This document shows, in pieces, positions 1 through 64,000 of a stretch of DNA of 64,000 nucleotides (position 1 is its first letter; every line of letters begins with the position of its first letter). Made by a program: the position numbers and the translations under genes. The DNA lies in the NCBI GenBank assembly GCA_045589295.1, contig JAZNOU010000001.1, positions 21,374 through 85,373 of the forward strand, given 5' to 3'. The notes beneath the pieces are model-generated. The model saw nothing but the letters and a program-made list of their open reading frames with translations, was not told where the DNA came from and did not search any database. Source of the DNA: Clostridia bacterium (lineage in GTDB: Bacteria; Bacillota; Clostridia; RGIG6154).

Positions 1-146
1 AACCTTTTATCGTCTATAATTTTATACCTCATCTTCTGTTCCCCCTATGTTGTATATAAAAATTATACAACACCAAAGCAGAAAAATAAATACAAAATTT
101 ATTCATATTAGTGAAGATTTTAGCACAACTACATAAAAAATGGCAC

Positions 147-176
147 AAAAAAGAGGATGCATACTTGCATCCTCTT
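147..176 (-). terminator. Intrinsic terminator of ppdK
   Basis: Stem AAGAGGATGCA/TGCATCCTCTT with a T-run on the minus strand just after the ppdK stop. Confidence 0.75.
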
Positions 177-190
177 ATAATCTGTAAAGA

Positions 191-2821
191 TTATTTATTG
201 TCGTTGATTGCAGCCTGAGCAGCAGCCAAACGAGCGATCGGAACTCTGAATGGTGAGCATGATACATAAGTTAAACCAATCTTATGACAGAACTCAACTG
301 ATACAGGGTCACCACCGTGTTCGCCGCAAATACCACAATGCATTTCAGGACGAACTTTCTTACCCATTTCAACAGCCATTTCCATAAGCTTACCAACACC
401 TGTCTGGTCGAGCTTAGCAAACGGATCGTTTTCAAAGATTTTTGCATCATAGTAAGCGTCTAAGAACTTACCAGCATCGTCTCTAGAGAAACCATATGTC
501 ATCTGAGTAAGGTCGTTTGTACCAAAGCAGAAGAACTCAGCTTCTTTAGCAATGTCATCAGCTGTAAGACAAGCTCTTGGGATTTCAATCATAGTACCAA
601 CTTCATATTTAAGATCCGCTCCAGCGTTTGCGATTTCTTCATCAGCAGTTGCAACAACTACTTCTTTAACATATTTAAGTTCTTTGATATCGCCAACTAA
701 AGGAATCATAATTTCAGGAACCAAGTTCCAGTCAGCGTGAGCTTTTTTAACATTGATAGCAGCTCTGATTACAGCTTTTGTCTGCATCTTAGCAATTTCA
801 GGATATGTTACTGCAAGACGGCAACCACGGTGACCCATCATTGGGTTGAATTCGTGGAGTGAAGAAATAATAGCTTTAATATCTTCAACTGTCTTACCCT
901 GAGCTTTAGCGAGCGCTGCAATATCAGCTTCTTCTGTAGGAACGAATTCATGAAGCGGAGGATCCAAGAATCTGATTGTAACAGGATTTCCTTCCAATGC
1001 TTCATAAAGTTTTTCAAAGTCTCCCTGCTGATAAGGAAGAATTTTTTCAAGCGCTGCTTCTCTTTCTTCAACTGTATCTGAACAAATCATTTCTCTGAAT
1101 GCAGCAATTCTATCAGCTTCAAAGAACATATGTTCTGTACGGCAAAGACCAATACCTTCTGCACCAAGTTCACGAGCTTTTTTAGCATCTGCAGGAGTAT
1201 CAGCGTTTGTTCTAACCTGAAGTGTTCTGAATTCATCAGCCCACTGCATAATTCTGCCAAATTCGCCAGCGATTTCAGCATCAACTGTAGGAATAATTCC
1301 ATCGTAGATATTACCTGTTGAACCATCGATTGAGATGCAATCTCCTTCAACAAAAGTTTTACCTGCTAATGTGAATTTCTTATTTTCTTCATCCATATTA
1401 ATGTCGCCGCAACCTGATACACAGCATGTACCCATACCACGAGCAACAACGGCAGCGTGTGAAGTCATACCGCCACGAACTGTTAAGATACCCTGTGAAG
1501 CTTTCATACCTGTGATATCTTCAGGTGAAGTTTCAAGACGAACAAGGATAACTTTTTCGCCTCTTGCATTCCAGCTTTCAGCATCTTCAGCTGTGAATAC
1601 AACTTTACCGCAAGCAGCACCAGGAGATGCACCAAGACCTCTGCCCATAGGAGTTGCAGCTTTTAAAGCTTTAGCATCAAACTGTGGGTGCAAGAGTGTG
1701 TCAAGGTTTCTTGGGTCGATCATAGCAACAGCTTTTTTCTTATCAATCATACCTTCGTCAACAAGGTCACAAGCAATTTTAAGAGCAGCTTTTGCTGTTC
1801 TCTTGCCGTTTCTTGTCTGGAGCATGTAAAGTTTTTTGTTTTCAATTGTAAATTCCATATCCTGCATATCTCTGTAGTGATCTTCAAGGATTTTGCAAAC
1901 CTTGTTGAACTCAGCAAATGCTTCTGGGAATTTTTCAGCCATCTGAGCGATTGGCATTGGAGTACGAACGCCGGCAACAACGTCTTCACCCTGTGCGTTT
2001 ACAAGGAATTCACCCATAAGACCTGGTTCACCTGTAGCAGGATCACGAGTAAATGCAACACCTGTACCGCAATCATCACCCATATTACCAAATGCCATCA
2101 TCTGTACGTTAACAGCTGTACCCCATGAATAAGGGATATCATTATCTCTTCTGTATACATTTGCTCTTGGGTTGTCCCATGAACGGAAAACGGCTTCAAC
2201 TGCACCCATAAGCTGTTCTTTAGGATCAGCAGGGAAGTCTTTACCGATTTTGTTTTTATATTCTGCTTTAAACTGAGAAGCAAGTTCTTTAAGGTCGTTA
2301 GCATCAAGTTCAATATCCTGTGTAACACCTTTAGCTTCCTTCATTTCGTCGATAAGCTGTTCAAAATATTTCTTACCAACTTCCATAACAACGTCTGAAT
2401 ACATCTGAATAAATCTTCTGTAGCAGTCCCATGCCCAACGAGCATTTCCTGTTTTAGCAGCCATTGTTTCAACAACGTCTTCGTTAAGACCAAGATTTAA
2501 AATAGTATCCATCATACCAGGCATAGATGCTCTAGCACCTGAACGAACTGATACCAAAAGCGGATTTTCTTTATCACCAAATTTTTTGCCGCAAATAGCT
2601 TCCATTTTTACAATATTTTCCATAATCTCTGCCTGAATTTCAGCATTGATATTACGGCCATCTTCATAGTACTGAGTACAAGCCTCTGTAGATACAGTAA
2701 ATCCCTGAGGAACAGGAAGACCGATCTTTGTCATCTCAGCAAGGTTTGCGCCTTTACCACCGAGGAGTTCACGCATTGAAGCGTCGCCTTCTGAGAATAA
2801 GTAAACGAATTTTTTACTCAT
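191..2821 (-). CDS. ppdK: Pyruvate, phosphate dikinase
   Basis: 876 aa; LLGGKGANLAEM start, GGMTSHAAVVAR phospho-His motif, GICGEHGGDP C-terminal motif. Confidence 0.98.
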   Translation of the reverse strand: MSKKFVYLFSEGDASMRELLGGKGANLAEMTKIGLPVPQGFTVSTEACTQYYEDGRNINAEIQAEIMENIVKMEAICGKKFGDKENPLLVSVRSGARASMPGMMDTILNLGLNEDVVETMAAKTGNARWAWDCYRRFIQMYSDVVMEVGKKYFEQLIDEMKEAKGVTQDIELDANDLKELASQFKAEYKNKIGKDFPADPKEQLMGAVEAVFRSWDNPRANVYRRDNDIPYSWGTAVNVQMMAFGNMGDDCGTGVAFTRDPATGEPGLMGEFLVNAQGEDVVAGVRTPMPIAQMAEKFPEAFAEFNKVCKILEDHYRDMQDMEFTIENKKLYMLQTRNGKRTAKAALKIACDLVDEGMIDKKKAVAMIDPRNLDTLLHPQFDAKALKAATPMGRGLGASPGAACGKVVFTAEDAESWNARGEKVILVRLETSPEDITGMKASQGILTVRGGMTSHAAVVARGMGTCCVSGCGDINMDEENKKFTLAGKTFVEGDCISIDGSTGNIYDGIIPTVDAEIAGEFGRIMQWADEFRTLQVRTNADTPADAKKARELGAEGIGLCRTEHMFFEADRIAAFREMICSDTVEEREAALEKILPYQQGDFEKLYEALEGNPVTIRFLDPPLHEFVPTEEADIAALAKAQGKTVEDIKAIISSLHEFNPMMGHRGCRLAVTYPEIAKMQTKAVIRAAINVKKAHADWNLVPEIMIPLVGDIKELKYVKEVVVATADEEIANAGADLKYEVGTMIEIPRACLTADDIAKEAEFFCFGTNDLTQMTYGFSRDDAGKFLDAYYDAKIFENDPFAKLDQTGVGKLMEMAVEMGKKVRPEMHCGICGEHGGDPVSVEFCHKIGLTYVSCSPFRVPIARLAAAQAAINDNK

Positions 2822-2851
2822 TAGTTACCCTCCTAATAATTTATCAGAATT

Positions 2852-2880
2852 ATTATACTCTTTTTTCCTCAATTTGTAAA
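2852..2880 (-). promoter_or_regulatory. Sigma-A promoter of ppdK
   Basis: Minus strand TTTACA-17 bp-TATAAT. Confidence 0.65.
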
Positions 2881-2939
2881 GAGAAACTTTTATAAAAATT
2901 ATTTTTACTTCTAAAAATATCCAATTATTGTATAATTCA

Positions 2940-2968
2940 TTGACTTATTTTGAGGTAACCTGTATAAT
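2940..2968 (+). promoter_or_regulatory. Sigma-A promoter of the lipoprotein gene
   Basis: TTGACT-17 bp-TATAAT. Confidence 0.65.
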
Positions 2969-3005
2969 AATTGACGTATTTTTTGAAGAAAAGAGAAAAA
3001 TCATA

Positions 3006-3635
3006 ATGAAAAAAGGAATATTTTTGTTTATAATTTCAATCATATTGCCATTACTTGCATCATGCTCCCAACAGCACACAGCTGTAACTGCACTGCACAT
3101 AAACTCAAAAACTGTACGGCTTGAAAGCGATATGACAAAAAATCTAAGCATAACCGCACATCCTGAGGGAATTGACAGTTCACATTACAGCCTTGTAAGC
3201 GAAAATGAATTTGTTGCAGTTTGTAAAGGCAATTCCGTTTGTGCAGTAAATGAAGGTGAAACTTATGTTTATGCCGTTTCGACAAATGGCAAAATTGAGA
3301 GTAACAAAATTAAAGTTATAGTAAGCAACGAAATATTTGATGTTGCATCAAAAATAATTGCTCTTTCTGTTGAGGAAGAAATCGAAGAACTTAAAATGAC
3401 AGAAATCACTCCAGAAAAAGCAACACAGATAACAGAAACAAGAATATATGAAATTCCCGAAAAATTTACTCCACCCCTTGTCACCGAGGACAACTCCTCC
3501 GACACGGTTTACATAACTCAATCGGGAACTAAATTTCATAAAAAAACTTGTTCGTATGCCAAAAACGCCTCCCCTGTTTCACGAAGTGAGGCGTATGACG
3601 ATGGAAAAACACCTTGTAAAAAGTGCTGTCCGTAA
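3006..3635 (+). CDS. Lipoprotein with Ig-like (Big_2-type) domain and C-terminal Ada-like Cys/His metal-binding domain
   Basis: Start moved to ATG 3006 (MKKGIF...LLASC lipobox); C-terminus VYITQSGTKFHKKTC...GKTPCKKC. Confidence 0.7.
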   Translation: MKKGIFLFIISIILPLLASCSQQHTAVTALHINSKTVRLESDMTKNLSITAHPEGIDSSHYSLVSENEFVAVCKGNSVCAVNEGETYVYAVSTNGKIESNKIKVIVSNEIFDVASKIIALSVEEEIEELKMTEITPEKATQITETRIYEIPEKFTPPLVTEDNSSDTVYITQSGTKFHKKTCSYAKNASPVSRSEAYDDGKTPCKKCCP

Positions 3636-3644
3636 ATTGAATAT

Positions 3645-3686
3645 TATCACATTTTGAGATAAAAGTCAATATCTCATTTTGAGAAA
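3645..3686. promoter_or_regulatory. Two tandem 17-bp imperfect palindromes, probable XRE operators
   Basis: TATCACATTTTGAGATA (3645-3661) and TATCTCATTTTGAGAAA (3670-3686) just upstream of the XRE gene. Confidence 0.6.
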
Positions 3687-3717
3687 ACATATAATAACAC
3701 CTAGGTGGTGTAATTAT

Positions 3718-3912
3718 ATGAGATTAAAAGATTTAAGAGAAGATTCAGATATTACGCAAAAAGATTTGGCTGAGTATCTTCATATAAAACAAAACACTTA
3801 TTCGCAATATGAAAATGGTCAAAGGCAACTTCCCATTGACGTTTTAATTGCACTTGCAAAATATTATAAAGTTTCAACAGATTATATTTTAGGTGTTACC
3901 GACAAAAAATAA
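3718..3912 (+). CDS. Small XRE/Cro-C1 family HTH regulator
   Basis: MRLKDLREDSDITQKDLAEYL...YSQYENGQRQ...VSTDYILG; RBS AGGTGG before ATG 3718. Confidence 0.9.
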   Translation: MRLKDLREDSDITQKDLAEYLHIKQNTYSQYENGQRQLPIDVLIALAKYYKVSTDYILGVTDKK

Positions 3913-3923
3913 AAGAGATGTTT

Positions 3924-4829
3924 CTACATCTCTTTTTTATATTCTTCAAACTGTTTTATAAGTTCTTTTCCTGTAAGGGCTAACAGTTCATAATATTTTT
4001 TAGTCAGTTCTTTATTTCCTCTTCCTATTTTAAAGCTCTCGGTTAACACTTCAAATGTAAGGTCGCCCTGATAATCAACATCTGCAAGTGCTTTCATAAC
4101 TGCATTCCAGTCCATTTTGCCAAAATACGGAATTGTGTGCATATCTTCCTTTAAATCGTTATCGTGAATATGAAGTGCGGTAAGCCTTTTTCCTCCAAGC
4201 TCATAAATTGCCTCATTTGCGTGCTGACCGACAAGACTGGAATGCCCTACATCAAGACAAACTGTAAAATATCTTTCATCAAGTGCATCAAAATAATCTG
4301 CAAGTTCTCTGCCGAAGCTACATACATTTGCAACTATTCTTTCAAACTGTTGAGAATGTTTCCACATATTTTCAACAGCAATTTTTATGTTATGTTCCCT
4401 GCAAACAGGAACAAAAGAATTAAAAAACTCAAGATTAAATTCTTTTTGATTTATATCAGGTCTTGATGTTGTATCAACAGGGTGAACTACTATCTGTTTT
4501 GCACCAAGCATTCCTGCCATTTTTATTGAACGCGCAATAAGGGGTTTTATTCTCTTATTATATTCTTCGGCAGTTTCGTGGGTATCTCTAAAGCGCATAC
4601 TCGGATATGGTGCATGTGCCTGATTAAAATAAAGGTCATTTTTCTTTACTTCTTTTAAAAGCATTTTACAGGTTTTTTCGCAGTTTTCCTCTGTAAACTC
4701 TTCTTTTTCAATCACATCACGCATAAAGCCCATATCTACGGCATCAAATCCGCATTTCTTTGCGACTTCAAGCCCCTCTTCATATCCGAATTCTGAAAAA
4801 AGTTGTCTGGTTGTTGTTGAAATTATCAT
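3924..4829 (-). CDS. Sugar phosphate isomerase/epimerase (xylose-isomerase-like TIM barrel)
   Basis: IAVENM, CLDVGH, LHIHDN, DMHTIP and TFE metal-ligand motifs. Confidence 0.85.
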   Translation of the reverse strand: MIISTTTRQLFSEFGYEEGLEVAKKCGFDAVDMGFMRDVIEKEEFTEENCEKTCKMLLKEVKKNDLYFNQAHAPYPSMRFRDTHETAEEYNKRIKPLIARSIKMAGMLGAKQIVVHPVDTTSRPDINQKEFNLEFFNSFVPVCREHNIKIAVENMWKHSQQFERIVANVCSFGRELADYFDALDERYFTVCLDVGHSSLVGQHANEAIYELGGKRLTALHIHDNDLKEDMHTIPYFGKMDWNAVMKALADVDYQGDLTFEVLTESFKIGRGNKELTKKYYELLALTGKELIKQFEEYKKEM

Positions 4830-4849
4830 AATATATAGTCCTTTTTAGT

Positions 4850-4865
4850 TATTTCCCGGGAAATA
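4850..4865. promoter_or_regulatory. Noc-binding-site (NBS)-like palindrome
   Basis: Perfect TATTTCCCGGGAAATA, containing the B. subtilis NBS consensus ATTTCCCGGGAAAT. Confidence 0.65.
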
Positions 4866-6005
4866 TTATTTAAAATAAATCGTAATCTCTCCTGCTTCTT
4901 CATTCCACGAAACCATTGCACCAAGCCCCTCTGCCACAAATCTGACAGGAACATAAACTGTTTCATCTTTTTTCACCGGGTGTACGTTTAGCTTTGAAAA
5001 TTTGTCATTGACAACTGCATTTGTATCCATAACCCAAATAGAAATTTTATCATTTTTTAAAGTTATGTCCGACCTGCCATAGCCATCTGTTTCATCATGA
5101 ATAATTTTCCCACCCATCTGATTTACAATGAAATCAGATGATATCATCATTGTTTCATTTTCTTCAATTAATTGCGGTACCTGAAGTTGCTCACCATTTA
5201 ATTCAGCAATATCACTTCCAAGTTTCATAACAAGCTTGTTGGTATATTTTTCAACTCCCCTTTTGTAAAACTTTTCCGCATCTTGTCTTGAAACCGCATA
5301 ATCGTAAAATGAAACTTCATCAATTAAGCCCAAAAGATTTCCCCAAGCACCTTTGCCTATTTCAAAAGTTTTGTTATTGTTGGCAATGGTAATATAGTCA
5401 AAAAGTTCAACAGGAAGTACTTCTGCACTTGAAAGAACACCATCATAATAATAGTACAAGATATTTTTATCAAAAACAACAGTAAGATTATGCCATTCAT
5501 TTTTAATTGTATCGTGGTTAAAAAGCTCTTTTGATTTAAAAGAATAACTGCCATATTCCGAATTTGAAAGTTTAAAAGTAATATCACTTCTGAAATATGT
5601 GTAATTATCCGAAAAATGAATTGAAATAGGACCTTGTGTCACATCACCCGCCGTTGATTCTCTTGACAAGAGCATAGGGTCAGTATGAGTTGTATCCGAT
5701 ACATTAAACCAGATTGAAAAAGTAAATTCATCACGGAGTTTTGTTTTTTCAGAACCGTAAAGTGACAAATGTCCTCCATTTAATCTCACGCCTTTACCTA
5801 TAATACTTTTATTTTCAAGTTCAAGGTTTCCAAATTCAAGTATACCAACACCCTCAACATTATTTACAAGTCCTTTTTCAAAGTTTGTCTCAAGTATTTT
5901 GCTGTCAGGTATTTCAAAACTGCTCTCAAGCTTAAAAGCACCGAAAATAAGACAGAGACATATCAATATAATTACAACTGATATTAATGTTTCTTTAATT
6001 CTCAT
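4866..6005 (-). CDS. Exported LamG-like lectin domain protein with copper-amine-oxidase N-terminal (stalk) domain
   Basis: N-terminal hydrophobic segment; FTFSIWF, EWHNLTVVFD and GLIDEVSFYD (LamG); VYVPVRFVAEGLGAMVSW (stalk domain). Confidence 0.75.
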   Translation of the reverse strand: MRIKETLISVVIILICLCLIFGAFKLESSFEIPDSKILETNFEKGLVNNVEGVGILEFGNLELENKSIIGKGVRLNGGHLSLYGSEKTKLRDEFTFSIWFNVSDTTHTDPMLLSRESTAGDVTQGPISIHFSDNYTYFRSDITFKLSNSEYGSYSFKSKELFNHDTIKNEWHNLTVVFDKNILYYYYDGVLSSAEVLPVELFDYITIANNNKTFEIGKGAWGNLLGLIDEVSFYDYAVSRQDAEKFYKRGVEKYTNKLVMKLGSDIAELNGEQLQVPQLIEENETMMISSDFIVNQMGGKIIHDETDGYGRSDITLKNDKISIWVMDTNAVVNDKFSKLNVHPVKKDETVYVPVRFVAEGLGAMVSWNEEAGEITIYFK

Positions 6006-6111
6006 TTTAATTCATCCTTTCAACAAGATAAATTATAACTATTTATGCCTTTTTTGTCAAACTTACGTGTTGATTTTAGTAGAATTTTGTTGTAAAATCT
6101 ATTATGAGGTG

Positions 6112-6939
6112 ATGATTTTGTTACTAAATATTTCGCCATTTGACCTGACTGATACATTTGAATGCGGTCAGTGCTTCAGGTGGAATCAAAATCAAGACAA
6201 AAGCTACACCGGAGTTGCTTTTGGACGAGTTCTTACAATAAAAAAAGAAAAAGACGGTTTTTACTTTTCTGATAATTCTCCCCTTTGGCAGGACTATTTT
6301 GACATATCAACCGACTATAATAAGATTATGAGCTTTCTTTGTGTTGATGATATTATAAAAAATGCAATCCAAAGTTCACCGGGCATAAGAATTTTAAAGC
6401 AGGATTTTTTTGAAACTGTGATTTCTTTCATTATTTCACAAAACAACAACATTCCAAGAATAAAATCGATAATAGAAGCCCTTTGCAATAATTATGGCAA
6501 AGATTTAGGGCACGGCTTTTTTTCTTTTCCTGATGCTAAAACTTTAGCTTGTCTTACACCTGCAGACCTTGCATTTTTAAAGGCAGGCTACCGCGACAGT
6601 TATATAATTGATGCCTCGGAGAAAATACTATCAAACTCACTTGATATGGATATAATAAAAAATGCTCCAATTGACGAGGCACGCAAGGAGATTTCAAAAA
6701 TCAAAGGTGTCGGCCCAAAGGTTGCCGACTGCATACTTTTGTTTGGAGTTTCAAGATATGAGGTTTTCCCAACAGATGTGTGGATGAAAAAAGTTTTATC
6801 CTCCCTTTACGGCTTTGAAAACCTTACACCAAACGAAATAAATAAGTTTGCTAAAGAAAAATTTGCACCCTATCAGGGATATGCACAACAATACCTATTC
6901 AACTATGCAAGATTAAACAAAATTAATTCACTCGAATAG
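6112..6939 (+). CDS. ogg: 8-oxoguanine DNA glycosylase (HhH-GPD family)
   Basis: TFECGQCFRW, FIISQNNNIPRI, GVGPKVADCILLF, FPTDVW; start at ATG 6112 or TTG 6118 after GAGGTG. Confidence 0.9.
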   Translation: MILLLNISPFDLTDTFECGQCFRWNQNQDKSYTGVAFGRVLTIKKEKDGFYFSDNSPLWQDYFDISTDYNKIMSFLCVDDIIKNAIQSSPGIRILKQDFFETVISFIISQNNNIPRIKSIIEALCNNYGKDLGHGFFSFPDAKTLACLTPADLAFLKAGYRDSYIIDASEKILSNSLDMDIIKNAPIDEARKEISKIKGVGPKVADCILLFGVSRYEVFPTDVWMKKVLSSLYGFENLTPNEINKFAKEKFAPYQGYAQQYLFNYARLNKINSLE

Positions 6940-6968
6940 TTGACTTATAAAAAAAATAAGTGTATAAT
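6940..6968 (+). promoter_or_regulatory. Sigma-A promoter of serC-serA-apt
   Basis: TTGACT-17 bp-TATAAT. Confidence 0.7.
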
Positions 6969-7007
6969 AAAAAAATAGTTTATTTGAATGAAAGGAAGTA
7001 TAAAACT

Positions 7008-8090
7008 ATGGAAAGAGTGTACAATTTTTCAGCAGGCCCTTCTATGTTGCCTGAAAAAGTATTAAAAATCGCAGCAGAACAGATGCTCAATTATGAAGGT
7101 TCCGGGCAAAGCGTTATGGAAATGAGTCACCGTTCCAAAGTTTATGAAGAAATCATCAACACTGCGGAACAGGATTTAAGAGATTTAATGAAAATACCTG
7201 ACAACTATAAGGTTTTATTCCTACAGGGCGGTGCTTCAACTCAGTTTGCAATGGTTCCATTAAACCTTATGACAAAAAACAAAAAAGCTGACTACGTTAT
7301 CACAGGTCAGTGGTCAAAAAAAGCTTTTTCAGAAGCTAACCTTTATGGTACTGCAAGAAAAGTCGCTTCAAGCGAAGACAAGGTATTTAACTACATCCCA
7401 AAACTTGACAAGAGTATGTTTGACCCTGAAGCTGACTATGTTCACACAACTGAAAACAACACAATATACGGAACAAAATTCCACAGCATTCCTGACACTG
7501 GTAACGTTCCTTTGGTAACTGATATGTCATCATGTATTTTATCAGAACCTGTTGATGTTTCAAAATATGGTCTAATCTATGCTGGTGCTCAGAAAAACGT
7601 TGGGCCTGCAGGTGTTACAATTGCTATTATCAGAGAAGATTTAATCGGTGAAGCTATGGACATTACTCCAACAATGCTCAAATATAAGATTCACGCTGAA
7701 AACGATTCTCTCTACAACACACCTCCGTGCTACGGCATTTATGTTTGCGGTCTTGTGTTCAAATACTTAAAAGAACTTGGCGGCCTTGAAAAAATGGAAC
7801 AGATTAACATTGAAAAGGCAAAAATTCTTTATGATTTCTTAGATGAATCAAACTTGTTCAGAGGCACAGTTGTTAAAGAAGACCGTTCACTTATGAACGT
7901 TCCTTTTGTAACAGATAACGATGAACTTAATGCTAAATTTATCAAAGAAGCAACCGCAAAGGGGTTTGTTAACCTTAAGGGACACAGAACTGTTGGAGGT
8001 ATGAGAGCAAGCATTTACAATGCGATGCCCACAGAAGGTGTAGTTGCCCTTGTTGACTTTATGAAACAGTTTGAGGCTGACAATAAATAA
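7008..8090 (+). CDS. serC: Phosphoserine aminotransferase
   Basis: RVYNFSAGPS, YAGAQKN (PLP Lys), KGHRTVGGMRASIYNA; start ATG 7008. Confidence 0.97.
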   Translation: MERVYNFSAGPSMLPEKVLKIAAEQMLNYEGSGQSVMEMSHRSKVYEEIINTAEQDLRDLMKIPDNYKVLFLQGGASTQFAMVPLNLMTKNKKADYVITGQWSKKAFSEANLYGTARKVASSEDKVFNYIPKLDKSMFDPEADYVHTTENNTIYGTKFHSIPDTGNVPLVTDMSSCILSEPVDVSKYGLIYAGAQKNVGPAGVTIAIIREDLIGEAMDITPTMLKYKIHAENDSLYNTPPCYGIYVCGLVFKYLKELGGLEKMEQINIEKAKILYDFLDESNLFRGTVVKEDRSLMNVPFVTDNDELNAKFIKEATAKGFVNLKGHRTVGGMRASIYNAMPTEGVVALVDFMKQFEADNK

Positions 8091-8105
8091 TTGAGGTGAA
8101 TTTTA

Positions 8106-9260
8106 ATGTATGATATTTTAACTTTAAATAAGATTGCCAAAATCGGACTTGACGTTTTGGGCGATAATTATGCAGTTTCTGACGATCGCACAAATCCTGA
8201 CGGTATTTTGGTAAGAAGTGCAGCAATGCACGATATGGAATTTGACGATAACTTGAAAGCTATCGCAAGAGCAGGTGCAGGTACTAACAACATTCCTGTT
8301 GACAGATGTGCCGAAGAAGGTATTGTCGTTTTCAACACCCCCGGTGCTAATGCTAACGCGGTTAAAGAACTTGTGATTTGCGGTCTTTTCCTTGCATCAC
8401 GCGATATCACAGAAGGTGCAAAATGGACTTCTACTCTCAAAAACGAAGGCGAAGGCGCTGCAAAATTAGTTGAAAAAGGAAAAGGTCAGTTTGCAGGTCA
8501 CGAAATTGCAGGTAAAAAGCTTGGCGTTATCGGACTTGGAGCTATCGGCATTATGGTTGCTAACGCAGCTCATAGTCTTGGAATGGAAGTTTTGGGATAT
8601 GACCCATACATCTCAGTTGATGCAGCATGGAGCTTATCGCGTTCAGTTGTGCACGTCAACAACATCAACGATATCTTTACACAGTGTGACTATATTACAA
8701 TCCACGTTCCGCTCAATCCAAGCACAAAATACACAATCAACAAAGATACTCTTGCACTTTGCAAAGACGGTGTAAGAATTCTCAATTTCTCAAGAAATGA
8801 GTTGGTTGAAAATACTGCTTTAATGTCAGCTTTAGAAAGCGGAAAAGTTGCAAAATATGTAACTGACTTCCCAAGTGCAGATTTAATTGATGTTAAAAAT
8901 ATCGTTTGCATCCCTCACCTTGGCGCTTCAACTGAAGAAGCTGAAGACAACTGCGCAGTTATGGCTGCAAAGCAACTCAAAGAGTTCCTTGAAAACGGTA
9001 ACATCGTTAACTCTGTTAACTATCCTAACTGCTCAGCCCCAAGAGAAGGTGCAGTAAGAATTTGTGTTATGCACAAAAACATTCCTACAATGATTAGTCA
9101 GATTACAAACGCGGTATCAAAAGTTAACGTTGACAATATGATCAACAAAAGCAAAGGCGACTTTGCTTATACAATTCTTGACTTATCAGAAGAACACCCT
9201 GAAGCTGCTAATGCAATCACTGCCATTGACGGAGTAATCCGTGTAAGAGTTATTAAATAA
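8106..9260 (+). CDS. serA: D-3-phosphoglycerate dehydrogenase with ACT domain
   Basis: ARAGAGTNNI, GLGAIG, PHLGAST; follows serC. Confidence 0.93.
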   Translation: MYDILTLNKIAKIGLDVLGDNYAVSDDRTNPDGILVRSAAMHDMEFDDNLKAIARAGAGTNNIPVDRCAEEGIVVFNTPGANANAVKELVICGLFLASRDITEGAKWTSTLKNEGEGAAKLVEKGKGQFAGHEIAGKKLGVIGLGAIGIMVANAAHSLGMEVLGYDPYISVDAAWSLSRSVVHVNNINDIFTQCDYITIHVPLNPSTKYTINKDTLALCKDGVRILNFSRNELVENTALMSALESGKVAKYVTDFPSADLIDVKNIVCIPHLGASTEEAEDNCAVMAAKQLKEFLENGNIVNSVNYPNCSAPREGAVRICVMHKNIPTMISQITNAVSKVNVDNMINKSKGDFAYTILDLSEEHPEAANAITAIDGVIRVRVIK

Positions 9261-9264
9261 GAGA

Positions 9265-9795
9265 GTGAAAATTATGGATTTAAAAAAGCATTTAAGAGTT
9301 GTTCCCGATTTCCCTAAAAAGGGTATTCAGTTTTTTGATGTGACAACCATTTTTCAAAACCCCGAGGCTTTTAAATATGTTGTAGATAAAATGGCAGAGA
9401 GCATTAAAGACATTCCTTGTGATGTTATTGTAAGTTTAGAATCAAGAGGATTCTTATTTGCATCAGCTATAGCTTATAAACTTGGCAAAAGCCACTCTTT
9501 GGTAAGAAAACCCGGCAAATTGCCTTATAAGACAGTATCGCAGTCTTACAGCTTAGAATATGGTACAGATACTGTTGAAATGCACGAAGACGCGGTTACC
9601 CCGGGACAGAATGTTGTTGTAATTGATGACCTTTTAGCTACCGGCGGAACAGTTGAAGCCGCAATCAAATTGGTTGAAAAACTTGGTGGAAATGTAAGTG
9701 CAATTTCATTCTTTATTGAAATTGAAGGTTTAGGTGGCAGAGAAAAGCTGGACGGATACCACATAAACTCAATATTAAAATTAAGAGAAGATTAA
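9265..9795 (+). CDS. apt: Adenine phosphoribosyltransferase
   Basis: PDFPKKGIQF, ESRGF, RKPGKLP, LEYG, VVVIDDLLATGGT. Confidence 0.96.
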   Translation: MKIMDLKKHLRVVPDFPKKGIQFFDVTTIFQNPEAFKYVVDKMAESIKDIPCDVIVSLESRGFLFASAIAYKLGKSHSLVRKPGKLPYKTVSQSYSLEYGTDTVEMHEDAVTPGQNVVVIDDLLATGGTVEAAIKLVEKLGGNVSAISFFIEIEGLGGREKLDGYHINSILKLRED

Positions 9796-9829
9796 AAAAA
9801 TACGGTGTGAAATTCACACCGTATTTTTT
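9795..9829. terminator. Bidirectional terminator between apt and tsaD
   Basis: A-run TACGGTGTGAA/TTCACACCGTA T-run between convergent genes. Confidence 0.8.
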
Positions 9830-10832
9830 ATTCACTATCAATAGGCACAAATGCCAAAGCGTTTAAATCAAGTCCCGAAAATTCTTTTCTTAAATAATAG
9901 TGATATGCCGCAGCACCTATCATTGCGGCATTGTCTGTACAATAAATTGGCTCGGGACAGAAAAATTCCATATTTTCTTTTTCTGCTCTTTGCTTAAAGC
10001 TTTCTCTTAGTCTGGAATTTGTTGCAACTCCGCCCGCAAGGCATACTTGTTTAACTCCTGCCTGTTTTGCACCCAAAAAGGTGTTGTCGGTCAATATTTC
10101 AACTACTGTATCCTGAAAACTCATTGCTACATCTGAAACATCAATTTGCTCGCCTTTTTGTTCTTTGTTGTGACAATAGTTTATAATAGCAGTCTTAATT
10201 CCGCTGAATGAAAAATCAAGTGTTTCTTCATGGAATTTAGGCTTCGTTATCTTTATCCTGTTTTTACCGGTCTTTGCCGCCTTGTCAATATTAGGTCCGC
10301 CCGGATATCCAAGTCCTAGCACACGTGCAACTTTATCAAATGCCTCTCCTGCAGCATCGTCCCTTGTTTTACCCAAAACTTTATACTTTCTGTAATCCTC
10401 CACATAAATAATATGACTATGTCCGCCTGATGCAACAAGCGATACAAACGGTGGTTTTAATCCCGACAAATAATTTGCACAAATGTGTCCTTCAATATGA
10501 TGTACCGCAATCAATGGTTTTTTAGCACCATAAGCAAAAGCCTTTGCATACGAAAGTCCTACCAAAAGAGACCCAATTAATCCCGGTGCATAAGTAACTG
10601 CCACCGCATCAATATCATCAATCGTGCAGCTTGCGGTTTCTAATGCCTCTTTTACAACGCTGTCAATCACCTCTGCGTGAAGACGTGAAGCCACCTCAGG
10701 AACAACTCCACCATACTTTTTGTGAAGTTCCGCCTGAGAATTTATTATATTTGATAATACTTTTGTTCCGTCTTCAACTACTGCTGCCGCAGTCTCATCA
10801 CAAGAACTTTCAATCGCAAGTATTTTAGCCAA
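9828..10832 (-). CDS. tsaD: tRNA N6-adenosine threonylcarbamoyltransferase
   Basis: [47 protein letters not shown]. Confidence 0.97.
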
Positions 10833-11274
10833 CTTGTTCTATCTCCTTTGTCATAAGCAATGCATCTTCTTTATTATCGTAGTATTTTGGTCTTAAACCC
10901 ACTCTTTCAAAGCCATATTTTTCATATAAGGCAATTGCAGAAGAATTGCTTACCCTTACCTCTAAAGTTAATGTATACACATCTGTAACTGAGCATTTAT
11001 TTACCATTTCATTCATTAAAGCCGATGCGATACCCTTTTGTCTATAATCGGGATGTACTGCAATATTGGTTATTTGACCCTCATCAAAAACCCACCAATA
11101 TCCTGCATAACCGATTACTTTTTCGTCTAAAAGTGCAACAAAATATACCGCTAAAGGATTTGTAAGCTCGCTCTCAAACGATTTTAGCGACCATGGTGAC
11201 TCAAAACACAAATTATCTATATTTTTAATGCCGTCAACATGTTCTTTTGTCATAGGCACTATTTTAAAGTCCAT
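10825..11274 (-). CDS. rimI: Ribosomal-protein-alanine N-acetyltransferase (GNAT)
   Basis: [30 protein letters not shown]; located between tsaB and tsaD. Confidence 0.9.
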
Positions 11275-11275
11275 T

Positions 11276-12289
11276 TCAAACCTCCACTACCTTGCCGCCT
11301 GCCGCCTTGAACAATCTGTTGCAAAGTGCAAAACCAATTCCGTCTTCTTTTGGTTTTACCGCAAACATTTTATTTACACCAAGGCTGTCAAATTGACGCA
11401 GGTAATCAAATAAAAGCTTACTTCCCTGTTCTGATTTATAAATACTACCCAATGAAAATTCAATCTCGTTTCCTATTGGATACTCATCAAACGTTAAAAC
11501 GCCTGCCTCGGGGAATTTTTTTATATACTCTTTAATACTTTCATACTCGCCCTCTAAAACAACAAGATCGCCTTTAGGGGCATAGTGCTTATATTTCATT
11601 CCGGGACTTTTTGGTTTTTCAACACTACTTTTGTCTATAAGATGTCTGTCGTAGCTTACATCAATTCCAAGCTTTTCAATATCCTCGAATGTAACTCTTC
11701 CCGGTCTTAAAATAACAGCCTTTTGTCCTGTCACATCAATAACTGTTGACTCTAACCCAACCTCACAACTTCCACCATCTATTATCATATCTATTTTGCC
11801 ATTCAAATCCTCAAAAACGTGCTGAGCCTTTGTAGGACTTGGTCTTCCCGAAGAATTTGCAGACGGTGCAGCAATTGGCTTATTTGCATAATTTATTAAA
11901 TTTCTGGCAATCTCGTTTTCAGGAAGTCTTACTGCAACAGTATCAAGTCCACCTGAAACTGTATCTGAAACTATGCTTTGCTTTTTCATAACAAGTGTCA
12001 TAGGACCCGGCCAGAACTTGTCCATAAGTATTTTCGCAATGGGCGTAATCTCTGCGACAAGGTCTTTTAACTGTTTTATATCAGAAATATGTAAAATAAG
12101 CGGATTATCAGATGGTCTTCCCTTAGCCTGATATATTTTCTTTACAGCTTTAACATTTAAACCGTCTGCACCAAGACCATAAACAGTTTCGGTTGGAAAC
12201 GCAACAAGTCCGCCTATATTTATAATATCGGCGGCTTCTTTTAATATGTCATTATTTTTGGCGTCATATTTTACAAACTTTGTTGTCAT
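11276..12289 (-). CDS. sua5: L-threonylcarbamoyladenylate synthase, Sua5/TsaC2 type
   Basis: AFPTETVYGLG, KGRPSDNPLI, APSAN, SPGMKYKHYAP. Confidence 0.95.
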   Translation of the reverse strand: MTTKFVKYDAKNNDILKEAADIINIGGLVAFPTETVYGLGADGLNVKAVKKIYQAKGRPSDNPLILHISDIKQLKDLVAEITPIAKILMDKFWPGPMTLVMKKQSIVSDTVSGGLDTVAVRLPENEIARNLINYANKPIAAPSANSSGRPSPTKAQHVFEDLNGKIDMIIDGGSCEVGLESTVIDVTGQKAVILRPGRVTFEDIEKLGIDVSYDRHLIDKSSVEKPKSPGMKYKHYAPKGDLVVLEGEYESIKEYIKKFPEAGVLTFDEYPIGNEIEFSLGSIYKSEQGSKLLFDYLRQFDSLGVNKMFAVKPKEDGIGFALCNRLFKAAGGKVVEV

Positions 12290-12304
12290 TAAATAAAAGA
12301 CCTC

Positions 12305-12811
12305 TCAATAATTATCTTTAAGTTCCAATGAATCATCATTTTCTATCCACTGCTCTACATCGTAAACTCTATAAGTTTCTTTATCATCTCTTATGTATAC
12401 TTTTGCAATCCCTGCATTGATAATCATACGCTTGCACATTGCGCAAGGCATTGCATTTTTAACCAAAGAACCATCATCTTTTTCTTTTCCAACAAGATAA
12501 AGCTCAGCCCCCAGCATTTCACTTCTGGAAGCGCTTATAATTGCATTTGCTTCGGCGTGAACAGAACGACAAAGTTCATATCTTGTTCCTCTTGGCACAT
12601 TAAACTTTTGCCTTATACACTCACCTGTATCAATACAGTTTTGTCTGCCTCTGGGCGCACCAACATAACCAGTTGAAACAATTTCATCATTTTTAACTAT
12701 AATAGCACCAAAATTACGTCTCAAACATGTTCCGCGTTCCAATACGGTTTCTGCAATATCAAGATAGTAATTAACTTTATCTCTTCTTTCCATACAATCC
12801 ACCTCAATCAT
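12305..12811 (-). CDS. Cytidine/dCMP deaminase family protein
   Basis: HAEANAI and PCAMC Zn-binding motifs. Confidence 0.88.
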   Translation of the reverse strand: MIEVDCMERRDKVNYYLDIAETVLERGTCLRRNFGAIIVKNDEIVSTGYVGAPRGRQNCIDTGECIRQKFNVPRGTRYELCRSVHAEANAIISASRSEMLGAELYLVGKEKDDGSLVKNAMPCAMCKRMIINAGIAKVYIRDDKETYRVYDVEQWIENDDSLELKDNY

Positions 12812-13484
12812 TCCCTATGTATGCTTTTAAAACATAATCGGGAGTAATATCTTTTTTATTTTTATGCAAATAACTTTTTTCTGCAATATATCCAACCGCC
12901 ACAGCACTGTTAACACAGTAAAGTTCATCAGCAAACATAGCATTTTCACCAAGCTGTGAAATTATATAATCCTTATGTTTATATACGCAGTCACCCGTAA
13001 AAACAACTTTTTTATTTAAAACTGCAAGCTGACATATAATATTTTTTATATTCTGGCAATCGGCTTTATATATCTCTTCTGTAACATCGCCCTTTTTATA
13101 TACTGCATAGTATGCCTGATCACGCCTTGCATCAATCAACGGGCAAACAAGTTCTTTATACATTAAGTAAGGATACGCCATAGCCTGCAATGTTGAAACA
13201 CCAACTGCAGGTTTTTTTAAAGAATCTGCAAATCCCTTAACCGCTGCAATACCAACACGTAACCCTGTAAATGAACCAGGACCGTGAGCTGCTGCAAAAA
13301 GGTCAATATCGCTTACGCTTAGTTCAAGTTGTTCTAAGAGTTTTTGTGCAACTACCATAATTTTCTGCGAGTGTGGTTTTTTTAAATTAAGAGTCATAAC
13401 CCCAAGCATTTTGCCGTCTTCAACAACTGCAACCGATGCTGCAGCCGTTGCTGTATCAAAAGCAAGCGTCTTCAATTTATTCAC
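12804..13484 (-). CDS. tsaB: t6A biosynthesis protein TsaB
   Basis: LAFDTAT, GPGSFTGLRVG, IDARRDQAY. Confidence 0.95.
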   Translation of the reverse strand: MNKLKTLAFDTATAAASVAVVEDGKMLGVMTLNLKKPHSQKIMVVAQKLLEQLELSVSDIDLFAAAHGPGSFTGLRVGIAAVKGFADSLKKPAVGVSTLQAMAYPYLMYKELVCPLIDARRDQAYYAVYKKGDVTEEIYKADCQNIKNIICQLAVLNKKVVFTGDCVYKHKDYIISQLGENAMFADELYCVNSAVAVGYIAEKSYLHKNKKDITPDYVLKAYIGND

Positions 13485-13887
13485 ACTCCTTTATTTCTAT
13501 GGTTCGCATTTGACCACTGTATTTAATATTTACAACGTAATATTTTTCTAAAAGTCCCAGTGCAATATCCGGCCATTCAATTACACATATTCCGTCAGAA
13601 TACACATAGCTGTCAAAATCAATACTCATCAAATCATTTTCAGATGATAATCTGTAAAGGTCAAAATGGTAAAGCGGAATATCGCCGCCATAGTCATGCA
13701 CAATAGAAAAAGTAGGGCTTACCGGCTCATACTTTGTGTTAAGTGCTTTTGCAATGCCTTTTGTAAATGTGGTTTTTCCTGCACCCAAATCACCTATCAG
13801 GCACACAATATCACCGCTCTTTAGTTTTTTACCGAACTCAAATCCACACAAAACTGTGTCTTGTGCGCTTTTGCACAACATTTCCAT
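13477..13887 (-). CDS. tsaE: t6A biosynthesis ATPase TsaE
   Basis: GDLGAGKTT, SPTF, HFDLYRL, IEW. Confidence 0.95.
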   Translation of the reverse strand: MEMLCKSAQDTVLCGFEFGKKLKSGDIVCLIGDLGAGKTTFTKGIAKALNTKYEPVSPTFSIVHDYGGDIPLYHFDLYRLSSENDLMSIDFDSYVYSDGICVIEWPDIALGLLEKYYVVNIKYSGQMRTIEIKECE

Positions 13888-14032
13888 AATTCGTCCCTTA
13901 TTAATAAGTATATTTTCATTTGATTATAGCATTTTGAACAAAAAAAGTCAAGTTTCAGCCATTTTTTCGTGAATATTTTAGGCAAAATTTGTATATAATC
14001 TGTAACATAAAGTGATTTTTTATTAAAAAAAC

Positions 14033-14061
14033 TTGACAAATTGTTAAAAAAGTGTTACAAT
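14033..14061 (+). promoter_or_regulatory. Sigma-A promoter of the G5/3D gene
   Basis: TTGACA-17 bp-TACAAT with extended -10 TG. Confidence 0.75.
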
Positions 14062-14159
14062 CTATCAAGTCCAAAGAAAGACGCTACGGCAAATGGCTCA
14101 AAATGGCGATTTTTGTCATTTTAATACAGAGCTTATGCCTAAACGATTTGGAGGTACGT

Positions 14160-15080
14160 ATGTTTTTTAAATCAAAAAAGATGTTGGCCAGAATTATACT
14201 TTCACTGGTTTTGGTTTCAACTATCGTTCCCGTTGTTTCCGCATATACAAAGGATCCTGCATCTGAACTTAAAATATGCGTTTTAGACGGCGAAAAACTT
14301 TCTGACTTAAACTACAAAGGTAAAGACCCATATTCAGATATTGACAAAAGTTATTTAAACTATAACGGCTATGCTATTTCAGACAACGATTACATCAAGC
14401 CAGTGTATGACAGTGAAACAAACACACTTACTTTTGAGGTAGTAAGAGTTGTAATTGAAACAATCTCAGAAGACGAAATTATCAAAAAAGGTTCAATAAC
14501 AACATATAACAGTTCTTTGGAAAAAGGAACAACAAAACTTTTAAGAGAAGGTAACGACGGTTTAAAAACCTCAACCTATACAGTAAGATATGAAAATGGT
14601 GTAGAAACATCAAGAGTTTTAACATCAGAGATTATTTCAAAAAAACCTGTTGATGAAATTATTGAACAGGGCACAAAAGTTGTTACTATCTACAATAAAA
14701 CCGGTTCGACTGTTACAGGCTCTAAACTTGTAACATCAGGCGGAAAAGAACTTACATTCAGCAACGTTATAACTGCTTCTGCCACAGCTTATGACCTCTC
14801 ATATGAAAGTTGCGGAAAACGTCCTGGTGACAGAGGTTATGGCATCACTGCATCAGGTATGCGTGCTCAGTACGGAGTTATCGCAGTTGACCCGAGAGTT
14901 ATTCCGCTTGGCACAAGACTTTATATAGAAGCAGCAGACGGCAGTTGGGTATACGGCGAAGCTATTGCTGGTGATACAGGCGGAGCTATCAAAGGCAATA
15001 AAATTGACCTTTTCTTCAACTCGCGCTCAGAATGTTTAAACTTTGGCAGAAGAACTGCAAAAATTTATATTTTGGACTAA
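14160..15080 (+). CDS. G5 + 3D domain cell-wall protein (YabE/Sps-like)
   Basis: Signal peptide; G5 segment (REGNDG...YENGVE...PVDEIIEQGTK); 3D domain ATAY, AVDPRVIPLGT, DTGGAIKGNKIDLF; RBS GGAGG before ATG 14160. Confidence 0.88.
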   Translation: MFFKSKKMLARIILSLVLVSTIVPVVSAYTKDPASELKICVLDGEKLSDLNYKGKDPYSDIDKSYLNYNGYAISDNDYIKPVYDSETNTLTFEVVRVVIETISEDEIIKKGSITTYNSSLEKGTTKLLREGNDGLKTSTYTVRYENGVETSRVLTSEIISKKPVDEIIEQGTKVVTIYNKTGSTVTGSKLVTSGGKELTFSNVITASATAYDLSYESCGKRPGDRGYGITASGMRAQYGVIAVDPRVIPLGTRLYIEAADGSWVYGEAIAGDTGGAIKGNKIDLFFNSRSECLNFGRRTAKIYILD

Positions 15081-15084
15081 TACT

Positions 15085-16032
15085 ATGCAAAAATTTATTG
15101 TCGGCGAAAACGACGCAAATCAGAGACTTGACAAATATCTGACAAAAATGTTTCCAAACCTTCCGCAGTCAATGATGTATAAGGCTATACGAAAAAAGGA
15201 CATTAAATTAAACGGAAAGCGTTGCGAGATTTCCTCAAGACTAAGTGTTGGAGATGTTTTACAGCTTTATATCAAAGATGAATTCTTAGAAACAAAACAG
15301 AGCAAACCTGAGGTTTGCTCTGTTGTTCCTGTTTTAAATGTTTTATACGAAGACAACAATATACTTTTAATTGATAAAAAGCCGGGAATAAGTGTTCATT
15401 CTGACTTAACTCAGGATAAAAACAATGACCTTATAACACAAATCCAGGCATACCTTTACTTAAAAGGCGAATATAATCCTGATGATAAAAGCTCTTTTAC
15501 TCCGTCGCTTTGCAACAGAATAGACAAAAACACAGGCGGTATTGTAATTGCAGCCAAAAATGCAACTGCACTCCGCACCATAAATCAAAAAATCAAAAAT
15601 AGAGAGATTTCAAAAAAATACCTTTGCATTGTTCATGGAATTCTTGATAAAAAAAGTGCAACTCTCAACGCTTATCATATTAAAAATAGCAAGCTTAACC
15701 GAGCTTTTATATTTGACACCCCTGAAGATGGGGCAAGAAAAATCACCACTAAATACAAAGTATTAAAAGAAAAAGATGGTCTTTCTTTAGTTGAGGTAGA
15801 TTTGCTTACAGGAAGAACCCATCAGATAAGAGCGCATTTTGCATACATAGGTCACCCACTCGCCGGTGACACCAAGTATGGCACAAACAAACAAAATCAG
15901 CACCTTAGCTTTAAGCATCAGGCGCTGTACTCATACAAAATTAAATTTAATTTTACATCTTCTTCCCCGCTTGATTACTTAAAGGGAAAAGAGTTTACCG
16001 TAGAAAAGGTTGATTTTGCAGAAAATTTTTAA
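15085..16032 (+). CDS. RluA/RluC-family pseudouridine synthase with S4 domain
   Basis: QRLDKYL, CNRIDKNTGG (catalytic Asp), TGRTHQIRAH, GDTKYG. Confidence 0.92.
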   Translation: MQKFIVGENDANQRLDKYLTKMFPNLPQSMMYKAIRKKDIKLNGKRCEISSRLSVGDVLQLYIKDEFLETKQSKPEVCSVVPVLNVLYEDNNILLIDKKPGISVHSDLTQDKNNDLITQIQAYLYLKGEYNPDDKSSFTPSLCNRIDKNTGGIVIAAKNATALRTINQKIKNREISKKYLCIVHGILDKKSATLNAYHIKNSKLNRAFIFDTPEDGARKITTKYKVLKEKDGLSLVEVDLLTGRTHQIRAHFAYIGHPLAGDTKYGTNKQNQHLSFKHQALYSYKIKFNFTSSSPLDYLKGKEFTVEKVDFAENF

Positions 16033-16724
16033 AGATTTTCAAGTGCACTTTCAACGGTCTGTTTATCAAGGTCAGACAAATATGAAAATTTTTGCAAAAG
16101 AGCTTTTTGGAAAAGTTCTTTTGCTTTTTTAATATTCCCCTGTTTTAATTTAACAAGCCCGTAGTTATAATACGCTTCCGGGAAAGATGGAGTTTTTTCT
16201 TGATGCATTTTTTCATAAATTTCTTCTGCCTTACCAAAATCCTCTAAAAGATAATAGCTAAATGCAAGATTGTCCAAAATCACCGCATCATCAGATGCAA
16301 AATCATAAGCTTCCAAATTAAGTTTAAGTGCTTTTTCGCCATCACCCTGCAAAACATAAAAATACCCTAAATTTCCGTAAACAACAGTATTCTTATAATC
16401 TTTTAAAATATTTTCAGTCCTCTTTACTGCCTCGTCAAGCTTTCCCTCTTTCCAAAGTAAAAGCGCATAGTTTTGTTCAACCTGAACTTTAATATCCTTA
16501 GAACATTTTTTTAGTTGTTTATCAAACGGAAATATAAGATTATCAAAGACTTCTCTTGCTTTTAAAAAGTCGCCATTTTTCATAAGATAAAAAGCACAAA
16601 AAACTTTCATTTCAATTGTTGCTTTTTTCTTTTGTATCAATTTTTCAAAAATTTCAAGTCCTTTTTGTTCGTTACCAATAACAATTTGCCCTTTTGCTTT
16701 ACGAAACAAATGTTTTTCAAACAA
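16029..16724 (-). CDS. Tetratricopeptide repeat protein
   Basis: Repeated TPR-like helices (VYGNLGYFY, ILDNLAFSYY, AYYNYGLV). Confidence 0.8.
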   Translation of the reverse strand: MFEKHLFRKAKGQIVIGNEQKGLEIFEKLIQKKKATIEMKVFCAFYLMKNGDFLKAREVFDNLIFPFDKQLKKCSKDIKVQVEQNYALLLWKEGKLDEAVKRTENILKDYKNTVVYGNLGYFYVLQGDGEKALKLNLEAYDFASDDAVILDNLAFSYYLLEDFGKAEEIYEKMHQEKTPSFPEAYYNYGLVKLKQGNIKKAKELFQKALLQKFSYLSDLDKQTVESALENL

Positions 16725-16727
16725 TTT

Positions 16728-17837
16728 TTATTCCCTCTCCCCAATACCTATAATAAACTCACACAAATCACGTGTTGCATAAGGCTTTCCAATGTGCTTT
16801 ATACCATCGGAAAGATTTTTTATTTTCCATTCATTATTAAAAAGCTGATAAATTGCTTCATCCACTTTATATGTTGATGTTACAAGCTGTGCCATACCAT
16901 TATTCAACAAAAATTCAACATTTCTGTCTTCCTGACCGGGTATAGGATTTATTAAAATAAGGGGCATTCCTTTTGCCAAACTTTCCGAAACTGTAAGACC
17001 ACCCGGCTTTGTAATTATACAATCTGATGCATCCATTAAAACATCAACATTATTCACAAAACCGTAGCAATAAATTATCTTTTTTGTATCAAGCGTTTCA
17101 ATTCTGCGCTTTAATGATTTGTTACTTCCACATACAACAATTATCTGAAAATCAAGCTCTAATTTATCAAGCTCTTTTATGCGTTTTACAACTTTACCAA
17201 AGCCCATAGAGCCACTCATCACCAAAACAGTAGGTTTTTCCTCAATACCAAGCATTTTTCTTGCCTGACTTTTAGGAATTTTCTGTGCAAATTTTTCATC
17301 AATTGGTATGCCGAAAGGTTTTATCTTTTCAAGCGGAATATTCTTTTTTTGTGCCTGACAATTTAACAACTCGGATGCTGTCACATAATAATCAAGTGTA
17401 GTTTTCTGCCAATACGGATGTATAGTATAGTCGGTAATAATTCCTACAGTAACAACATCTGACAAAATTTCTTCACCCAAAGCATTAATCATATGTGCTG
17501 CCATAACGTGCGTGGCAATAATAACATCCGGATTATATGCCTTTACAAACTTGGCAAACTTTATTTTCATAACCTTATTTGCCGCCTTTAACATATAAAG
17601 CTTGTCATAAGGGTCGCTTATCTCTGCCATTCTGTAAAATTTGCCATAAACATTTGGTGCATATTTTGTTGAAGCAAGGTAGCCTTTTTGAACACTTCCG
17701 CCTAAAAGCTTGCTTACATATTTGTAAACATCAATAAGCTTTGCTTCGTGCCCATGGCTTTTTATATATTTTTCTATTGCCGCACCGGTAGACAAGTGTC
17801 CACCGCCGGTTGGTATTGTAAGAACCAATACTTTCAT
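16728..17837 (-). CDS. Diacylglycerol glycosyltransferase (MGDG synthase/UgtP family, GT28)
   Basis: TGGGH, ITDYTIH, ITKPGGLTVSE, PIPGQEDRN. Confidence 0.88.
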   Translation of the reverse strand: MKVLVLTIPTGGGHLSTGAAIEKYIKSHGHEAKLIDVYKYVSKLLGGSVQKGYLASTKYAPNVYGKFYRMAEISDPYDKLYMLKAANKVMKIKFAKFVKAYNPDVIIATHVMAAHMINALGEEILSDVVTVGIITDYTIHPYWQKTTLDYYVTASELLNCQAQKKNIPLEKIKPFGIPIDEKFAQKIPKSQARKMLGIEEKPTVLVMSGSMGFGKVVKRIKELDKLELDFQIIVVCGSNKSLKRRIETLDTKKIIYCYGFVNNVDVLMDASDCIITKPGGLTVSESLAKGMPLILINPIPGQEDRNVEFLLNNGMAQLVTSTYKVDEAIYQLFNNEWKIKNLSDGIKHIGKPYATRDLCEFIIGIGERE

Positions 17838-17941
17838 TTTTTCTACTTCCTTTTATAAATAAATTGCAAACATTTTCAAATTCACATTTATTTTAATATG
17901 ACAAAACTATCCACTTGTCCACTGCAAGAGAATTAACAACT

Positions 17942-17995
17942 TTACTTATATTCCCTGAATTGTACGGATACTCCATCGGGGTCATAAACATAAAA
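17942..17995 (-). pseudogene. 3' fragment of interrupted VOC/glyoxalase gene
   Basis: Encodes FYVYDPDGVSVQFREYK-stop, the typical VOC C-terminal F-x-DPDG motif. Confidence 0.8.
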
Positions 17996-18070
17996 ACTGC
18001 GAGGCATAAAGTTTAGATGCAAACCCTTTTTGATGGCTGCTCATGTCAAGCTATAACTAAAAACATATAA

Positions 18071-18381
18071 ATAAATTGGAATTTGTTTATTTCTTTTTTC
18101 GTATAGGTACAATTACCTTTAACAGCAGTATAATAACAGCTATCAGGAAAAGTTGTATAAGGATAGCATAAATTATAAGACCCCGCGATTCGTAATAACA
18201 CAACTCGTCCCACCAAACAACGACTTCAAAAATCGCAGTCAGTAAAATACTAAACCAAACATATCTACGATTGATAAAGAAAAATACAAAAGATAGGATA
18301 AATGTCGGTAAAACTTTTGGTAATAAAAGATATTGAATGATTATTGTTAGCATAATGACACCACCACAAATTCTTATTTAT
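18071..18381. repeat. Inverted ~16-bp sites bracketing the passenger ORF
   Basis: ATAAATTGGAATTTGT (18071-18086) and ACAAATTCTTATTTAT (18366-18381) are 14/16 complementary. Confidence 0.7.
18087..18353 (-). CDS. Small hydrophobic membrane protein (about 3 TM helices), cassette passenger
   Basis: 88 aa with three hydrophobic stretches, basic tail and RBS-like GGTGGTG. Confidence 0.7.
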   Translation of the reverse strand: MLTIIIQYLLLPKVLPTFILSFVFFFINRRYVWFSILLTAIFEVVVWWDELCYYESRGLIIYAILIQLFLIAVIILLLKVIVPIRKKK

Positions 18382-18401
18382 CTGTTTGACATTTTTACGA
18401 C

Positions 18402-18707
18402 ATACTTTGCGTCAGGCTCAGGATGACGAATATCAGACGGATTCATACCAAGCAAAACAGCCTTACTGTGCACCGTCTCAAGGTTATCTGTAGCAAAGCA
18501 TAAAAACATACCTTTGCCCTCAAACACTTGGCCTTCAGGCATAGCAATTAATTCTACTTCGGTATCGTTTTCAGAATCATAAAGATAAGCAACATTTCCA
18601 CCGCCTGCAGAAAATTGCTTACCAATCTTAAGTTGGACAAGTTCGGTATAAAAATTTAAAGAATTTTCAAAATTTTTTACTCTTAACGATATGTGATGAA
18701 ATTTAAT
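18402..18707 (-). pseudogene. 5' part of interrupted VOC/glyoxalase gene
   Basis: (I/M)KFHHISLRVKNFENSLNFYTELVQL...EVELI...FLCFATDNLE; begins with ATT after RBS-like GAAAGGG. Confidence 0.8.
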
Positions 18708-18779
18708 ATTAATTTCCCTTTCTAAAATTCCTCTCTGACATAAGCAGGCTCTGCTCGTTGATTAAGACTGGTCTAAACA

Positions 18780-20210
18780 TTATATTCTTTTATACAATTC
18801 ATTCAGCCTAATATATTTATTTTTATCAATAGATAAAAGCTGGTCTTTTGTAATTCTGAAACGCCAATTACCATCTGCTTGTCCCGGGATATTCATTCTT
18901 GTATCCGAGCCATAGCACAACAAATCTTGAATGGGAAGAATTACAATGCCTGCATTACTCATAAAGACTGCTCTTAAGATGCTGTCAATTCCATTTCCCC
19001 AATCTTCCGAGAAATAGTTACAGTATTCCAACATTCTTTTTTTATTGTCCATATCAAGTTCCCATAAATATCCTAAAAGTGTATTATTGTCGTGAGTGCC
19101 TGTATATGCAACACAATTATTTATGTAATTATGAGGCATATGAGGGTTATCATAATCACCTAAAAAGCCAAATTGGAACACTCGTATTCCCGGCAAATTG
19201 TTATCCTCTAAAAGCTTAACTACCTCCTCAGTAATTTCACCAAGGTCTTCTGCTATAATAAGCTTATCGGAAAAACGGGAATTGATTTTTTCTATAAAAT
19301 CCGTTCCCGGTCCTTTAATCCACTTACCATTTTTTGCGGTCTTACTGCCATAGGGTACTGCCCAGAATGATTCAAGTCCGCGGAAATGGTCAATCCTTAC
19401 CCCATCAAAAAGTTCGGTCATATAAGCGATTCTTTCCATCCACCAGCCAAAACCGTTTTCTCTCATTTTTTCCCAATTGTAAAGAGGATTTCCCCAAAGC
19501 TGACCATCCTCACAAAAATAATCTGGCGGAACACCCGCAACAAGAGTTGGCTTATCACCGTCAAGCAAAAATTCTTCCTTATTGGACCATACATCAGAGC
19601 TGTCAAAAGAAACATATATTGGTATATCACCTATAATTTTAATTCCTTTTTCATTTGCATAGGCCTTTATATCAAGCCACTCATTTATAAACTCATATTG
19701 AATAAATTGCCACATAAAAAGAGTTGCAGGGTCATAATCTTCCCTGGTCCACAAGTTCCAGGGCTTGTTTTCATTTGCATCTTTTTTTGCCATAAACAGG
19801 CAAAAATTATTTACCAAAGGTCTGGCTTCGATATAGGAAGACACCTTATTTTTATCAACCACTCTGGACGACGCCTTCATAAGAAGAGTAAAGCGCTCCT
19901 CCCACAGTCTTTCATACTCAGCACCATAAGGCTGAGCCTGCCTTGCAATGTCAAGCTCATCCTTAGTGACAAGTCCTTTTTTAAAAAGTATTTCCAAATC
20001 CACAAAATAGGGATTACCAGAAAAGGCACTGTACGACTGATAAGGTGAATTAAAGCTATCTGCCATATTGAACGGCAATACCTGCCAGTATGAAAACTTA
20101 CATTCACTTAGAAAATCAACAAACTCCTTTGCGGCCTCTCCAAAACTACCTATGGAATAATCCCCATACAATGAGGATATATGCATTAAAACCCCGCTTT
20201 TTCTTTTCAT
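18780..20210 (-). CDS. malQ: 4-alpha-glucanotransferase (GH77)
   Basis: RKSGVLMHISSL, GQLWGNPLY, RIDHFRG, IAEDLG, YTGTHDN. Confidence 0.96.
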   Translation of the reverse strand: MKRKSGVLMHISSLYGDYSIGSFGEAAKEFVDFLSECKFSYWQVLPFNMADSFNSPYQSYSAFSGNPYFVDLEILFKKGLVTKDELDIARQAQPYGAEYERLWEERFTLLMKASSRVVDKNKVSSYIEARPLVNNFCLFMAKKDANENKPWNLWTREDYDPATLFMWQFIQYEFINEWLDIKAYANEKGIKIIGDIPIYVSFDSSDVWSNKEEFLLDGDKPTLVAGVPPDYFCEDGQLWGNPLYNWEKMRENGFGWWMERIAYMTELFDGVRIDHFRGLESFWAVPYGSKTAKNGKWIKGPGTDFIEKINSRFSDKLIIAEDLGEITEEVVKLLEDNNLPGIRVFQFGFLGDYDNPHMPHNYINNCVAYTGTHDNNTLLGYLWELDMDNKKRMLEYCNYFSEDWGNGIDSILRAVFMSNAGIVILPIQDLLCYGSDTRMNIPGQADGNWRFRITKDQLLSIDKNKYIRLNELYKRI

Positions 20211-20244
20211 TTTATACTCCTGATTATTTTTATAGGAAAAAGGT

Positions 20245-22647
20245 TTATAATATTGGTTCTATACCCCAAATATTCTCAGCATACTCAGCAACTGAGCGGT
20301 CTGCAGCAAACAGACCTGAATTTGCAATGTTTTTAAGAGACATTTTTGCAAATCCAATTTTGTCAGCATAAGCTTTATCAACCTTATCGTGAGCCTCGCA
20401 ATATGCCCTAAAGTCTGCAAGACACATATAAGGGTCAGAGTTAATAAGATTGTTATAGATATTATCAAAGTTTTTGCCGTTGATTCCGCTTTTTATAAAT
20501 TCCAACACATCACGGATATCTTTATCATTATCATAATAATATCTCGGACTATATCCGTTTTTATAAAGTTCCTCAACCTCATTTGCACGCAGGCCGAATA
20601 TAAAGATATTTTCATCACCTACAGATTCAAATATTTCAACATTCGCACCATCCATTGTACCTAAGGTCACGGCGCCGTTTATCATAAATTTCATATTGCC
20701 TGTTCCTGATGCTTCCTTACCAGCCTGAGAAATCTGCTCACTGATATCTGCAGCAGGTATAATAATTTCTGCTAAAGATACCCTGTAATCAGCAATGAAC
20801 ACAACCTTCATATAATCTCTTACATCTGCATCCTTTTCAATCATCTCAGAAATAGCACAAATAAGTCTTATGATTTCCTTTGCCATATAGTAGCCCTTAG
20901 AAGCTTTGGCAGCAAAAATATATGTTTTAGGCTGTGGTCTTAAGCCCTCAAACTTAATGCGTCTGTACATATAAATAATATGAAGCACATTAAGGAGCTG
21001 GCGCTTGTATTCGTGAAGTCTTTTTACCTGAATATCAAAAATTGAATTACAATCAACTGAAATTCCGTTTGTTTTTAAGATATAATCAGCAAGGCGTTTT
21101 TTGTTCTCATATTTAATCTGAAGAAGTTTTTCCAATACTTTTTCATCATTTTCAAACTTATTAAAGTCAGCAATTTTATAAAGGTCTTTCTTATACATAT
21201 CCCCTATTTTTTCTTCTAAAAGCTGTGTAAGAAGCGGATTTGCCTGACACAACCATCTTCTGTGGGCAATACCGTTTGTTACATTGGTAAGCTTATCAGG
21301 GAATATAGAGTGAAATTCCTTAAATGTATCGGCTTTTAAAATCTCTGAATGAAGTTTGGACACGCCGTTTACATTAAAGCAACATGCCATACAAAGATTT
21401 GCCATTTTTACCACGCCGTCTGAAATAATAGACATAGCATTTATTTTATTTGAAAATTCAGGATGTTTTTCATAAATCATTCCGCAAAATCTTCTGTTAA
21501 TTTCTTCGATTATTGTATAAATTCTAGGAAGATGAGATTTTATAAGGTCTACAGGCCATTTTTCGAGAGCTTCACTCATAACAGTATGATTTGTATAAGC
21601 AAGAGTATCACATGTGATTTCCCAAGCTTTGTCCCAAAGATAACCATAATCATCCATAAGTATTCTCATAAGCTCTGGAACACATAATGATGGATGAGTA
21701 TCATTTATATGGATAACCACCTTATCGGCTAAATTATCAAGAGTATTATATTTTTCAAAGTGCATTCTTGTAATCTGTTGCATAGAAGCACTTACAAAGA
21801 AATACTGTTGTTTTACTCTTAATGATTTTCCGTTATAATTATCGTCTGCTGGGTATAAAACCTTGGAAATTGAACTTGCAATAGCTTCCTTTTCAGATGC
21901 TTTGCCGTGCTCACCCTGAGCAAAAAGGTCCATGTCAAAACCTTCTTTGCTGTTAGCACCCCAAAGTCTTAAAACATTAACCGCTTCAGTATCGTGACCT
22001 GAAATAAACAAATCGTAAGGTGTTGCAGTTACAGGAACATAGTTTACATGCTCAGTAGACAAGCCTTTTTCTGTCCAGATTTCATTCACATTACCGAAAA
22101 ATTTAACCTCAACCGCTTCATCTTTTCTCGGACGGAGCCAATGACCGCCAAGTTCCATCCAGTCATCAGGAAATTCAGTCTGCCATCCGTCAACAATAAC
22201 CTGCTTGAAAATACCAAAATCATATTTTATTGAAAAACCAGTCGCCATATAACCCAAAGATGTAAGCGAATCCATATAGCAAGAAGCAAGTCTTCCAAGA
22301 CCGCCATTACCAAGGCCTGCGTCAGGTTCCATTTCATAAAGTTCATCAATATCAAAGTTGTTTTCTTTAAGCATATTTGCTATATCTTTTTCTATACCTA
22401 AATTCCAGAGGTTATTTCTTAAAGATGTGCCAACAAGGAATTCCATAGACATATAAAACACTTGCTTTGCTTCTTTTTCATTTGTTTTTTTATTAAAAGC
22501 GTATCGTTTTTTTGCAAGGATTTCATTGGTTACACCCAAAACGGCCTGATAAATTTGTCTTTTTCCTGCAGAATTCAAATCACAACCAAAGTTAAGTTCG
22601 ATATACTGCTCCATCTTTTGTTTAAATTCTTTTGCATTGATATTCAT
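20245..22647 (-). CDS. glgP: Glycogen/starch phosphorylase
   Basis: DAGLGNGGLGRLA, KRLHEYKRQ, EASGTGNMKF. Confidence 0.97.
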   Translation of the reverse strand: MNINAKEFKQKMEQYIELNFGCDLNSAGKRQIYQAVLGVTNEILAKKRYAFNKKTNEKEAKQVFYMSMEFLVGTSLRNNLWNLGIEKDIANMLKENNFDIDELYEMEPDAGLGNGGLGRLASCYMDSLTSLGYMATGFSIKYDFGIFKQVIVDGWQTEFPDDWMELGGHWLRPRKDEAVEVKFFGNVNEIWTEKGLSTEHVNYVPVTATPYDLFISGHDTEAVNVLRLWGANSKEGFDMDLFAQGEHGKASEKEAIASSISKVLYPADDNYNGKSLRVKQQYFFVSASMQQITRMHFEKYNTLDNLADKVVIHINDTHPSLCVPELMRILMDDYGYLWDKAWEITCDTLAYTNHTVMSEALEKWPVDLIKSHLPRIYTIIEEINRRFCGMIYEKHPEFSNKINAMSIISDGVVKMANLCMACCFNVNGVSKLHSEILKADTFKEFHSIFPDKLTNVTNGIAHRRWLCQANPLLTQLLEEKIGDMYKKDLYKIADFNKFENDEKVLEKLLQIKYENKKRLADYILKTNGISVDCNSIFDIQVKRLHEYKRQLLNVLHIIYMYRRIKFEGLRPQPKTYIFAAKASKGYYMAKEIIRLICAISEMIEKDADVRDYMKVVFIADYRVSLAEIIIPAADISEQISQAGKEASGTGNMKFMINGAVTLGTMDGANVEIFESVGDENIFIFGLRANEVEELYKNGYSPRYYYDNDKDIRDVLEFIKSGINGKNFDNIYNNLINSDPYMCLADFRAYCEAHDKVDKAYADKIGFAKMSLKNIANSGLFAADRSVAEYAENIWGIEPIL

Positions 22648-24080
22648 TAATTGTCTCCTTTAATAAGTTCTTTATATAATTTGATATATTCCTCTGATGC
22701 GTTATTCCAGCTTACATCCAAGGACATTGCATTTTTTATTATTGTTTTGCGGTTTTCTTTATCATAATAAAGGCTGATAGCTCTTTTAATTGCATCTAAA
22801 AAGTCGTAAGAATCGTAACTCTGGAAGGTTACACCCCAGCCTTCTTTGGTTTCAGGGTTATACGGCTTAACTGTATCCTTAAGTCCGCCAACCGTGTGCA
22901 CAACAGGAATTGTTCCATAGCGCATTGCTATAAGCTGTGAAAGACCGCAAGGTTCGGATTTTGAAGGCATTAAGAAAATATCCGCACCTGCATAGATTTT
23001 GGACGCCATTTCAGAAGAGAACATTACAACGCCTCTGACCTTATCGTGACAGTTTGCTTCCCAGTTTCTTACAAAGCCTTCATAATCCTGGGTTCCTGTT
23101 CCTAAAATTATAAACTGAGCAGGTAGCTTTGACAGCTCATCTAAAATAGGAGCAAAAAGATCCAGACCCTTCTGGCTTGTAAGCCTTGTTACCATACCTA
23201 TTAAAGGTACATCCTCAGCATCTGACAATGCCATTTGTTTTCTTAAATCGCTTTTGTTAAAGCGCTTATTCTGAATTCTTTTTATACTATAGTTTGTTTT
23301 GATTGCCTTATCGGTTTCAGGATTAAAAACCTCTGTATCAATACCATTTACTATTCCGCGAAGCTTTTCCCTTCTTGCGCATAATATATGATAAATTCCG
23401 TATGAGTGTTCGGGATGAAGAATTTCTTCTGCGTACTGTTTGCTTACGGTAGAAACAATATCGGCAGATTCAATACCTGCTTTTAGGACATTAATATCAC
23501 CATCGTACATCATAAGTGGTTTATGACAAACATCAAGGCCAAAAAGCTCACCCAAAACGTATGGGTTAAATTTCCCTTGAAATTCTATATTATGAATAGA
23601 AAGAACAGTTTTAATATTTTTATATTCATCACGGTCACGATAAAGCGTATTAAGATATACAGGAACCATAGCCGTATGCCAGTCATTTGCATTTATAATA
23701 TCAGGAATAAACCCAATTACAGGAAGAATCTCCAAAACCGCGCGTGAGAAGAAGGCAAATATTTCACCATCATCTATTGAGCCATATACTTTTTCACGAT
23801 GAAAATACTGTTCGTTATCAATAAAATAATAGGTAACGCCATTTCTTTCGGTCTTGAAAATTCCGCAATAGCTGTTTCTCCAACTGTTGCTGACATTAAT
23901 ATTGGTTACATACTCCAGTTTTTCACGCATTTCAGGTTTGATTGCCGAATAAAGCGGTAAAACAACTCTTGCATCAACACCTTTTTTATTAAGTTCTGCC
24001 GGAAGAGAGCCCATAACATCGCCAAGTCCGCCAACTTTGACAAATGGAGCCGCCTCAGAGGCTGCAAATAATATTTTCAT
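22647..24080 (-). CDS. glgA: Glycogen synthase
   Basis: KVGGLGDV, ANDWHT, EPCGLSQLIAMRYG. Confidence 0.97.
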   Translation of the reverse strand: MKILFAASEAAPFVKVGGLGDVMGSLPAELNKKGVDARVVLPLYSAIKPEMREKLEYVTNINVSNSWRNSYCGIFKTERNGVTYYFIDNEQYFHREKVYGSIDDGEIFAFFSRAVLEILPVIGFIPDIINANDWHTAMVPVYLNTLYRDRDEYKNIKTVLSIHNIEFQGKFNPYVLGELFGLDVCHKPLMMYDGDINVLKAGIESADIVSTVSKQYAEEILHPEHSYGIYHILCARREKLRGIVNGIDTEVFNPETDKAIKTNYSIKRIQNKRFNKSDLRKQMALSDAEDVPLIGMVTRLTSQKGLDLFAPILDELSKLPAQFIILGTGTQDYEGFVRNWEANCHDKVRGVVMFSSEMASKIYAGADIFLMPSKSEPCGLSQLIAMRYGTIPVVHTVGGLKDTVKPYNPETKEGWGVTFQSYDSYDFLDAIKRAISLYYDKENRKTIIKNAMSLDVSWNNASEEYIKLYKELIKGDN

Positions 24081-24119
24081 AAGTACGTTCCTTTCTTTTG
24101 TCCGTCAGTTATTCTTTTC

Positions 24120-24154
24120 AAATAGCCTTTGTAATTTCGTTACAAAGGCTATTT
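24120..24154. other. Strong stem-loop between glgD and glgA
   Basis: 15-bp perfect stem AAATAGCCTTTGTAA/TTACAAAGGCTATTT. Confidence 0.7.
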
Positions 24155-24197
24155 TATTATACTATTAGTAAGGTAAATGCATAAATATGCCAGAAAT

Positions 24198-25307
24198 TTA
24201 TACAATTTTACCTTTGTTTATCATAAACGGCATTGTTTGAGTGCCCTTTAATGATTTCCCTGAGGTAATCAATACATCCGTATCGGTTATTACACATTCA
24301 ACATCTGCGTTATCCTCAATAATTGTGCCTTGCATTATTATTGAATTCTTAACAACCGCTCCGGCTTTAACTATTACATCACGGAAAATGATGCAGTTTT
24401 CAACAAGTCCATCAATCTTACAGCCATCAGCTACCAATGAATTTGTAACCTTAGCGTTTTCTCCATACATAGTAGGTACAGAGTCCTTAATTCTTGTAAG
24501 AATGGGATTTACGCCATGAAACAGTTCAAGACGAACATCCTTTTTAAGTAAATCCATATTGGTGTTGTAAAATTCTTCACATGTTTTAATCTGAGATGCA
24601 TAGCCCTTAGCTTCAAAGCCATATATTTTGTACTCTCTAAAGCTATTTGCAATAACATTCTTTTTTAAAGACTGCCAACCATATGTCATACCTTTCTCAA
24701 TAAGGTTTACCAACAAGTCTGTTTTAAGCAAAATCATGTTAAGAAACATATTTTGAGGTGCTTCTTCTGAGGTTTTGTGATACATTACGTCAACAAGTCT
24801 TCCCTCTTCGTTTAAGCTCATCTGAAGTTCGACATCGGTAGTTACCATATTTTTATAAACAAAGGAAATGTCCGCCTCATTATTCTCGTGGAATTCCATA
24901 AACTGCTTAAGGTCGATATTTGTTACAATATTGGCATCACTCAATAAGCAATATTCATGACGTGTTGTTTTAATATAATCCATAACACTGTTTAATGCTT
25001 CTATTTTATTGGTAACAACACCTGTGCCACTCTGGAAAGGAGTCAAAAATTTAAGACCGCCGTTTTTTCGGTTTAAATCCCAATCTTTCCCCCAACCTAC
25101 ATGCTCAACTAAGGAATTATACTTATTTCTTGTTACAATCCCAACATCATATATACCCGCCCCGACAAGAGCAGAAAGAATGAAATCTATAAGACGATAT
25201 CTTCCGCCATAAGGAATGGAAGCTAAAGTTCTGTTATTAGCAAGAACATTAGTTTCTGAATTGTTATAATCATAGCTGTCAGCAAATAATATTGAAAAAG
25301 CATTCAT
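24198..25307 (-). CDS. glgD: ADP-glucose pyrophosphorylase subunit GlgD
   Basis: RTLASIPYGGRYRLIDF, GKDWDLNRKNGGL; follows glgC. Confidence 0.93.
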   Translation of the reverse strand: MNAFSILFADSYDYNNSETNVLANNRTLASIPYGGRYRLIDFILSALVGAGIYDVGIVTRNKYNSLVEHVGWGKDWDLNRKNGGLKFLTPFQSGTGVVTNKIEALNSVMDYIKTTRHEYCLLSDANIVTNIDLKQFMEFHENNEADISFVYKNMVTTDVELQMSLNEEGRLVDVMYHKTSEEAPQNMFLNMILLKTDLLVNLIEKGMTYGWQSLKKNVIANSFREYKIYGFEAKGYASQIKTCEEFYNTNMDLLKKDVRLELFHGVNPILTRIKDSVPTMYGENAKVTNSLVADGCKIDGLVENCIIFRDVIVKAGAVVKNSIIMQGTIIEDNADVECVITDTDVLITSGKSLKGTQTMPFMINKGKIV

Positions 25308-25319
25308 TATAATCCCCTC

Positions 25320-26531
25320 CTATTCTCTGCCACTGTCAGGCTCAATCATTTCACCTGGTAACACTACCTGACCCGATTTTACACGAGCACCCTGACCTAC
25401 AACTGTAATGCCCCATTTACCTTTGTCCCTATAATCCTCGGGAGCTGCACCTACAATTGCACCATCTTCAATAATAGCGTCGTCTGCTATTATTGCATAT
25501 TTTACAACAGCATTTTTACCTACCTTGGTGTTACGCATAACAACCGAATATTCAATTTGAGCATTTTCTTCAACCGTAACATCGGAAAATAAAATGGAAT
25601 ATTTAAGCTTTCCGTTAACATAACAACCCTCGGTTACCATAGAGTTGTCAATATCGGCAGATTTATCTATATAGTGAGGTGTTGTGATATTATGACGACA
25701 ATATATTTTCCATAATGGGTCCCATATATTTATTGCAATACTTGGGGTAAGTAAATCCATATTGGCTTCCCACAAATTGTCAATAGTTCCTACATCTTTC
25801 CAGTATCCGTCAAATGGATAGGCATACATTTTTTGATTGTCGTTAAGCATTGCAGGTATTACATCCTTACCAAAGTCGTTTGATGTATTTTCTCCTTTTT
25901 CTTCGTCTAGGATAAGATATTCTTTTAACTTTGACCATTTAAATATGTATATTCCCATTGATGCTTTGTTGGATTTAGGCTCCTTTGGTTTTTCCTCAAA
26001 TTCACTTATTGAGAGGTCCTCGTTAGTATTCATAATACCAAAGCTTGATGCTTGTTCAATGGGAACCTCCATAACAGCAATAGTTGCATCTGCATCCTTT
26101 TTTTTATGGAAGTCAAGCATCTTTGAATAATCCATTTTATACACGTGATCGCCTGATAAAACAAGCACATATTCGGGGTCGTACTGCTCGATGAAGTTAA
26201 TATTCTGATATATGGCATTTGCAGTTCCCTTATACCATGATGCTGAATTTCCTGTGTATGGAGGCAGAATATACACACCGCCATTCATTCGGTCCAAATC
26301 CCAGGGTTGACCATTTCCTATATAGGAATTTAACTCCAATGGTCTGTACTGAGTTAAAACTCCCACAGTATCAATTCCTGAATTTGAGCAATTGGATAAA
26401 GTGAAGTCAACAATCCTGTACTTGCCGCCAAAAGGAACTGCCGGTTTGGCACGTTCTTTTGTTAAAACGTACAGTCTGTTTCCCTGACCGCCTGCTAATA
26501 GCATGGCAATCATTTTTTTCTTTTTTGCCAT
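25320..26531 (-). CDS. glgC: Glucose-1-phosphate adenylyltransferase
   Basis: [32 protein letters not shown]. Confidence 0.97.
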
Positions 26532-26553
26532 TACAAAAATACCTCCTGTTTAT

Positions 26554-28440
26554 TTATTTTTTTCTACCCGCTTTTTTGTAGAAGTACACCGTAGAAAATG
26601 CAGGTATATTAATTTCAATATACTGGTCTCTGCCATGTAGTTTTCCCTTTTGGGAACGCACTTTGCCGTTCGAGACATCCGTTCCACCAAATTCACTGCT
26701 GTCGGAAGAAAAAATTTCCTCATATACTCCGTTTAAAGGAACGCCTATTTTATAATTTTCTCTTGTTACACTTGAGAAATTTGAAACACAAAGGATATAG
26801 TTTTTACTTTTATCCATTCTTAAAAACGATATAATATTATTGGTATTATCATCAAGAGCCGCCCAATCAAAACCATCCCAGCTATTATCAAGTTCCCATA
26901 AACACGTATTCTTCTTATACACTGAATTGAGCACCTTAATAAAGTTTTTAAGGTCATTATGACTTTTATATGATAAGAGGTTCCAGTCAAGCTCCTGTTC
27001 CTCATTCCATTCAATAAACTGACCAAATTCGGCACCCATAAACATAAGTTTTTTACCGGGATGAGCAAACATATAACCAAGATATGCTCTTAAATTTGCA
27101 AATTTATCCTCGTACTCACCTGGCATTTTGGACAAAAGCGACTTTTTCCCATGGACAACCTCATCATGAGACAACGGAAGTACAAAATTTTCAGAAAATG
27201 CATAGGTTAAAGAAAAAGTCAAATTGTTATGAACGCCTTTCCTGAAGAAAGGATCCTGCTGCATATAGGTAAGAGAATCGTTCATCCATCCCATATTCCA
27301 CTTATAGTTAAAACCAAGACCGCCCTCATCCACCGGATGAGTAACCATAGGCCATGCGGTTGATTCCTCAGCAATCATCATAATGCCCTTATGGGCAGAA
27401 AAAACATACTTGTTGAGCTTTTTAATAAATTCAATGGCCTCGATATTTCCGTTTCCGCCATATTCATTTGGACGCCACTTACCGTCTTTTTTGCCATAAT
27501 CAAGATAAAGCATAGAAGCAACTGCATCTACTCTCAATCCATCAATATGATATTTTGAAAACCAAAAGCTTGCATTTGAAATAAGGAAAGACATAACCTC
27601 GTTTTTTCCGTAATCAAAAATTCTCGTTCCCCAGTCGGGATGCTCCCTTTTAAGCTCATCTTCATATTCATAAAGGTAGGTTCCATCAAATTCAAAAAGT
27701 CCAAATTCATCTTTCGGAAAATGAGCGGGTACCCAATCCAAAATGACACCTATCCCGTTTTTATGGAGCCTGTTAACAAATTCCATAAACTCTTTTGGAG
27801 TACCATACCTTGATGTTGGTGCATAATATCCTGTAACCTGATATCCCCAAGATTTATCATAAGGATATTCTGTAAGGGGCATAAGTTCTATATGAGTATA
27901 ACCCATTTCTTTAATGTAAGGAATAAGTTCATCCGCCATTTTGATATAGTCAAATGAATTTCCATCATCATATTTTCGCCATGACCCCATATGAAGCTCA
28001 TAGATACTTACAGGTCTGCCGTAAGGTGCTTCCCTTTTATCCATCCAACTTTTATCCGACCATTTAAAACCATCCAAATCATAAACCTTAGAACAGGTGC
28101 CCGGACGTGTCTCAGAATGAAAGGCATAAGGGTCAGCTTTATAAAGCTCCCTGCCATCATTGGTTACTATAAGATATTTGTAGGAGTCAAACTCGCTAAC
28201 CCCTTTTATAATACATTCAAAAATGCCACCGTCTGTTATTCGAAAGGCCTTATGTGAATATTTTTCCCAATTGTTAAAAGAGCCTGTAACATAAACCTCT
28301 TTAGCGTGAGGAGCCCATACTCTGAAAACACATAAATCATCATAAAGGTGCGCCCCCATATAGTCATAGGCTGTATTGTTTGTCCCTTCGTGGAAAAGAT
28401 ATTCAGCAACTTTATTATCTTCGTTGATAACTTTTTTCAT
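26554..28440 (-). CDS. glgB: 1,4-alpha-glucan branching enzyme
   Basis: SWGYQVTGYY, LDWVPAHF, DGLRVDAVASM, AEEST, LSHDEVVHGK; start ATG 28440. Confidence 0.97.
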   Translation of the reverse strand: MKKVINEDNKVAEYLFHEGTNNTAYDYMGAHLYDDLCVFRVWAPHAKEVYVTGSFNNWEKYSHKAFRITDGGIFECIIKGVSEFDSYKYLIVTNDGRELYKADPYAFHSETRPGTCSKVYDLDGFKWSDKSWMDKREAPYGRPVSIYELHMGSWRKYDDGNSFDYIKMADELIPYIKEMGYTHIELMPLTEYPYDKSWGYQVTGYYAPTSRYGTPKEFMEFVNRLHKNGIGVILDWVPAHFPKDEFGLFEFDGTYLYEYEDELKREHPDWGTRIFDYGKNEVMSFLISNASFWFSKYHIDGLRVDAVASMLYLDYGKKDGKWRPNEYGGNGNIEAIEFIKKLNKYVFSAHKGIMMIAEESTAWPMVTHPVDEGGLGFNYKWNMGWMNDSLTYMQQDPFFRKGVHNNLTFSLTYAFSENFVLPLSHDEVVHGKKSLLSKMPGEYEDKFANLRAYLGYMFAHPGKKLMFMGAEFGQFIEWNEEQELDWNLLSYKSHNDLKNFIKVLNSVYKKNTCLWELDNSWDGFDWAALDDNTNNIISFLRMDKSKNYILCVSNFSSVTRENYKIGVPLNGVYEEIFSSDSSEFGGTDVSNGKVRSQKGKLHGRDQYIEINIPAFSTVYFYKKAGRKK

Positions 28441-28534
28441 CACGTACCTACCTTCCCATAAATTACACACATAATTCTTATTATATTCTAACACATTTTT
28501 TTGTATTTGTATATAGAAAACTTAAAATTTAAAC

Positions 28535-28563
28535 TTGACATTTTTAAATAATAATAGTATCCT
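28535..28563 (+). promoter_or_regulatory. Sigma-A promoter of the GH13 gene
   Basis: TTGACA-17 bp-TATCCT. Confidence 0.55.
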
Positions 28564-28599
28564 AAATTGACATCTCAAACGCTAAAGGATGGTGAGCAA

Positions 28600-30432
28600 A
28601 TGAAACCGGTAATTTACAACGCAAGATATGAAGAATACAAATCCCCTTTCGGTGCAGTAAGCAGCGAAGCGGAGGTTACTTTTAACATAAAAGTAGCAGA
28701 AAATGTTACTCATACCAGTGTTTATTTTATTTACAGAGAAGATACTTCAGATAAATCATATTACATTTTGATGAACAAGACCGACTGTAATTGCGGTTAT
28801 CAAACTTATTCCTGCAAGACTTCATTTAATTCACCCGGTCTTTATTTTTACCGTTTTGAGATAAAAAATAATGACATAACATATTTTGTAGGCAAAAAAG
28901 ACAACAATGCTGCCATCGAAGACTGGCTTCCGGAATGGCAGCTTACTGTTTTTGATAAAAATTTCAAAACTCCCGACTGGACTAAGGGGGCTTTAATGTA
29001 TCAGATTTTTCCCGACCGTTTTAATAAAAGCGAAAGTTTTATTCCTCTTTCAGCCAAAAACGAAAGAAAAATTCATAAAAACTGGGATGAAATTCCCGAG
29101 TTTATTTATGATACCCCCGATTACAAAGCTAATGATTATTTTATGGGAAATATAGACGGAATTATTGAAAAGCTCGATTATATCAAGGATTTAGGAGTCA
29201 ACATTATTTATTTAAACCCCGTTTTTGAGAGTCCCGAATATCATAGATACAGTACCGGAAATTACTTTAATATTGACCCTTATTTTGGAACAAATGATGA
29301 TTTTAGCAGACTTTGTAAAGAAGCAGCAAAAAAAGGTATAAAGATCATTTTAGATGGAGTTTTCAGCCACACAGGTGCGGACAGCATTTATTTTAATAAG
29401 TATAACCATTACGATTCAGTGGGTGCAGCAAATTCAAAAGACTCTCCGTACTATAACTGGTATTCATTTACAAATTATCCAGACAAGTATGAATGTTGGT
29501 GGGGTTTTGAAAACTTACCTAATGTTAATGAAAACCACCACGATTACACCGAATATATTACAGGGAAAGACGGAGTTATAAGCTACTGGCATAATATGGG
29601 TGCATCAGGTTGGAGACTTGATGTAGCCGACGAGCTTCCCGACGAATTTATAGAAGCTTTATACAAAAGAGCAAAAGAAACAAACAAAGATAGTTTTATT
29701 ATAGGTGAAGTGTGGGAAGATGCAACCAACAAATTTGCTTATGGCGTAAGAAGAAAATACCTGCTTGGCGGACAAATGGACAGCGTTATGAATTATCCTT
29801 TCAGAACGGCAATATTAGACTTTGTAAAAAACAGAAATTCTCGTCTTTTTGAAGACAGAATTTTTGAAATTCTTGAAAATTACCCGCCTCAGGTCACCGC
29901 ATGCCTTATGAACAGCATTTCCACCCACGATACAGAAAGGGCATTAACATTTTTAGGTGTCCAAAACAATGTACAGCCTGAAGATTACGGAAAATATATT
30001 CTATCACAAGAAGAATATCAAAGAGGTAAAAATGGACTGTTGCTTGCAACATTTCTGCAATATACCCTGCCCGGTCTTCCGTCAGTTTATTATGGAGATG
30101 AAGCGGGTCAAAACGGATTTAAGGATCCATACTGCAGAAAAACATATCCTTATGGTAAGGAAGATTTTGAAATTCTTGATTTTTATAAAAGCTTAGGTAA
30201 AATAAGAAATGAATTTAAAGAAGACTTTTGCCTTGGCTTTACCCCTATAGAAAACAGGGACGGATTTTTTAGCTTTAAAAGGGGCAAGCTTATATGCGTT
30301 ATAAATCTTAGTGAAGAGCCCAGAGATGTTAATGTTCCCGGCACGGTTATTTTTGAACACGGAAATATCTCAAAAGATAATGCTAATTTAATTTCAAATC
30401 CGAACTCAGCTATGATAATCACTTCCAAATGA
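28600..30432 (+). CDS. GH13 amylopullulanase/neopullulanase-like glycosidase
   Basis: YQIFPDRF, LDGVFSH, GWRLDVADEL, GEVWEDA, STHDTER, YYGDE. Confidence 0.92.
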   Translation: MKPVIYNARYEEYKSPFGAVSSEAEVTFNIKVAENVTHTSVYFIYREDTSDKSYYILMNKTDCNCGYQTYSCKTSFNSPGLYFYRFEIKNNDITYFVGKKDNNAAIEDWLPEWQLTVFDKNFKTPDWTKGALMYQIFPDRFNKSESFIPLSAKNERKIHKNWDEIPEFIYDTPDYKANDYFMGNIDGIIEKLDYIKDLGVNIIYLNPVFESPEYHRYSTGNYFNIDPYFGTNDDFSRLCKEAAKKGIKIILDGVFSHTGADSIYFNKYNHYDSVGAANSKDSPYYNWYSFTNYPDKYECWWGFENLPNVNENHHDYTEYITGKDGVISYWHNMGASGWRLDVADELPDEFIEALYKRAKETNKDSFIIGEVWEDATNKFAYGVRRKYLLGGQMDSVMNYPFRTAILDFVKNRNSRLFEDRIFEILENYPPQVTACLMNSISTHDTERALTFLGVQNNVQPEDYGKYILSQEEYQRGKNGLLLATFLQYTLPGLPSVYYGDEAGQNGFKDPYCRKTYPYGKEDFEILDFYKSLGKIRNEFKEDFCLGFTPIENRDGFFSFKRGKLICVINLSEEPRDVNVPGTVIFEHGNISKDNANLISNPNSAMIITSK

Positions 30433-30459
30433 AAAGTTACCCAAAATATTACTTTACTT

Positions 30460-30494
30460 AAAAGTCTCATAATTCAGTGAATTATGAGACTTTT
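30460..30494 (+). terminator. Terminator after the GH13 gene
   Basis: AAAAGTCTCATAATTCA/TGAATTATGAGACTTTT inverted repeat. Confidence 0.75.
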
Positions 30495-30541
30495 ATACTA
30501 TTAAATTTATTTTTCAGATTATTTAAAAATCATTTTTTGTA

Positions 30542-30568
30542 ACCAAATACCTTTTGTATCATATCATA
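30542..30568 (+). promoter_or_regulatory. Sigma-K-like promoter
   Basis: AC-16 bp-CATATCATA fits the AC-N16-CATANNNTA mother-cell consensus. Confidence 0.5.
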
Positions 30569-30590
30569 GTATTGAAAAGGAGGGAGTTTA

Positions 30591-30704
30591 ATGTCATTAT
30601 TCAGCGGATTTGACCAGGATACAATCTTGTGGTTTATCATTCTTTTCTTATTGCTTTTCTGGTGCGGAAAGGGATGTGACGACAACTGCTCACGCGGTTG
30701 CTAA
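30591..30704 (+). CDS. 37-aa Cys-rich single-TM peptide (not in ORF track)
   Basis: MSLFSGFDQDTILWFIILFLLLFWCGKGCDDNCSRGC; strong RBS AAAGGAGG. Confidence 0.8.
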   Translation: MSLFSGFDQDTILWFIILFLLLFWCGKGCDDNCSRGC

Positions 30705-30724
30705 TTAAATTTTGGAGGTAAAAT

Positions 30725-30865
30725 ATGTCAGATTTATCATGTTGCAATGGTTACAATAACAACGGAGTAGACTCATGGGTTTGGATTATAATTGCTATAA
30801 TCATTCTCATCTGGCTTTGCGGAGGCAATAACAACGGAAACATATTTGGAAGCGGCTGTTGCTAA
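30725..30865 (+). CDS. 46-aa Cys/Gly/Asn-rich single-TM peptide (not in ORF track)
   Basis: MSDLSCCNGYNNNGVDSWVWIIIAIIILIWLCGGNNNGNIFGSGCC; RBS GGAGGT. Confidence 0.8.
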   Translation: MSDLSCCNGYNNNGVDSWVWIIIAIIILIWLCGGNNNGNIFGSGCC

Positions 30866-30880
30866 TAACATCTTTTTCCA

Positions 30881-30906
30881 CGGGGCATGCTTTTGCCCCG
30901 TTTTTT
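30881..30906 (+). terminator. Terminator after the small-peptide pair
   Basis: CGGGGCA-loop-TGCCCCG followed by TTTTTT. Confidence 0.85.
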
Positions 30907-31057
30907 GTTGTTGGTTTTGTATGTTTTTTAACATTTTTTTGTGCAAAATGACGAAAAAAATATAAAAAATATAAAAGGAAACAAATATACCCATATAGAA
31001 AAGACAACGTATATTGCACTGTGGGTGCTTTATAAAAAGATAAAGGAGATGATTTTT

Positions 31058-33133
31058 TTGAAAGCGTACGAAAAACAAGACATTAGAAACGTATGCGTCT
31101 TAGGACATGGAGGTGTGGGTAAGACTTCTTTAACAGAGGCTATGCTCTTTTTAGGACAGGGCAGTGACCGTTTAGGTAAAATAGTTGACGGAAATACTTC
31201 GTCTGACTACGACGTTGAAGAAGTCAAGAGAAAAATTTCTATTTATACAACAGTTCAGCCACTCGAATGGAAAAACAAAAAAATCAATATTTTAGATACT
31301 CCGGGCTTCTTCGATTTTGAAGGAGAAGTTTTACAAGCAGCAAGAGTATCAGATGCTGCAATTATCGTTGCTACTGCAAAAACAGGTGTTCAGGTAGGAA
31401 CAGAACTTGCGTGGAAAATCGCAAATAAGAGAGATATTCCTAAGATTATATTTGTCAGCAAAATGGAAGAAGAATATGCTGACTATAATAAAGTTTTAGA
31501 CGGACTTAAAAATTCTTTTGGAAAAACCATAGCACCATTTTATGTTCCTATGTATGATGGAGATAAATTCTGTGGCTATGTTAACGTTATAAAAATGGAA
31601 GCAAGAAGATTTGAAGGAGACAAGATTGTTGATATTCCTGTTCCTGAAGAGCTTCTCCCAACAGTTGCTCCTGCAAGAGAAATGATTATTGAAGCTGTTG
31701 CAGAAACAAGTGAAGAACTTATGGAAAAATTCTTCAATGGCGAAGAATTTACAAACGAAGAAATTCAAAAAGCTATTAAACAGGGTATGAAAGAAAACAC
31801 AATTACCCCTGTACTTTGCGGTTCTGCATTTACTGCAGCAAGTATCAGAAAACTTTTAGATGCTATTATTGAATATTTCCCTTCACCTGATGAAGCTGAA
31901 GTTGAATATGCGGCAAAAGTTGACACAAGAGATGCCCTTGAAATTACCTGTGATGAAACTGCACCACTTTCTGCTATTGTATTTAAAACAATAGCTGACC
32001 CATTTGTTGGTAAACTTTCATTTGTTAAGGTTTGCTCTGGCGTGTTAAAAGCTGACTCAACTGTATTTAACCCTGACAGACAAATTGCTGAAAAAGTTGG
32101 TAAGATTTATTATATGCGCGGTAAAAAACAGATTGAAACAGATGCAATTACCGCAGGTGATATCGGTGCAATTCCAAAACTCACTCAGACAAAAACAGGT
32201 GATACTTTATGTTCACAGTCATATCAGGTTCTTTTAGATAAAATTGACTTCCCTGTTCCTCAGCTTACTTTGGCAATCCTTCCTAAAGAAAAAGGCGATG
32301 AAGAAAAAATCAGTCAGGGTCTTGCAAAAATAAGAGAAGAAGATATGACATTAAGAGTCGTTACAAACAAAGAAACAAAGCAGACCTTAATCAGTGGTAT
32401 GGGTGATTCTCACTTAGACATTATTGTTAACAAGCTTAAAGACAAATTCAAGGTTTCAGTTACTTTGGAAGAACCTAAAGTTGCATATCGTGAAGCAATC
32501 AGAAAACGTGTTGAAGTTGAAGGTAAACACAAAAAGCAATCAGGCGGACACGGTCAGTATGGTCACGTTAAAATTGCATTTGAACCTTGTGAAAGTTCAG
32601 AACTTGTATTCGAAGAAAAAATCTTTGGCGGTAGCGTTCCTAAGAACTACTTCCCTGCAGTTGAAAAAGGTCTTTTAGAATCATGTGCACATGGTGTTAT
32701 CGCAGGTTGCCCTGTTGTAAACTTAAAGGCAACACTTTTAGATGGCTCATACCATCCAGTAGACTCGTCTGAAATGGCATTTAAGATGGCCGCAAATCTT
32801 GCATTCAAAACCGGTATTGCTCAGGCAAACCCTGTTTTATTAGAACCTGTGAACAAAATCGAAGTTTATATTCCATCTTCATATATGGGCGATGTTATCG
32901 GCGATATCAACAAACGCCGAGGCAGAGTGCTTGGTATGAATCCTCAGGGTGACGGAAGTGAACAGATAATTGCAGAAGTTCCTGCAGCAGAACTTGCAAA
33001 ATATGCTATTGACCTTCGTTCAATGACTCAGGCAAGAGGCAGATTTACTCAGGAATTTGTTCGCTATGAAGAAGCTCCACCGAATGTTACACAAAAGGTA
33101 ACAGAAGAATATAAAAAGGCTCATCAGGAATAA
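31058..33133 (+). CDS. Elongation factor G-like paralogue (EF-G2 type)
   Basis: Full EF-G architecture (KKQSGGHGQYGHV, DGSYHPVDSSEMAF) with variant G motifs, outside the str operon; start TTG 31058 or ATG 31049. Confidence 0.9.
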   Translation: MKAYEKQDIRNVCVLGHGGVGKTSLTEAMLFLGQGSDRLGKIVDGNTSSDYDVEEVKRKISIYTTVQPLEWKNKKINILDTPGFFDFEGEVLQAARVSDAAIIVATAKTGVQVGTELAWKIANKRDIPKIIFVSKMEEEYADYNKVLDGLKNSFGKTIAPFYVPMYDGDKFCGYVNVIKMEARRFEGDKIVDIPVPEELLPTVAPAREMIIEAVAETSEELMEKFFNGEEFTNEEIQKAIKQGMKENTITPVLCGSAFTAASIRKLLDAIIEYFPSPDEAEVEYAAKVDTRDALEITCDETAPLSAIVFKTIADPFVGKLSFVKVCSGVLKADSTVFNPDRQIAEKVGKIYYMRGKKQIETDAITAGDIGAIPKLTQTKTGDTLCSQSYQVLLDKIDFPVPQLTLAILPKEKGDEEKISQGLAKIREEDMTLRVVTNKETKQTLISGMGDSHLDIIVNKLKDKFKVSVTLEEPKVAYREAIRKRVEVEGKHKKQSGGHGQYGHVKIAFEPCESSELVFEEKIFGGSVPKNYFPAVEKGLLESCAHGVIAGCPVVNLKATLLDGSYHPVDSSEMAFKMAANLAFKTGIAQANPVLLEPVNKIEVYIPSSYMGDVIGDINKRRGRVLGMNPQGDGSEQIIAEVPAAELAKYAIDLRSMTQARGRFTQEFVRYEEAPPNVTQKVTEEYKKAHQE

Positions 33134-33969
33134 TACATAATAAAAAAAGCTGAAACTTTTGCTTCAGCTTTTTTTATTGCATCTAAATTCTTAAAACTAT
33201 ATCCCATTTCTTTCCATTTGGTTAAAAGTTCATCCATAATTTCTGCGTTGGTTTTTGAGGTTGAGTGTAATAGAACTATCGCCCCTGGATGAATTCTTGT
33301 CAATAGCTTTGAAAAAGCCTCTTCTTTGGTTGGTTGCTTATTTTCGTACCAATCTACATATGCTAAAGACCAAAAAAATGTTTGATATCCCATAGAATTT
33401 GCGAGTTTTAAATTTTCTTCACTGAACTTTCCTTGGGGTGGACGGTAAACTTTAAGCATTTCTTTGCCCGTTACTTCCTTATAATCATTTTCCAAAGCTG
33501 CAATTTCTTTTGAAAAATCTTCTGCTGAAGATATTTTTGACATATCGGGATGCGTCTTTGTGTGATTGCCTACAATGTGCCCTTCTGAGACCATCCTTTT
33601 AACAAGGTCTGGATTTTTCTCAATAAAATTCCCTACTAAAAAGAAGGTTGACTTTACATTATGCTTTTTCAGTGCATCTAAAATCGGTGCGGTATTTCCG
33701 TTATCATATCCAGCATCAAATGTTAAGTATATTACCTTTTCATCTGTTGGCACATGGTAATAAGCATTATATTCTTTAAGAAAATCCGCATCTGCATTTC
33801 CTTGAGGTGTCTTTCCGTTCTCGTGATAAGAAAGTCCCCAGTCATTTTTTGACGTTGATAAAATGCTCGGGTTTACGTCAGAATTAAATGCTGTAAAACA
33901 ACAAACAAGTGCAAATGTAAGCATAAATGCGGTGATTTTTAATTGTTTCTTTGTAAATAACAGTATCAT
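33124..33969 (-). CDS. pdaA: Polysaccharide deacetylase, PdaA-like (muramic delta-lactam)
   Basis: IYLTFDAGY, GNHTKTHPDM, RPPQGKFS, FWSLAYVDW, LLHSTSKTN. Confidence 0.8.
   Translation of the reverse strand: MILLFTKKQLKITAFMLTFALVCCFTAFNSDVNPSILSTSKNDWGLSYHENGKTPQGNADADFLKEYNAYYHVPTDEKVIYLTFDAGYDNGNTAPILDALKKHNVKSTFFLVGNFIEKNPDLVKRMVSEGHIVGNHTKTHPDMSKISSAEDFSKEIAALENDYKEVTGKEMLKVYRPPQGKFSEENLKLANSMGYQTFFWSLAYVDWYENKQPTKEEAFSKLLTRIHPGAIVLLHSTSKTNAEIMDELLTKWKEMGYSFKNLDAIKKAEAKVSAFFIMYYS
33139..33178. terminator. Bidirectional terminator-like hairpin between EF-G2 and pdaA
   Basis: AAAAAAAGCTGAA/TTCAGCTTTTTTT. Confidence 0.7.
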
Positions 33970-34069
33970 TTTTCCACCTCATAACAATTATATAAAATAC
34001 TATGCCATGATTGAAAAAATTATGATAATATGATATACTTAAACAAACTACAAAAAAAGGAAGATAGCT

Positions 34070-34654
34070 ATGGCTAAGAGAAATGATAAAAATACAAAAG
34101 GCAAAATAATAAATGCTGCATGGGACTTATTTTATGAACAGGGATATGAATATACTACTGTTGAGGAAATAATTGAAAAGTCCGGAACATCAAAAGGTTC
34201 TTTTTATCACTACTTTGAAGGAAAAGATGCCCTACTCGGCTCACTTTCATATATTTTTGATGAAGAATATGAAAAACTTTCAAAAAGCATGCCCGAAAAT
34301 ATGTCCTCATTCAATATGCTTTTGTATTTAAATTCAGAATTATTTGCCACTATTGAAGACAGAATTGATATTGACCTCCTAACCAGACTCTATTCAACAC
34401 AACTTATCACCAAAGGTGAAAAACACCTTTTGGATAACAAGCGTCTTTACTACAAGCTTTTACGCAAAATTGTCTTAGACGGTCAAAAATCAGGCGAACT
34501 TACAAACGAAATGACAGTAAACGAAATTGTAAAGCTTTATGCAATGTGCGAACGCGCACTGATTTACGACTGGTGCCTGTGTGGCGGTGAATACTCATTA
34601 TGCAGTTACGCAAAAAAGGTAATGCCTATGTTTATGGCTAAAATTCGTACTTAA
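34070..34654 (+). CDS. TetR/AcrR family regulator
   Basis: AWDLFYEQGYEYTTVEEI...SKGSFYHYFEGKD HTH. Confidence 0.93.
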   Translation: MAKRNDKNTKGKIINAAWDLFYEQGYEYTTVEEIIEKSGTSKGSFYHYFEGKDALLGSLSYIFDEEYEKLSKSMPENMSSFNMLLYLNSELFATIEDRIDIDLLTRLYSTQLITKGEKHLLDNKRLYYKLLRKIVLDGQKSGELTNEMTVNEIVKLYAMCERALIYDWCLCGGEYSLCSYAKKVMPMFMAKIRT

Positions 34655-34702
34655 AAACGTCTTTATAGTTTTTCCTTATGTAAGGCTATCTGAAATATTT
34701 AT

Positions 34703-34746
34703 ATAGAGAATTAAGTACAGACTATAGTCTGTACTTAATTCTCTAT
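34703..34746. repeat. Perfect 44-bp palindrome abutting the putP -35 element
   Basis: ATAGAGAATTAAGTACAGACTA|TAGTCTGTACTTAATTCTCTAT. Confidence 0.9.
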
Positions 34747-34774
34747 TGATTTTTGTTAAATTGTGTGCTAAAAT
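34746..34774 (+). promoter_or_regulatory. Sigma-A promoter of putP
   Basis: TTGATT-17 bp-TAAAAT with extended -10 TG. Confidence 0.6.
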
Positions 34775-34816
34775 GTTAAAAGTGCAAAACATATTACTTA
34801 AAAAGGAGATTAAATT

Positions 34817-36349
34817 ATGGATATTTTAGCTTTTGCATTATACTTTGTGGCAATGATTGTCATAGGTATATACTTTTTCTTTAAATCAAAGGTTGCTACC
34901 GACAAAGATTACTTCCTTGGTGGTCGCGCAATGGGCCCATGGGTTACCGCAATGAGTGCTCAAGCATCTGATATGAGTGCGTGGCTCTTAATGGGCTTAC
35001 CGGGAAGCATTTTGGCTTTTGGTTTCGGTCAGGCTTGGATTGGTATTGGTCTTGCAATCGGTACTGCTGCTAACTGGATTTTGGTTGCAAAAAGACTGCG
35101 TAAGTTTTCAAAAGCTTCCGGAGATGCTATAACACTTCCCCAGTATCTTTCAAACAGATTTTTATCAAAGAGCCACACATTAAGTATCATCTGTGCAATC
35201 GTATTTTTGGTATGCTTTACAATTTATGTTGCATCTGCTTTCGTTGCAGGATCTGACGTATTCACAACTTTAGTTCCCACCCTTAATCCTTCAACTGCTA
35301 TGATTATCTTTGCTGCCATCGTTGTTGTTTACACATTTTTAGGTGGTTTTAATGCAGTTTGCTGGACCGACTTCTTCCAGGGCCTTTTAATGCTTGGTGC
35401 ACTTTTAATTGTCCCTGTCGTTATTGGTTTCACAAGGACTCTTGAGCCAGCTGCTCTTACTACTACATACTTAGGCCCAAACGGCGAAGAATTTAAGTTT
35501 GTTGCAAATTTCTTCAATGCAAGCTGGCAAGATGTTTTATCAGGTCTTGGTTGGGGATTAGGCTACTTTGGTATGCCTCATATCATTGTAAGATTTATGG
35601 CTATTGAAAAGCCTTCTATGGTTAAAAAAAGTGCAACTGTTGCAATAATCTGGGTTATTCTTTCACTTGGTGCAGCAATTGTTATTGCTTACCTCGGCAG
35701 AATGTTTGTTTATTCAAACGGAACAGACCTTTCAGAAGTATTACTTGCTCAGGGTAAGCAGTCGCTTATCTTTGTAGAGCTGGCGCGTGACGTTTTCCCT
35801 GCTTTCATTGCAGGACTTCTCCTTGCCGCAATTATTGCTGCGTCAATGTCAACTGCTGACTCTCAACTTCTGGTTGCAGCATCTTCATTTGCAAGTGACC
35901 TTTACAAGCCGATTATCAGAAAAAATGCTTCAAACAAAGAAATGCTTTGGGTTAGTCGTATTATAGTTTTTGTTATTGCTGTTGTTGCTTACTTTATAGC
36001 AAGTAGCGAAGGCGAAGCTGCTCAGGCTATTATGAATCTGGTTTCAAATGCTTGGGGTATTTTTGGTGCAGCTTTTGGTCCTGCAGTTCTTTTATCACTT
36101 TTCTGGAAGAGATTTACATACAAAGGTGCAGTTGCAGGTATCGTTGTAGGAGCTGTTGTTGATATGGCATGGCTCTGGCTCCCAATTGCAGGAAGCACAC
36201 TTACAGCAATTACAGGTGTTTATGAAATTATTCCAGGTTTCATCATTGGCGGTATTGCAGCAATAGTTGTTACTTTGATTGACAAAGCTCCTTCACAGGA
36301 AGTTTTAGCTATCTTTGCAAAGGCAACCGACAATTCAATTGATGACTAA
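34817..36349 (+). CDS. putP: Sodium/proline symporter (SSS family)
   Basis: DYFLGGR, SAQASDMSAWLLMGLPG, GLGYFGMPHI, MSTADSQLL. Confidence 0.9.
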   Translation: MDILAFALYFVAMIVIGIYFFFKSKVATDKDYFLGGRAMGPWVTAMSAQASDMSAWLLMGLPGSILAFGFGQAWIGIGLAIGTAANWILVAKRLRKFSKASGDAITLPQYLSNRFLSKSHTLSIICAIVFLVCFTIYVASAFVAGSDVFTTLVPTLNPSTAMIIFAAIVVVYTFLGGFNAVCWTDFFQGLLMLGALLIVPVVIGFTRTLEPAALTTTYLGPNGEEFKFVANFFNASWQDVLSGLGWGLGYFGMPHIIVRFMAIEKPSMVKKSATVAIIWVILSLGAAIVIAYLGRMFVYSNGTDLSEVLLAQGKQSLIFVELARDVFPAFIAGLLLAAIIAASMSTADSQLLVAASSFASDLYKPIIRKNASNKEMLWVSRIIVFVIAVVAYFIASSEGEAAQAIMNLVSNAWGIFGAAFGPAVLLSLFWKRFTYKGAVAGIVVGAVVDMAWLWLPIAGSTLTAITGVYEIIPGFIIGGIAAIVVTLIDKAPSQEVLAIFAKATDNSIDD

Positions 36350-36361
36350 AAATTATTATTT

Positions 36362-36395
36362 AAGAGAAATGGCAAATCGCCATTTCTCTTTTTTT
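36362..36395 (+). terminator. Terminator of putP
   Basis: AAGAGAAATGGC/GCCATTTCTCTT plus T-run. Confidence 0.8.
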
Positions 36396-36457
36396 GTTGA
36401 TTTTTATTATGCTTTTTGCTATAATTAATTAAATTGATATTTTAAGCGAGGCATTAG

Positions 36458-38350
36458 ATGATACTTTTAAACACTTCTAAAATTTCAAAATCATACGGTG
36501 AAACTGTTATCCTTTCCGACATTTCTTTCGGTGTCACAGACAACGACAAAATCGGAATTTTAGGCGTTAACGGTGCGGGAAAGTCTACCCTTTTTAAAAT
36601 TTTGACCGAAGAAATTTCACCAGACAGCGGTGAAATTTACAAAGCAAAACAACTTAAAATTGCTTGCATGGAGCAGCATATGGAAGCCTTTTCCGAAAAC
36701 ACTGCCTACGACGAAGTTTTAGATGTATTTTCCGAACTAATTAACCTTGAAAAAGAGATTTCTTCCCTTCAAAAAGAGCTTGAAACAAACCACGATGAAA
36801 ATATTATCAACAGGTTCCACACTTTAAATCAAAAGTTTATTGATTGTGGCGGTCTTACCTATAAATCGATGGTAAACTCAACTCTTTCCGGTCTTGGTAT
36901 CACCGACGAGCAAAAACATATGCCGCTTTCAAAATTAAGTGGTGGTCAAAGAACCCGTGTTATGCTTGCTAAAATTCTTTTACAGGATGCCGATATTCTG
37001 CTTTTGGACGAACCTACCAACCATTTGGATATTGATGCAGTTACCTGGCTTGAAGATTTTTTAAATTCTTACAAAGGTTCAATAATGGTTGTAACCCATG
37101 ACAGATATTTTTTAGACAAAGTTACAAACAAAATTTTTGAAATTGAAAACCACAAATTAAAAGAATACAATGGAAATTACAGCTATTACCTTACTAAAAA
37201 GCAAGCAGATCAAGAAGCCTTAGAAAAAGACTATGAATTAAAGTCAAAAGAAATCAAACGCTTAGAGGGTATAATCAAGCAACAAAAGCAATGGAACAGA
37301 GAAAAAAACATCAAAACCGCCGAAAGCAAGCAAAAGGTTATTGACAGGATAGAAAAAACAATGGTTGCACCTGAAAAAACTTTAGACTCCGTTTCTTTCA
37401 GACTTCCTCAACCTGATGAATGTGCAAAAGATGTTCTTTGTTGCACAAATCTTTCAAAATCATTTGACAAGCCTGTTTTTTCCGATATAAATTTGGATAT
37501 CAAAAACGGTGAAAAAGTATTTTTAATGGGTGCAAATGGCACAGGTAAAACTACACTTTTTAAAATCATCTTAGGGCTTATGCGTGCTGACAACGGCAAA
37601 GCAATTTTAGGTTCAAGAGTGAGGCCTGCATACTATGACCAGATGCAATCTGACTTAAACCCAAGCAAGACAATATTTGATGATGTTCACGATTTTCTTC
37701 CAAAGCTCGACAACACTACAATCCGTAGTGCACTTGCACTCTTTTTGTTCAAAGGCGAAGATGTATTCAAAGAAATTTCAACATTAAGTGGTGGCGAAAA
37801 AGCCAGAGTATCTTTAGTTAAACTAATGCTCTCAAAGGCAAACTTTTTGCTTTTGGACGAGCCAACAAACCATTTGGACATTGCCTCAAAAGAGGCTTTA
37901 GAAAACGCGCTAAAAGATTATAGCGGAACACTGTTAATAATTTCTCACGACAGATATTTTATTAACAAACTTGCCGACAAAATATACGAACTAACCCCAA
38001 ACGGAGAAAAGCTTTATGATGGTGGATATGATTACTATATCCAAAAGCGTCAAACCTTTACTCCATCCCCCCAAGCAGAAAAACCAAAGCAAAACGATTA
38101 CAAGCTTGCAAAAGAGCTGGAGTCTCAAAAAAGAAAGTTAAAAACCAAAGTTGCCCGTTTGGAAGAAGCAATTTCTACACTTGAAAATGAAATTGAAGCT
38201 TTAAATAACGAACTGTTAAGCCCAGACCTTGCAAGCGACTATCAGGCTTTGACTGAAAAAACAGATTTGTTAAACCAAAAGCAGTCAGAGTTGGAAGAAA
38301 AAATAACCGAGTGGGAAATTTCATTAGAAAACCTTGAAGAATTTGAATAA
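36458..38350 (+). CDS. ABC-F family ATPase (YdiF/Uup-like)
   Basis: Two NBDs (GVNGAGKS, GANGTGKT, LSGG, LLDEPTNHLD), no TM segments, C-terminal coiled coil. Confidence 0.93.
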   Translation: MILLNTSKISKSYGETVILSDISFGVTDNDKIGILGVNGAGKSTLFKILTEEISPDSGEIYKAKQLKIACMEQHMEAFSENTAYDEVLDVFSELINLEKEISSLQKELETNHDENIINRFHTLNQKFIDCGGLTYKSMVNSTLSGLGITDEQKHMPLSKLSGGQRTRVMLAKILLQDADILLLDEPTNHLDIDAVTWLEDFLNSYKGSIMVVTHDRYFLDKVTNKIFEIENHKLKEYNGNYSYYLTKKQADQEALEKDYELKSKEIKRLEGIIKQQKQWNREKNIKTAESKQKVIDRIEKTMVAPEKTLDSVSFRLPQPDECAKDVLCCTNLSKSFDKPVFSDINLDIKNGEKVFLMGANGTGKTTLFKIILGLMRADNGKAILGSRVRPAYYDQMQSDLNPSKTIFDDVHDFLPKLDNTTIRSALALFLFKGEDVFKEISTLSGGEKARVSLVKLMLSKANFLLLDEPTNHLDIASKEALENALKDYSGTLLIISHDRYFINKLADKIYELTPNGEKLYDGGYDYYIQKRQTFTPSPQAEKPKQNDYKLAKELESQKRKLKTKVARLEEAISTLENEIEALNNELLSPDLASDYQALTEKTDLLNQKQSELEEKITEWEISLENLEEFE

Positions 38351-38413
38351 AAGTATTGCACAAACTATACATTTATGGTAAAATTAACATATAAAAGCAA
38401 TAGAGGTGTTAAA

Positions 38414-39268
38414 ATGGCTTCATTAAAAGATATTTTATATGTTATTGAAAAAAACACAAAAATAAACATCTACATTCAGGATTTATCAGGTATTTTTTCA
38501 AACGAACTTTGTGACGTTGAGCCTATAAACAAATCGTATCACTCAAATCTTTATACATTTTTGGGTCAATGTAAAAAATACGATGATTGCAGAAATTTTG
38601 TTAAAGACATTTCTGCCAAAACTCTCCCATTTATAAGGCAGTGCCCCTGCGGTATGAATGAGGCTGTCTACCCTGTTGTTTATGATGGTAAGTTGAAATG
38701 TATTTTATACGCTGAAAACTTCACAACCGACAAAGACAATTCAATCTCATTACTACAAGAATTTTGCAATGGAAATTTTGAGCAAGCAAAGAACATTTTA
38801 GATAACCTTCCTCAACAAGATGATATATTACAAATTTTGAAAGTGATTTCGACCTACATTGTGCTTTTTCTTAAAAATTTCAGCTTTGCAGAAGAAAAAA
38901 AGAACGTCAGCAATTCTCATTGGGTTGTTCACAATTTAATAAGACACATAGAAAACGAATATTTCAAGGATATTAACATAAAGCAGTTAGCTTCACTTTA
39001 TGGCTTTAATGAAAAATACCTCGGAAGGATTTTTAAATCTGAAACATCAAAAACATTCCATGAATATTTAAACTCTGTACGTTTAAACAAAGCAATTGAA
39101 ATGTTGGAAAACAGTGAAGAAGCCGTTGTTAAAATTTCTAAAAAATGCGGTTTTAATAACGTCACATACTTTAACCGAATATTCTATAAGATTTATGGAA
39201 AAACCCCGCTGGAGTATAGAAAATCTAAATCAGGTCGCTTCTGGGACAAGCATTCATATCTTTTGTAA
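38414..39268 (+). CDS. AraC-family regulator with PocR-like sensor domain
   Basis: CPCGMNEAVYPV in the N-terminal part; C-terminal YLGRIFK...CGFNNVTYFNRIF HTH. Confidence 0.85.
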   Translation: MASLKDILYVIEKNTKINIYIQDLSGIFSNELCDVEPINKSYHSNLYTFLGQCKKYDDCRNFVKDISAKTLPFIRQCPCGMNEAVYPVVYDGKLKCILYAENFTTDKDNSISLLQEFCNGNFEQAKNILDNLPQQDDILQILKVISTYIVLFLKNFSFAEEKKNVSNSHWVVHNLIRHIENEYFKDINIKQLASLYGFNEKYLGRIFKSETSKTFHEYLNSVRLNKAIEMLENSEEAVVKISKKCGFNNVTYFNRIFYKIYGKTPLEYRKSKSGRFWDKHSYLL

Positions 39269-39358
39269 TTTTTACCGGGCTTCTTGCCCGGTTTTTACTT
39301 GCCAAAACAATTTTTACGTGCTATAATTTTTATGGATTTAATTTTAGGATGTGATTTT

Positions 39359-40207
39359 TTGACCTGGGTTTATTTAGTAATGCTCTACAGCATTATAAAA
39401 GGTATACGTGAAGTTTTAAAAAAGAAATCTTTGCAGATAAATACACTTGCTGAGGTTTTGTTCTTTCACACCCTCTTAGGATTTATTCTTGTTATTCCAA
39501 CTTGTACACAAGAAGTATTTAACATCACATTAGGTCAGTTTTTTATGATTTTTGTAAAATCATCTGTAGTCTTTATGGCTTGGATTTTATCATTTACTTC
39601 CATAAAACATACCCCGATAAGTATTGTGGGAATTATTGATATGAGCAGCATTGTTTTTTCAACACTTCTGGCTTTGATATTTCTTGGCGAAGAAATGACA
39701 GTGACAAATACAATAGGATTTTTTCTTGTAGTTTTGGGTGTATTTCTGGTTAACTTCAAAAGGGGTAAAAAAAGTGAACAGGTGAAACCCTTTTACATCT
39801 TTTTAATGCTTACTTCTTGCCTTTTTAACTCAACCTCAGGACTTATTGACAAAATTGCCATGAAGCAAATGACAAGTGCACAGGTGCAGTTCTGGTTTAT
39901 GCTCTTTTTAAGTGTTTTCTATCTTTTGTTCCTGCTTGCAAATCAGGGCAAAAATGTTAATTTCAAAGCAGTTGTAAAAAACAAATATATATGGATTTTA
40001 AGTATAATTTTCATTATCGGTGACCGCGCACTTTTTATTGCAAACGCTAACCCTGAAAGCCAAGTCACTATAATGACTTTAATAAAACAGTCCTCTGTTT
40101 TTGTGGTTGTGCTTTTAGGAAAATTTATTTTTAAAGAAAAAAATATTGCCTACAAATCACTTTGTGCAAGTATAGTTATCTTAGGCGTTTTTATTTCTCT
40201 GGTTTAA
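39359..40207 (+). CDS. DMT/EamA family transporter
   Basis: About 10 TM helices with IFLGE and FIFKEK repeat-end motifs; start uncertain. Confidence 0.8.
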   Translation: MTWVYLVMLYSIIKGIREVLKKKSLQINTLAEVLFFHTLLGFILVIPTCTQEVFNITLGQFFMIFVKSSVVFMAWILSFTSIKHTPISIVGIIDMSSIVFSTLLALIFLGEEMTVTNTIGFFLVVLGVFLVNFKRGKKSEQVKPFYIFLMLTSCLFNSTSGLIDKIAMKQMTSAQVQFWFMLFLSVFYLLFLLANQGKNVNFKAVVKNKYIWILSIIFIIGDRALFIANANPESQVTIMTLIKQSSVFVVVLLGKFIFKEKNIAYKSLCASIVILGVFISLV

Positions 40208-40216
40208 GGAGGAAAT

Positions 40217-41245
40217 ATGAATAAAATTATTATAGCAATGAGCGGTGGTGTAGATAGTTCTGCTGCAGCTTACCTGACTAAAAAAAGTTTTGAAAATGTA
40301 ACAGGTATCACATTAAGGCTTACTGACAATCAGGATGCCGATATTTTAGATGCTAAAAAAACAGCCGAGCTTGCGGGTATTGAACATATTGTTTTAGATT
40401 TAAAAGAAGAATTCAAAAAATATGTAATTGATGAATTTGTACAGGCTTACGAAATGGGACTTACTCCAAATCCTTGTATTTTTTGTAACAAAAGCATTAA
40501 ATTTGGGCTTTTGCACGAAAGTGCACAAGAACTTGGTTATAACCAAGTTGCAACAGGTCACTATGCAATTATTGAACAGCAAAACGATAGATTTTTGCTA
40601 AAAAAGGCAATTGACACATTTAAAGACCAAAGCTATGTACTGTACTCCCTTTCCCAAGAGCAACTTTCAAAAACTCTGTTTCCTTTAGGAGCTCTTACAA
40701 AAGCCGAAATAAGAGAAATAGCTTATAATTCAGGATTTGTAAATGCCTCAAAAAAGGATAGCCAGGATATTTGTTTTGTGCCTGACGGCGACTATGCAAA
40801 ATTTATTGAAGACTATACCAAAAAAAGCTTTAAAAAGGGAAATTTTGTAGACATAGATGGTAACATATTAGGTCAGCACCAAGGAATAATAAACTATACA
40901 ATCGGACAAAGAAAAGGTCTTGGACTTTCATTTGACAGTCCAAGATATGTATGCTCAAAATGTGCAAAAACGAACACGGTTGTACTTGGTAAAGAAGATG
41001 CACTTTTTTCAAAATCTTTGGATTGTACCAATCTTAATCTTATAGCTTATGATAAACTAAACTCGCCAATCAAAGTAAAAGCAAAAACAAGATACAAACA
41101 AGCAGAAATACCAGCAACACTCACTCAGACAAGCGAAACTGAGGCACACGTCGAGTTCGACGAAGCACTTCGTGCAATAACTCCGGGACAATCTGTAGTA
41201 TTTTATGACGGCGACTATGTAATAGGCGGAGGAATAATAAAATAA
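40217..41245 (+). CDS. mnmA: tRNA-specific 2-thiouridylase
   Basis: AMSGGVDSS, PNPCIFCN, ATGHYA, KDQSY, DSQDICF, TPGQ. Confidence 0.97.
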   Translation: MNKIIIAMSGGVDSSAAAYLTKKSFENVTGITLRLTDNQDADILDAKKTAELAGIEHIVLDLKEEFKKYVIDEFVQAYEMGLTPNPCIFCNKSIKFGLLHESAQELGYNQVATGHYAIIEQQNDRFLLKKAIDTFKDQSYVLYSLSQEQLSKTLFPLGALTKAEIREIAYNSGFVNASKKDSQDICFVPDGDYAKFIEDYTKKSFKKGNFVDIDGNILGQHQGIINYTIGQRKGLGLSFDSPRYVCSKCAKTNTVVLGKEDALFSKSLDCTNLNLIAYDKLNSPIKVKAKTRYKQAEIPATLTQTSETEAHVEFDEALRAITPGQSVVFYDGDYVIGGGIIK

Positions 41246-41247
41246 TT

Positions 41248-41280
41248 AAAGCGGTTATTTCCCGGGAAATAACCGCTTTT
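41248..41280. terminator. Bidirectional hairpin between mnmA and nagA whose core is an NBS-like palindrome
   Basis: AAAGCGGTTATTTCCC|GGGAAATAACCGCTTT, containing TATTTCCCGGGAAATA at 41256-41271. Confidence 0.7.
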
Positions 41281-41283
41281 AAA

Positions 41284-42420
41284 TTACGCTTTATGAACTA
41301 ACCTACCATTTACAAATACGTATTTTATATTTAAGTCTTTATCTAAAATAACAATATCAGCTGCTTTACCTTCTTTAAGACTTCCAACTTCATCATCCAT
41401 CTTAACAGATTTTGCAGGATTTATTGTTGCCATTTTAACTGCATCTTCAAGACAAACTCCAACCGAAACCATATTTCTGATTCCGTCAATAAGACAACTT
41501 GTTCCACCTGCGATAGTGCCATCTAAAAGATAAGTTTTTCTGTCTTTTACAACAATCGGATTATTTGTATTTTCTCTGAACTTTCCATCAGGCAGTCCTG
41601 TGCCAATTTCAGAGTCTGTAATCATAATTATTTTATCCGCACCCTTTAAGTCATAAACCATTTTGCAAACCTGTGGGTGAACATGGAAAAAGTCGCAGAT
41701 AAGTTCGCAATCAACATTTTTGTTCATAAGTGCTGCGCCTGAAACACCTGGTTCACGATGATTGAGTGGACTCATTGCATTAAATGTATGCGTTGCTCTT
41801 GTAACTCCCCACTCTACACCTTTTTGTGCTTGTTCAAAAGTTGCATCTGTGTGTCCCATTGTTACAACAGTACCAAAATCAACAATATGCTTTATTGTTT
41901 CTTCAGCATTTGGAAGTTCAGGTGCTAAAGTGATAAGTTTGATATCTTTTCCGCCTGCTTCTTCAAATGTTTTAAACTCCTCAATGCTTGTATCTCTTAT
42001 GTTTATAGGTAAATGTGCACCCTTTTTTGCTGTGCTGAAAAACGGACCCTCTAAATGCAGCCCAAGATATTTAGCACCAGGAGCATTATTTTTGTTTTCT
42101 TTGTAAAAACGGATTGCCTTAACCATTCTATCATTAGGTGCCGCAGAAAGTGTTGCAAACAGTGAAGTTGTTCCGTTTTTTGCCTGAAACTCTGAAATCT
42201 TCGCATAAGCATCTTCCTCTTCAGGCCAGTAATCAACCCCTACTGCACCATGCATATGCGAATCAATAAACCCTGGCACTACGTACATTCCACTTGCGTC
42301 AATAACTTCGCCCCGTTCGTCCAATTTACCGATTTTTTCTATTTTATCACCATTTATAACCAAATCAGAATTTTCAAACTTAAATTCATCATTTAACAAT
42401 TTCCCGTTTTTTATAATCAT
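41284..42420 (-). CDS. nagA: N-acetylglucosamine-6-phosphate deacetylase
   Basis: PGFIDSHMHG, LHLEGPF, TLAPE, GHTDA, THTFNAM. Confidence 0.95.
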   Translation of the reverse strand: MIIKNGKLLNDEFKFENSDLVINGDKIEKIGKLDERGEVIDASGMYVVPGFIDSHMHGAVGVDYWPEEEDAYAKISEFQAKNGTTSLFATLSAAPNDRMVKAIRFYKENKNNAPGAKYLGLHLEGPFFSTAKKGAHLPINIRDTSIEEFKTFEEAGGKDIKLITLAPELPNAEETIKHIVDFGTVVTMGHTDATFEQAQKGVEWGVTRATHTFNAMSPLNHREPGVSGAALMNKNVDCELICDFFHVHPQVCKMVYDLKGADKIIMITDSEIGTGLPDGKFRENTNNPIVVKDRKTYLLDGTIAGGTSCLIDGIRNMVSVGVCLEDAVKMATINPAKSVKMDDEVGSLKEGKAADIVILDKDLNIKYVFVNGRLVHKA

Positions 42421-42444
42421 AACCTTGCCTCCTTATGCGTTAAC

Positions 42445-42473
42445 AGTATAACATAACAACTAAGAAAATGCAA
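42445..42473 (-). promoter_or_regulatory. Sigma-A promoter of nagA
   Basis: TTGCAT-17 bp-TATACT with extended -10 TG. Confidence 0.6.
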
Positions 42474-42598
42474 CATATATTCCCTTTTTTGTTTAATATA
42501 CAAAAACACTTGTAGCATACTAAAAGGCTCAAAAATACTCACATTACATAGCCTGACAACTAAAACTACCGCAAGGAATTCTTGCGGTGTTTTTAGTA

Positions 42599-43588
42599 TT
42601 ATACCTCATAACTTTGAGTGTTTGCACGATTATTAAATTCATCTATAACGTCAATTCTGAAATATCTGTCAGATTTTTTTATTTCAAACTCAGCTTCGTT
42701 TAATAACTTTCCGGCTTCTGCAACTTTGCACTTTGCACGCCTGCCAAATGTTGAGTATGAAATTGCTTTGGCATCTGAGCACTTTATTTTCACCTTATCA
42801 TTTTTAATATAAAGTTCATAAATCAATGGACCATTAGAAACATAAAAATCGCCTTTTAAAAGAGCATCAATTATTGTTTTATAATCAAGTCTTTTTGCAT
42901 TTATCATTACAAATGTTCCAAAAGAATCCTGGCGATGGTTGTGATTATCATCCCCTGAAGTTGCAAATATTTTTTTACCATCACGAAGAAAATCATCAAA
43001 CACATTTGGGTTGTATTCATATATACCACTTACATTTGATGCAGTATTATAAATTTCTACTCCCCATAGTCCATTGTACCCTGAATAGTCGCTGTAATTT
43101 TCCAGTGACCATCTTGGGTGATTGTAACACACAAAAAATCCATTATCATTTGCATTTTTTATAATATTATTTATTCCGTCTGCACCATAAATTCTCTCGT
43201 AATCTACATCAGGTTTTTTCAAATTTTTTCTTGCCTCAGGTTTTGAAAAATGGTCCGCAACAGAATTATAAAAGAAATTATATGTGTTATTCTGCTCTTT
43301 TGCATATAAATTAAGATGGCAAACCTTCATATCAAGATTTTTCAAGGTAGACTCAGTTGGAAACTGTTTAATTGCAATTTCACAAGATGTTATTGTAAGA
43401 AATTCTTTATCATCTAAGCTTGAATTATCATTTAAATGCTCATGGTCAGTGATTGCAAGCACACTATAGCCATTTTTCTTATACATTTCTTTTAGCTCTT
43501 TGGGGGTAAATTTACCATCTGAAAGTGTACTGTGACAATGCAGATTTGCCTTATAAAAGTTTTTAGAACTATCTAACAACTTAATCAT
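42599..43588 (-). CDS. PHP-domain metallohydrolase (CehA/McbA-like)
   Basis: NLHCHSTLSDG, AITDHE, NHPRWS, GDDNH. Confidence 0.85.
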   Translation of the reverse strand: MIKLLDSSKNFYKANLHCHSTLSDGKFTPKELKEMYKKNGYSVLAITDHEHLNDNSSLDDKEFLTITSCEIAIKQFPTESTLKNLDMKVCHLNLYAKEQNNTYNFFYNSVADHFSKPEARKNLKKPDVDYERIYGADGINNIIKNANDNGFFVCYNHPRWSLENYSDYSGYNGLWGVEIYNTASNVSGIYEYNPNVFDDFLRDGKKIFATSGDDNHNHRQDSFGTFVMINAKRLDYKTIIDALLKGDFYVSNGPLIYELYIKNDKVKIKCSDAKAISYSTFGRRAKCKVAEAGKLLNEAEFEIKKSDRYFRIDVIDEFNNRANTQSYEV

Positions 43589-44883
43589 CTGTTTTTTGCC
43601 TCTTCAAGTTTAATTTCACGTCTGTTCTTAACATGATCAGGCATTGGCTTAATATCGCCCGCAGCAGTGAGCGCCATTCTTGTAAAGAGTGGTCCGAAAA
43701 TTTCGTAAATTAATACTGCAAATAATGTGATATTCCTTATTAAGCTTCCATCTGCCCCAAGTTGCATCGCGGTAGCACACATTCCAAGGGCAACACCCGC
43801 CTGTGGGAAAAGTGTAATTCCAAGATATTTACAGATTTCAGGTGTGCAGCTTGTAGCTTTTGCGCTCATAAATGTTCCAAAATACTTACCAAGGCATCTG
43901 AAAACTATATAAACTACACCGATTACTACAATCGCCCAATCTAAAAATACTCCAAGTTCAAGTTCTGCACCGCTTATTACAAAGAACAACGCAAAAAGTG
44001 GTGATGTCCATTTATCAGAGCTTTCCATAAGGTCATGCGAAAGTGAACAAATATTACAAAAAACTGTACCTAGCATCATACAAACCAGAAGCGATGAAAA
44101 GCTTATATGCACGGGTCCGATATGGAAATCAAGCATAGAAATTGAAACTGTTAAGAATACAAATGCTATGGTAAGATTAAGTCTGTTTGTATTTGAATTA
44201 AACAGTTTTTCAAGTTGCGTGAGTATCCACCCCATAATTGAACCAAGCAAAAGTGAACATGCAATTTCAACCAAAGGATTAACTAAAATTGAAACCATAT
44301 CCACACTTCCTAAAACAAGGGTTTTAGCAATACCAAACGAAACTGCAAACACAATTAAGCCCACAGCATCATCTAGCGCAACTATTGGAAGCAAAAGACT
44401 TGTTAGCGGTCCTTTTGCTTTATACTGTCTTACTACCATTAAAGTTGCAGCAGGTGCTGTTGCAGTTGCGATAGCACCAAGTGTTATAACCTGAGGAAGT
44501 GTTAATTTATCAGGCATAATTTTATGTACTGCAAAAAGAGCAAGATCAACTAAAGCTGTTGCCGCAAATGCCTGAAAAACACCAATAACAAGTGCTTGCT
44601 TGCCAGTTTTTTTAAGGTCTTCAACACGAAACTCATTTCCAATTGAAAAAGCAATGAAACCAAGTGCAACCTCAGAAATAAGTGAAAGCTTTGCAACTGA
44701 TTCGTGGGTTGAAAAGCCAAGACCATCAATACCTAATGCACCCACACAATAAGGTCCTATTAAAACCCCCGCAATCAAGTATGCTGTAACCGCCGGCAAC
44801 CTCAAAGGTTTAAATGCTCTTGTCATTAAAAGCCCTGCTAAAAGAGCAATTGAAACTGACAATAATGTACTCATTTGCAACAT
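43585..44883 (-). CDS. Cation:proton antiporter
   Basis: About 12 TM helices; ATATAPAAT, VALDDA, PQAGVALG. Confidence 0.88.
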   Translation of the reverse strand: MLQMSTLLSVSIALLAGLLMTRAFKPLRLPAVTAYLIAGVLIGPYCVGALGIDGLGFSTHESVAKLSLISEVALGFIAFSIGNEFRVEDLKKTGKQALVIGVFQAFAATALVDLALFAVHKIMPDKLTLPQVITLGAIATATAPAATLMVVRQYKAKGPLTSLLLPIVALDDAVGLIVFAVSFGIAKTLVLGSVDMVSILVNPLVEIACSLLLGSIMGWILTQLEKLFNSNTNRLNLTIAFVFLTVSISMLDFHIGPVHISFSSLLVCMMLGTVFCNICSLSHDLMESSDKWTSPLFALFFVISGAELELGVFLDWAIVVIGVVYIVFRCLGKYFGTFMSAKATSCTPEICKYLGITLFPQAGVALGMCATAMQLGADGSLIRNITLFAVLIYEIFGPLFTRMALTAAGDIKPMPDHVKNRREIKLEEAKNR

Positions 44884-44962
44884 CTCCTAACAAATATTTC
44901 ACAAAGAAATCACCGCAAATAACTGCGGCGATTTCTCCGTTGTTCATTATAAATACTATTTT

Positions 44963-46204
44963 TTACACATCATAATCAAGCTTAAACTTTTCACCACAAC
45001 CGTAGTTTTCATAAACGTAGTCAATATCTTTATCCCCTCTACCTGAAAGGCAAGCAAGTATTGAACCTGACTTATTTTGTTTAGCATAACGAATAGCATA
45101 AGCAACAGCATGAGCACTCTCAATTGCCGGGATAATTCCTTCATATCTTGACAATAAGAAAAATGCCTCCATAGCTTCTTCATCTGTAACTGTGTCATAC
45201 TTGATACGTCCTAAATCTTTTAAATAAGCATGTTCAGGACCAACGCCTGGATAATCAAGTCCACTCGCTATTGAATAAACAGGAAGTGGTTCACCGTTTT
45301 CATCTTGCAAAACATAACTTTCAAATCCGTGAATAATACCTTTTGTTCCAAATTTCATTGTTGCTGCGTGATCACCTACGGCTTCTCCTCTTCCTAAGGG
45401 CTCAATTCCATATATTTCAACAGGGTCTGCTAAAAACGGGGTGAACATACCAAGCGAATTTGAACCTCCGCCTACACAAGCACAAACCGCATCAGGCATA
45501 ATACCTGTCATTTCCAAGAACTGGTCTCTTGCCTCATAACCAATAACAGACTGAAAATCTCTTACCATTTTAGGGAATGGATGAGGACCAGCAGCAGTAC
45601 CTATACAGTAAATAGCCGATTCATATTCGTTAAGATAAGCTTCAAAAGCCGCATCGCAAGCTTCTTTCAAAGTTTTTAGGCCTTTAGAAACAGGGATAAC
45701 ATTTGCACCAAGCATTTTCATTCTAATTACGTTAGGGTGTTGTTTTTCAATATCAACCTCACCCATATAAACATCGCATTTCATACCAAAATATGCAGCT
45801 GCAGTTGCAATGGCAACACCATGCTGACCTGCACCTGTTTCGGCAATAATTTTCTTCTTGCCCATATATTTTGCTAAAAGTCCTTCACCCATGCAATGAT
45901 TTAATTTGTGGGCTCCCGTATGGTTTAAATCTTCTCTTTTTAAATAAATCTGACAGTTGCCGAAAATTTTTGAAAGTCTTTCACAATGGTAAACAGGAGT
46001 TGGTCTTCCCTGAAATTCTTTTCTTATTCTGCGAAGCTCGTTAATAAACTGTGCGGAGTGGCAAATAGCCTCATAAGCATCATCTGCCTCTTTGAAAGCC
46101 TGTTGAAGTTCTTTTGCAATAAAAGAACCGCCATATTCACCAAAATATCCATCTTTTGACGGAAACTCTTTAAGGTAATTATCAAAATCTCTGTATTTAT
46201 TCAT
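44963..46204 (-). CDS. trpB: Tryptophan synthase beta chain (stand-alone)
   Basis: [46 protein letters not shown]. Confidence 0.96.
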
Positions 46205-46278
46205 AATAAAAATCTCCTTTTTAAAAAATATATTAAAATCAACCTATGCAGTTTTTGACTGCTAAAAACAATCCGGGC

Positions 46279-46335
46279 TTACGCCCAAGTGTTGCCTCCA
46301 GATTGATTAACAATATACTTTTTCAAAAAAGTCAT
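46279..46335 (-). CDS. Putative trpB leader peptide (18 aa)
   Basis: MTFLKKYIVNQSGGNTWA with RBS AAGGAG, between the promoter and trpB. Confidence 0.65.
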   Translation of the reverse strand: MTFLKKYIVNQSGGNTWA

Positions 46336-46368
46336 TTTTTCCACTCCTTAACAAAATCATTGAATATA

Positions 46369-46397
46369 ATTCTACCACAAATAAATTGATTTGTCTA
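46369..46397 (-). promoter_or_regulatory. Sigma-A promoter of leader-trpB
   Basis: TAGACA-17 bp-TAGAAT with extended -10 TG. Confidence 0.65.
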
Positions 46398-46442
46398 CTG
46401 TTTTTTACTTCTTAAACTTAACAAGCAAACTAACATAACTTA

Positions 46443-46874
46443 CTATTTCATTTGGCATAAACTGAGTTCAAAATGTTCACCGCTACTAAATTTCGTACTG
46501 TCTACGCCTGTTGTCATATATTCGCCGTTTTTTGAAAATGACCAATAGCTCTTATCTTTACTATAGTCAGCTGTAATTCCATTTACTTGTTCTATGTATA
46601 TCCCGTAAGCCCCTTGTTCACCCGAAATGATGGCAAATTCTGAAAGTGCCTCTCCTACTGTCTGTTTATCGGTTTTAATTTTAAATGTAACTGATTTGTC
46701 TTGAGCCTTAACCTCTAAAACAAGCAATTTTGTGCCATCACCAAATTCTGCATCTTTTGTATAGGTAGCACCTTTCCACAAATCTAGCTCAGTTTTTTCA
46801 GCTGTACAAGACACAAAACTAGTACACAATGCAATTAACACAAACATACTAATAAATCTTATTATTTTTTGCAT
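46443..46874 (-). CDS. DUF4430-like lipoprotein
   Basis: Lipobox FVSC; YGIYIEQVNG...YWSFSKNGEYMTTGVD. Confidence 0.75.
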   Translation of the reverse strand: MQKIIRFISMFVLIALCTSFVSCTAEKTELDLWKGATYTKDAEFGDGTKLLVLEVKAQDKSVTFKIKTDKQTVGEALSEFAIISGEQGAYGIYIEQVNGITADYSKDKSYWSFSKNGEYMTTGVDSTKFSSGEHFELSLCQMK

Positions 46875-46949
46875 TTCAAATACCTCAAAATTATACTTTT
46901 TCGCATTCTTTAAAATAGAAAACCCGCCTTGTTAAGGTGGGTTTTAAAA

Positions 46950-47795
46950 TTATACTCCGCTATATGCTGAAAAGCCTCCGTCAACAGGAATAACTACGCC
47001 ATTTACAAAACCTGAAGCTTTTTTTGAAACAAGATACAAAAGTGTTCCTATGAGTTCTTCTGTTTCACCAAACCTACCCATTGGTGTTGCATTTAAAATT
47101 TTGCCTGTTCTAGGGGTTGGTGTTCCGTCTTCGTTAAATAAAAGCTTTTGATTCTGCTGTGTTACAAAAAATCCTGGCGCTATTGCATTGCATCTTATAT
47201 TTGTTTTTGAAAAATGAACTGCAAGCCACTGAGTAAAGTTTGATATAGCCGCTTTTGCACCACTGTACGCAGGAATTTTTGTAAGAGGTGTAAACGCATT
47301 CATACTTGAAATATTAATAATGCTTGCATCTTCTTTTTCTACCATGTCCATTGCAAAAACCTGAGTAGGAAGAAGTGTTCCTAAAAAGTTTAAGTTAAAT
47401 ACAAACTCAACGCCATCTTTATCAAGATCGAAAAATGTTTTCATATTTCCAACATCTTCAGATTTGAAATACTCATTATCGCAAGTAGCTTTAGGATTAT
47501 TTCCACCTGCACCATTGATTAAAATATCACAAGTTCCAAAATCCTTTACAATCTCAGCATGTGCTGCTTCAATACTTGATTTTTCCAAAACGTTACAAAG
47601 GTAACCTTTTGCAATTCCTCCGTCTGCCACAATCTCATCAGCGTATTTCTGTGCTGCATCTTTATTAAGGTCTAACAATGCAACTTTTGCACCTGTCTGA
47701 GAAAGAGCCTTTGCAAACATTGAACACAAAATTCCGCCTGCACCTGTTACAACAACAACTTTTCCTGTTAAATCAATTTCAAAAGGCAAGCTCAT
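46950..47795 (-). CDS. uxuB: SDR oxidoreductase, D-mannonate oxidoreductase type
   Basis: TGAGGILC, NGAGGNNP, PLTKIPAYSGAKAA; translationally coupled to uxuA. Confidence 0.85.
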   Translation of the reverse strand: MSLPFEIDLTGKVVVVTGAGGILCSMFAKALSQTGAKVALLDLNKDAAQKYADEIVADGGIAKGYLCNVLEKSSIEAAHAEIVKDFGTCDILINGAGGNNPKATCDNEYFKSEDVGNMKTFFDLDKDGVEFVFNLNFLGTLLPTQVFAMDMVEKEDASIINISSMNAFTPLTKIPAYSGAKAAISNFTQWLAVHFSKTNIRCNAIAPGFFVTQQNQKLLFNEDGTPTPRTGKILNATPMGRFGETEELIGTLLYLVSKKASGFVNGVVIPVDGGFSAYSGV

Positions 47796-48835
47796 TATTT
47801 ATCCTCCTTTTCAAGAGTTTCCCATATACCAGCCATATACATAGCACCCAAAGCTCTGTCATAAAGGCCGTATCCTGGTTTTCCTGTTTCGCCCCAAATC
47901 ATTCTTCCATGGTCAGGACGCAAGTAACCCTTAAACCCTGTCTCATAGTATGCCTTTAAGATTTCAACTACATCTAAAGAGCCGCACTTTGACAAATGAC
48001 CGCTTTCTTCAAATGAGCCATCATCTAAAATTTTAATATTTCTAACGTGTGCAAAATGAATTCTACCCATTTTACCATATTTTCTTACCATTGCTGTATA
48101 ATCGTTAAACTTAGCACAACCAAGTGAACCGCTGCAAAGTGTAAGGCCGTGATGAGTATCATCATAAAGTGACAAAAATCTGTCAATATTTTCTTCATTT
48201 GTGATAATTCTTGGTATTCCAAAAATTTCCCACGGCGGATCATCCGGGTGAATTGCCATATTAACATCACATTCTGCTGCAACAGGAATAATTTCTTTTA
48301 TAAAGTATTCAAGATTTTCCCAAAGACCTTCTTTGCCAATTTTCTGGTACTCTTTAATAAGTCCGTCCATTTCATCAGGTGTGTATGAAGCATCCCAACC
48401 AGGAAGTGTCATTTTGGTAGGATCCATCTTATCAACATCTTCTTTGTAATATACCAAAGCATTAGAACCATCTGGCAATGGCTGATCAAGTCTTGAACGT
48501 GTCCAGTCAAACACTGGCATAAAATTGTAGCAGATACATTTTACACCAACACTTGCGAGCCTTCTGATATTCTCTTTGTAATTATCTATGTAAAGCTGAT
48601 AATTACCTCTCTTAAGCTTAATATCTTCATGAACAGGAACACTTTCAATTACTTCCATTTCAAGACCATTCTTGTTAACTTCAGTCTTTAATTTTTCAAT
48701 TTCTTCCATAGGCCACACTTCACCTACAGGTACAGAATAAACAGCAGTAACAACCCCTGTCATACAAGGAATTTGTCTGATGTTTGAGAGTGTTACGGGA
48801 TCATCTTGTCCGTACCATCTGAATGTCATTTTCAT
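47795..48835 (-). CDS. uxuA: Mannonate dehydratase
   Basis: MKMTFRWYG, CYNFMPVFDWTR, HPDDPP, RPDHGR, GYGLYDRALG. Confidence 0.97.
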   Translation of the reverse strand: MKMTFRWYGQDDPVTLSNIRQIPCMTGVVTAVYSVPVGEVWPMEEIEKLKTEVNKNGLEMEVIESVPVHEDIKLKRGNYQLYIDNYKENIRRLASVGVKCICYNFMPVFDWTRSRLDQPLPDGSNALVYYKEDVDKMDPTKMTLPGWDASYTPDEMDGLIKEYQKIGKEGLWENLEYFIKEIIPVAAECDVNMAIHPDDPPWEIFGIPRIITNEENIDRFLSLYDDTHHGLTLCSGSLGCAKFNDYTAMVRKYGKMGRIHFAHVRNIKILDDGSFEESGHLSKCGSLDVVEILKAYYETGFKGYLRPDHGRMIWGETGKPGYGLYDRALGAMYMAGIWETLEKEDK

Positions 48836-49034
48836 CTTTATCACCTCATAATATAATTTGTTCTGAATTTTATATTTCTTAAACTTCACAAGCCATATTT
48901 TGACTCTTTTATAATTATAACACTTCATTACTATATTGTCAATTTATTATACTGCTTATTTAAGTTGAATTTATTTCAATTTTGTGGTATACTAGTTAAA
49001 ATACTATTATACAAACTTAAAGGAGGTATATAAA

Positions 49035-49808
49035 GTGGAAGAAATCTTATCAAAAAAAGGTTTTATATGTGATATGGACGGTGTTATATACCATGGTGAC
49101 AGAATTTTAGACGGAGTTACTGAATTTGTTACCTGGATGCTTGAAAACGACAAAAAATTTGTATTTTTAACAAACAGTCCCGAAAAAACTCCCCACGAGC
49201 TTAGCATGAAACTGGAAAGAATGGGGCTTAATGTACCACCTAGTAATTTTTATACAAGTGCAATGGCAACCTCTGCTTTTCTAAGCAGTCAAACACCAAA
49301 CTGCACCGCTTACGTTATTGGCGAAGCTGCCCTAACAAAAGCACTCTATGACCAACACATATATATGAATGACGTTAATCCGGATTATGTTATAGTTGGC
49401 GAAACAAGAACATATAACTTTGAAAAAATCGAAAAAGCAATTGAGCTTGTTAATAAAGGTGCTAAATTAATTGGCACAAATCCTGACATAACAGGTCCTA
49501 CCGCAACAGGAATTATGCCTGCGACAGGTTCACTTATTGCTCCAATTGAAATTTCCACGGGCAAAAAAGCCTATTTTGTAGGAAAACCTAACCCACTTAT
49601 GCTTCGTCATGGTCTTAAAAAACTAAACTGCCACAGTAACGAAATTGCCTTTATTGGTGACAGAATGGACACAGATATCATTGCAGGCATTGAATCAAAT
49701 GTTGACACAATACTTGTACTTTCAGGAGTAACATCTAGAAATGATATTGATAAATTTCCGTACAGACCAAAATTTGTTCTTGAAAATGTAGGAGAAATCC
49801 TAAAATAA
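49035..49808 (+). CDS. HAD-IIA family phosphatase (NagD-like)
   Basis: DMDGVIY, LTN, TNPD, GKP, GDRMDTDI. Confidence 0.92.
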   Translation: MEEILSKKGFICDMDGVIYHGDRILDGVTEFVTWMLENDKKFVFLTNSPEKTPHELSMKLERMGLNVPPSNFYTSAMATSAFLSSQTPNCTAYVIGEAALTKALYDQHIYMNDVNPDYVIVGETRTYNFEKIEKAIELVNKGAKLIGTNPDITGPTATGIMPATGSLIAPIEISTGKKAYFVGKPNPLMLRHGLKKLNCHSNEIAFIGDRMDTDIIAGIESNVDTILVLSGVTSRNDIDKFPYRPKFVLENVGEILK

Positions 49809-49834
49809 AAAAGTGAGCAAAGCTCACTTTTTTT
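49807..49834. terminator. Bidirectional terminator
   Basis: AAAAAAGTGAGC/GCTCACTTTTTT. Confidence 0.8.
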
Positions 49835-49846
49835 GTTTGTTGATTT

Positions 49847-51157
49847 TTACTTAAGCACCATTACTTTTTTTATTCCGTAATACTTAAAACATTCAACATC
49901 TTTTTCATCTATCATTTCGCCGCTTATAACAACAGGTACTGCAGGTGGACATCCTACCGAAGCGTGTGCAAGAACTCTTCCTGCACTTTTAGTTGCATCA
50001 CATTCCTCGCACAAAGAAAAGCAAGCATCTCTTACAGACATTTTACGTTCTTTTATTGTGATTTCAGGTGCCATTATTTCAATTGCTTCTCTTTTTTCAA
50101 TTTCACCAAATGTCTTTTTAAGCTTTTCAAACCCATCTTTATTAATTTCAGGAGTAAACATCATTACTAAAAAATCAGGGTCAGAAAATTCACATTCTAT
50201 ATCTTTATTTCTTAAAATTTGTGCAAGCTCGGTTCCCGTATAGCCATAGCTTTTAGGCATTATGGTTATTTTAAGCGGTTCTTGGAGTTGAAGTTTGAAT
50301 CCCTTTTCCAAAAGATAATTTTTAAAATCTGACATTTGTGGCAAAAAGACTTCAAGTTTGAGTTTATAATTCTTTAAATACTCATTTGCCGCATCTAAAG
50401 ATTGTAAAATCAAATACGAGGGACTTGTTGAACCAAACAACGCCATCGCCTGCTTTACTTCAATGGCTGAAAATTCAGCAGATGTGTGAAGATACGCCCC
50501 TCCCGTTAAAACAGGAAGCGTTTTATGAGCTGAGTCTGAGCACATATCAGCACCCAAATCAATAGGGTGTAATGATTTATCCAAAAACTTAAGATATGCT
50601 CCGTGTGCATTATCAACCAAAAGTATTACATTATGTTTTTTGCAAACCACAGAAATACTTTTTATATCAGAAATATTTCCAAGGTAATCAGGGCTTGTTA
50701 TATAAACCGCAAATGGTTTTTCATCACACTCAAGCATTTTATCAAGTTCGTCAGGACATATTTTACACGAAAGATAACTTTTACCATAAATCCATTTAAT
50801 ATCAAAGTCTAAAAGTGCACACGCCGATAAGAAACCTTTATGTGCGTTTCTTCCTGCAATTACATATGGTTTGTTTTTTCTGTCCGCTTTAAGCATTGCA
50901 AGGTAAAGCATTGCACGTATGCATTGTGATGAGCCTTCTGTAGAATAAAAAGTTTGTGCTCCAAAAATTCGTGATGCATTTTGCTCACTTTTTTTTATAA
51001 TCCCCTCAGGCTCATAAAGACTGTCAGCACCCATAATTTCTGTTATATCATACTTTTCAAAGCCAAAAAGACCATTACCCTTATGCCCAGGCATATGTAA
51101 TCTTAAACTATCCTTTTGTATGTAATTTTTGATAAAATCACAAACAGGTCTATCCAT
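49847..51157 (-). CDS. Orn/Lys/Arg decarboxylase family PLP enzyme
   Basis: LHMPGHKG, RNAHK, TSPDYLG, DNAHGA, SAHKTLP, STSPSY. Confidence 0.9.
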   Translation of the reverse strand: MDRPVCDFIKNYIQKDSLRLHMPGHKGNGLFGFEKYDITEIMGADSLYEPEGIIKKSEQNASRIFGAQTFYSTEGSSQCIRAMLYLAMLKADRKNKPYVIAGRNAHKGFLSACALLDFDIKWIYGKSYLSCKICPDELDKMLECDEKPFAVYITSPDYLGNISDIKSISVVCKKHNVILLVDNAHGAYLKFLDKSLHPIDLGADMCSDSAHKTLPVLTGGAYLHTSAEFSAIEVKQAMALFGSTSPSYLILQSLDAANEYLKNYKLKLEVFLPQMSDFKNYLLEKGFKLQLQEPLKITIMPKSYGYTGTELAQILRNKDIECEFSDPDFLVMMFTPEINKDGFEKLKKTFGEIEKREAIEIMAPEITIKERKMSVRDACFSLCEECDATKSAGRVLAHASVGCPPAVPVVISGEMIDEKDVECFKYYGIKKVMVLK

Positions 51158-52533
51158 TATTCTTCCTCATCAATCTCATTTGCTGCAGCAAGCATTATTG
51201 CACATTCCATTCTTTTTTTGAAAAGCTCGCACCCATATTCATAAACACCTTTTATACTACCTGTTGAATGGTACGCATTAGCTGCACAACCGCCCGAGCA
51301 ATAAAGTCTTGCCCAGCAATTTTTACATTCTTCTCTTTCATAAACGTTGCAACTTAAGAACTCATTTTGAATTTTATCATTTGTAACCCCTTTCCAAATG
51401 TCACCAAGCTTATATTTTTCATCACCTACAAACTGGTGGCACGGATAAAGGTCACCCCACGGGGTTACTGCCATATATTCAGTTCCCGAACCACAACCTG
51501 AAATTCTTTTGTAAATACAAGGTCCGTCTTTTAAGTCTATCATATAGTGATAAAATGTAAACGGTCTTCCCTCTCTTTTTCTTTCAAGCATTAAAGTCGC
51601 CAAATCTTCATACTGTTTGAAAATTATTTCCATATCCTCTTTTGTAAGCTCAGACTTTTCACCTGGAGCGCAAACAACAGGTTCCATGCTAAGTTCTGTG
51701 AAACCTAAATCAAGCATTACCTTTATATCTTCCAAAAAGTCAGGATTTGCGTGAGTAAAAGTACCCCTCATATAATAATCCTTATTACCCCTTCTTTTTA
51801 CAAACTCCTGAAACTTAGGAACTATCTTATCAAAACTGCCTTTTCCATTGTAATCAACTCTGTAGGCATCGTGAATTTCCTTTCTGCCGTCCAGGCTTAA
51901 TACCAGATTGCTCATTTCTTTATTTGAAAATTCAATTACCTCATCATCTATAAGCATTCCGTTTGTAGTAAGCGTAAATCTGAAATTCTTATTATGCTTT
52001 TTTTCAATGCTTCTTGCATATTTTACAAGATCCTTGACAACCTCCCAGTTCATCAAAGGCTCTCCGCCAAAAAAATCAACCTCAAGATTTTTTCTTGTTC
52101 CTGAATTCTCTATCAAAAAGTCAAGTGCACGTTTTCCTGTTTCAAAGCTCATAACACCACGGTCTCCATTATACTTTCCCTGGCTTGCAAAGCAATACTC
52201 ACAGTTTAAATTGCATATATGGGCAACGTGAAGGCAAAGCGCCTTAATAACTCCGGAAGTTTTTTCCTTTAATACTCCCGCCATAGGCTTGAAGTTATCT
52301 TCTACAAAAAGACTTCCTTCCTCTTTAAGCTGTTTTATCTGATCATAGCACTCTTTTACTTCATTCTTTGAAATATCATTGTATGTATTACAAACTTTTG
52401 AGATAACATTTTCTTCAGATTCGCTTTCAAACATAGCTATAATGTCATAAGCAATATCATCTACCAAATGAACTGCCCCTGAACATACGTCAAGAACTAT
52501 ATTTAATCCGCCCAATTTATACTGATGTATCAT
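51157..52533 (-). CDS. scfB: SCIFF radical SAM/SPASM thioether maturase
   Basis: CNLNCEYC, DFFGGEP, GCGSG, YPCHQF, CxxC-x5-C-x3-C SPASM cysteines. Confidence 0.95.
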   Translation of the reverse strand: MIHQYKLGGLNIVLDVCSGAVHLVDDIAYDIIAMFESESEENVISKVCNTYNDISKNEVKECYDQIKQLKEEGSLFVEDNFKPMAGVLKEKTSGVIKALCLHVAHICNLNCEYCFASQGKYNGDRGVMSFETGKRALDFLIENSGTRKNLEVDFFGGEPLMNWEVVKDLVKYARSIEKKHNKNFRFTLTTNGMLIDDEVIEFSNKEMSNLVLSLDGRKEIHDAYRVDYNGKGSFDKIVPKFQEFVKRRGNKDYYMRGTFTHANPDFLEDIKVMLDLGFTELSMEPVVCAPGEKSELTKEDMEIIFKQYEDLATLMLERKREGRPFTFYHYMIDLKDGPCIYKRISGCGSGTEYMAVTPWGDLYPCHQFVGDEKYKLGDIWKGVTNDKIQNEFLSCNVYEREECKNCWARLYCSGGCAANAYHSTGSIKGVYEYGCELFKKRMECAIMLAAANEIDEEE

Positions 52534-52597
52534 TATAATCCCCTTTAACCTTAAAAAAAGGCTGCCTTAACTTTCTGGCAGCCTAATCCGTTTTTAA

Positions 52598-52750
52598 TTA
52601 TTTGCTTTCAGCTTTATTTTCGCATTTCTGATTAGCAATACCACAGCTAGTTTTGCAAGCTGACTGACATGATGTCTGGCATTCGCCACAACCGCCTTTT
52701 TTAACGCTTGAGCACAAATTACGGGTTTTAATAGTTTTAATATGTGTCAT
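52598..52750 (-). CDS. scfA: SCIFF ranthipeptide precursor (not in ORF track)
   Basis: MTHIKTIKTRNLCSSVKKGGCGECQTSCQSACKTSCGIANQKCENKAESK; RBS GGAGG. Confidence 0.96.
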   Translation of the reverse strand: MTHIKTIKTRNLCSSVKKGGCGECQTSCQSACKTSCGIANQKCENKAESK

Positions 52751-52868
52751 TTTAACAACCTCCGTTATTTCTTTTTGTACATTATACCACTTTTTTCAAG
52801 TAAAGTCAATAAATATTCACATAGATTTTCAAAACAGAAAATTGCAGATAAACGTGCTGTAAACAAAG

Positions 52869-52905
52869 AAAAACCGTTGCAGGACAAAATGTCCTGCAAC
52901 GGTTT
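52869..52905 (-). terminator. Terminator of the sugar ABC operon
   Basis: AAACCGTTGCAGGACA/TGTCCTGCAACGGTTT. Confidence 0.8.
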
Positions 52906-52946
52906 AAACCAAATTAATAAAACGCTACGCAATAAATATTAAAATA

Positions 52947-53978
52947 TTATCCTTCGTAAACTAAGTTCTTTTCAATCATTTCGTCTACGTTCGAAGCATC
53001 CCACCATGCACCTGAAATATCAACTTTTTCAGAAATTTCTTTGCCTTCTAAAGCAAACACTGCCTGTTCTACTGCCTGGTAACCAATCTGGAATGAATCC
53101 TGAGCAACTGCACCTACAAGCTTAGGACCGTTTTCTTTCTTCATCCACTCGATCTGTTTTGTACCTGCATCATAACCTGCGAACTTGATTGCGTCATATT
53201 TTGTTCCTGCTGCACCGATTGCATCATAAACCTGTTTAACAACACCTTCGTTTGTCATAAAGATAGCTGATGCACCTTTTTCTGTCAAAGCTTCTAAAGC
53301 TGCCTTGTAAGCATTGTCAGCATCACCAGGTTTAACTTCTTTTTCGATTTTGTATTTGCCTTTTGTAGAAGCGTCAGCATCTGCAAGGGAAACAAATTTG
53401 TCGATAAAGCCCTGTGCTCTGTCAATACCAGTCTGAGTTTCGTCATGCTGGATAACACCAACGATATATTTATCTGCTGCTGCAATGTCATCTTTTAATG
53501 CTTCAAAGAATTTTTCAGCTACTGTACCAGCTGCCAAATAGTTGCTTGTTGCAACATGAGCTACTAATGGGTTTTTGCCTGCTGCATCAAGTGCTGCAAC
53601 GTCATTAGCCCAGATACCGCTATCAAACTGAACTACAGGAATATTGCTATCTTTAGCCTGTGATAAAAGGTCAACAAAACCTTCGCCGATTGTAGCTAAC
53701 ACGATAGCTGAAGCATTGTTTGAAAGTGCTGTCTGCACCATTTCCATCTGTGATGGAAGGTCTTTTGCAGATTCACTTGCAGGGCCTCTGAATGTGATTT
53801 TATAACCATACTTTTCGCCTGCTGCTTCTGCACCTGCTTTAACTGACTGCCAGAAAGCATGTGATTCACCTTTTGCAACAACTGCAATTGTCTTATCTCC
53901 TGCACCTGTATCACCACAAGCTGCAAGAACGCCTACCAACATAACGGCTACCAATAAAACTGCTAATAACTTTTTCAT
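52947..53978 (-). CDS. Sugar ABC transporter substrate-binding lipoprotein (RbsB-like)
   Basis: Lipobox LAAC; HAFWQSVKAGAE, PVVQFDS, AGYDAG, VAQD. Confidence 0.9.
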   Translation of the reverse strand: MKKLLAVLLVAVMLVGVLAACGDTGAGDKTIAVVAKGESHAFWQSVKAGAEAAGEKYGYKITFRGPASESAKDLPSQMEMVQTALSNNASAIVLATIGEGFVDLLSQAKDSNIPVVQFDSGIWANDVAALDAAGKNPLVAHVATSNYLAAGTVAEKFFEALKDDIAAADKYIVGVIQHDETQTGIDRAQGFIDKFVSLADADASTKGKYKIEKEVKPGDADNAYKAALEALTEKGASAIFMTNEGVVKQVYDAIGAAGTKYDAIKFAGYDAGTKQIEWMKKENGPKLVGAVAQDSFQIGYQAVEQAVFALEGKEISEKVDISGAWWDASNVDEMIEKNLVYEG

Positions 53979-54050
53979 AAAAATTCCTCCTTTTTTTATT
54001 GCGTTACTTCTTTTCCAAGCTTATAATGCGCGCGTTTTTATATTTCAACT

Positions 54051-55079
54051 TTACGCTTTTTCCTTTTTGGGTTTCTTTTCTATTTTAATTTTGTTTGCAT
54101 TTTTGTTTTTGATAACATCCATCAAAACTGCAACTACAACAATTATACCTGTTAATACATAGGTAACATAAGTTGAGTTAACATTGAGGTTGAATTTTGC
54201 AAGTACAAAGTTAAGGCCACTTCTTATTACAACAAGCATAATCGCACCTATTACAGAACCTGCAATTGATGCAGTACCACCTGCTGCAGATGTTCCACCG
54301 ATGTATACTCCTGCAATGGCATCAAGTTCCATACCGTTGCCTGTTGCTGCAGCAACTGTTGTAAATGATGCTGCCCAGAAAATTGCCGCAATACCTGTTG
54401 CAACACCCGCAATTGTGTAAGCAATAATTTTATACTTATCCGTATCAATACCTGAAAGTCTTGTTGCTTCTTCATTACTACCTATTGAAAGTATATATCT
54501 GCCGATTTTGCATTTATACATAAGGTACATACAAATGAGTGCGAAAAGCAACACCCAGATTAAACCTACAGGAATTCCATTAAAGTTAGAGAACGCTTTA
54601 TTAAACCATGTTCCACCCGGGAAGAAAATATTTGGTATTGAAACAATAATGGCACTAAGACCTCTTCCAAACATCATTGTACCAAGTGTCGCTATAAATG
54701 CCGGAATTTTAAGTTTTGCTACCAAAAGACCGTTTACAAACCCAACAAGTGTACCAATTGCAATCATAATAGGAATTGTGTATCCCAAAGGCATACCATT
54801 CATATAAAGCTTGCCTGCAATAACTGCAGATGCGATACATGTTGTACCTATTGAAAGGTCAATTCCACCTGTTGCAATTACAAATGTAACACCAAGACCC
54901 ATAATGGCATATGGTGCTAAAGACTGTGCCATACTTACTATATTGTATTTTCCTAAAAAGTTTGGATTCAATGCCCAGAATATCAGCACCAAAGCCGCAA
55001 GCGCAGCGATTATAATCATATTCTGCATGCTCTTTTTAAGCATCAAAGCCAATGCATTTGAATTTTTCATGTATTTCAC
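54051..55079 (-). CDS. Sugar ABC transporter permease (RbsC-like)
   Basis: GGIDLSIG, IPAFIATLG, GSNEEATRLSGI, ELDAIAGVYIGG. Confidence 0.92.
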   Translation of the reverse strand: MKYMKNSNALALMLKKSMQNMIIIAALAALVLIFWALNPNFLGKYNIVSMAQSLAPYAIMGLGVTFVIATGGIDLSIGTTCIASAVIAGKLYMNGMPLGYTIPIMIAIGTLVGFVNGLLVAKLKIPAFIATLGTMMFGRGLSAIIVSIPNIFFPGGTWFNKAFSNFNGIPVGLIWVLLFALICMYLMYKCKIGRYILSIGSNEEATRLSGIDTDKYKIIAYTIAGVATGIAAIFWAASFTTVAAATGNGMELDAIAGVYIGGTSAAGGTASIAGSVIGAIMLVVIRSGLNFVLAKFNLNVNSTYVTYVLTGIIVVVAVLMDVIKNKNANKIKIEKKPKKEKA

Positions 55080-55099
55080 TTCTCCTTCACTTAAAGCAA

Positions 55100-56602
55100 T
55101 TAATTCTCTTCTCTCATTGTAGCATAAGCCATTATTTTTTCCTGGGTTGCATCCTTGATGTCAATTTCGCCAGTTATACGGCCTTCGCACATTACAATAA
55201 CTCTGTCACTTAATCTTTGAATTTCCGCCAATTCTGACGAAATCATAATAACTGATTTCCCCATCGCTGCAAGCTCTTCCATAAGTGTATACATTTCACT
55301 CTTAGCTCCGATATCAATACCTCGTGTTGGTTCATCAAATATGAAAATATCCGAGTTTTTAAGAAGCCATCTTGCAATAATAACTTTCTGCTGATTTCCA
55401 CCAGAAAGATTTTTAAGCAACTGCTTCATTGAAGGTGTTTTTGTTTTAAGCTTTGCATTTGCTTCTTCCGCTTCTTTTTCAATCAATCCGTCGTTAATCC
55501 AGCCGAGTTTAATATAATTGTCAAGCGATGCAAGAACTGAATTTTCTGACACAGGCTTATCAAGCATAAGCCCATATCTCTTTCTATCTTCTGAAAGGTA
55601 ACAAATCCCTTTTTTAACAGCATCCGCAGGAGTTTTTATTTTTGATTTTTCACCATTTATATATATTTCTCCGCTGTCTAATAAGTCTGCACCATATATT
55701 GCACGGGCAACTTCTGTTCTTCCCGCTCCCATAAGTCCTGAAAAACCTAAAATTTCGCCTTTCCTTAATTTAAAGCTTACATCTTTTATTTCTTTTCCTC
55801 TGTTTAAGTTCTTAACTTCAAGAACAACTTGGGCATCTTCAGGAACATTACTTTGCTCTTTTTTATCACCATAAATAACTCTGCCGACCATCATTTTAAC
55901 AATTTCGTCTTTTGTAGTATCTTTGGTTATTAATGTACCTACATATTCACCATCACGCATTACTGTTATGCGGTCTGAAATTCTATTAATTTCATCCATT
56001 CGGTGAGATATATAAATCATACCGATTCCTTTTGCTTTAAGGTCGTTCATAATTTTGAACAGTTCTTCAACCTCAACCTGAGTTAATGCCGCTGTAGGTT
56101 CGTCAAGAATAAGAATTTTTGAGTCCCTTGAAACTGCCTTTGCTATTTCAACCATCTGCTGTTTTCCAACCGTAAGCGTTCCCAAAACTGCAGATGGGTC
56201 AATTTTAACCCCAATTCTTTCAAAAAGAGCCGCAGCGTCCTGTTCCATTTTTTTATCATCTATGTACACGCCATTTATCATAGGTTCTCTTCCGATGTAA
56301 ATGTTTTGTGCAACAGTTAAGTGATTCATCATATTAAGTTCTTGATGAATAATGCTGATCCCCGCATTCTGAGAATCTTTAATGCCCGCAAAATCAACTT
56401 TGCTGCCGAAAAGTTCAATTTCGCCGCCATCACGCTTGTGAATTCCGCACAAAACTTTCATAAGTGTTGATTTACCCGCACCATTTTCGCCCATAAGTGC
56501 ATGAACTTCGCCTTTTTCAAGCTCTAAGCTTACCGATTTTAACGCATGCACACCGGCAAACCTTTTGTCGATGTCTTTCATTTTTAGAATAATTTCGCCC
56601 AT
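55100..56602 (-). CDS. Sugar ABC transporter ATP-binding protein (RbsA-like)
   Basis: GENGAGKST, DEPT, LSGGNQQK, DEPTRGIDIGAK. Confidence 0.94.
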   Translation of the reverse strand: MGEIILKMKDIDKRFAGVHALKSVSLELEKGEVHALMGENGAGKSTLMKVLCGIHKRDGGEIELFGSKVDFAGIKDSQNAGISIIHQELNMMNHLTVAQNIYIGREPMINGVYIDDKKMEQDAAALFERIGVKIDPSAVLGTLTVGKQQMVEIAKAVSRDSKILILDEPTAALTQVEVEELFKIMNDLKAKGIGMIYISHRMDEINRISDRITVMRDGEYVGTLITKDTTKDEIVKMMVGRVIYGDKKEQSNVPEDAQVVLEVKNLNRGKEIKDVSFKLRKGEILGFSGLMGAGRTEVARAIYGADLLDSGEIYINGEKSKIKTPADAVKKGICYLSEDRKRYGLMLDKPVSENSVLASLDNYIKLGWINDGLIEKEAEEANAKLKTKTPSMKQLLKNLSGGNQQKVIIARWLLKNSDIFIFDEPTRGIDIGAKSEMYTLMEELAAMGKSVIMISSELAEIQRLSDRVIVMCEGRITGEIDIKDATQEKIMAYATMREEN

Positions 56603-56862
56603 ATTTAAAACCTCAACTTTTAAGCTGTTTCTAAAAGTTCCCCTTTCTATAATAATACTATCTGTACTTAAATTTTAACACACAAAAATTCCTTTGTAAA
56701 CACCCATTATTTTGACAATTTCCGTATTTTTCCCTGTGTTTTTGTGTTCGTAAAAAAGCTTGATAAATCCAAGATTTTTAGTTAGTCCAGACTTACTCAC
56801 CTTTAAAAAGCATCCGTAAATGTCAAAAAAAGACACCTTTTTATAGGTGTCTTTTTGAAATT

Positions 56863-58572
56863 TTACACATTTACAAGTTTTTCCTCTTCCTCTTTTTCAA
56901 GTTCTCTGTATGCCACCTTGCCAACCAATGTTTTAGGCAAACTGTCACGATACTCATACTCCCTTGGAAGCGCATATCTAGCAATACTTTTCTCACAATG
57001 TGCTTTGATAGATTCTTTTATTTCATCTGTTGGGGTAAAGCCGGGTTTTAACACAATAAACGCCTTTACCTTTTGCATTCGGTAATCATCTTTTACACCG
57101 ATTACCGTCGAAAACAACACCGCTTGATGAGAATCAATAACATTTTCAATCTGAGATGGATACACGTTATATCCACTTGTAACAATCATACGTTTTAGTC
57201 TTTGTACAAAATAAACAAATCCGTCCTCATCCATATAACCGAGGTCACCTGTATGAAGATATGTTTTACCATCCTCGTGTTGTCTTAAAGTCTGCATAGT
57301 TTCTTTAGGATTGTTTATGTATTCTTTCATCAAAGTAGGACCCGTGATACAAATCTCACCCATCTCACCAATTTCCGCCTCATCCTGAGTGTTTGGAATT
57401 ACTATTTTATAAAACGTATCAGGAAACGGAATTCCAATACTGCCTTCTCTGTAATAATCAATGGGTGTAAGGCAGCTTGCAGTAACACATTCTGTTGTGC
57501 CATATCCCTCTCTTACCTGAATGTTTGCTCCTCTTTCTCTTATGAATGCATCTACTTTCTTCTTTAAACTTACCGAAAGTGAATCTCCGCCACTAAATAA
57601 TCCCTTAAGACACGACAGGTCGGCGTTTTTCATATCCTCATTTCTCATCATAGCCTCAAAGAGTGTAGGCACACCTGCCATAAAATTAGGTCGATACTTT
57701 TTAAACAGTCCTGCGAATTCAGCAACATTCAGTTGGGGAACCAAAACACATTTACCTGCATGTGCAAGAAATGTGTGGATGCCAACCCCAAGTCCAAACC
57801 CGTGAAAAACAGGCATAATGGAAAGAATTGTATCCCCGGTTTCATAACATTCTGCAGATGCTATTGTCTGCATAGCAAGTGCATTGAAGTTAAGATTTGT
57901 TAAAAGTATTCCTTTGGAAGTTCCTGTTGTCCCTCCGCTGAACAACACAACCGCATCATCATCGCCTTTTCCTTCGTAGGTTATCTCACCGTCGAAGCAT
58001 TTGGCTAAACCTAAGAAATCGGGCCACGAAATAATATTTCTATCACTTTTAACTTTAGGCTCATGACCGATAAATTTGTACGCAAGACTTTTTACAGGCG
58101 GAAGAACTTCACCGATTTTTGCAACTATCACCTTTTCAACCTGAGTTTTTCCCTTGATTGCTTCAAATTTATCACAAAACCGACTTAATGTTATTGCAAC
58201 CTTGCTCTTTACTTCGTTTAAAAAAAACATTATTTCGTTTTCTGCAGAAAGAGGATGTACCATACTCGCAACTGCACCTATTCTATTGATTGCATAAAAC
58301 ATAATTACTGCTTGCGGAACGTTAGGAAGACATACAGTTACCGCCTCACCCTTTTTTACGCCAAGTGCTAAAAGCGCTTTTGCACAGGTTTCTATCTCTT
58401 TAATAAAAGCATCATAATTTACAGCTCTGCCCATAAAATCATAGGCTATGCTAGGTCCGTTTTCATCTGCAGCATTTTTTATCATCTGATACATTGAAAT
58501 ATCAGGATAATCAATTGAAGGCGGAATATTGCCGTAGTATTTATACCATTTTGCCTCAGAATTCAAAATCAA
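56863..58572 (-). CDS. Long-chain acyl-CoA ligase (AMP-binding family)
   Basis: FSGGTTGTSKG, EGYGTTE, LHTGDLG, PKTLVGK. Confidence 0.9.
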   Translation of the reverse strand: MILNSEAKWYKYYGNIPPSIDYPDISMYQMIKNAADENGPSIAYDFMGRAVNYDAFIKEIETCAKALLALGVKKGEAVTVCLPNVPQAVIMFYAINRIGAVASMVHPLSAENEIMFFLNEVKSKVAITLSRFCDKFEAIKGKTQVEKVIVAKIGEVLPPVKSLAYKFIGHEPKVKSDRNIISWPDFLGLAKCFDGEITYEGKGDDDAVVLFSGGTTGTSKGILLTNLNFNALAMQTIASAECYETGDTILSIMPVFHGFGLGVGIHTFLAHAGKCVLVPQLNVAEFAGLFKKYRPNFMAGVPTLFEAMMRNEDMKNADLSCLKGLFSGGDSLSVSLKKKVDAFIRERGANIQVREGYGTTECVTASCLTPIDYYREGSIGIPFPDTFYKIVIPNTQDEAEIGEMGEICITGPTLMKEYINNPKETMQTLRQHEDGKTYLHTGDLGYMDEDGFVYFVQRLKRMIVTSGYNVYPSQIENVIDSHQAVLFSTVIGVKDDYRMQKVKAFIVLKPGFTPTDEIKESIKAHCEKSIARYALPREYEYRDSLPKTLVGKVAYRELEKEEEEKLVNV

Positions 58573-59425
58573 TTTCCTCCCCTAAAGTTTTATCCAAAAG
58601 ATACGGATTCTTAAACAGATGTTTAATCAATTTTAGTGAACGTGCAAAATAAAATCCGTCAGCAATTCTCTCATCAAGCGTTGCACCGATATTTACAACA
58701 TCACGAACAACAGGATTGTTGTCTTTATCAAGCACAACCTCTTTGTGCATTTCACCGATTGTTATAACAATTCCGTTTGTGCCAAAGTTGTTAAGGTGGT
58801 GATACACCGCATCGCACTTAATACTTCCTAAATTAGATAAAAGAACCGTACAATAATTAGTATCAACACTGCTAAAGGCCTTTGGCATAAGTCCTGTGTT
58901 ATCCATAATTCTCATGAACGCCATAAATATATGCATTACAGGTTTGGGAAGTTTTTTAACTATGTTTAAAATATCATCAACACTCTGACCATTGTCTTTT
59001 TCTTTTTTTGCTTCTTTTACTTTCGGTGTCAGTCTATCAGTTATTGCTGTTAAATTCTCATCATCTTTCGGACGATAAATCATAAGTGTTTCTTCCGCGT
59101 GGTCGGTAAACTTCTTTTTAATAGTAAATCCCATAGAGATTTCGTGTCTGTCATAAAAATGCTTGCCCGAAATATATCTGTTTAAGAGCGGACGCATTTT
59201 GATTGTTCTTGCAACCGCAGCGATAAGGCAGTGAAACATAGTAACTTTACGTTCACCGCTTGCATTTTTTTCTTCAATATATTTTAAAAGCTCGGTAATA
59301 TCAAGTGTTTCATTAATGTACACCTCTGCATCACATCTTTTGGGCATTAGATATGCCATATAATGATGAACTCCGTCAATATCACGCACTCGTTTTGCGT
59401 CATATCTGTCTCCCCATTTTCTCAT
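58556..59425 (-). CDS. Stand-alone 2-oxoacid dehydrogenase E2-like acyltransferase catalytic domain
   Basis: PLLNR, LSNLGSI, TLDERIADG; no lipoyl domain; start ATG 59425. Confidence 0.75.
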   Translation of the reverse strand: MRKWGDRYDAKRVRDIDGVHHYMAYLMPKRCDAEVYINETLDITELLKYIEEKNASGERKVTMFHCLIAAVARTIKMRPLLNRYISGKHFYDRHEISMGFTIKKKFTDHAEETLMIYRPKDDENLTAITDRLTPKVKEAKKEKDNGQSVDDILNIVKKLPKPVMHIFMAFMRIMDNTGLMPKAFSSVDTNYCTVLLSNLGSIKCDAVYHHLNNFGTNGIVITIGEMHKEVVLDKDNNPVVRDVVNIGATLDERIADGFYFARSLKLIKHLFKNPYLLDKTLGEEIDFEF

Positions 59426-59539
59426 ATAACCACCCCTTAATACATTCAAAGATATTGTAACATAATTCTACAAAAAATGCAATTACTATCTTATGTTGCA
59501 AAAAATCACCCCGGAGGGTGATTTTTTATTACAATTCTA

Positions 59540-59743
59540 TTATTGTTTTTTCTCAAGTTTTGTTTTATTTCCTTTTTCATCCATTATATAAACGTTTTGA
59601 AGAGTATTTGTAACCCCTTGACGAAACTCTTTTATGTACTGGGTGCGAAGTTCTTGCTGTTCTTTTTTCTCGCTATCTGTAAGCCCCTCTGTTTTTGATT
59701 TTTTTGCAAGAAAATTTATTCTTTCCAAAAGATTTTGTGTCAT
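59540..59743 (-). CDS. DUF896 (YnzC-like) protein
   Basis: RINFLAKKSKTEGLTDSEKKEQQELRTQYIKEFR. Confidence 0.9.
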   Translation of the reverse strand: MTQNLLERINFLAKKSKTEGLTDSEKKEQQELRTQYIKEFRQGVTNTLQNVYIMDEKGNKTKLEKKQ

Positions 59744-59770
59744 AACTATCCATACCTTTCGTAATTTGTA

Positions 59771-60184
59771 CTATAAAACCATAACAAGTGTTCCAAGCCC
59801 TATCAATATACAGCCGAGCAATGATCTTGCTGTAAATTGCTCGTGTAAAAATATAAATGCTAAAACAAGTGTAATAACTACACTTAGTTTGTCAATCGGA
59901 ACAACTTTAGATGCTTCACCAACCTGAAGTGCTTTGTAATAGCAAAGCCACGAAGCTCCTGTTGCAAAACCTGATAAAACCAAGAATATCCAACTTTTTG
60001 TGCTTATCTCGGTTATCCCCTTTTGAGCATTTGTCAAAAACACCATTCCCCACGCCATAACAACCACAACAACAGTTCTTATCGCTGTTGCAAGGTTTGA
60101 ATTAACTCCTTCAATTCCTATTTTAGCAAGTATGGAAGTAAGTGCCGCAAACACAGCTGATAAAAGTGCTAAAATAAACCACAT
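59771..60184 (-). CDS. Half-size EamA family transporter
   Basis: SAVFAALTSILAKIG, SWLCYYKALQ, VVPIDKLS. Confidence 0.9.
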   Translation of the reverse strand: MWFILALLSAVFAALTSILAKIGIEGVNSNLATAIRTVVVVVMAWGMVFLTNAQKGITEISTKSWIFLVLSGFATGASWLCYYKALQVGEASKVVPIDKLSVVITLVLAFIFLHEQFTARSLLGCILIGLGTLVMVL

Positions 60185-60214
60185 AACAACACCCTCTTTA
60201 TATATTTTTTAAAT

Positions 60215-61159
60215 TTATAATAAATTCAAATAGCTTAGTGCAAAAATCCAGCCAAACAATGTAATTAAACAAAATGCAGACGACATAATAACAACATGTG
60301 CCGCCATATGCTCGTCACCACCCATCTGCTGTACCATAGAAAATGATGATACTGCAACAGGAGCACCAAACGTAATAAGAATACATGCAAGAGCTTCGCC
60401 CGTAAATCCCAACAAAACGGCTGACAAAAGCATAATAAAAGGAACGACAACAAGCTTTGCGCTTACAGTAATTATAATTTCTTTAACACTTTCTTTAATT
60501 GTTGAATATTCAAATTCCGCACCAAGAACAATAATTGCAAGCGGAGTTGCAACAGAAGAAATATCCTTAACTGAACTTTCCAGTATTTTAGGTAGTTTTA
60601 TCCCTGCCAACAAAAAGACAAACCCTACAAAACAACCTATAATAAGCGGATTTGTAACTACTCCCTTTAAAATCTGCAAAACATTCGGCTTGCTTTTTCC
60701 TTTACAGAAACGCTCCAGCGTAAAGATAGCAAGAACATTAAACAAAGGTACAACTACACTTAAAACAAGAGAAGGTAATCCACCAGAATTCTCTCCATAT
60801 ATGTACCCAATTAAAGGGAGTCCCAAAAGTGCAAAATTTGACCTGAAAAAGCCTTGAAGCATTACTCCCCTTTTTGCATTATCCTGGGTAAATGCCATTA
60901 CAGCAAAATATCCAAACACAAAAATAACTAAAACACTCACAACAATAAAACAGATAAGTCTTATATCAAAAACACTTCCAATATCTGTCTTATATATGTT
61001 ATAAAACAACAACACCGGCAAGAAGACCTTGAACACCATTTTATTTATAGTGTCAAACCCTTTCTTATCAGTCATCTTTATTTTTTTCAAAAAATATCCC
61101 AGTAGCATTAAAATAAAAATTGGCAAAATTGCATTAAAGGATAATTTTAAGCTGTCCAC
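60215..61159 (-). CDS. AEC (auxin efflux carrier) family transporter
   Basis: FKVFLPVLLF, FRSNFALLGLP, TNPLII, PVAVSSF. Confidence 0.88.
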   Translation of the reverse strand: MDSLKLSFNAILPIFILMLLGYFLKKIKMTDKKGFDTINKMVFKVFLPVLLFYNIYKTDIGSVFDIRLICFIVVSVLVIFVFGYFAVMAFTQDNAKRGVMLQGFFRSNFALLGLPLIGYIYGENSGGLPSLVLSVVVPLFNVLAIFTLERFCKGKSKPNVLQILKGVVTNPLIIGCFVGFVFLLAGIKLPKILESSVKDISSVATPLAIIVLGAEFEYSTIKESVKEIIITVSAKLVVVPFIMLLSAVLLGFTGEALACILITFGAPVAVSSFSMVQQMGGDEHMAAHVVIMSSAFCLITLFGWIFALSYLNLL

Positions 61160-61223
61160 TATTTACTACCTCCATATAACTCAGGCTTATGATATTTGCC
61201 CGCCAAGTACTATTTAAAACAAA

Positions 61224-61478
61224 TTATTTTTTAGCTAGCCTTATAACTTCCTGACACTTTGAAGTCACATAATCATAACCATTTTCACTGTGAGGAATAG
61301 CGCAATTTGAACAATCCTTTATCCCACCGTCTGTATATTTGAAATTGCCACCGCATTTATCGCCCAGTGCATAAAGAGGGCAATAACAAAACAAGCAATT
61401 AAAATGTTTGCCATCTACTTTGTGACAGGGAAAATATTCGCATTTGTCATTTTTAAAATAAGAAAAATTATTCTCCAT
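61224..61478 (-). CDS. Cysteine-rich small domain (zinc-finger-like) protein
   Basis: CEYFPCH...FNCLFCYCPLY...KDCSNCAIPH. Confidence 0.85.
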   Translation of the reverse strand: MENNFSYFKNDKCEYFPCHKVDGKHFNCLFCYCPLYALGDKCGGNFKYTDGGIKDCSNCAIPHSENGYDYVTSKCQEVIRLAKK

Positions 61479-61585
61479 TTTTAACCTCTTTTTAAAAAGT
61501 GTTTATATAAATAAAATTAAGCACCTTCAAAATTGCCACTAACATTATACTAAAAAAGCACAGGAAAATCAAGGGAATATTTGTA

Positions 61586-61841
61586 TTTTGCCCCCTCGGT
61601 GTTCGACTCTCTTTTATTGCATAAAAAAACAACTCCCTAATGGGAGTTGTTTTTTTATGGGGCGAATGAAGAGCAGGCAATGCTTCGCCTTGCTCTGCTT
61701 GACGACCGAAAAGCTTTGCCTTTCGGTACCCGTCTGCGCACCAAAAAGCTTAAAAACTTGCCACAGGCAACTTTTTTATTCGCTTTTTGCCCCCTCGGTG
61801 TTCGACTCTCTTTTATTGCATAAAAAAAAACAACTCCCTAA
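61586..61841. repeat. Structured direct repeat (199-bp period) with tRNA T-loop-like motif
   Basis: TTTTGCCCCCTCGGTGTTCGACTCTCTTTTATTGCAT(A7/A9)CAACTCCCTAA at 61586-61640 and 61785-61841. Confidence 0.85.
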
Positions 61842-62014
61842 GGTGTGTTTCTCAAAAGGATGTTTCCGAAAAAAGCCGATTGAGAGAGAAATAAGTACAG
61901 TTATTGAAAAATAGCTGTACTTTTTCTTTTGCTCAAAAGGCTTTATGTTAATAAGTTATTAAGTCGTATCGAAATGATGCGGCTTTTTTATTTTAAGAAA
62001 TGGAGGATTTTCAA

Positions 62015-62311
62015 ATGATGAAATTAAAAGGTAAATTTACAACTATACTCAATAAGATTATTACTGATAAAAGTATCAGTGGGAATGAATTTAGAATTCT
62101 GTGTTACCTTTGTATGAGGTCAGCGAATAACAACTCCTGCTTCCCTTCTCTTGATACCATACATCAAGATACAGGTATTGGTTTAACAACTGTTAAAAAT
62201 GCGATACCCAAGTTGGTTGAGTCAGGTTACATAATCAAAGTTAATCGCAAAAAGAGTAACGGATGTTTAACATCCAATCTCTATCGGTTAACCAACAAAG
62301 TTCTTGAATAA
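62015..62311 (+). CDS. Helix-turn-helix protein (HTH_36, replication-initiator-N-like)
   Basis: EFRILCYL...CFPSLDTIHQDTGIGLTTVKNAIPKLVESGYI...SNLY; RBS GGAGG. Confidence 0.8.
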   Translation: MMKLKGKFTTILNKIITDKSISGNEFRILCYLCMRSANNNSCFPSLDTIHQDTGIGLTTVKNAIPKLVESGYIIKVNRKKSNGCLTSNLYRLTNKVLE

Positions 62312-62522
62312 ATGGTGGTTGTTTTTTGACTTAGGTGGTGTAAAAAACGGCTACAAATAATACTAAGTTAATAAAACAAAAGGGTTATTGGAAAAGAATA
62401 ATATAGCAATAACATAAAACGATGATCTAATTGATTAGCTTCTCTCACAGAGATTTGAAAATCAATTATTTTTTTATTCCAATATCCCTGAAAATTATCA
62501 GGCACGAGAATTTGAGATTTTT

Positions 62523-62620
62523 CCCAGACTTGGTCTGGGGCAAGCATAGCGTCCGGCTGTCCGCCTGACGCGTTGTGCCACCCTGACGGCACACTATTCG
62601 GGCAGAAGCCCGGACCCACT
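62523..62620. other. Putative oriT
   Basis: GC-rich patch with inverted repeats upstream of mobC; minus strand TATGCTTG^CCCC resembles MOBP nic sites. Confidence 0.55.
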
Positions 62621-62641
62621 TTGATGAAGGAGGTAATATAA

Positions 62642-62956
62642 ATGTCAAAAAGAAAAAGAGATAAGACATTAACAATACGAGTTACTGAGAAAGAAAAACA
62701 ATATATTCAAAAGCGTGCAGACAAAGCAGATCTAAGTGTTACAGATTATATGGTCAGACTTTCCAATGAAACACCCATCTATATTCCCGTCGATATGCAA
62801 CCATTTTTATTAGAATTTAAGCGCATCGGCAACAACATTAATCAACTGACACAGAAGGTCAACGCAAAGGTGTTTTACTCGTATAATTTCGAAGAATTTA
62901 TCAGTGCGATTAACAAATTAAATGATCGCATTGGAGAGATTGCGAGGCGATATTAA
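62642..62956 (+). CDS. mobC: Relaxosome accessory protein MobC
   Basis: RHH-like IRVTEKEK...LSVTDYM and KRIGNNINQL. Confidence 0.9.
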   Translation: MSKRKRDKTLTIRVTEKEKQYIQKRADKADLSVTDYMVRLSNETPIYIPVDMQPFLLEFKRIGNNINQLTQKVNAKVFYSYNFEEFISAINKLNDRIGEIARRY

Positions 62957-64000
62957 TGGCAACAGTAAATGTAATTCCTGAAGCAAAACAAAGCCCAAGC
63001 GCAATGCGTGGTCTCATCAATTATTGTCTGAGGAAAGAGAAAACGTTTGATGTGAATTCAGGAAGAAAATTAATCACCGGAATTAATTGTATTGGCGAAA
63101 ATGCCTATGCAGAATTTATGACAACAAAAGCAGTTTATCATAAAGAAACGGGTGTGAATTTCTATCATTTTTCTCAATCGTTTTCTCCTGAAGAAAAAAT
63201 CACACCTGAACAAGTACACGAAGTAGGAATTGAGTTTGCTAAACGAGCTTGGCCCGGGCATGAAGTTTTAGTTTGTACACATATGGACGAACCTCATTTA
63301 CACTCAAATTTTGTTGTTAATTCTGTGAATTTTGAAAACGGTTCTAGGATACATTTTACGCCCAATTCCATAAAAGTTTTAAGAGATCTTAGTGATGAAA
63401 TTTGTATCAGTCATGGCTTCTCTGTGCTACCACCTTATCAAAAAGGTGGCAGAAGTATTTCAACAAGAGAATATCGTGCTGCAGAAAAGGGTCAAAGCTG
63501 GAAGTTCAGACTTATGAGTGATATTCAAGATGCTATGAAATGTAGCGGTAATCGAAATCAATTTAAAAAAGAAATGGCAAAACGAGGATACCAAATGAGG
63601 TGGACAGATGAAAGAAAAAATATCACTTTCACTTGTCCAAATGGAAAACTGTGCAGAGATATTAAACTGCACGATAATAAATTTTTAAAGGAGATGATTG
63701 AGAATGAATTCAAGATACGAGAACAACTCACAAAAGAACTTTTCGATGGAAGAATTAATCAAGAGGAACTCTTCGAATTTGGAAGAACTCGCACAACAGA
63801 CTTATCAAGTGGAGATATGCTCCATACCAAAGAAACAGAGGTCAATCGAGATACAACTGATGAAGGATATGGTAGAATTTCAACCGAAGCTGTACGAAAT
63901 GATAACGGCATTGGCAACGAACGATATGATAGCCGAGAATCAAGCAGACTTAATGAATCAACTACTACAGGAGCTAGCCAAGATGACAAACTATATTCAG
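62956..64000 (+). CDS. MOBP relaxase/mobilisation nuclease (partial, runs off window)
   Basis: ATG overlaps mobC stop; LINYCL, YHFSQSFSPEE, THMDEPHLHSNFVVNSV. Confidence 0.88.
   Translation, partial: MATVNVIPEAKQSPSAMRGLINYCLRKEKTFDVNSGRKLITGINCIGENAYAEFMTTKAVYHKETGVNFYHFSQSFSPEEKITPEQVHEVGIEFAKRAWPGHEVLVCTHMDEPHLHSNFVVNSVNFENGSRIHFTPNSIKVLRDLSDEICISHGFSVLPPYQKGGRSISTREYRAAEKGQSWKFRLMSDIQDAMKCSGNRNQFKKEMAKRGYQMRWTDERKNITFTCPNGKLCRDIKLHDNKFLKEMIENEFKIREQLTKELFDGRINQEELFEFGRTRTTDLSSGDMLHTKETEVNRDTTDEGYGRISTEAVRNDNGIGNERYDSRESSRLNESTTTGASQDDKLYS

Follow-up and report, generated by a model that had tools for sequence, protein, structure and literature searches.

The closest described systems to the locus reported here are integrons, the triplet serine integrases of streptococcal ICEs, CIMEs and the IntDOT recombinase of CTnDOT. 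The reports cited for them were drawn upon in part, and the statements below are limited to those parts. Integrons and CALINs (with IntI, attI and attC) resemble the locus in that small cassettes of one gene each, often of unknown function, form co-oriented arrays, and in using two site types, one of which is the acceptor (PMC9024848, in part). Another likeness is off-target insertion into genes (PMC10127599, in part). Integrons are, however, described as extremely rare in Firmicutes (PMC9024848, in part). The triplet serine integrases of streptococcal ICEs (mutT, traG and hsdM) disrupt genes, are associated with 2-8 bp repeats and use secondary sites (PMC4701971, in part). Here, the likeness lies in three tandem large serine recombinases and, for some elements, in additional CDSs between the triplet and the target (PMC4701971, in part). 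CIMEs are integrase-less units that keep their att sites and stack by insertion at a resident att site, which is called tandem accretion (PMC5704250, in part). Lastly, IntDOT recognizes a conserved dinucleotide left of the crossover with variable bases right of it (PMC2817482, in part).

The locus is a glyoxalase (VOC) gene in the window, i.e., the whole stretch of 64,000 nucleotides that was analysed. The gene is interrupted by one single-gene cassette, consisting of a leader, an 88-aa ORF, a site A and a site B, that belongs to a widespread array system of Clostridia. In the open literature, to which the search was confined (subscription papers and supplements lay outside its scope), no description of this cassette system was found. 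The pair of filled and empty alleles, the crossover geometry and the enzyme candidate are new.

Filled and empty alleles of the glyoxalase gene

The VOC gene lies on the minus strand, with a 4-alpha-glucanotransferase gene on one side and a glycosyltransferase gene on the other, both on the same strand. Its 5′ part (18402..18707, 102 codons, starting with ATT in the window) matches PF00903 in a Pfam search (E 2.9e-9, profile positions 1-102 of 121), and its 3′ part (17942..17995) holds 17 codons and the stop. Both ORF pieces confirm the split that an initial annotation had read at these positions. The cassette between them, likewise on the minus strand, measures 406 bp (17996..18401, equivalently 17998-18403) and has a GC content of 31% versus 36% for the window. 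An uninterrupted allele, which the initial annotation had proposed to look for in relatives, was found in a metagenome contig (L202) with flank identities of 99.46% over 3306 nt and 99.79% over 481 nt. Its empty site reads ...GCAAAGTAT TTTTATG..., with an ATG start, and its product of 119 aa spans the full PF00903 profile (1-121). The complete protein of ~119 aa predicted from removal of the insert is therefore encoded by a natural allele.

Among eight runs compared, a joint omitting exactly 406 bases (17995 to 18402) is present in two, X5 and X11, the shorter side of the X11 joint being 21 letters only. The filled form is found as an entire stretch within one contig in X2. X1, X3 and X4 contain the filled left junction (one of these three may be the window's own source), X8 contains pieces of the insert including this junction, and X13 has the same cassette with a different left flank. 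The X2 contig and the left junctions in X1, X3 and X4 show that the junction is not an assembly chimera, which had been named as a risk. The insertion is real, precise and strain-level. It is also recent, as proposed earlier, since the flanks are 99.5% identical to the empty allele. ATG is kept in the filled X2 and in the empty L202 and X5, and is lost in the window, X1 and X3 lineages. As X2 is filled yet has ATG, and both empty alleles have it as well, the ATT start probably arose by decay after the insertion, in agreement with the initial annotation.

Precise removal of the cassette repairs the gene, and X2 combines ATG with an intact site B, as would be expected if the cassette were a regulated, skin-like excisable switch that restores the glyoxalase upon removal. 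Such a switch is nevertheless very improbable, as ATG has been lost in the window, X1 and X3 lineages, the window has lost two bases of B, and the interruption is strain-level. Moreover, empty and filled alleles occur together in none of the eight runs, with the limit that contigs drop rare variants. A circle joint was not found in the contigs of these runs either, although contigs cannot show its absence.

The left junction of the window reads AAGT-AT-GTCG and the right one TCGCA-GT-TTTT. On the left, the AT core (18402..18403, minus strand) is the target's own dinucleotide. The right core (17996..17997, minus strand) is GT in the window and AT in X1 and X2, which have A at 17997 on the minus strand and thus a 2-bp AT direct repeat around the cassette. 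It follows that the ancestral right junction was TCGCA-AT-TTTT, and the empty site has a single AT. The absence of a multi-base target duplication, claimed earlier, consequently holds for the window allele but not for X1 and X2. Since X2 keeps both ATG and the consensus base at 18010, the likely order of events is insertion, then the change of ATG to ATT together with a change in B, and then AT to GT, bearing in mind that contigs can mix strains. Compared to the other runs, window positions 17997, 18010 and 18100 appear derived, and two of these three lie inside the 26-nt invariant end. The changes at this end possibly reflect a locking-in of the cassette, although their number is small.

The junction letters can equally be read as an insertion between A and T or as TG...CA ends with one A repeated, but the population data favour the 2-bp AT reading. 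A shared 2-bp core with no other duplication, as looked for with a large serine recombinase, is what was found: AT at both junctions in X1 and X2, a single AT in the empty allele and a core bias across sites. Terminal inverted repeats and a multi-base target duplication, which would point to a DDE MITE or mobile insertion cassette, are both lacking. The earlier statement that there is no terminal inverted repeat is borne out, but an internal pair brackets the ORF of the insert.

Cassette anatomy, arrays and sites

From its left end, the cassette on the minus strand starts directly at the core with a leader in its short form (18385..18402) carrying two TGTCGAA-like repeats. Then follow the inner left inverted repeat (18366..18388), the cargo ORF (18087..18353) and the inner right inverted repeat (18064..18086); the two repeats flanking the cargo are 78% complementary. 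The cassette's own site A (18038..18063, score 25.1) is followed by GC instead of AT and lies 16 nt before site B (17998..18021), the near-invariant cassette end, which has one change from the consensus in the window allele (18010). The initial annotation had recognized the insert but overlooked its 88-aa ORF (18353-18087), as well as the membership of an array system, the likeness of the target to site A and the AT core. The cargo protein is hydrophobic and has no Pfam family. It has 27 homologues of 51-97% identity, was found in 0 of 17 other order-level genomes, and stayed below threshold in Atlas recognition, which assigned no family. The same shell with its inner repeat pair carries five cargos, i.e., the 88-aa orphan of the window and DUF1349, GrpB, EamA and AAA/shikimate-kinase-like genes at other loci (L013, L021, L024 and L062). 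This suggests a second, nested level of gene swapping.

Downstream of B comes AT, behind which there is often a leader made up of ~7 nt, a pair of TGTCGAA repeats and a ribosome-binding site. The short form, with which the insert starts, occurs at 11 of 246 B junctions. Several other readings of the cassette were discarded. Rfam gave chance snoRNA matches only, none of them meaningful, and a group II intron has no Rfam match and the ends are unsuited to it. An Xer/dif reading of the 28-mer does not fit, as the crossover lies at its end and not at its centre. A CRISPR-like repeat duplication was rejected because B is missing from the empty allele and came with the cassette; for the same reason, B travels with the cassette.

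The consensus of site B is TGCATCTAAACCTTATG-nn-TCGCA, then AT. It was found in 38 of 301 class-level genomes of Clostridia (reversed-pattern control 0), and at the phylum level in one of 251 genomes, which is the window's own (0 of 250 others). Named sequences with B are uncultured gut Clostridia. A search for further copies of the insert ends, as had been advised, showed that B occurs a second time in the own genome. Plasmids and phages gave short weak matches only, and viral contigs one B match. The alignment columns of B are 92-100% conserved except for two variable columns, and AT directly follows B on its 3′ side in 235 of 249 sites. Arrays of B are co-oriented, with sites mostly 0.2-1.6 kb apart, and most units hold a single gene or a single REP-like palindrome; in 131 of 134 cases, B and the ORF upstream of it point the same way.

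The cargo of the arrays comprises DUF559, Fic/Doc, methyltransferase, GrpB, EamA and reverse transcriptase genes and many orphans. A Pfam scan covered 98 site-adjacent proteins (97 of 112 listed and one more), some of which are chromosomal neighbours. A Pfam match was lacking for 48 of the 98, and a recombinase or transposase domain was found in none, which is in line with the earlier proposal of action in trans. Clustering of 791 proteins around B likewise revealed no common mobility gene, the top cluster being DUF559 with 12 members. The most frequent cassettes are DUF559 genes flanked by palindromes and several types of REP-like palindrome that carry no gene. Such cassettes often lie at contig ends (L074, L095, L108, L136, L143 and others). 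One array holds a gene for a 312-aa reverse transcriptase between its sites (L087:3756-4691).

The second site, A, has the consensus TTTTTnnnCCTRACTTGACACGAACT. It precedes 32 of 34 leaders that have neither B nor its sister B′ in front of them. Furthermore, 128 of 245 B sites have an A at a distance of 14-18 nt in front of them, the VOC insert included (control 5/2000), and the spacing is 15-16 nt in 118 of these 128 intact sites. From B to the next B′ or B-like remnant, a class that includes a few REP leaders, the spacing is also 15-16 nt in 34 of 42 cases, as expected if a resident A-x-B′ site receives an insertion where its A ends. Where loci share a stretch, its boundary falls no more than 40 nt from A, B or B′ in both of them for 53 of 57 3′ ends and 37 of 43 5′ ends, where the single-locus chance is 5.6%; these pairs are not independent, as loci were found via B and several pairs share the DUF559 cassette. 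One and the same cassette sits after A in one locus and after B in another, in register. Cassettes are swapped at sites A and B, and insertion takes place at A|NN of resident sites. In two genomes (L314 and L321), an array with the same cassettes occupies the same chromosomal place, yet the A-to-B spacers differ. The own genome has a resident array (G000 C20:75175-76410) in which each of three B′ sites lies 16-17 nt past a site A followed by a non-AT dinucleotide.

In the VOC gene, a site A-like sequence (18404..18429, minus strand) in register with the AT core is the putative cryptic acceptor half-site. With a matrix built from 32 heads, the VOC site left out, the target AT ranks 181 of 283,972 genomic ATs over 26 nt and 121 of 283,972 over the proximal 15 nt. 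The other 13 registers tested at the target all score below -21 on the 26-nt matrix. As its score of 1.95 is far below the minimum of 13.8 for true heads and the B′ half is missing, the target reads as a weak secondary site. This weak match to A can also be taken, together with the rarer short leader and the failure to find a candidate enzyme in the own genome, as a sign of a one-off illegitimate or microhomology insertion of an array fragment, with no dedicated enzyme at the target. Such an event is improbable, as the right end is exactly TCGCA-AT, a complete cassette was inserted without loss of any target base, and the target is in the top 0.06% of AT positions and in the correct register.

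The core dinucleotide and the candidate recombinase

In 75 heads, the dinucleotide after A is AT in 36, TA in 17, AG in eight, TT in seven, AC in five, and TG and AA in one each, so that 39 of 75 are not AT. Most TA heads carry a B′-type leader, and among the 58 heads outside the TA class, 57 share at least one base with AT (36 being AT itself). The 127 intact A-x-B sites have TG in 56, TT in 17, TC in 14, GC in 13 and AT in two, and 91 of them share no base with AT. Used sites thus have one or both bases in common with the AT of the donor, and most unused ones have none. Where B is not followed by AT, it is mainly followed by TT, AC or AG, the same main types as after A, which is expected from a 2-nt staggered cut. 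Joins of the form A|AT|reversed B variant, head-to-head and with exact spacing, occur at L312:10370 and L337:2961, as a palindromic core would allow; the reversed ends of these two have identical upstream bases. A 2-nt staggered cut with a palindromic core is the geometry of serine recombinases, and the core pattern fits it. On inspection, an inverted TGTC(A/G)A is common to A and the leader but not to B and the 14-nt spacer. Canonical attP and attB have half-sites that are inverted repeats, a relation that the four half-sites here lack.

The same cassette system could instead be driven by a tyrosine recombinase of the IntDOT or Tn916 kind, with one or two matching bases at the first cut and a variable coupling sequence, here the 7 nt after AT. 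The 7-nt leader spacer is indeed variable between near-identical cassettes, differing in nine of 13 readable pairs, which a clean 2-bp exchange does not explain, and A|AT|leader forms a rough inverted repeat about a 6-bp centre. In IntDOT itself, a variable coupling sequence of 5 bp accompanies a conserved dinucleotide, and identity at a single base is tolerated (PMC2817482, in part). A leader-type spacer is, however, found in none of 39 right-hand B-to-B′ remnants, where resolution of a heteroduplex predicts some, and no coupling bases were added at the VOC insertion. Moreover, tyrosine recombinase loci examined from six genomes have no A, B or leader. The multi-copy family of ~280 aa (71 of 301 genomes) was rejected as the enzyme, as it is a promoter invertase with inverted repeats of its own; one member in the own genome (G000 C8:5386-6240, at L209), of 285 aa, is followed by a promoter segment bounded by inverted repeats. 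A tyrosine enzyme is considered unlikely, though it deserves some weight.

Slightly less probable is an RNA-guided IS110-type or HUH (Y1/Y2) transposase with a dinucleotide core, or a non-autonomous IS derivative (TG...CA, 1-bp A repeat) with its own ends as target. In favour of these, the cassette termini allow a TG...CA reading, B in the VOC copy can form a hairpin, the left boundary varies between long and short leaders, and the own genome has two IS110 transposases and IS200-type fragments. Yet a full hairpin is present in only 75 of 255 sites while the columns of B are highly conserved, with a mean folding z of about -0.8, and the cassette has neither terminal inverted repeats nor a multi-base duplication. 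IS110 was not found in two B-rich genomes (G005 and G279), and neither B nor the leader is present at the IS110 and Y1 loci examined, RAYT-like Y1 loci included. At nine IS110 loci, a search by B and leader sequence gave no resident donor junction matching the ends. The bases before the core vary, where a derivative of IS200/IS605 or IS91 would have an end hairpin and a fixed target of 4-5 nt. The HUH transposase suggested by the initial annotation is thus not supported, as B is conserved in sequence and not in fold and the examined Y1 loci have no sites.

When the recombinase, IS110 and Y1 loci of six genomes were screened for the sites, one strong match appeared, a site A behind a large serine recombinase, in addition to one B upstream of a broken serine recombinase (L279). 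In close relatives of this recombinase (at least 72%), a conserved arm and site A follow 213-222 nt after the stop codon in all six fully read loci (control 3/150), and the DNA behind A differs in each of them. The same arm and A are found with a seventh close recombinase, which a contig end reduces to a fragment. For distant recombinases (32-36%), A lies within 240 nt in three of five, and most other serine recombinases and viral-contig matches have no A. In the most complete locus (L334), the recombinase is the third of a triplet and lies behind DUF6870; all three members keep the Resolvase, Recombinase and Zn-ribbon domains and the Y-x-R-x-S motif. Public data hold ~40 clusters at 70% or more to the candidate.

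The arm is also present in 17 of 138 B loci, and most arms have no adjoining recombinase. Its two copies in the own genome (G000 C15:44459-44776 and C8:53698-53867) equally stand without recombinases, and the C15 copy ends with A, a degenerate leader and the genome's second B. Two features of the arm, an A-like core in reverse orientation and an extended -10-like sequence, point to a possible role as a cassette promoter. The triplet was not found in the own genome (97% complete), the best match being 28%. Close members occur in at least four of 38 B-positive genomes versus one of 262 B-negative ones; these are lower bounds, with four candidates scored per genome, and kin are not independent. 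Within three families, the counts for close members are 1/14, 0/12 and 2/67. A co-oriented B lies near the recombinase in one of the six close loci (G063), so that the enzyme is tied more to A than to B, and the link between recombinase and arm may reflect one element family and not independent evidence. Other recombinases were set aside. The serine recombinases near five arrays (L130, L145, L073, L106 and L279) show mostly 22-41% likeness in long alignments and do not group into a family, and a XerC-like gene near the L032 array and integrase remnants at L101 and L304 are single cases.

Proposed mechanism and comparison with known systems

The reading that is preferred, with somewhat better than even confidence, is that a non-autonomous single-gene cassette joined the VOC gene at an AT core beside a weak likeness of acceptor A, probably after excision as a circle and by integration in trans through a large serine recombinase, likely of the triplet type. 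The cassette would be excised as a circle with a B-AT-leader joint, and the reaction would be A|AT|x + B|AT|leader -> A|AT|leader + B|AT|x, with a triplet-type enzyme presumably encoded elsewhere. Because each cassette ends with A, 16 nt and B, arrays would grow by insertion into resident sites with a matching dinucleotide. After insertion, the split gene probably decayed (ATG to ATT) and site B would have gained its two changes. The model builds on parts that were observed, namely the cassette anatomy, both alleles, the AT repeat, the likeness of the target, the swapping at A and B, and A behind triplet recombinases.

In a broader and more tentative proposal, held with a little less than even confidence, gut Clostridia have an integron analogue of their own. 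A serine-integrase triplet with a downstream promoter-like arm and acceptor A would capture B-ended single-gene cassettes via a 2-bp core, the three enzymes possibly reading the arms A, B and leader. Arrays would persist and be reshuffled far from the enzyme, and the VOC locus would be an off-target insertion of which both alleles are available. Together, the two VOC alleles pin down the donor end, the core and the register of the acceptor, and the candidate recombinase turns a repeat of hitherto unknown role into a testable three-gene, two-site system. If the proposal is true, gene-cassette capture has a second evolutionary origin, based on serine integrases, triplet modules do more than integrate ICEs, and an integrase with short, relaxed targets becomes available. 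Single genes are shuffled in arrays of Clostridia even though integrons are reported to be extremely rare in Firmicutes (PMC9024848, in part).

Compared to integrons, the arrays are likewise co-oriented and built of swappable single-gene cassettes. The integron integrase profile TIGR02249 scored above its cut-off in none of five genomes, the own one included (best 69 bits versus a cut-off of 265), and GTTRRRY was found at the crossover in none of 45 junctions. For an attC-type hairpin, the mean z on 40 of the 45 junctions is -0.85 for the top and -0.73 for the bottom strand, with z < -2 in seven and three of 40, respectively. Site B differs from integron sites in being conserved in sequence and not as a hairpin, the core is AT, and the arrays lie at many chromosomal places. 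The cassette thus works like an integron cassette, yet lacks the IntI, hairpin and GTTRRRY signatures. The streptococcal triplets are the integration module of whole ICEs, and the part of that report used here describes neither single-gene cassettes with a near-invariant end nor distant arrays (PMC4701971); they are likened to the present triplet by description and not by integrase identity. IntDOT is a tyrosine enzyme of a large conjugative element that transfers coupling bases (PMC2817482, in part), whereas none of 39 right junctions shows such transfer here. CIMEs are decayed remnants of ICEs or IMEs that sit at the end of a single target gene (PMC5704250, in part), whereas the cassettes are mostly 0.2-1.6 kb and standardised, have been reshuffled between families and supply the next site themselves. 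By analogy, IntDOT is the nearest tyrosine alternative, and the accretion of CIMEs is the nearest concept for the stacking of these cassettes.

Follow-up and report, generated by a model that had tools for sequence, protein, structure and literature searches.

A single small gene, ORF88, stands between two inverted, AT-rich sites in the 64,000-nt window analysed here (the whole stretch of DNA from a Clostridia bacterium), which raises the question of whether such sites delimit a mobile gene cassette and what part they play in its movement. The preliminary description of this DNA had taken them for the recombination sites of an integron-like capture system loading small promoter-less genes into a minimal mobile carrier. 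Both sites, S2 and S3 (Table 1), were found around ORF88 with the sequences and positions claimed, the reverse complement of S2 matching S3 at 14 of 16 positions, and a repeat search extended the pair to 23 nt at 78% (18064-18086 and 18366-18388). The outer ATGTCAA (18044-18050) and TTGACAT (18386-18392) motifs were likewise present. These do not make up a site class of their own, being an inverted and a direct copy of the TGTCGAA-like box of the junction element described below: of the two boxes upstream of S3, TGTCGTA forms the left end of the cassette and TGTCAAA is the outer TTGACAT.

Table 1. Features of the ORF88 locus (positions in the window)
Feature	Coordinates	Strand	Sequence, basis or remarks
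Mobile cassette, inserted in the filled allele	17996..18401	(-)	406 bp; comparison of filled and empty contigs
ORF88, passenger, predicted 88-aa membrane protein	18087..18353 (including stop)	(-)	Open reading frame
S3 (IR-L)	18366..18381	(-)	Coding strand ATAAATAAGAATTTGT, forward strand ACAAATTCTTATTTAT; immediately 5' of the Shine-Dalgarno (SD) sequence, preceding the ribosome-binding site of ORF88
S2 (IR-R)	18071..18086	(-)	Coding strand ACAAATTCCAATTTAT, forward strand ATAAATTGGAATTTGT; immediately 3' of the stop codon, touching the TAA of ORF88
SD sequence of ORF88	18359..18365	(-)	GGTGGTG; 5 nt before the ATG (18353); touches S3
Two degenerate TGTCGAA-like boxes	18385..18402	(-)	TGTCGTA 18402-18396; TGTCAAA 18391-18385
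Junction element, 5' half, at the cassette 3' end	17997..18070	(-)	TTATATG; BoxA-like TTGACAT 18044-18050; hairpin; core TGCATCTAAACTTTATG 18005-18021; TCGCAG 17997-18002; 88-92% identical to copies in other genera
Orphaned VOC 3' end	17942..17995	(-)	Translation FYVYDPDGVSVQFREYK followed by a stop; equals the C-termini of intact 119-aa homologues
Truncated VOC/glyoxalase-family gene	18378..18707	(-)	Pfam PF00903, profile positions 1-105 of 121
S1 region	17854..17893	(-)	ATAAATGTGAATTTG (perfect IR-L consensus), 10 nt, CAATTTATTTATA (IR-R 3' half)

Presence and absence of the cassette were read from the assembled contigs of four runs, a material that cannot show circles or rare forms. The filled form was carried by X1 record 1 (23.5 kb) and X3 record 19. 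Two further contigs from two studies, X2 record 11 (1247 nt) and X4 record 27 (858 nt), joined position 17995 directly to 18402, with an ambiguity of 1 nt at the joint and flanks that differed from the window by 1-14 letters. This empty allele restores an intact VOC gene, so that the gene is disrupted in the filled form by a 406-bp insertion with ORF88 as its passenger. Its earlier description as a discrete mobile cassette is borne out by this presence/absence polymorphism. Since the orphaned fragment encodes the C-terminus found in all six intact homologues aligned, the empty allele is the ancestral one. In the filled allele the last seven codons and the stop of the truncated VOC gene are supplied by cassette sequence; the start codon of the gene reads ATT in the window, and position 18705 is a C, making ATG, in X1, X2 and X4. 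The VOC gene was not found in 20 relatives (E ≤ 1e-8), so that no empty site was obtainable from synteny, and the upstream neighbour of the glycosyltransferase gene differs in each of genomes G001-G003.

The idea that the inverted sites delimit the mobile unit stood in one respect only: S2 and S3 do bracket the SD sequence and the ORF, but the inserted unit reaches out to 17996 and 18401, exceeding S2 by 75 nt and S3 by 21 nt, and ends within the conserved junction element. Comparison of the filled and empty forms revealed no target duplication at the insertion ends, and microhomology at the joints amounted to 1-2 nt. The VOC insertion also lacks the 8-nt spacer present in 17 of the 21 box-bearing junctions; with both the spacer and a target duplication missing, it may have been a one-off illegitimate event. 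No inversion, excision or strand-changing joint at S2/S3 was seen in the contigs of the four runs, from which rare variants are dropped.

ORF88 itself belongs to no Pfam family, and an Atlas search returned unnamed clusters only, with no named relatives. Its 27 homologues, of about 88 aa, are 51-97% identical to it (the closest at 97%, 85% and 71%) and conserve the motifs FINRRYVWFS and YYESRGL. The gene was not found in three genomes of the same genus, and 41 relatives gave two weak, probably spurious matches.

Judged by its own genome alone, the S2/S3 pair is at chance level and not significant. In the window, 39 inverted pairs are as good (16 nt with 14 or more matches, gap of 100-600), compared with a mean of 29.5 and a range of 18-47 in ten Markov simulations, and the degenerate 16-mer with up to two mismatches gave three matches where 1.21 were expected, a number reached by 10 of 100 shuffles. 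Leaders and trailers complementary at 12/14 or better were counted 16 times in the genome's 1323 gene models, against about 16 expected from permuted pairs, and ORF88 is one of two genes at 13/14 (about 1.6 expected); ATGTCAA has 379 copies in the genome. The pair nevertheless stands above chance because the motif is rare in the genome, is enriched in the family and is conserved as a pair together with the ORF in other genomes. CAAATTCNNATTTAT occurs three times in 1.54 Mb, every copy lying within 500 nt at the ORF88 locus, and the motif yielded 24 matches in 18 genomes of the family versus two for a reversed control. The same arms, with compensatory changes, surround ORF88 homologues in distant Clostridia, those in other families having 51-61% protein identity. 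Within the same bacterial family they flank at least seven unrelated genes, and ATAAAT..GAATTTG is invariant in 8/8 aligned leaders of unrelated genes.

Among 12 distinct ORF88 cassettes, 81.9% of arm cells were paired versus 77.1% after shuffling, with 0 of 500 shuffles reaching the observed value; six arm pairs had changed on both sides, and slid controls paired at 26-54%. Between loci L060 and L069, the 303 bp from IR-L to IR-R are 100% identical and the flanks around them do not align; L061 retains an ORF88-type gene without IR-R. The CAAATTCC..ATTT motifs that the preliminary description places beside small accessory genes of Clostridia were indeed found there, both at ORF88 homologues and at unrelated genes.

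The arms are part of a larger junction element that recurs around other genes. A BLAST search with a 107-nt trailer query gave matches in 9 of the 18 family genomes, in clusters spaced 0.4-1.7 kb, with ten copies in G012, seven in G007 and three each in G005 and G011. In related genera, rows of unrelated accessory genes, and of non-coding hairpin arrays, have the junction between their members. Those in G005, G007, G011 and G012 consist of unrelated promoter-less cassettes in a single orientation, with GrpB, DUF1349, EamA, GDSL, SASA, Metallophos, beta-lactamase-fold, DUF2500 and DUF559 among the passengers. BoxA, core and TCGCAAT are common to 42 of 47 distinct core contexts. Across at least seven families the 25-nt core hardly varies, its pattern being found in 14 of 151 sampled Clostridia genomes with no control matches. 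Junction and trailer are 88-92% identical between genera, compared with 74-78% for the glycosyltransferase within the genus and about 67-68% for malQ. With 0-1 mismatch, the 21-nt trailer was found in four of the 18 family genomes, after a different gene each time. A class-wide scan placed exact or one-mismatch matches in those four family genomes only, and its 25 two-mismatch matches were mostly noise when judged against eight control matches.

As had been anticipated, the same carrier ends hold different passengers: leader (19/19) and trailer (21/21) are identical around the GrpB gene in G005, and near-identical ends surround DUF1349 and EamA genes in G012 and G002. Cassettes 95-96% identical (J07/J31, J10/J30 and J19/J36) occur in different genera or genomes beside differing neighbours. 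Their boundaries are not uniform. High identity between J10 and J30 ends at the stop codon, at least 15-17 nt before the core, and a second left boundary is seen in J19/J36, which are identical from ATGTCGAA on and differ in the 6-nt spacer directly before it. The inverted sites, as conserved flanks on many unrelated genes, point to a putative and undescribed integron-like gene shuffling in gut Clostridia. A phage origin of the core was considered and rejected, as five of six IMG/VR matches to the 17-nt core lacked TCGCAAT and lay in unrelated sequence, the remaining one being at a contig edge. Rfam searches returned only a sub-threshold match to the archaeal sRNA162, inside the glycosyltransferase gene, for positions 17500-18800, and no match at gathering scores for three array loci. 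By eye, the region upstream of spoVT (TGCAT..CCTCGCAA..TGTCGAA) also looks junction-like, a likeness that BLAST did not detect.

A recombinase family co-occurring with the sites, which the preliminary description had led us to expect, did not emerge. No recombinase or transposase family was found among 41 proteins in and around eight arrays, nor was a recombinase encoded on contig C1, where PF00589 gave no match (nine matches lie on other contigs of the genome). The genome as a whole encodes 12 serine recombinases, four of them small, and nine tyrosine recombinases. It contains no IS with these arms, the three copies of the motif all lying at the ORF88 locus, and none of the 24 family matches of the motif flanks a transposase gene. 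A tyrosine recombinase with an 8-bp overlap was tried as a candidate and rejected: the observed junctions were not reproduced, with only 4 nt from GACGCAA to TGTCGTA at the left joint.

For the ORF88 transcript, MFE and centroid predictions alike contained the IR-L:IR-R helix, the whole transcript being no more stable than its shuffles (z = 0.0). The rejoined cassette ends folded as a single hairpin closed by IR-R:IR-L in three of four cassettes (z -1.8 to -3.1); these folds were only modestly better than those of shuffles, and the fold failed in G002. Trailer/leader swaps folded just as well and thus gave no hint of specificity. Sense-strand G-U pairs numbered 19 and A-C mismatches nine, among related sequences.

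The boxes of the junction correspond to TGTCGAA, reported as the core of the Spo0A (0A) box (PMC3485338). Such a box lies 0-9 nt after TCGCAA in 21 of 41 junctions, in tandem in 18 (background 1.8%), and Spo0A is encoded by the genome (spo0A at C5:86612-86923); the window's own boxes, TGTCGTA and TGTCAAA, are degenerate. With 0A boxes and a genome-encoded Spo0A, the junctions have the sequence features of Spo0A-regulated promoters and may act as such. In five stand-alone copies a TGnTATAAT-type -10 box was found 10-13 nt upstream of IR-L, a position that would place IR-L at the mRNA 5' end. A sigma-70 consensus scan of the G011 array flagged none of its six cores (8 sites versus 16.8 expected), and two terminator-like sites were found in its 2.7 kb, neither at a junction. 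By eye alone, TTGCAT-N17-CAATAT resembles a promoter. Likenesses to sigma-F/G or sigma-54 promoters, dif, hix and IS200/IS605 ends were also considered, and we know of none that fits convincingly.

The explanation that we favour, and to which we would give an even chance, is that ORF88 is the passenger of a 406-bp promoter-less cassette from an undescribed, integrase-less cassette family of gut Clostridia. Read on the coding strand, such a cassette would open with the 3' half of the junction (two TGTCGAA-like boxes, IR-L and the SD sequence) and continue with the ORF, followed by the 5' half: IR-R, the inverted box TTGACAT, a hairpin and the near-invariant 25-nt core, with TCGCA(A/G) at its end. 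Head-to-tail joining of the cassette's ends would yield one junction of about 130 nt, foldable as a long imperfect palindrome with IR-R:IR-L as its outermost helix. We infer that cassettes move, perhaps by a circular and site-specific route, through recombination inside the junction, which as a rule would fall between TCGCAA and the first TGTCGAA box, and that an enzyme encoded elsewhere would be the catalyst. One cassette would have landed at a secondary site in the VOC gene, cutting that gene short. S2 and S3 would then be conserved arms of a split junction, not crossover points of the VOC insertion, and on the mRNA they could form a closing stem of about 20 bp. What survives of the integron-like capture originally proposed is the mobile cassette with its shared carrier ends; the sites as unit ends and the accompanying recombinase do not.

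As to how these cassettes move and what the arms do, we hold it possible, but only tentatively so, that gut Clostridia have a sequence-defined cassette system of their own, in which the junction of about 130 nt, with its near-invariant 25-nt core, and a trans-acting enzyme recognising it move single genes and non-coding hairpin-array cassettes, the arms closing the junction fold while recombination takes place and clamping the mRNA ends together after integration. The enzyme would excise and insert cassettes, build integron-like arrays and occasionally strike secondary sites like that in VOC. We also regard as conceivable, with considerable doubt, a shuffling of regulatory modules without a dedicated recombinase, as in phage PeSLs. 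The junction would here be a transcription unit boundary with a promoter and Spo0A operators, IR-L and IR-R a clamp between 5'UTR and 3'UTR that stabilises or tunes the mRNA, and homologous recombination between junctions or conserved flanks would swap genes, with rare illegitimate insertions such as that in VOC. The Spo0A box cores in 21 of 41 junctions and the encoded Spo0A, the -10 boxes upstream of IR-L in five stand-alone copies, the long-range stem of the MFE and centroid folds, the compensatory changes and the sense-strand excess of G-U pairs (19 versus 9) all agree with such a module, as do the varying cassette boundaries and the failure to find a recombinase nearby; the minicircles of T4-type phages are a precedent for repeated regulatory cassettes able to shuffle genes (PMC2839356). 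It is harder to reconcile with the unflagged cores of the G011 array and with a putative promoter spacer that is as invariant as its hexamers across families, which is unusual in promoters. Moreover, homologous recombination cannot account for a cassette within VOC, a gene that contains no junction, conservation of the arms extends to their sequence beyond mere pairing (a fixed unpaired centre, NA versus CA, recurs in family f1), and leader/trailer pairing shows no genome-wide tendency.

Taken at its word, the preliminary description makes S2 and S3 the very sites of recombination, which might be heterospecific sites in inverted orientation, like those of Acinetobacter dif modules, or terminal inverted repeats like those of mobile insertion cassettes; a trans-acting recombinase or transposase would there exchange or move the ribosome-binding site and ORF. 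This appears unlikely to us. Homology does break at the arms: L060 and L069 are 100% identical from -26 to +10, L062 and L063 are 94% identical from -20 to +32 with the same ORF in differing flanks, and four loci have the same flanks around different ORFs. The arm sequence is moreover conserved over eight unrelated passengers, the centres of left and right arms consistently differ, as expected of heterospecific sites, and the 12 serine and nine tyrosine recombinases of the genome could supply an enzyme. Yet the sole insertion with directly readable ends does not terminate at S2/S3, target duplication at the arms is not visible by eye, and the motif, present three times in the genome, lies on no IS. 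The IR-L centre reads AA, TA, GA or CG in otherwise identical carriers, which is evidence against a crossover dinucleotide; an inversion joint was not found in the contigs of the four runs, and L061 keeps the gene without IR-R. At 15-16 nt, the arms also lack, by eye, the 11-6-11 layout of Xer sites. Most improbable of all is a functionless chance pair around a small ORF in AT-rich DNA. It would explain why the pair is unexceptional within its own genome, but not why arms with compensatory changes are kept around homologues of only 51-61% identity in other families, why the motif outnumbers its control by 24 to 2 in the family, or why unrelated genes are flanked by the same arms.

Integrons are among the closest known systems. 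Their attC cassettes, including CALIN arrays, are also mostly single promoter-less, unrelated accessory genes in same-strand rows, with a conserved, partly palindromic junction of which each cassette end carries a part and which joined ends rebuild; CALIN arrays, as here, have no neighbouring integrase. Integrons have an IntI-type tyrosine recombinase beside the array, with attI and Pc, and their attC sites are imperfect palindromes with R''/L''-L'/R' boxes and a crossover at G|TTRRRY. Here, no IntI gene was found nearby, and the cassette begins with (T)GTCGTA... and finishes with ...TCGCAG(T), with GTTRRRY at neither end. The rejoined junction folds as an imperfect hairpin in three of four cassettes, yet the break falls inside the hairpin. 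Unlike attC, the junction is conserved in sequence (the 25-nt core across families) and not in structure alone, is split near its middle rather than at the 3' base, and bears TGTCGAA boxes. Finally, the hosts here are Clostridia, and complete integrons were found in none of the Firmicutes genomes surveyed in PMC4889954.

Mobile insertion cassettes (MICs), such as MIC231 of Bacillus cereus, resemble the present cassettes in having a transposase-less passenger, short inverted repeats, several contexts and presumed movement in trans. Their terminal repeats are those of a known IS, and their insertion duplicates the target, whereas here no IS shares the arms, no target duplication is seen, the insertion ends lie outside the arms, and the arms take in the 5'UTR and stop-codon region. 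The dif (pdif) modules of Acinetobacter plasmids, which are shuffled among replicons by housekeeping recombinases encoded elsewhere, are similar in their inverted bounding sites and in that neighbours share sites. The pdif sites are 28-bp XerC/XerD sites with an 11-6-11 XerC-spacer-XerD layout, which is not evident by eye in the 15-16 nt, AT-rich arms. PeSLs (promoter-early stem-loops) have a strong sigma-70 promoter and a terminator stem-loop. In T4-type phages, they are described as a repeated regulatory cassette between small non-essential genes, the exchange of which leads to gene gain, loss and replacement and to minicircles (PMC2839356). The arrays here differ in being chromosomal and bacterial, in a core that the sigma-70 consensus scan of the G011 array did not flag, and in one cassette inserted at a place without any repeat. 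Pairing of mRNA ends is known from icaR of Staphylococcus aureus, with a 3' region complementary to the 5'UTR beside the ribosome-binding site (PMC3868564). The arms described here stop just short of the SD sequence, touch or overlap the stop codon and are found again at unrelated genes. In icaR, by contrast, the 3'UTR covers the SD sequence itself, and the pairing is a feature of one gene. Unlike an inverton, the locus showed no second orientation between S2 and S3 in the contigs of the four runs, an assembled form in which rare variants are lost. No published description of a system of this kind was found in open-access papers and bioRxiv.

The collection and exchange of small accessory genes among gut Clostridia outside plasmids, phages and ICEs is poorly described, and the ORF88 locus offers a natural filled/empty pair that fixes one cassette to the base, a junction sequence searchable across genomes, and conserved arms open to mutagenesis. 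Should recombination truly take place at the junction, these bacteria, a dominant group in the gut, would have a new class of platform for capturing genes, one that could be put to use in exchanging cassettes. Should the junction instead be a regulatory module that different genes share, it would parallel, on a bacterial chromosome, the PeSL shuffling of phages, with a possible tie to Spo0A control.

A third copy of the site, S1, was located at 17877-17891 by the repeat search. It lies outside the insert, where the S1 region folds locally as a hairpin within the 5' region of the glycosyltransferase gene. The empty allele keeps S1 (contigs X2 records 10 and 11), and G001-G003 lack it ahead of their orthologue of that gene.

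Logan contigs from four public sequencing runs belonging to four studies (X1–X4) were compared with positions 16800–19800. One X2 contig (1247 nt) and one X4 contig (858 nt) join 17995 to 18402, skipping 406 bp that carry ORF88, a gene for an 88-aa predicted membrane protein, with flanks otherwise near-identical to the window; the filled allele was found in X1, within a 23.5-kb contig, and in X3 as fragments across the left joint. The segment 17942–17995 translates to FYVYDPDGVSVQFREYK followed by a stop, and 6 of 6 aligned intact 119-aa homologues of the interrupted VOC gene end in ...DAKY-FYVYDPDGVSVQFREYK; the VOC of the window ends in ...DAKY-VVKMSNR and a stop, its tail being read from cassette sequence. 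Because the orphan piece is the C-terminus of the intact homologues, the empty allele is ancestral and the 406 bp have been inserted into the VOC coding sequence. VOC is broken twice in this strain, at its start codon and its 3′ end (17942–18707): the start (18705–18707) is ATT where the X1, X2 and X4 contigs read ATG (18705 A>C), and the last 17 codons, present in the 119-aa homologues, have been severed by the cassette.

On its coding strand the insert reads (T)GTCGTAAAAATGTCAAACAG, the 5′ arm S3 (IR-L), the Shine–Dalgarno sequence (SD), ORF88, the 3′ arm S2 (IR-R), TTATATG, a BoxA-like segment, a hairpin, a core and TCGCAG(T). Comparison of filled and empty contigs revealed no target duplication at its ends, which fall between the TCGCAA and TGTCGAA parts of a conserved element, the junction, that lies between cassettes. 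Positions 17998–18096 match several sites in other genera at 88–92%, far above the 74–78% of the neighbouring glycosyltransferase within the genus or the 67–68% or so of malQ. Four relatives (G005, G007, G011 and G012) have junction copies at intervals of 0.4–1.7 kb, on one strand, with unrelated small genes in between. On the gene strand the order is stop codon, BoxA (TTTTTGTYCCTAAYTCGACAYGAAC, containing an inverted TGTCGAA), a short variable hairpin with an A-run, the near-invariant core TGCATCTAAACCTTATG, NN and TCGCAAT. In 21 of 41 junctions there follow a spacer (8 nt in 17 of the 21), TGTCGAA-like boxes (one in 3, two or more in 18), an SD and ATG; behind the other 20 stands a resident gene, a non-coding hairpin array or a second, promoter-like module. 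The core of the Spo0A box is given as TGTCGAA in PMC3485338. Spo0A is encoded by this genome.

Of 151 sampled Clostridia genomes, 14 contain the core with TCGCAA (at most 2 mismatches); these belong to at least 7 families, and the reversed control was found in none. The cassettes carry typical accessory genes (GrpB, EEP, GDSL, SASA, Metallophos, beta-lactamase fold, DUF2500, DUF559, DUF1349 and EamA), and cassettes, including two hairpin-array families, are common to genera with different neighbours at 84–96% identity. The co-occurrence with one recombinase family that had been anticipated was not observed, the 41 scanned array proteins including no recombinase or transposase family. No Rfam family matched the window locus or the array loci, a sigma-70 consensus scan flagged no cores, and no description of the junction was found in open-access papers and bioRxiv. 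If the cassette ends were joined head to tail, they would restore a junction whose spacer has 0 nt, as in one other copy (L092). Two Metallophos cassettes, in G007:C79 and in G012:C45, have the same sequence from ATGTCGAA on and part ways upstream of it, the 6-nt spacer included; this is a second, independent left boundary at the same junction place.

Features of the ORF88 cassette locus and of slots occupied by hairpin arrays
Feature	Position	Strand	Remark
ORF88	18087..18353	minus	88 codons, TAA stop
S2 (IR-R), ATAAATTGGAATTTGT	18071-18086		adjoins TAA stop of ORF88
S3 (IR-L), ACAAATTCTTATTTAT	18366-18381		adjoins SD of ORF88
SD of ORF88, GGTGGTG	18359-18365		
S1, third arm copy	17877-17891		from repeat search
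ATGTCAA	18044-18050		outside S2
TTGACAT	18386-18392		outside S3
Hairpin-array slot	L131:11270-11525	minus	
Hairpin-array slot	L130, about 12060-12500		
Hairpin-array slot	L136, about 1580-1780		

The arms lie where the preliminary description had put them, at the stop codon and SD of the ORF, with an ATGTCAA-type motif further out on each flank. They are complementary at 14/16 positions, and in a repeat search the inverted pair extends to 23 nt at 78%. Inside this genome the pair is statistically unremarkable. Its equals in quality among inverted pairs number 39 in the window, where Markov simulations give about 30; the degenerate site gave 3 matches against 1.2 expected (at least 3 in 10 of 100 shuffles); among 1323 gene models, complementarity of leader to own trailer is distributed as in permuted pairs, and 2 genes including ORF88 reach 13/14 where about 1.6 are expected. 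One oddity stood out: the motif CAAATTCNNATTTAT has only 3 copies in 1.54 Mb, all less than 500 nt apart at this locus.

That the arms arose by chance, as these figures alone would allow, is nevertheless very improbable, given their conservation elsewhere. ORF88 matched no Pfam family and was not found in three same-genus genomes; its 27 homologues, each of about 88 aa, have a scattered distribution in Clostridia (a C. symbiosum MAG, Oscillibacter sp. PC13, Flavonifractor porci, a Blautia MAG and others). Most of these loci retain ATAAAT-CG-GAATTT or a variant directly 5′ of the SD and (T)AAATTCC-GG-TTTAT or a variant at the stop codon. When 12 distinct ORF88 cassettes were aligned (15 proposed pairs), 81.9% of cells held standard pairs against 77.1% after shuffling (0/500 as high), sliding the partners by 1–3 columns left 26–54%, and both partners had changed in six pairs, U-A having become C-G in three sequences, for instance. 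Exceptions are L061, which has no 3′ arm, L059, with a different 5′ arm, and L074 and L076, which pair poorly. Gene orders such as DUF3847-ORF88-MobA/MobL relaxase (L060:1877-3507) and ORF88-GNAT-DUF3801 (L068:1501-3261) place the homologues of other Clostridia among the cargo of conjugative or mobilisable elements. ORF88 encodes a small predicted membrane protein that has travelled widely.

The same arms also border unrelated genes, as a scan with CAAATTCNNATTTAT across the family brought out (24 matches in 18 genomes; 2 for the reversed control), which again argues against chance. Nine matches are leaders, with SD and start codon behind them, 3 are trailers 3′ of a stop codon, 1 is junction-like with no clear ORF, and 11 fall inside unrelated coding regions, for instance at conserved YKYEF codons. 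Behind the leaders lie ORF88, GrpB (G005), EamA (G002), DUF1349 (G012) and genes for proteins of 264, 144, about 200 and 213 aa (G007, G009); the ninth is S1, ahead of a glycosyltransferase gene. IR-R-like sequence occurs 0–13 nt past the stop codons of leader-bearing genes, complementary to the leader at 12/14 positions in five cases, 11/14 in one and 10/14 in two; S1 and L120 were also examined, and their complementarity is not meaningful. ATAAAT..GAATTTG is invariant in 8/8 aligned leaders, and within the family the arm centre is asymmetric (NA in leaders vs CA in trailers). Stand-alone copies (L060, L061, L068, L106 and L123) have a TGnTATAAT-type −10 box 10–13 nt upstream of IR-L; array copies have tandem TGTCGAA-like boxes upstream of IR-L and no such −10 box in that place.

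The filled and empty alleles, the arrays and the arms around unrelated genes support, in general terms, the proposal of a cassette system not described before. That S2 and S3 are themselves the crossover sites, as first proposed, is unlikely, and for this insertion such a mechanism is unsupported. Homology breakpoints do coincide with the arms in a 303-bp unit, 100% identical between L060 and L069 from −26 to +10 with flanks otherwise unalignable, and four family carriers share flanks around different ORFs, bearing out the expectation of common carrier ends with exchanged passengers. However, the leader centre is variable, no IS with these ends was found in this genome, contigs of the four runs hold no inversion joints, and the sole directly observed insertion ends 21 nt beyond S3 and 75 nt beyond S2. 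A regulatory junction shuffled by general recombination, with the arms clamping the mRNA, is a less remote alternative, if still a minority one. In the integrated transcript the arms are predicted (MFE and centroid) to pair over about 20 bp, in a stem that closes around SD and ORF, and among related sequences the excess of coding-strand G-U pairs (19) over A-C mismatches (9) leans faintly towards sense-strand pairing; the fold as a whole is no more stable than shuffles.

We consider about even the prospects of an enzyme-mediated system based on the junction, in which cassette ends would lie inside the junction and S2 and S3 would serve as its split arms. Complementary segments are nested at the cassette ends (ACAAATTC/GAATTTGT, TTATTTAT/ATAAATAA, TGTTT/AAACA and TTGACAT/ATGTCAA), and in 3/4 cassettes the rejoined junction folds into one long hairpin, with IR-R:IR-L as its closing helix (z −1.8 to −3.1); the fold fails in G002, whose arm is mutated. 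Candidate enzymes acting in trans comprise 12 serine and 9 tyrosine recombinases and Y1 transposase fragments, none of them linked to the cassette. So many recombinases in 1.54 Mb suggest a genome heavily laden with integrative elements; 8 of the 12 serine recombinases have 514–577 aa, and recombinase genes lie on contigs C2, C5, C8, C10, C12 and C18.

S1 (17854–17893) comprises a perfect IR-L consensus, 10 nt and the 3′ half of IR-R, forming a local hairpin ahead of the glycosyltransferase SD; the empty allele also has it, and three same-genus genomes lack it ahead of the orthologous gene. An older cassette may have left it as a scar, or it may be a landing site. The second core of this genome (G000:C15:44456-44493; L017 about 1440-1760, minus) precedes an MFS-like transporter gene; the core is itself preceded by a hairpin array with GGTTCT spacers, to which the stretch ahead of the DUF1349 cassette in G012 (L015 2230-2400) is homologous. 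The spoVT upstream region (G000:C2, 68526-68860, minus) reads TGCATATTTTTCACCTCGCAAG...TGTGTCGAA...TTCGACA, by eye the junction order TGCAT..CCTCGCAA..TGTCGAA, for which BLAST finds no match. The second promoter-like module after TCGCAAT (L132, L135, L136, L024 and L133) consists of an A-run and TGGCATCTAGATTATACAGTCTTTATA, by eye like −35, N17, −10, and resembles the core itself. Lastly, some slots between two cores hold, instead of an ORF, arrays of short variable hairpins with a constant 8–9-nt spacer (TCGATATG, ATGAATTG or AGCTAAATT) that is inverted in the second half. One such array folds with z = −5.2 and matched no Rfam family; two array families are 84–92% conserved between genera.
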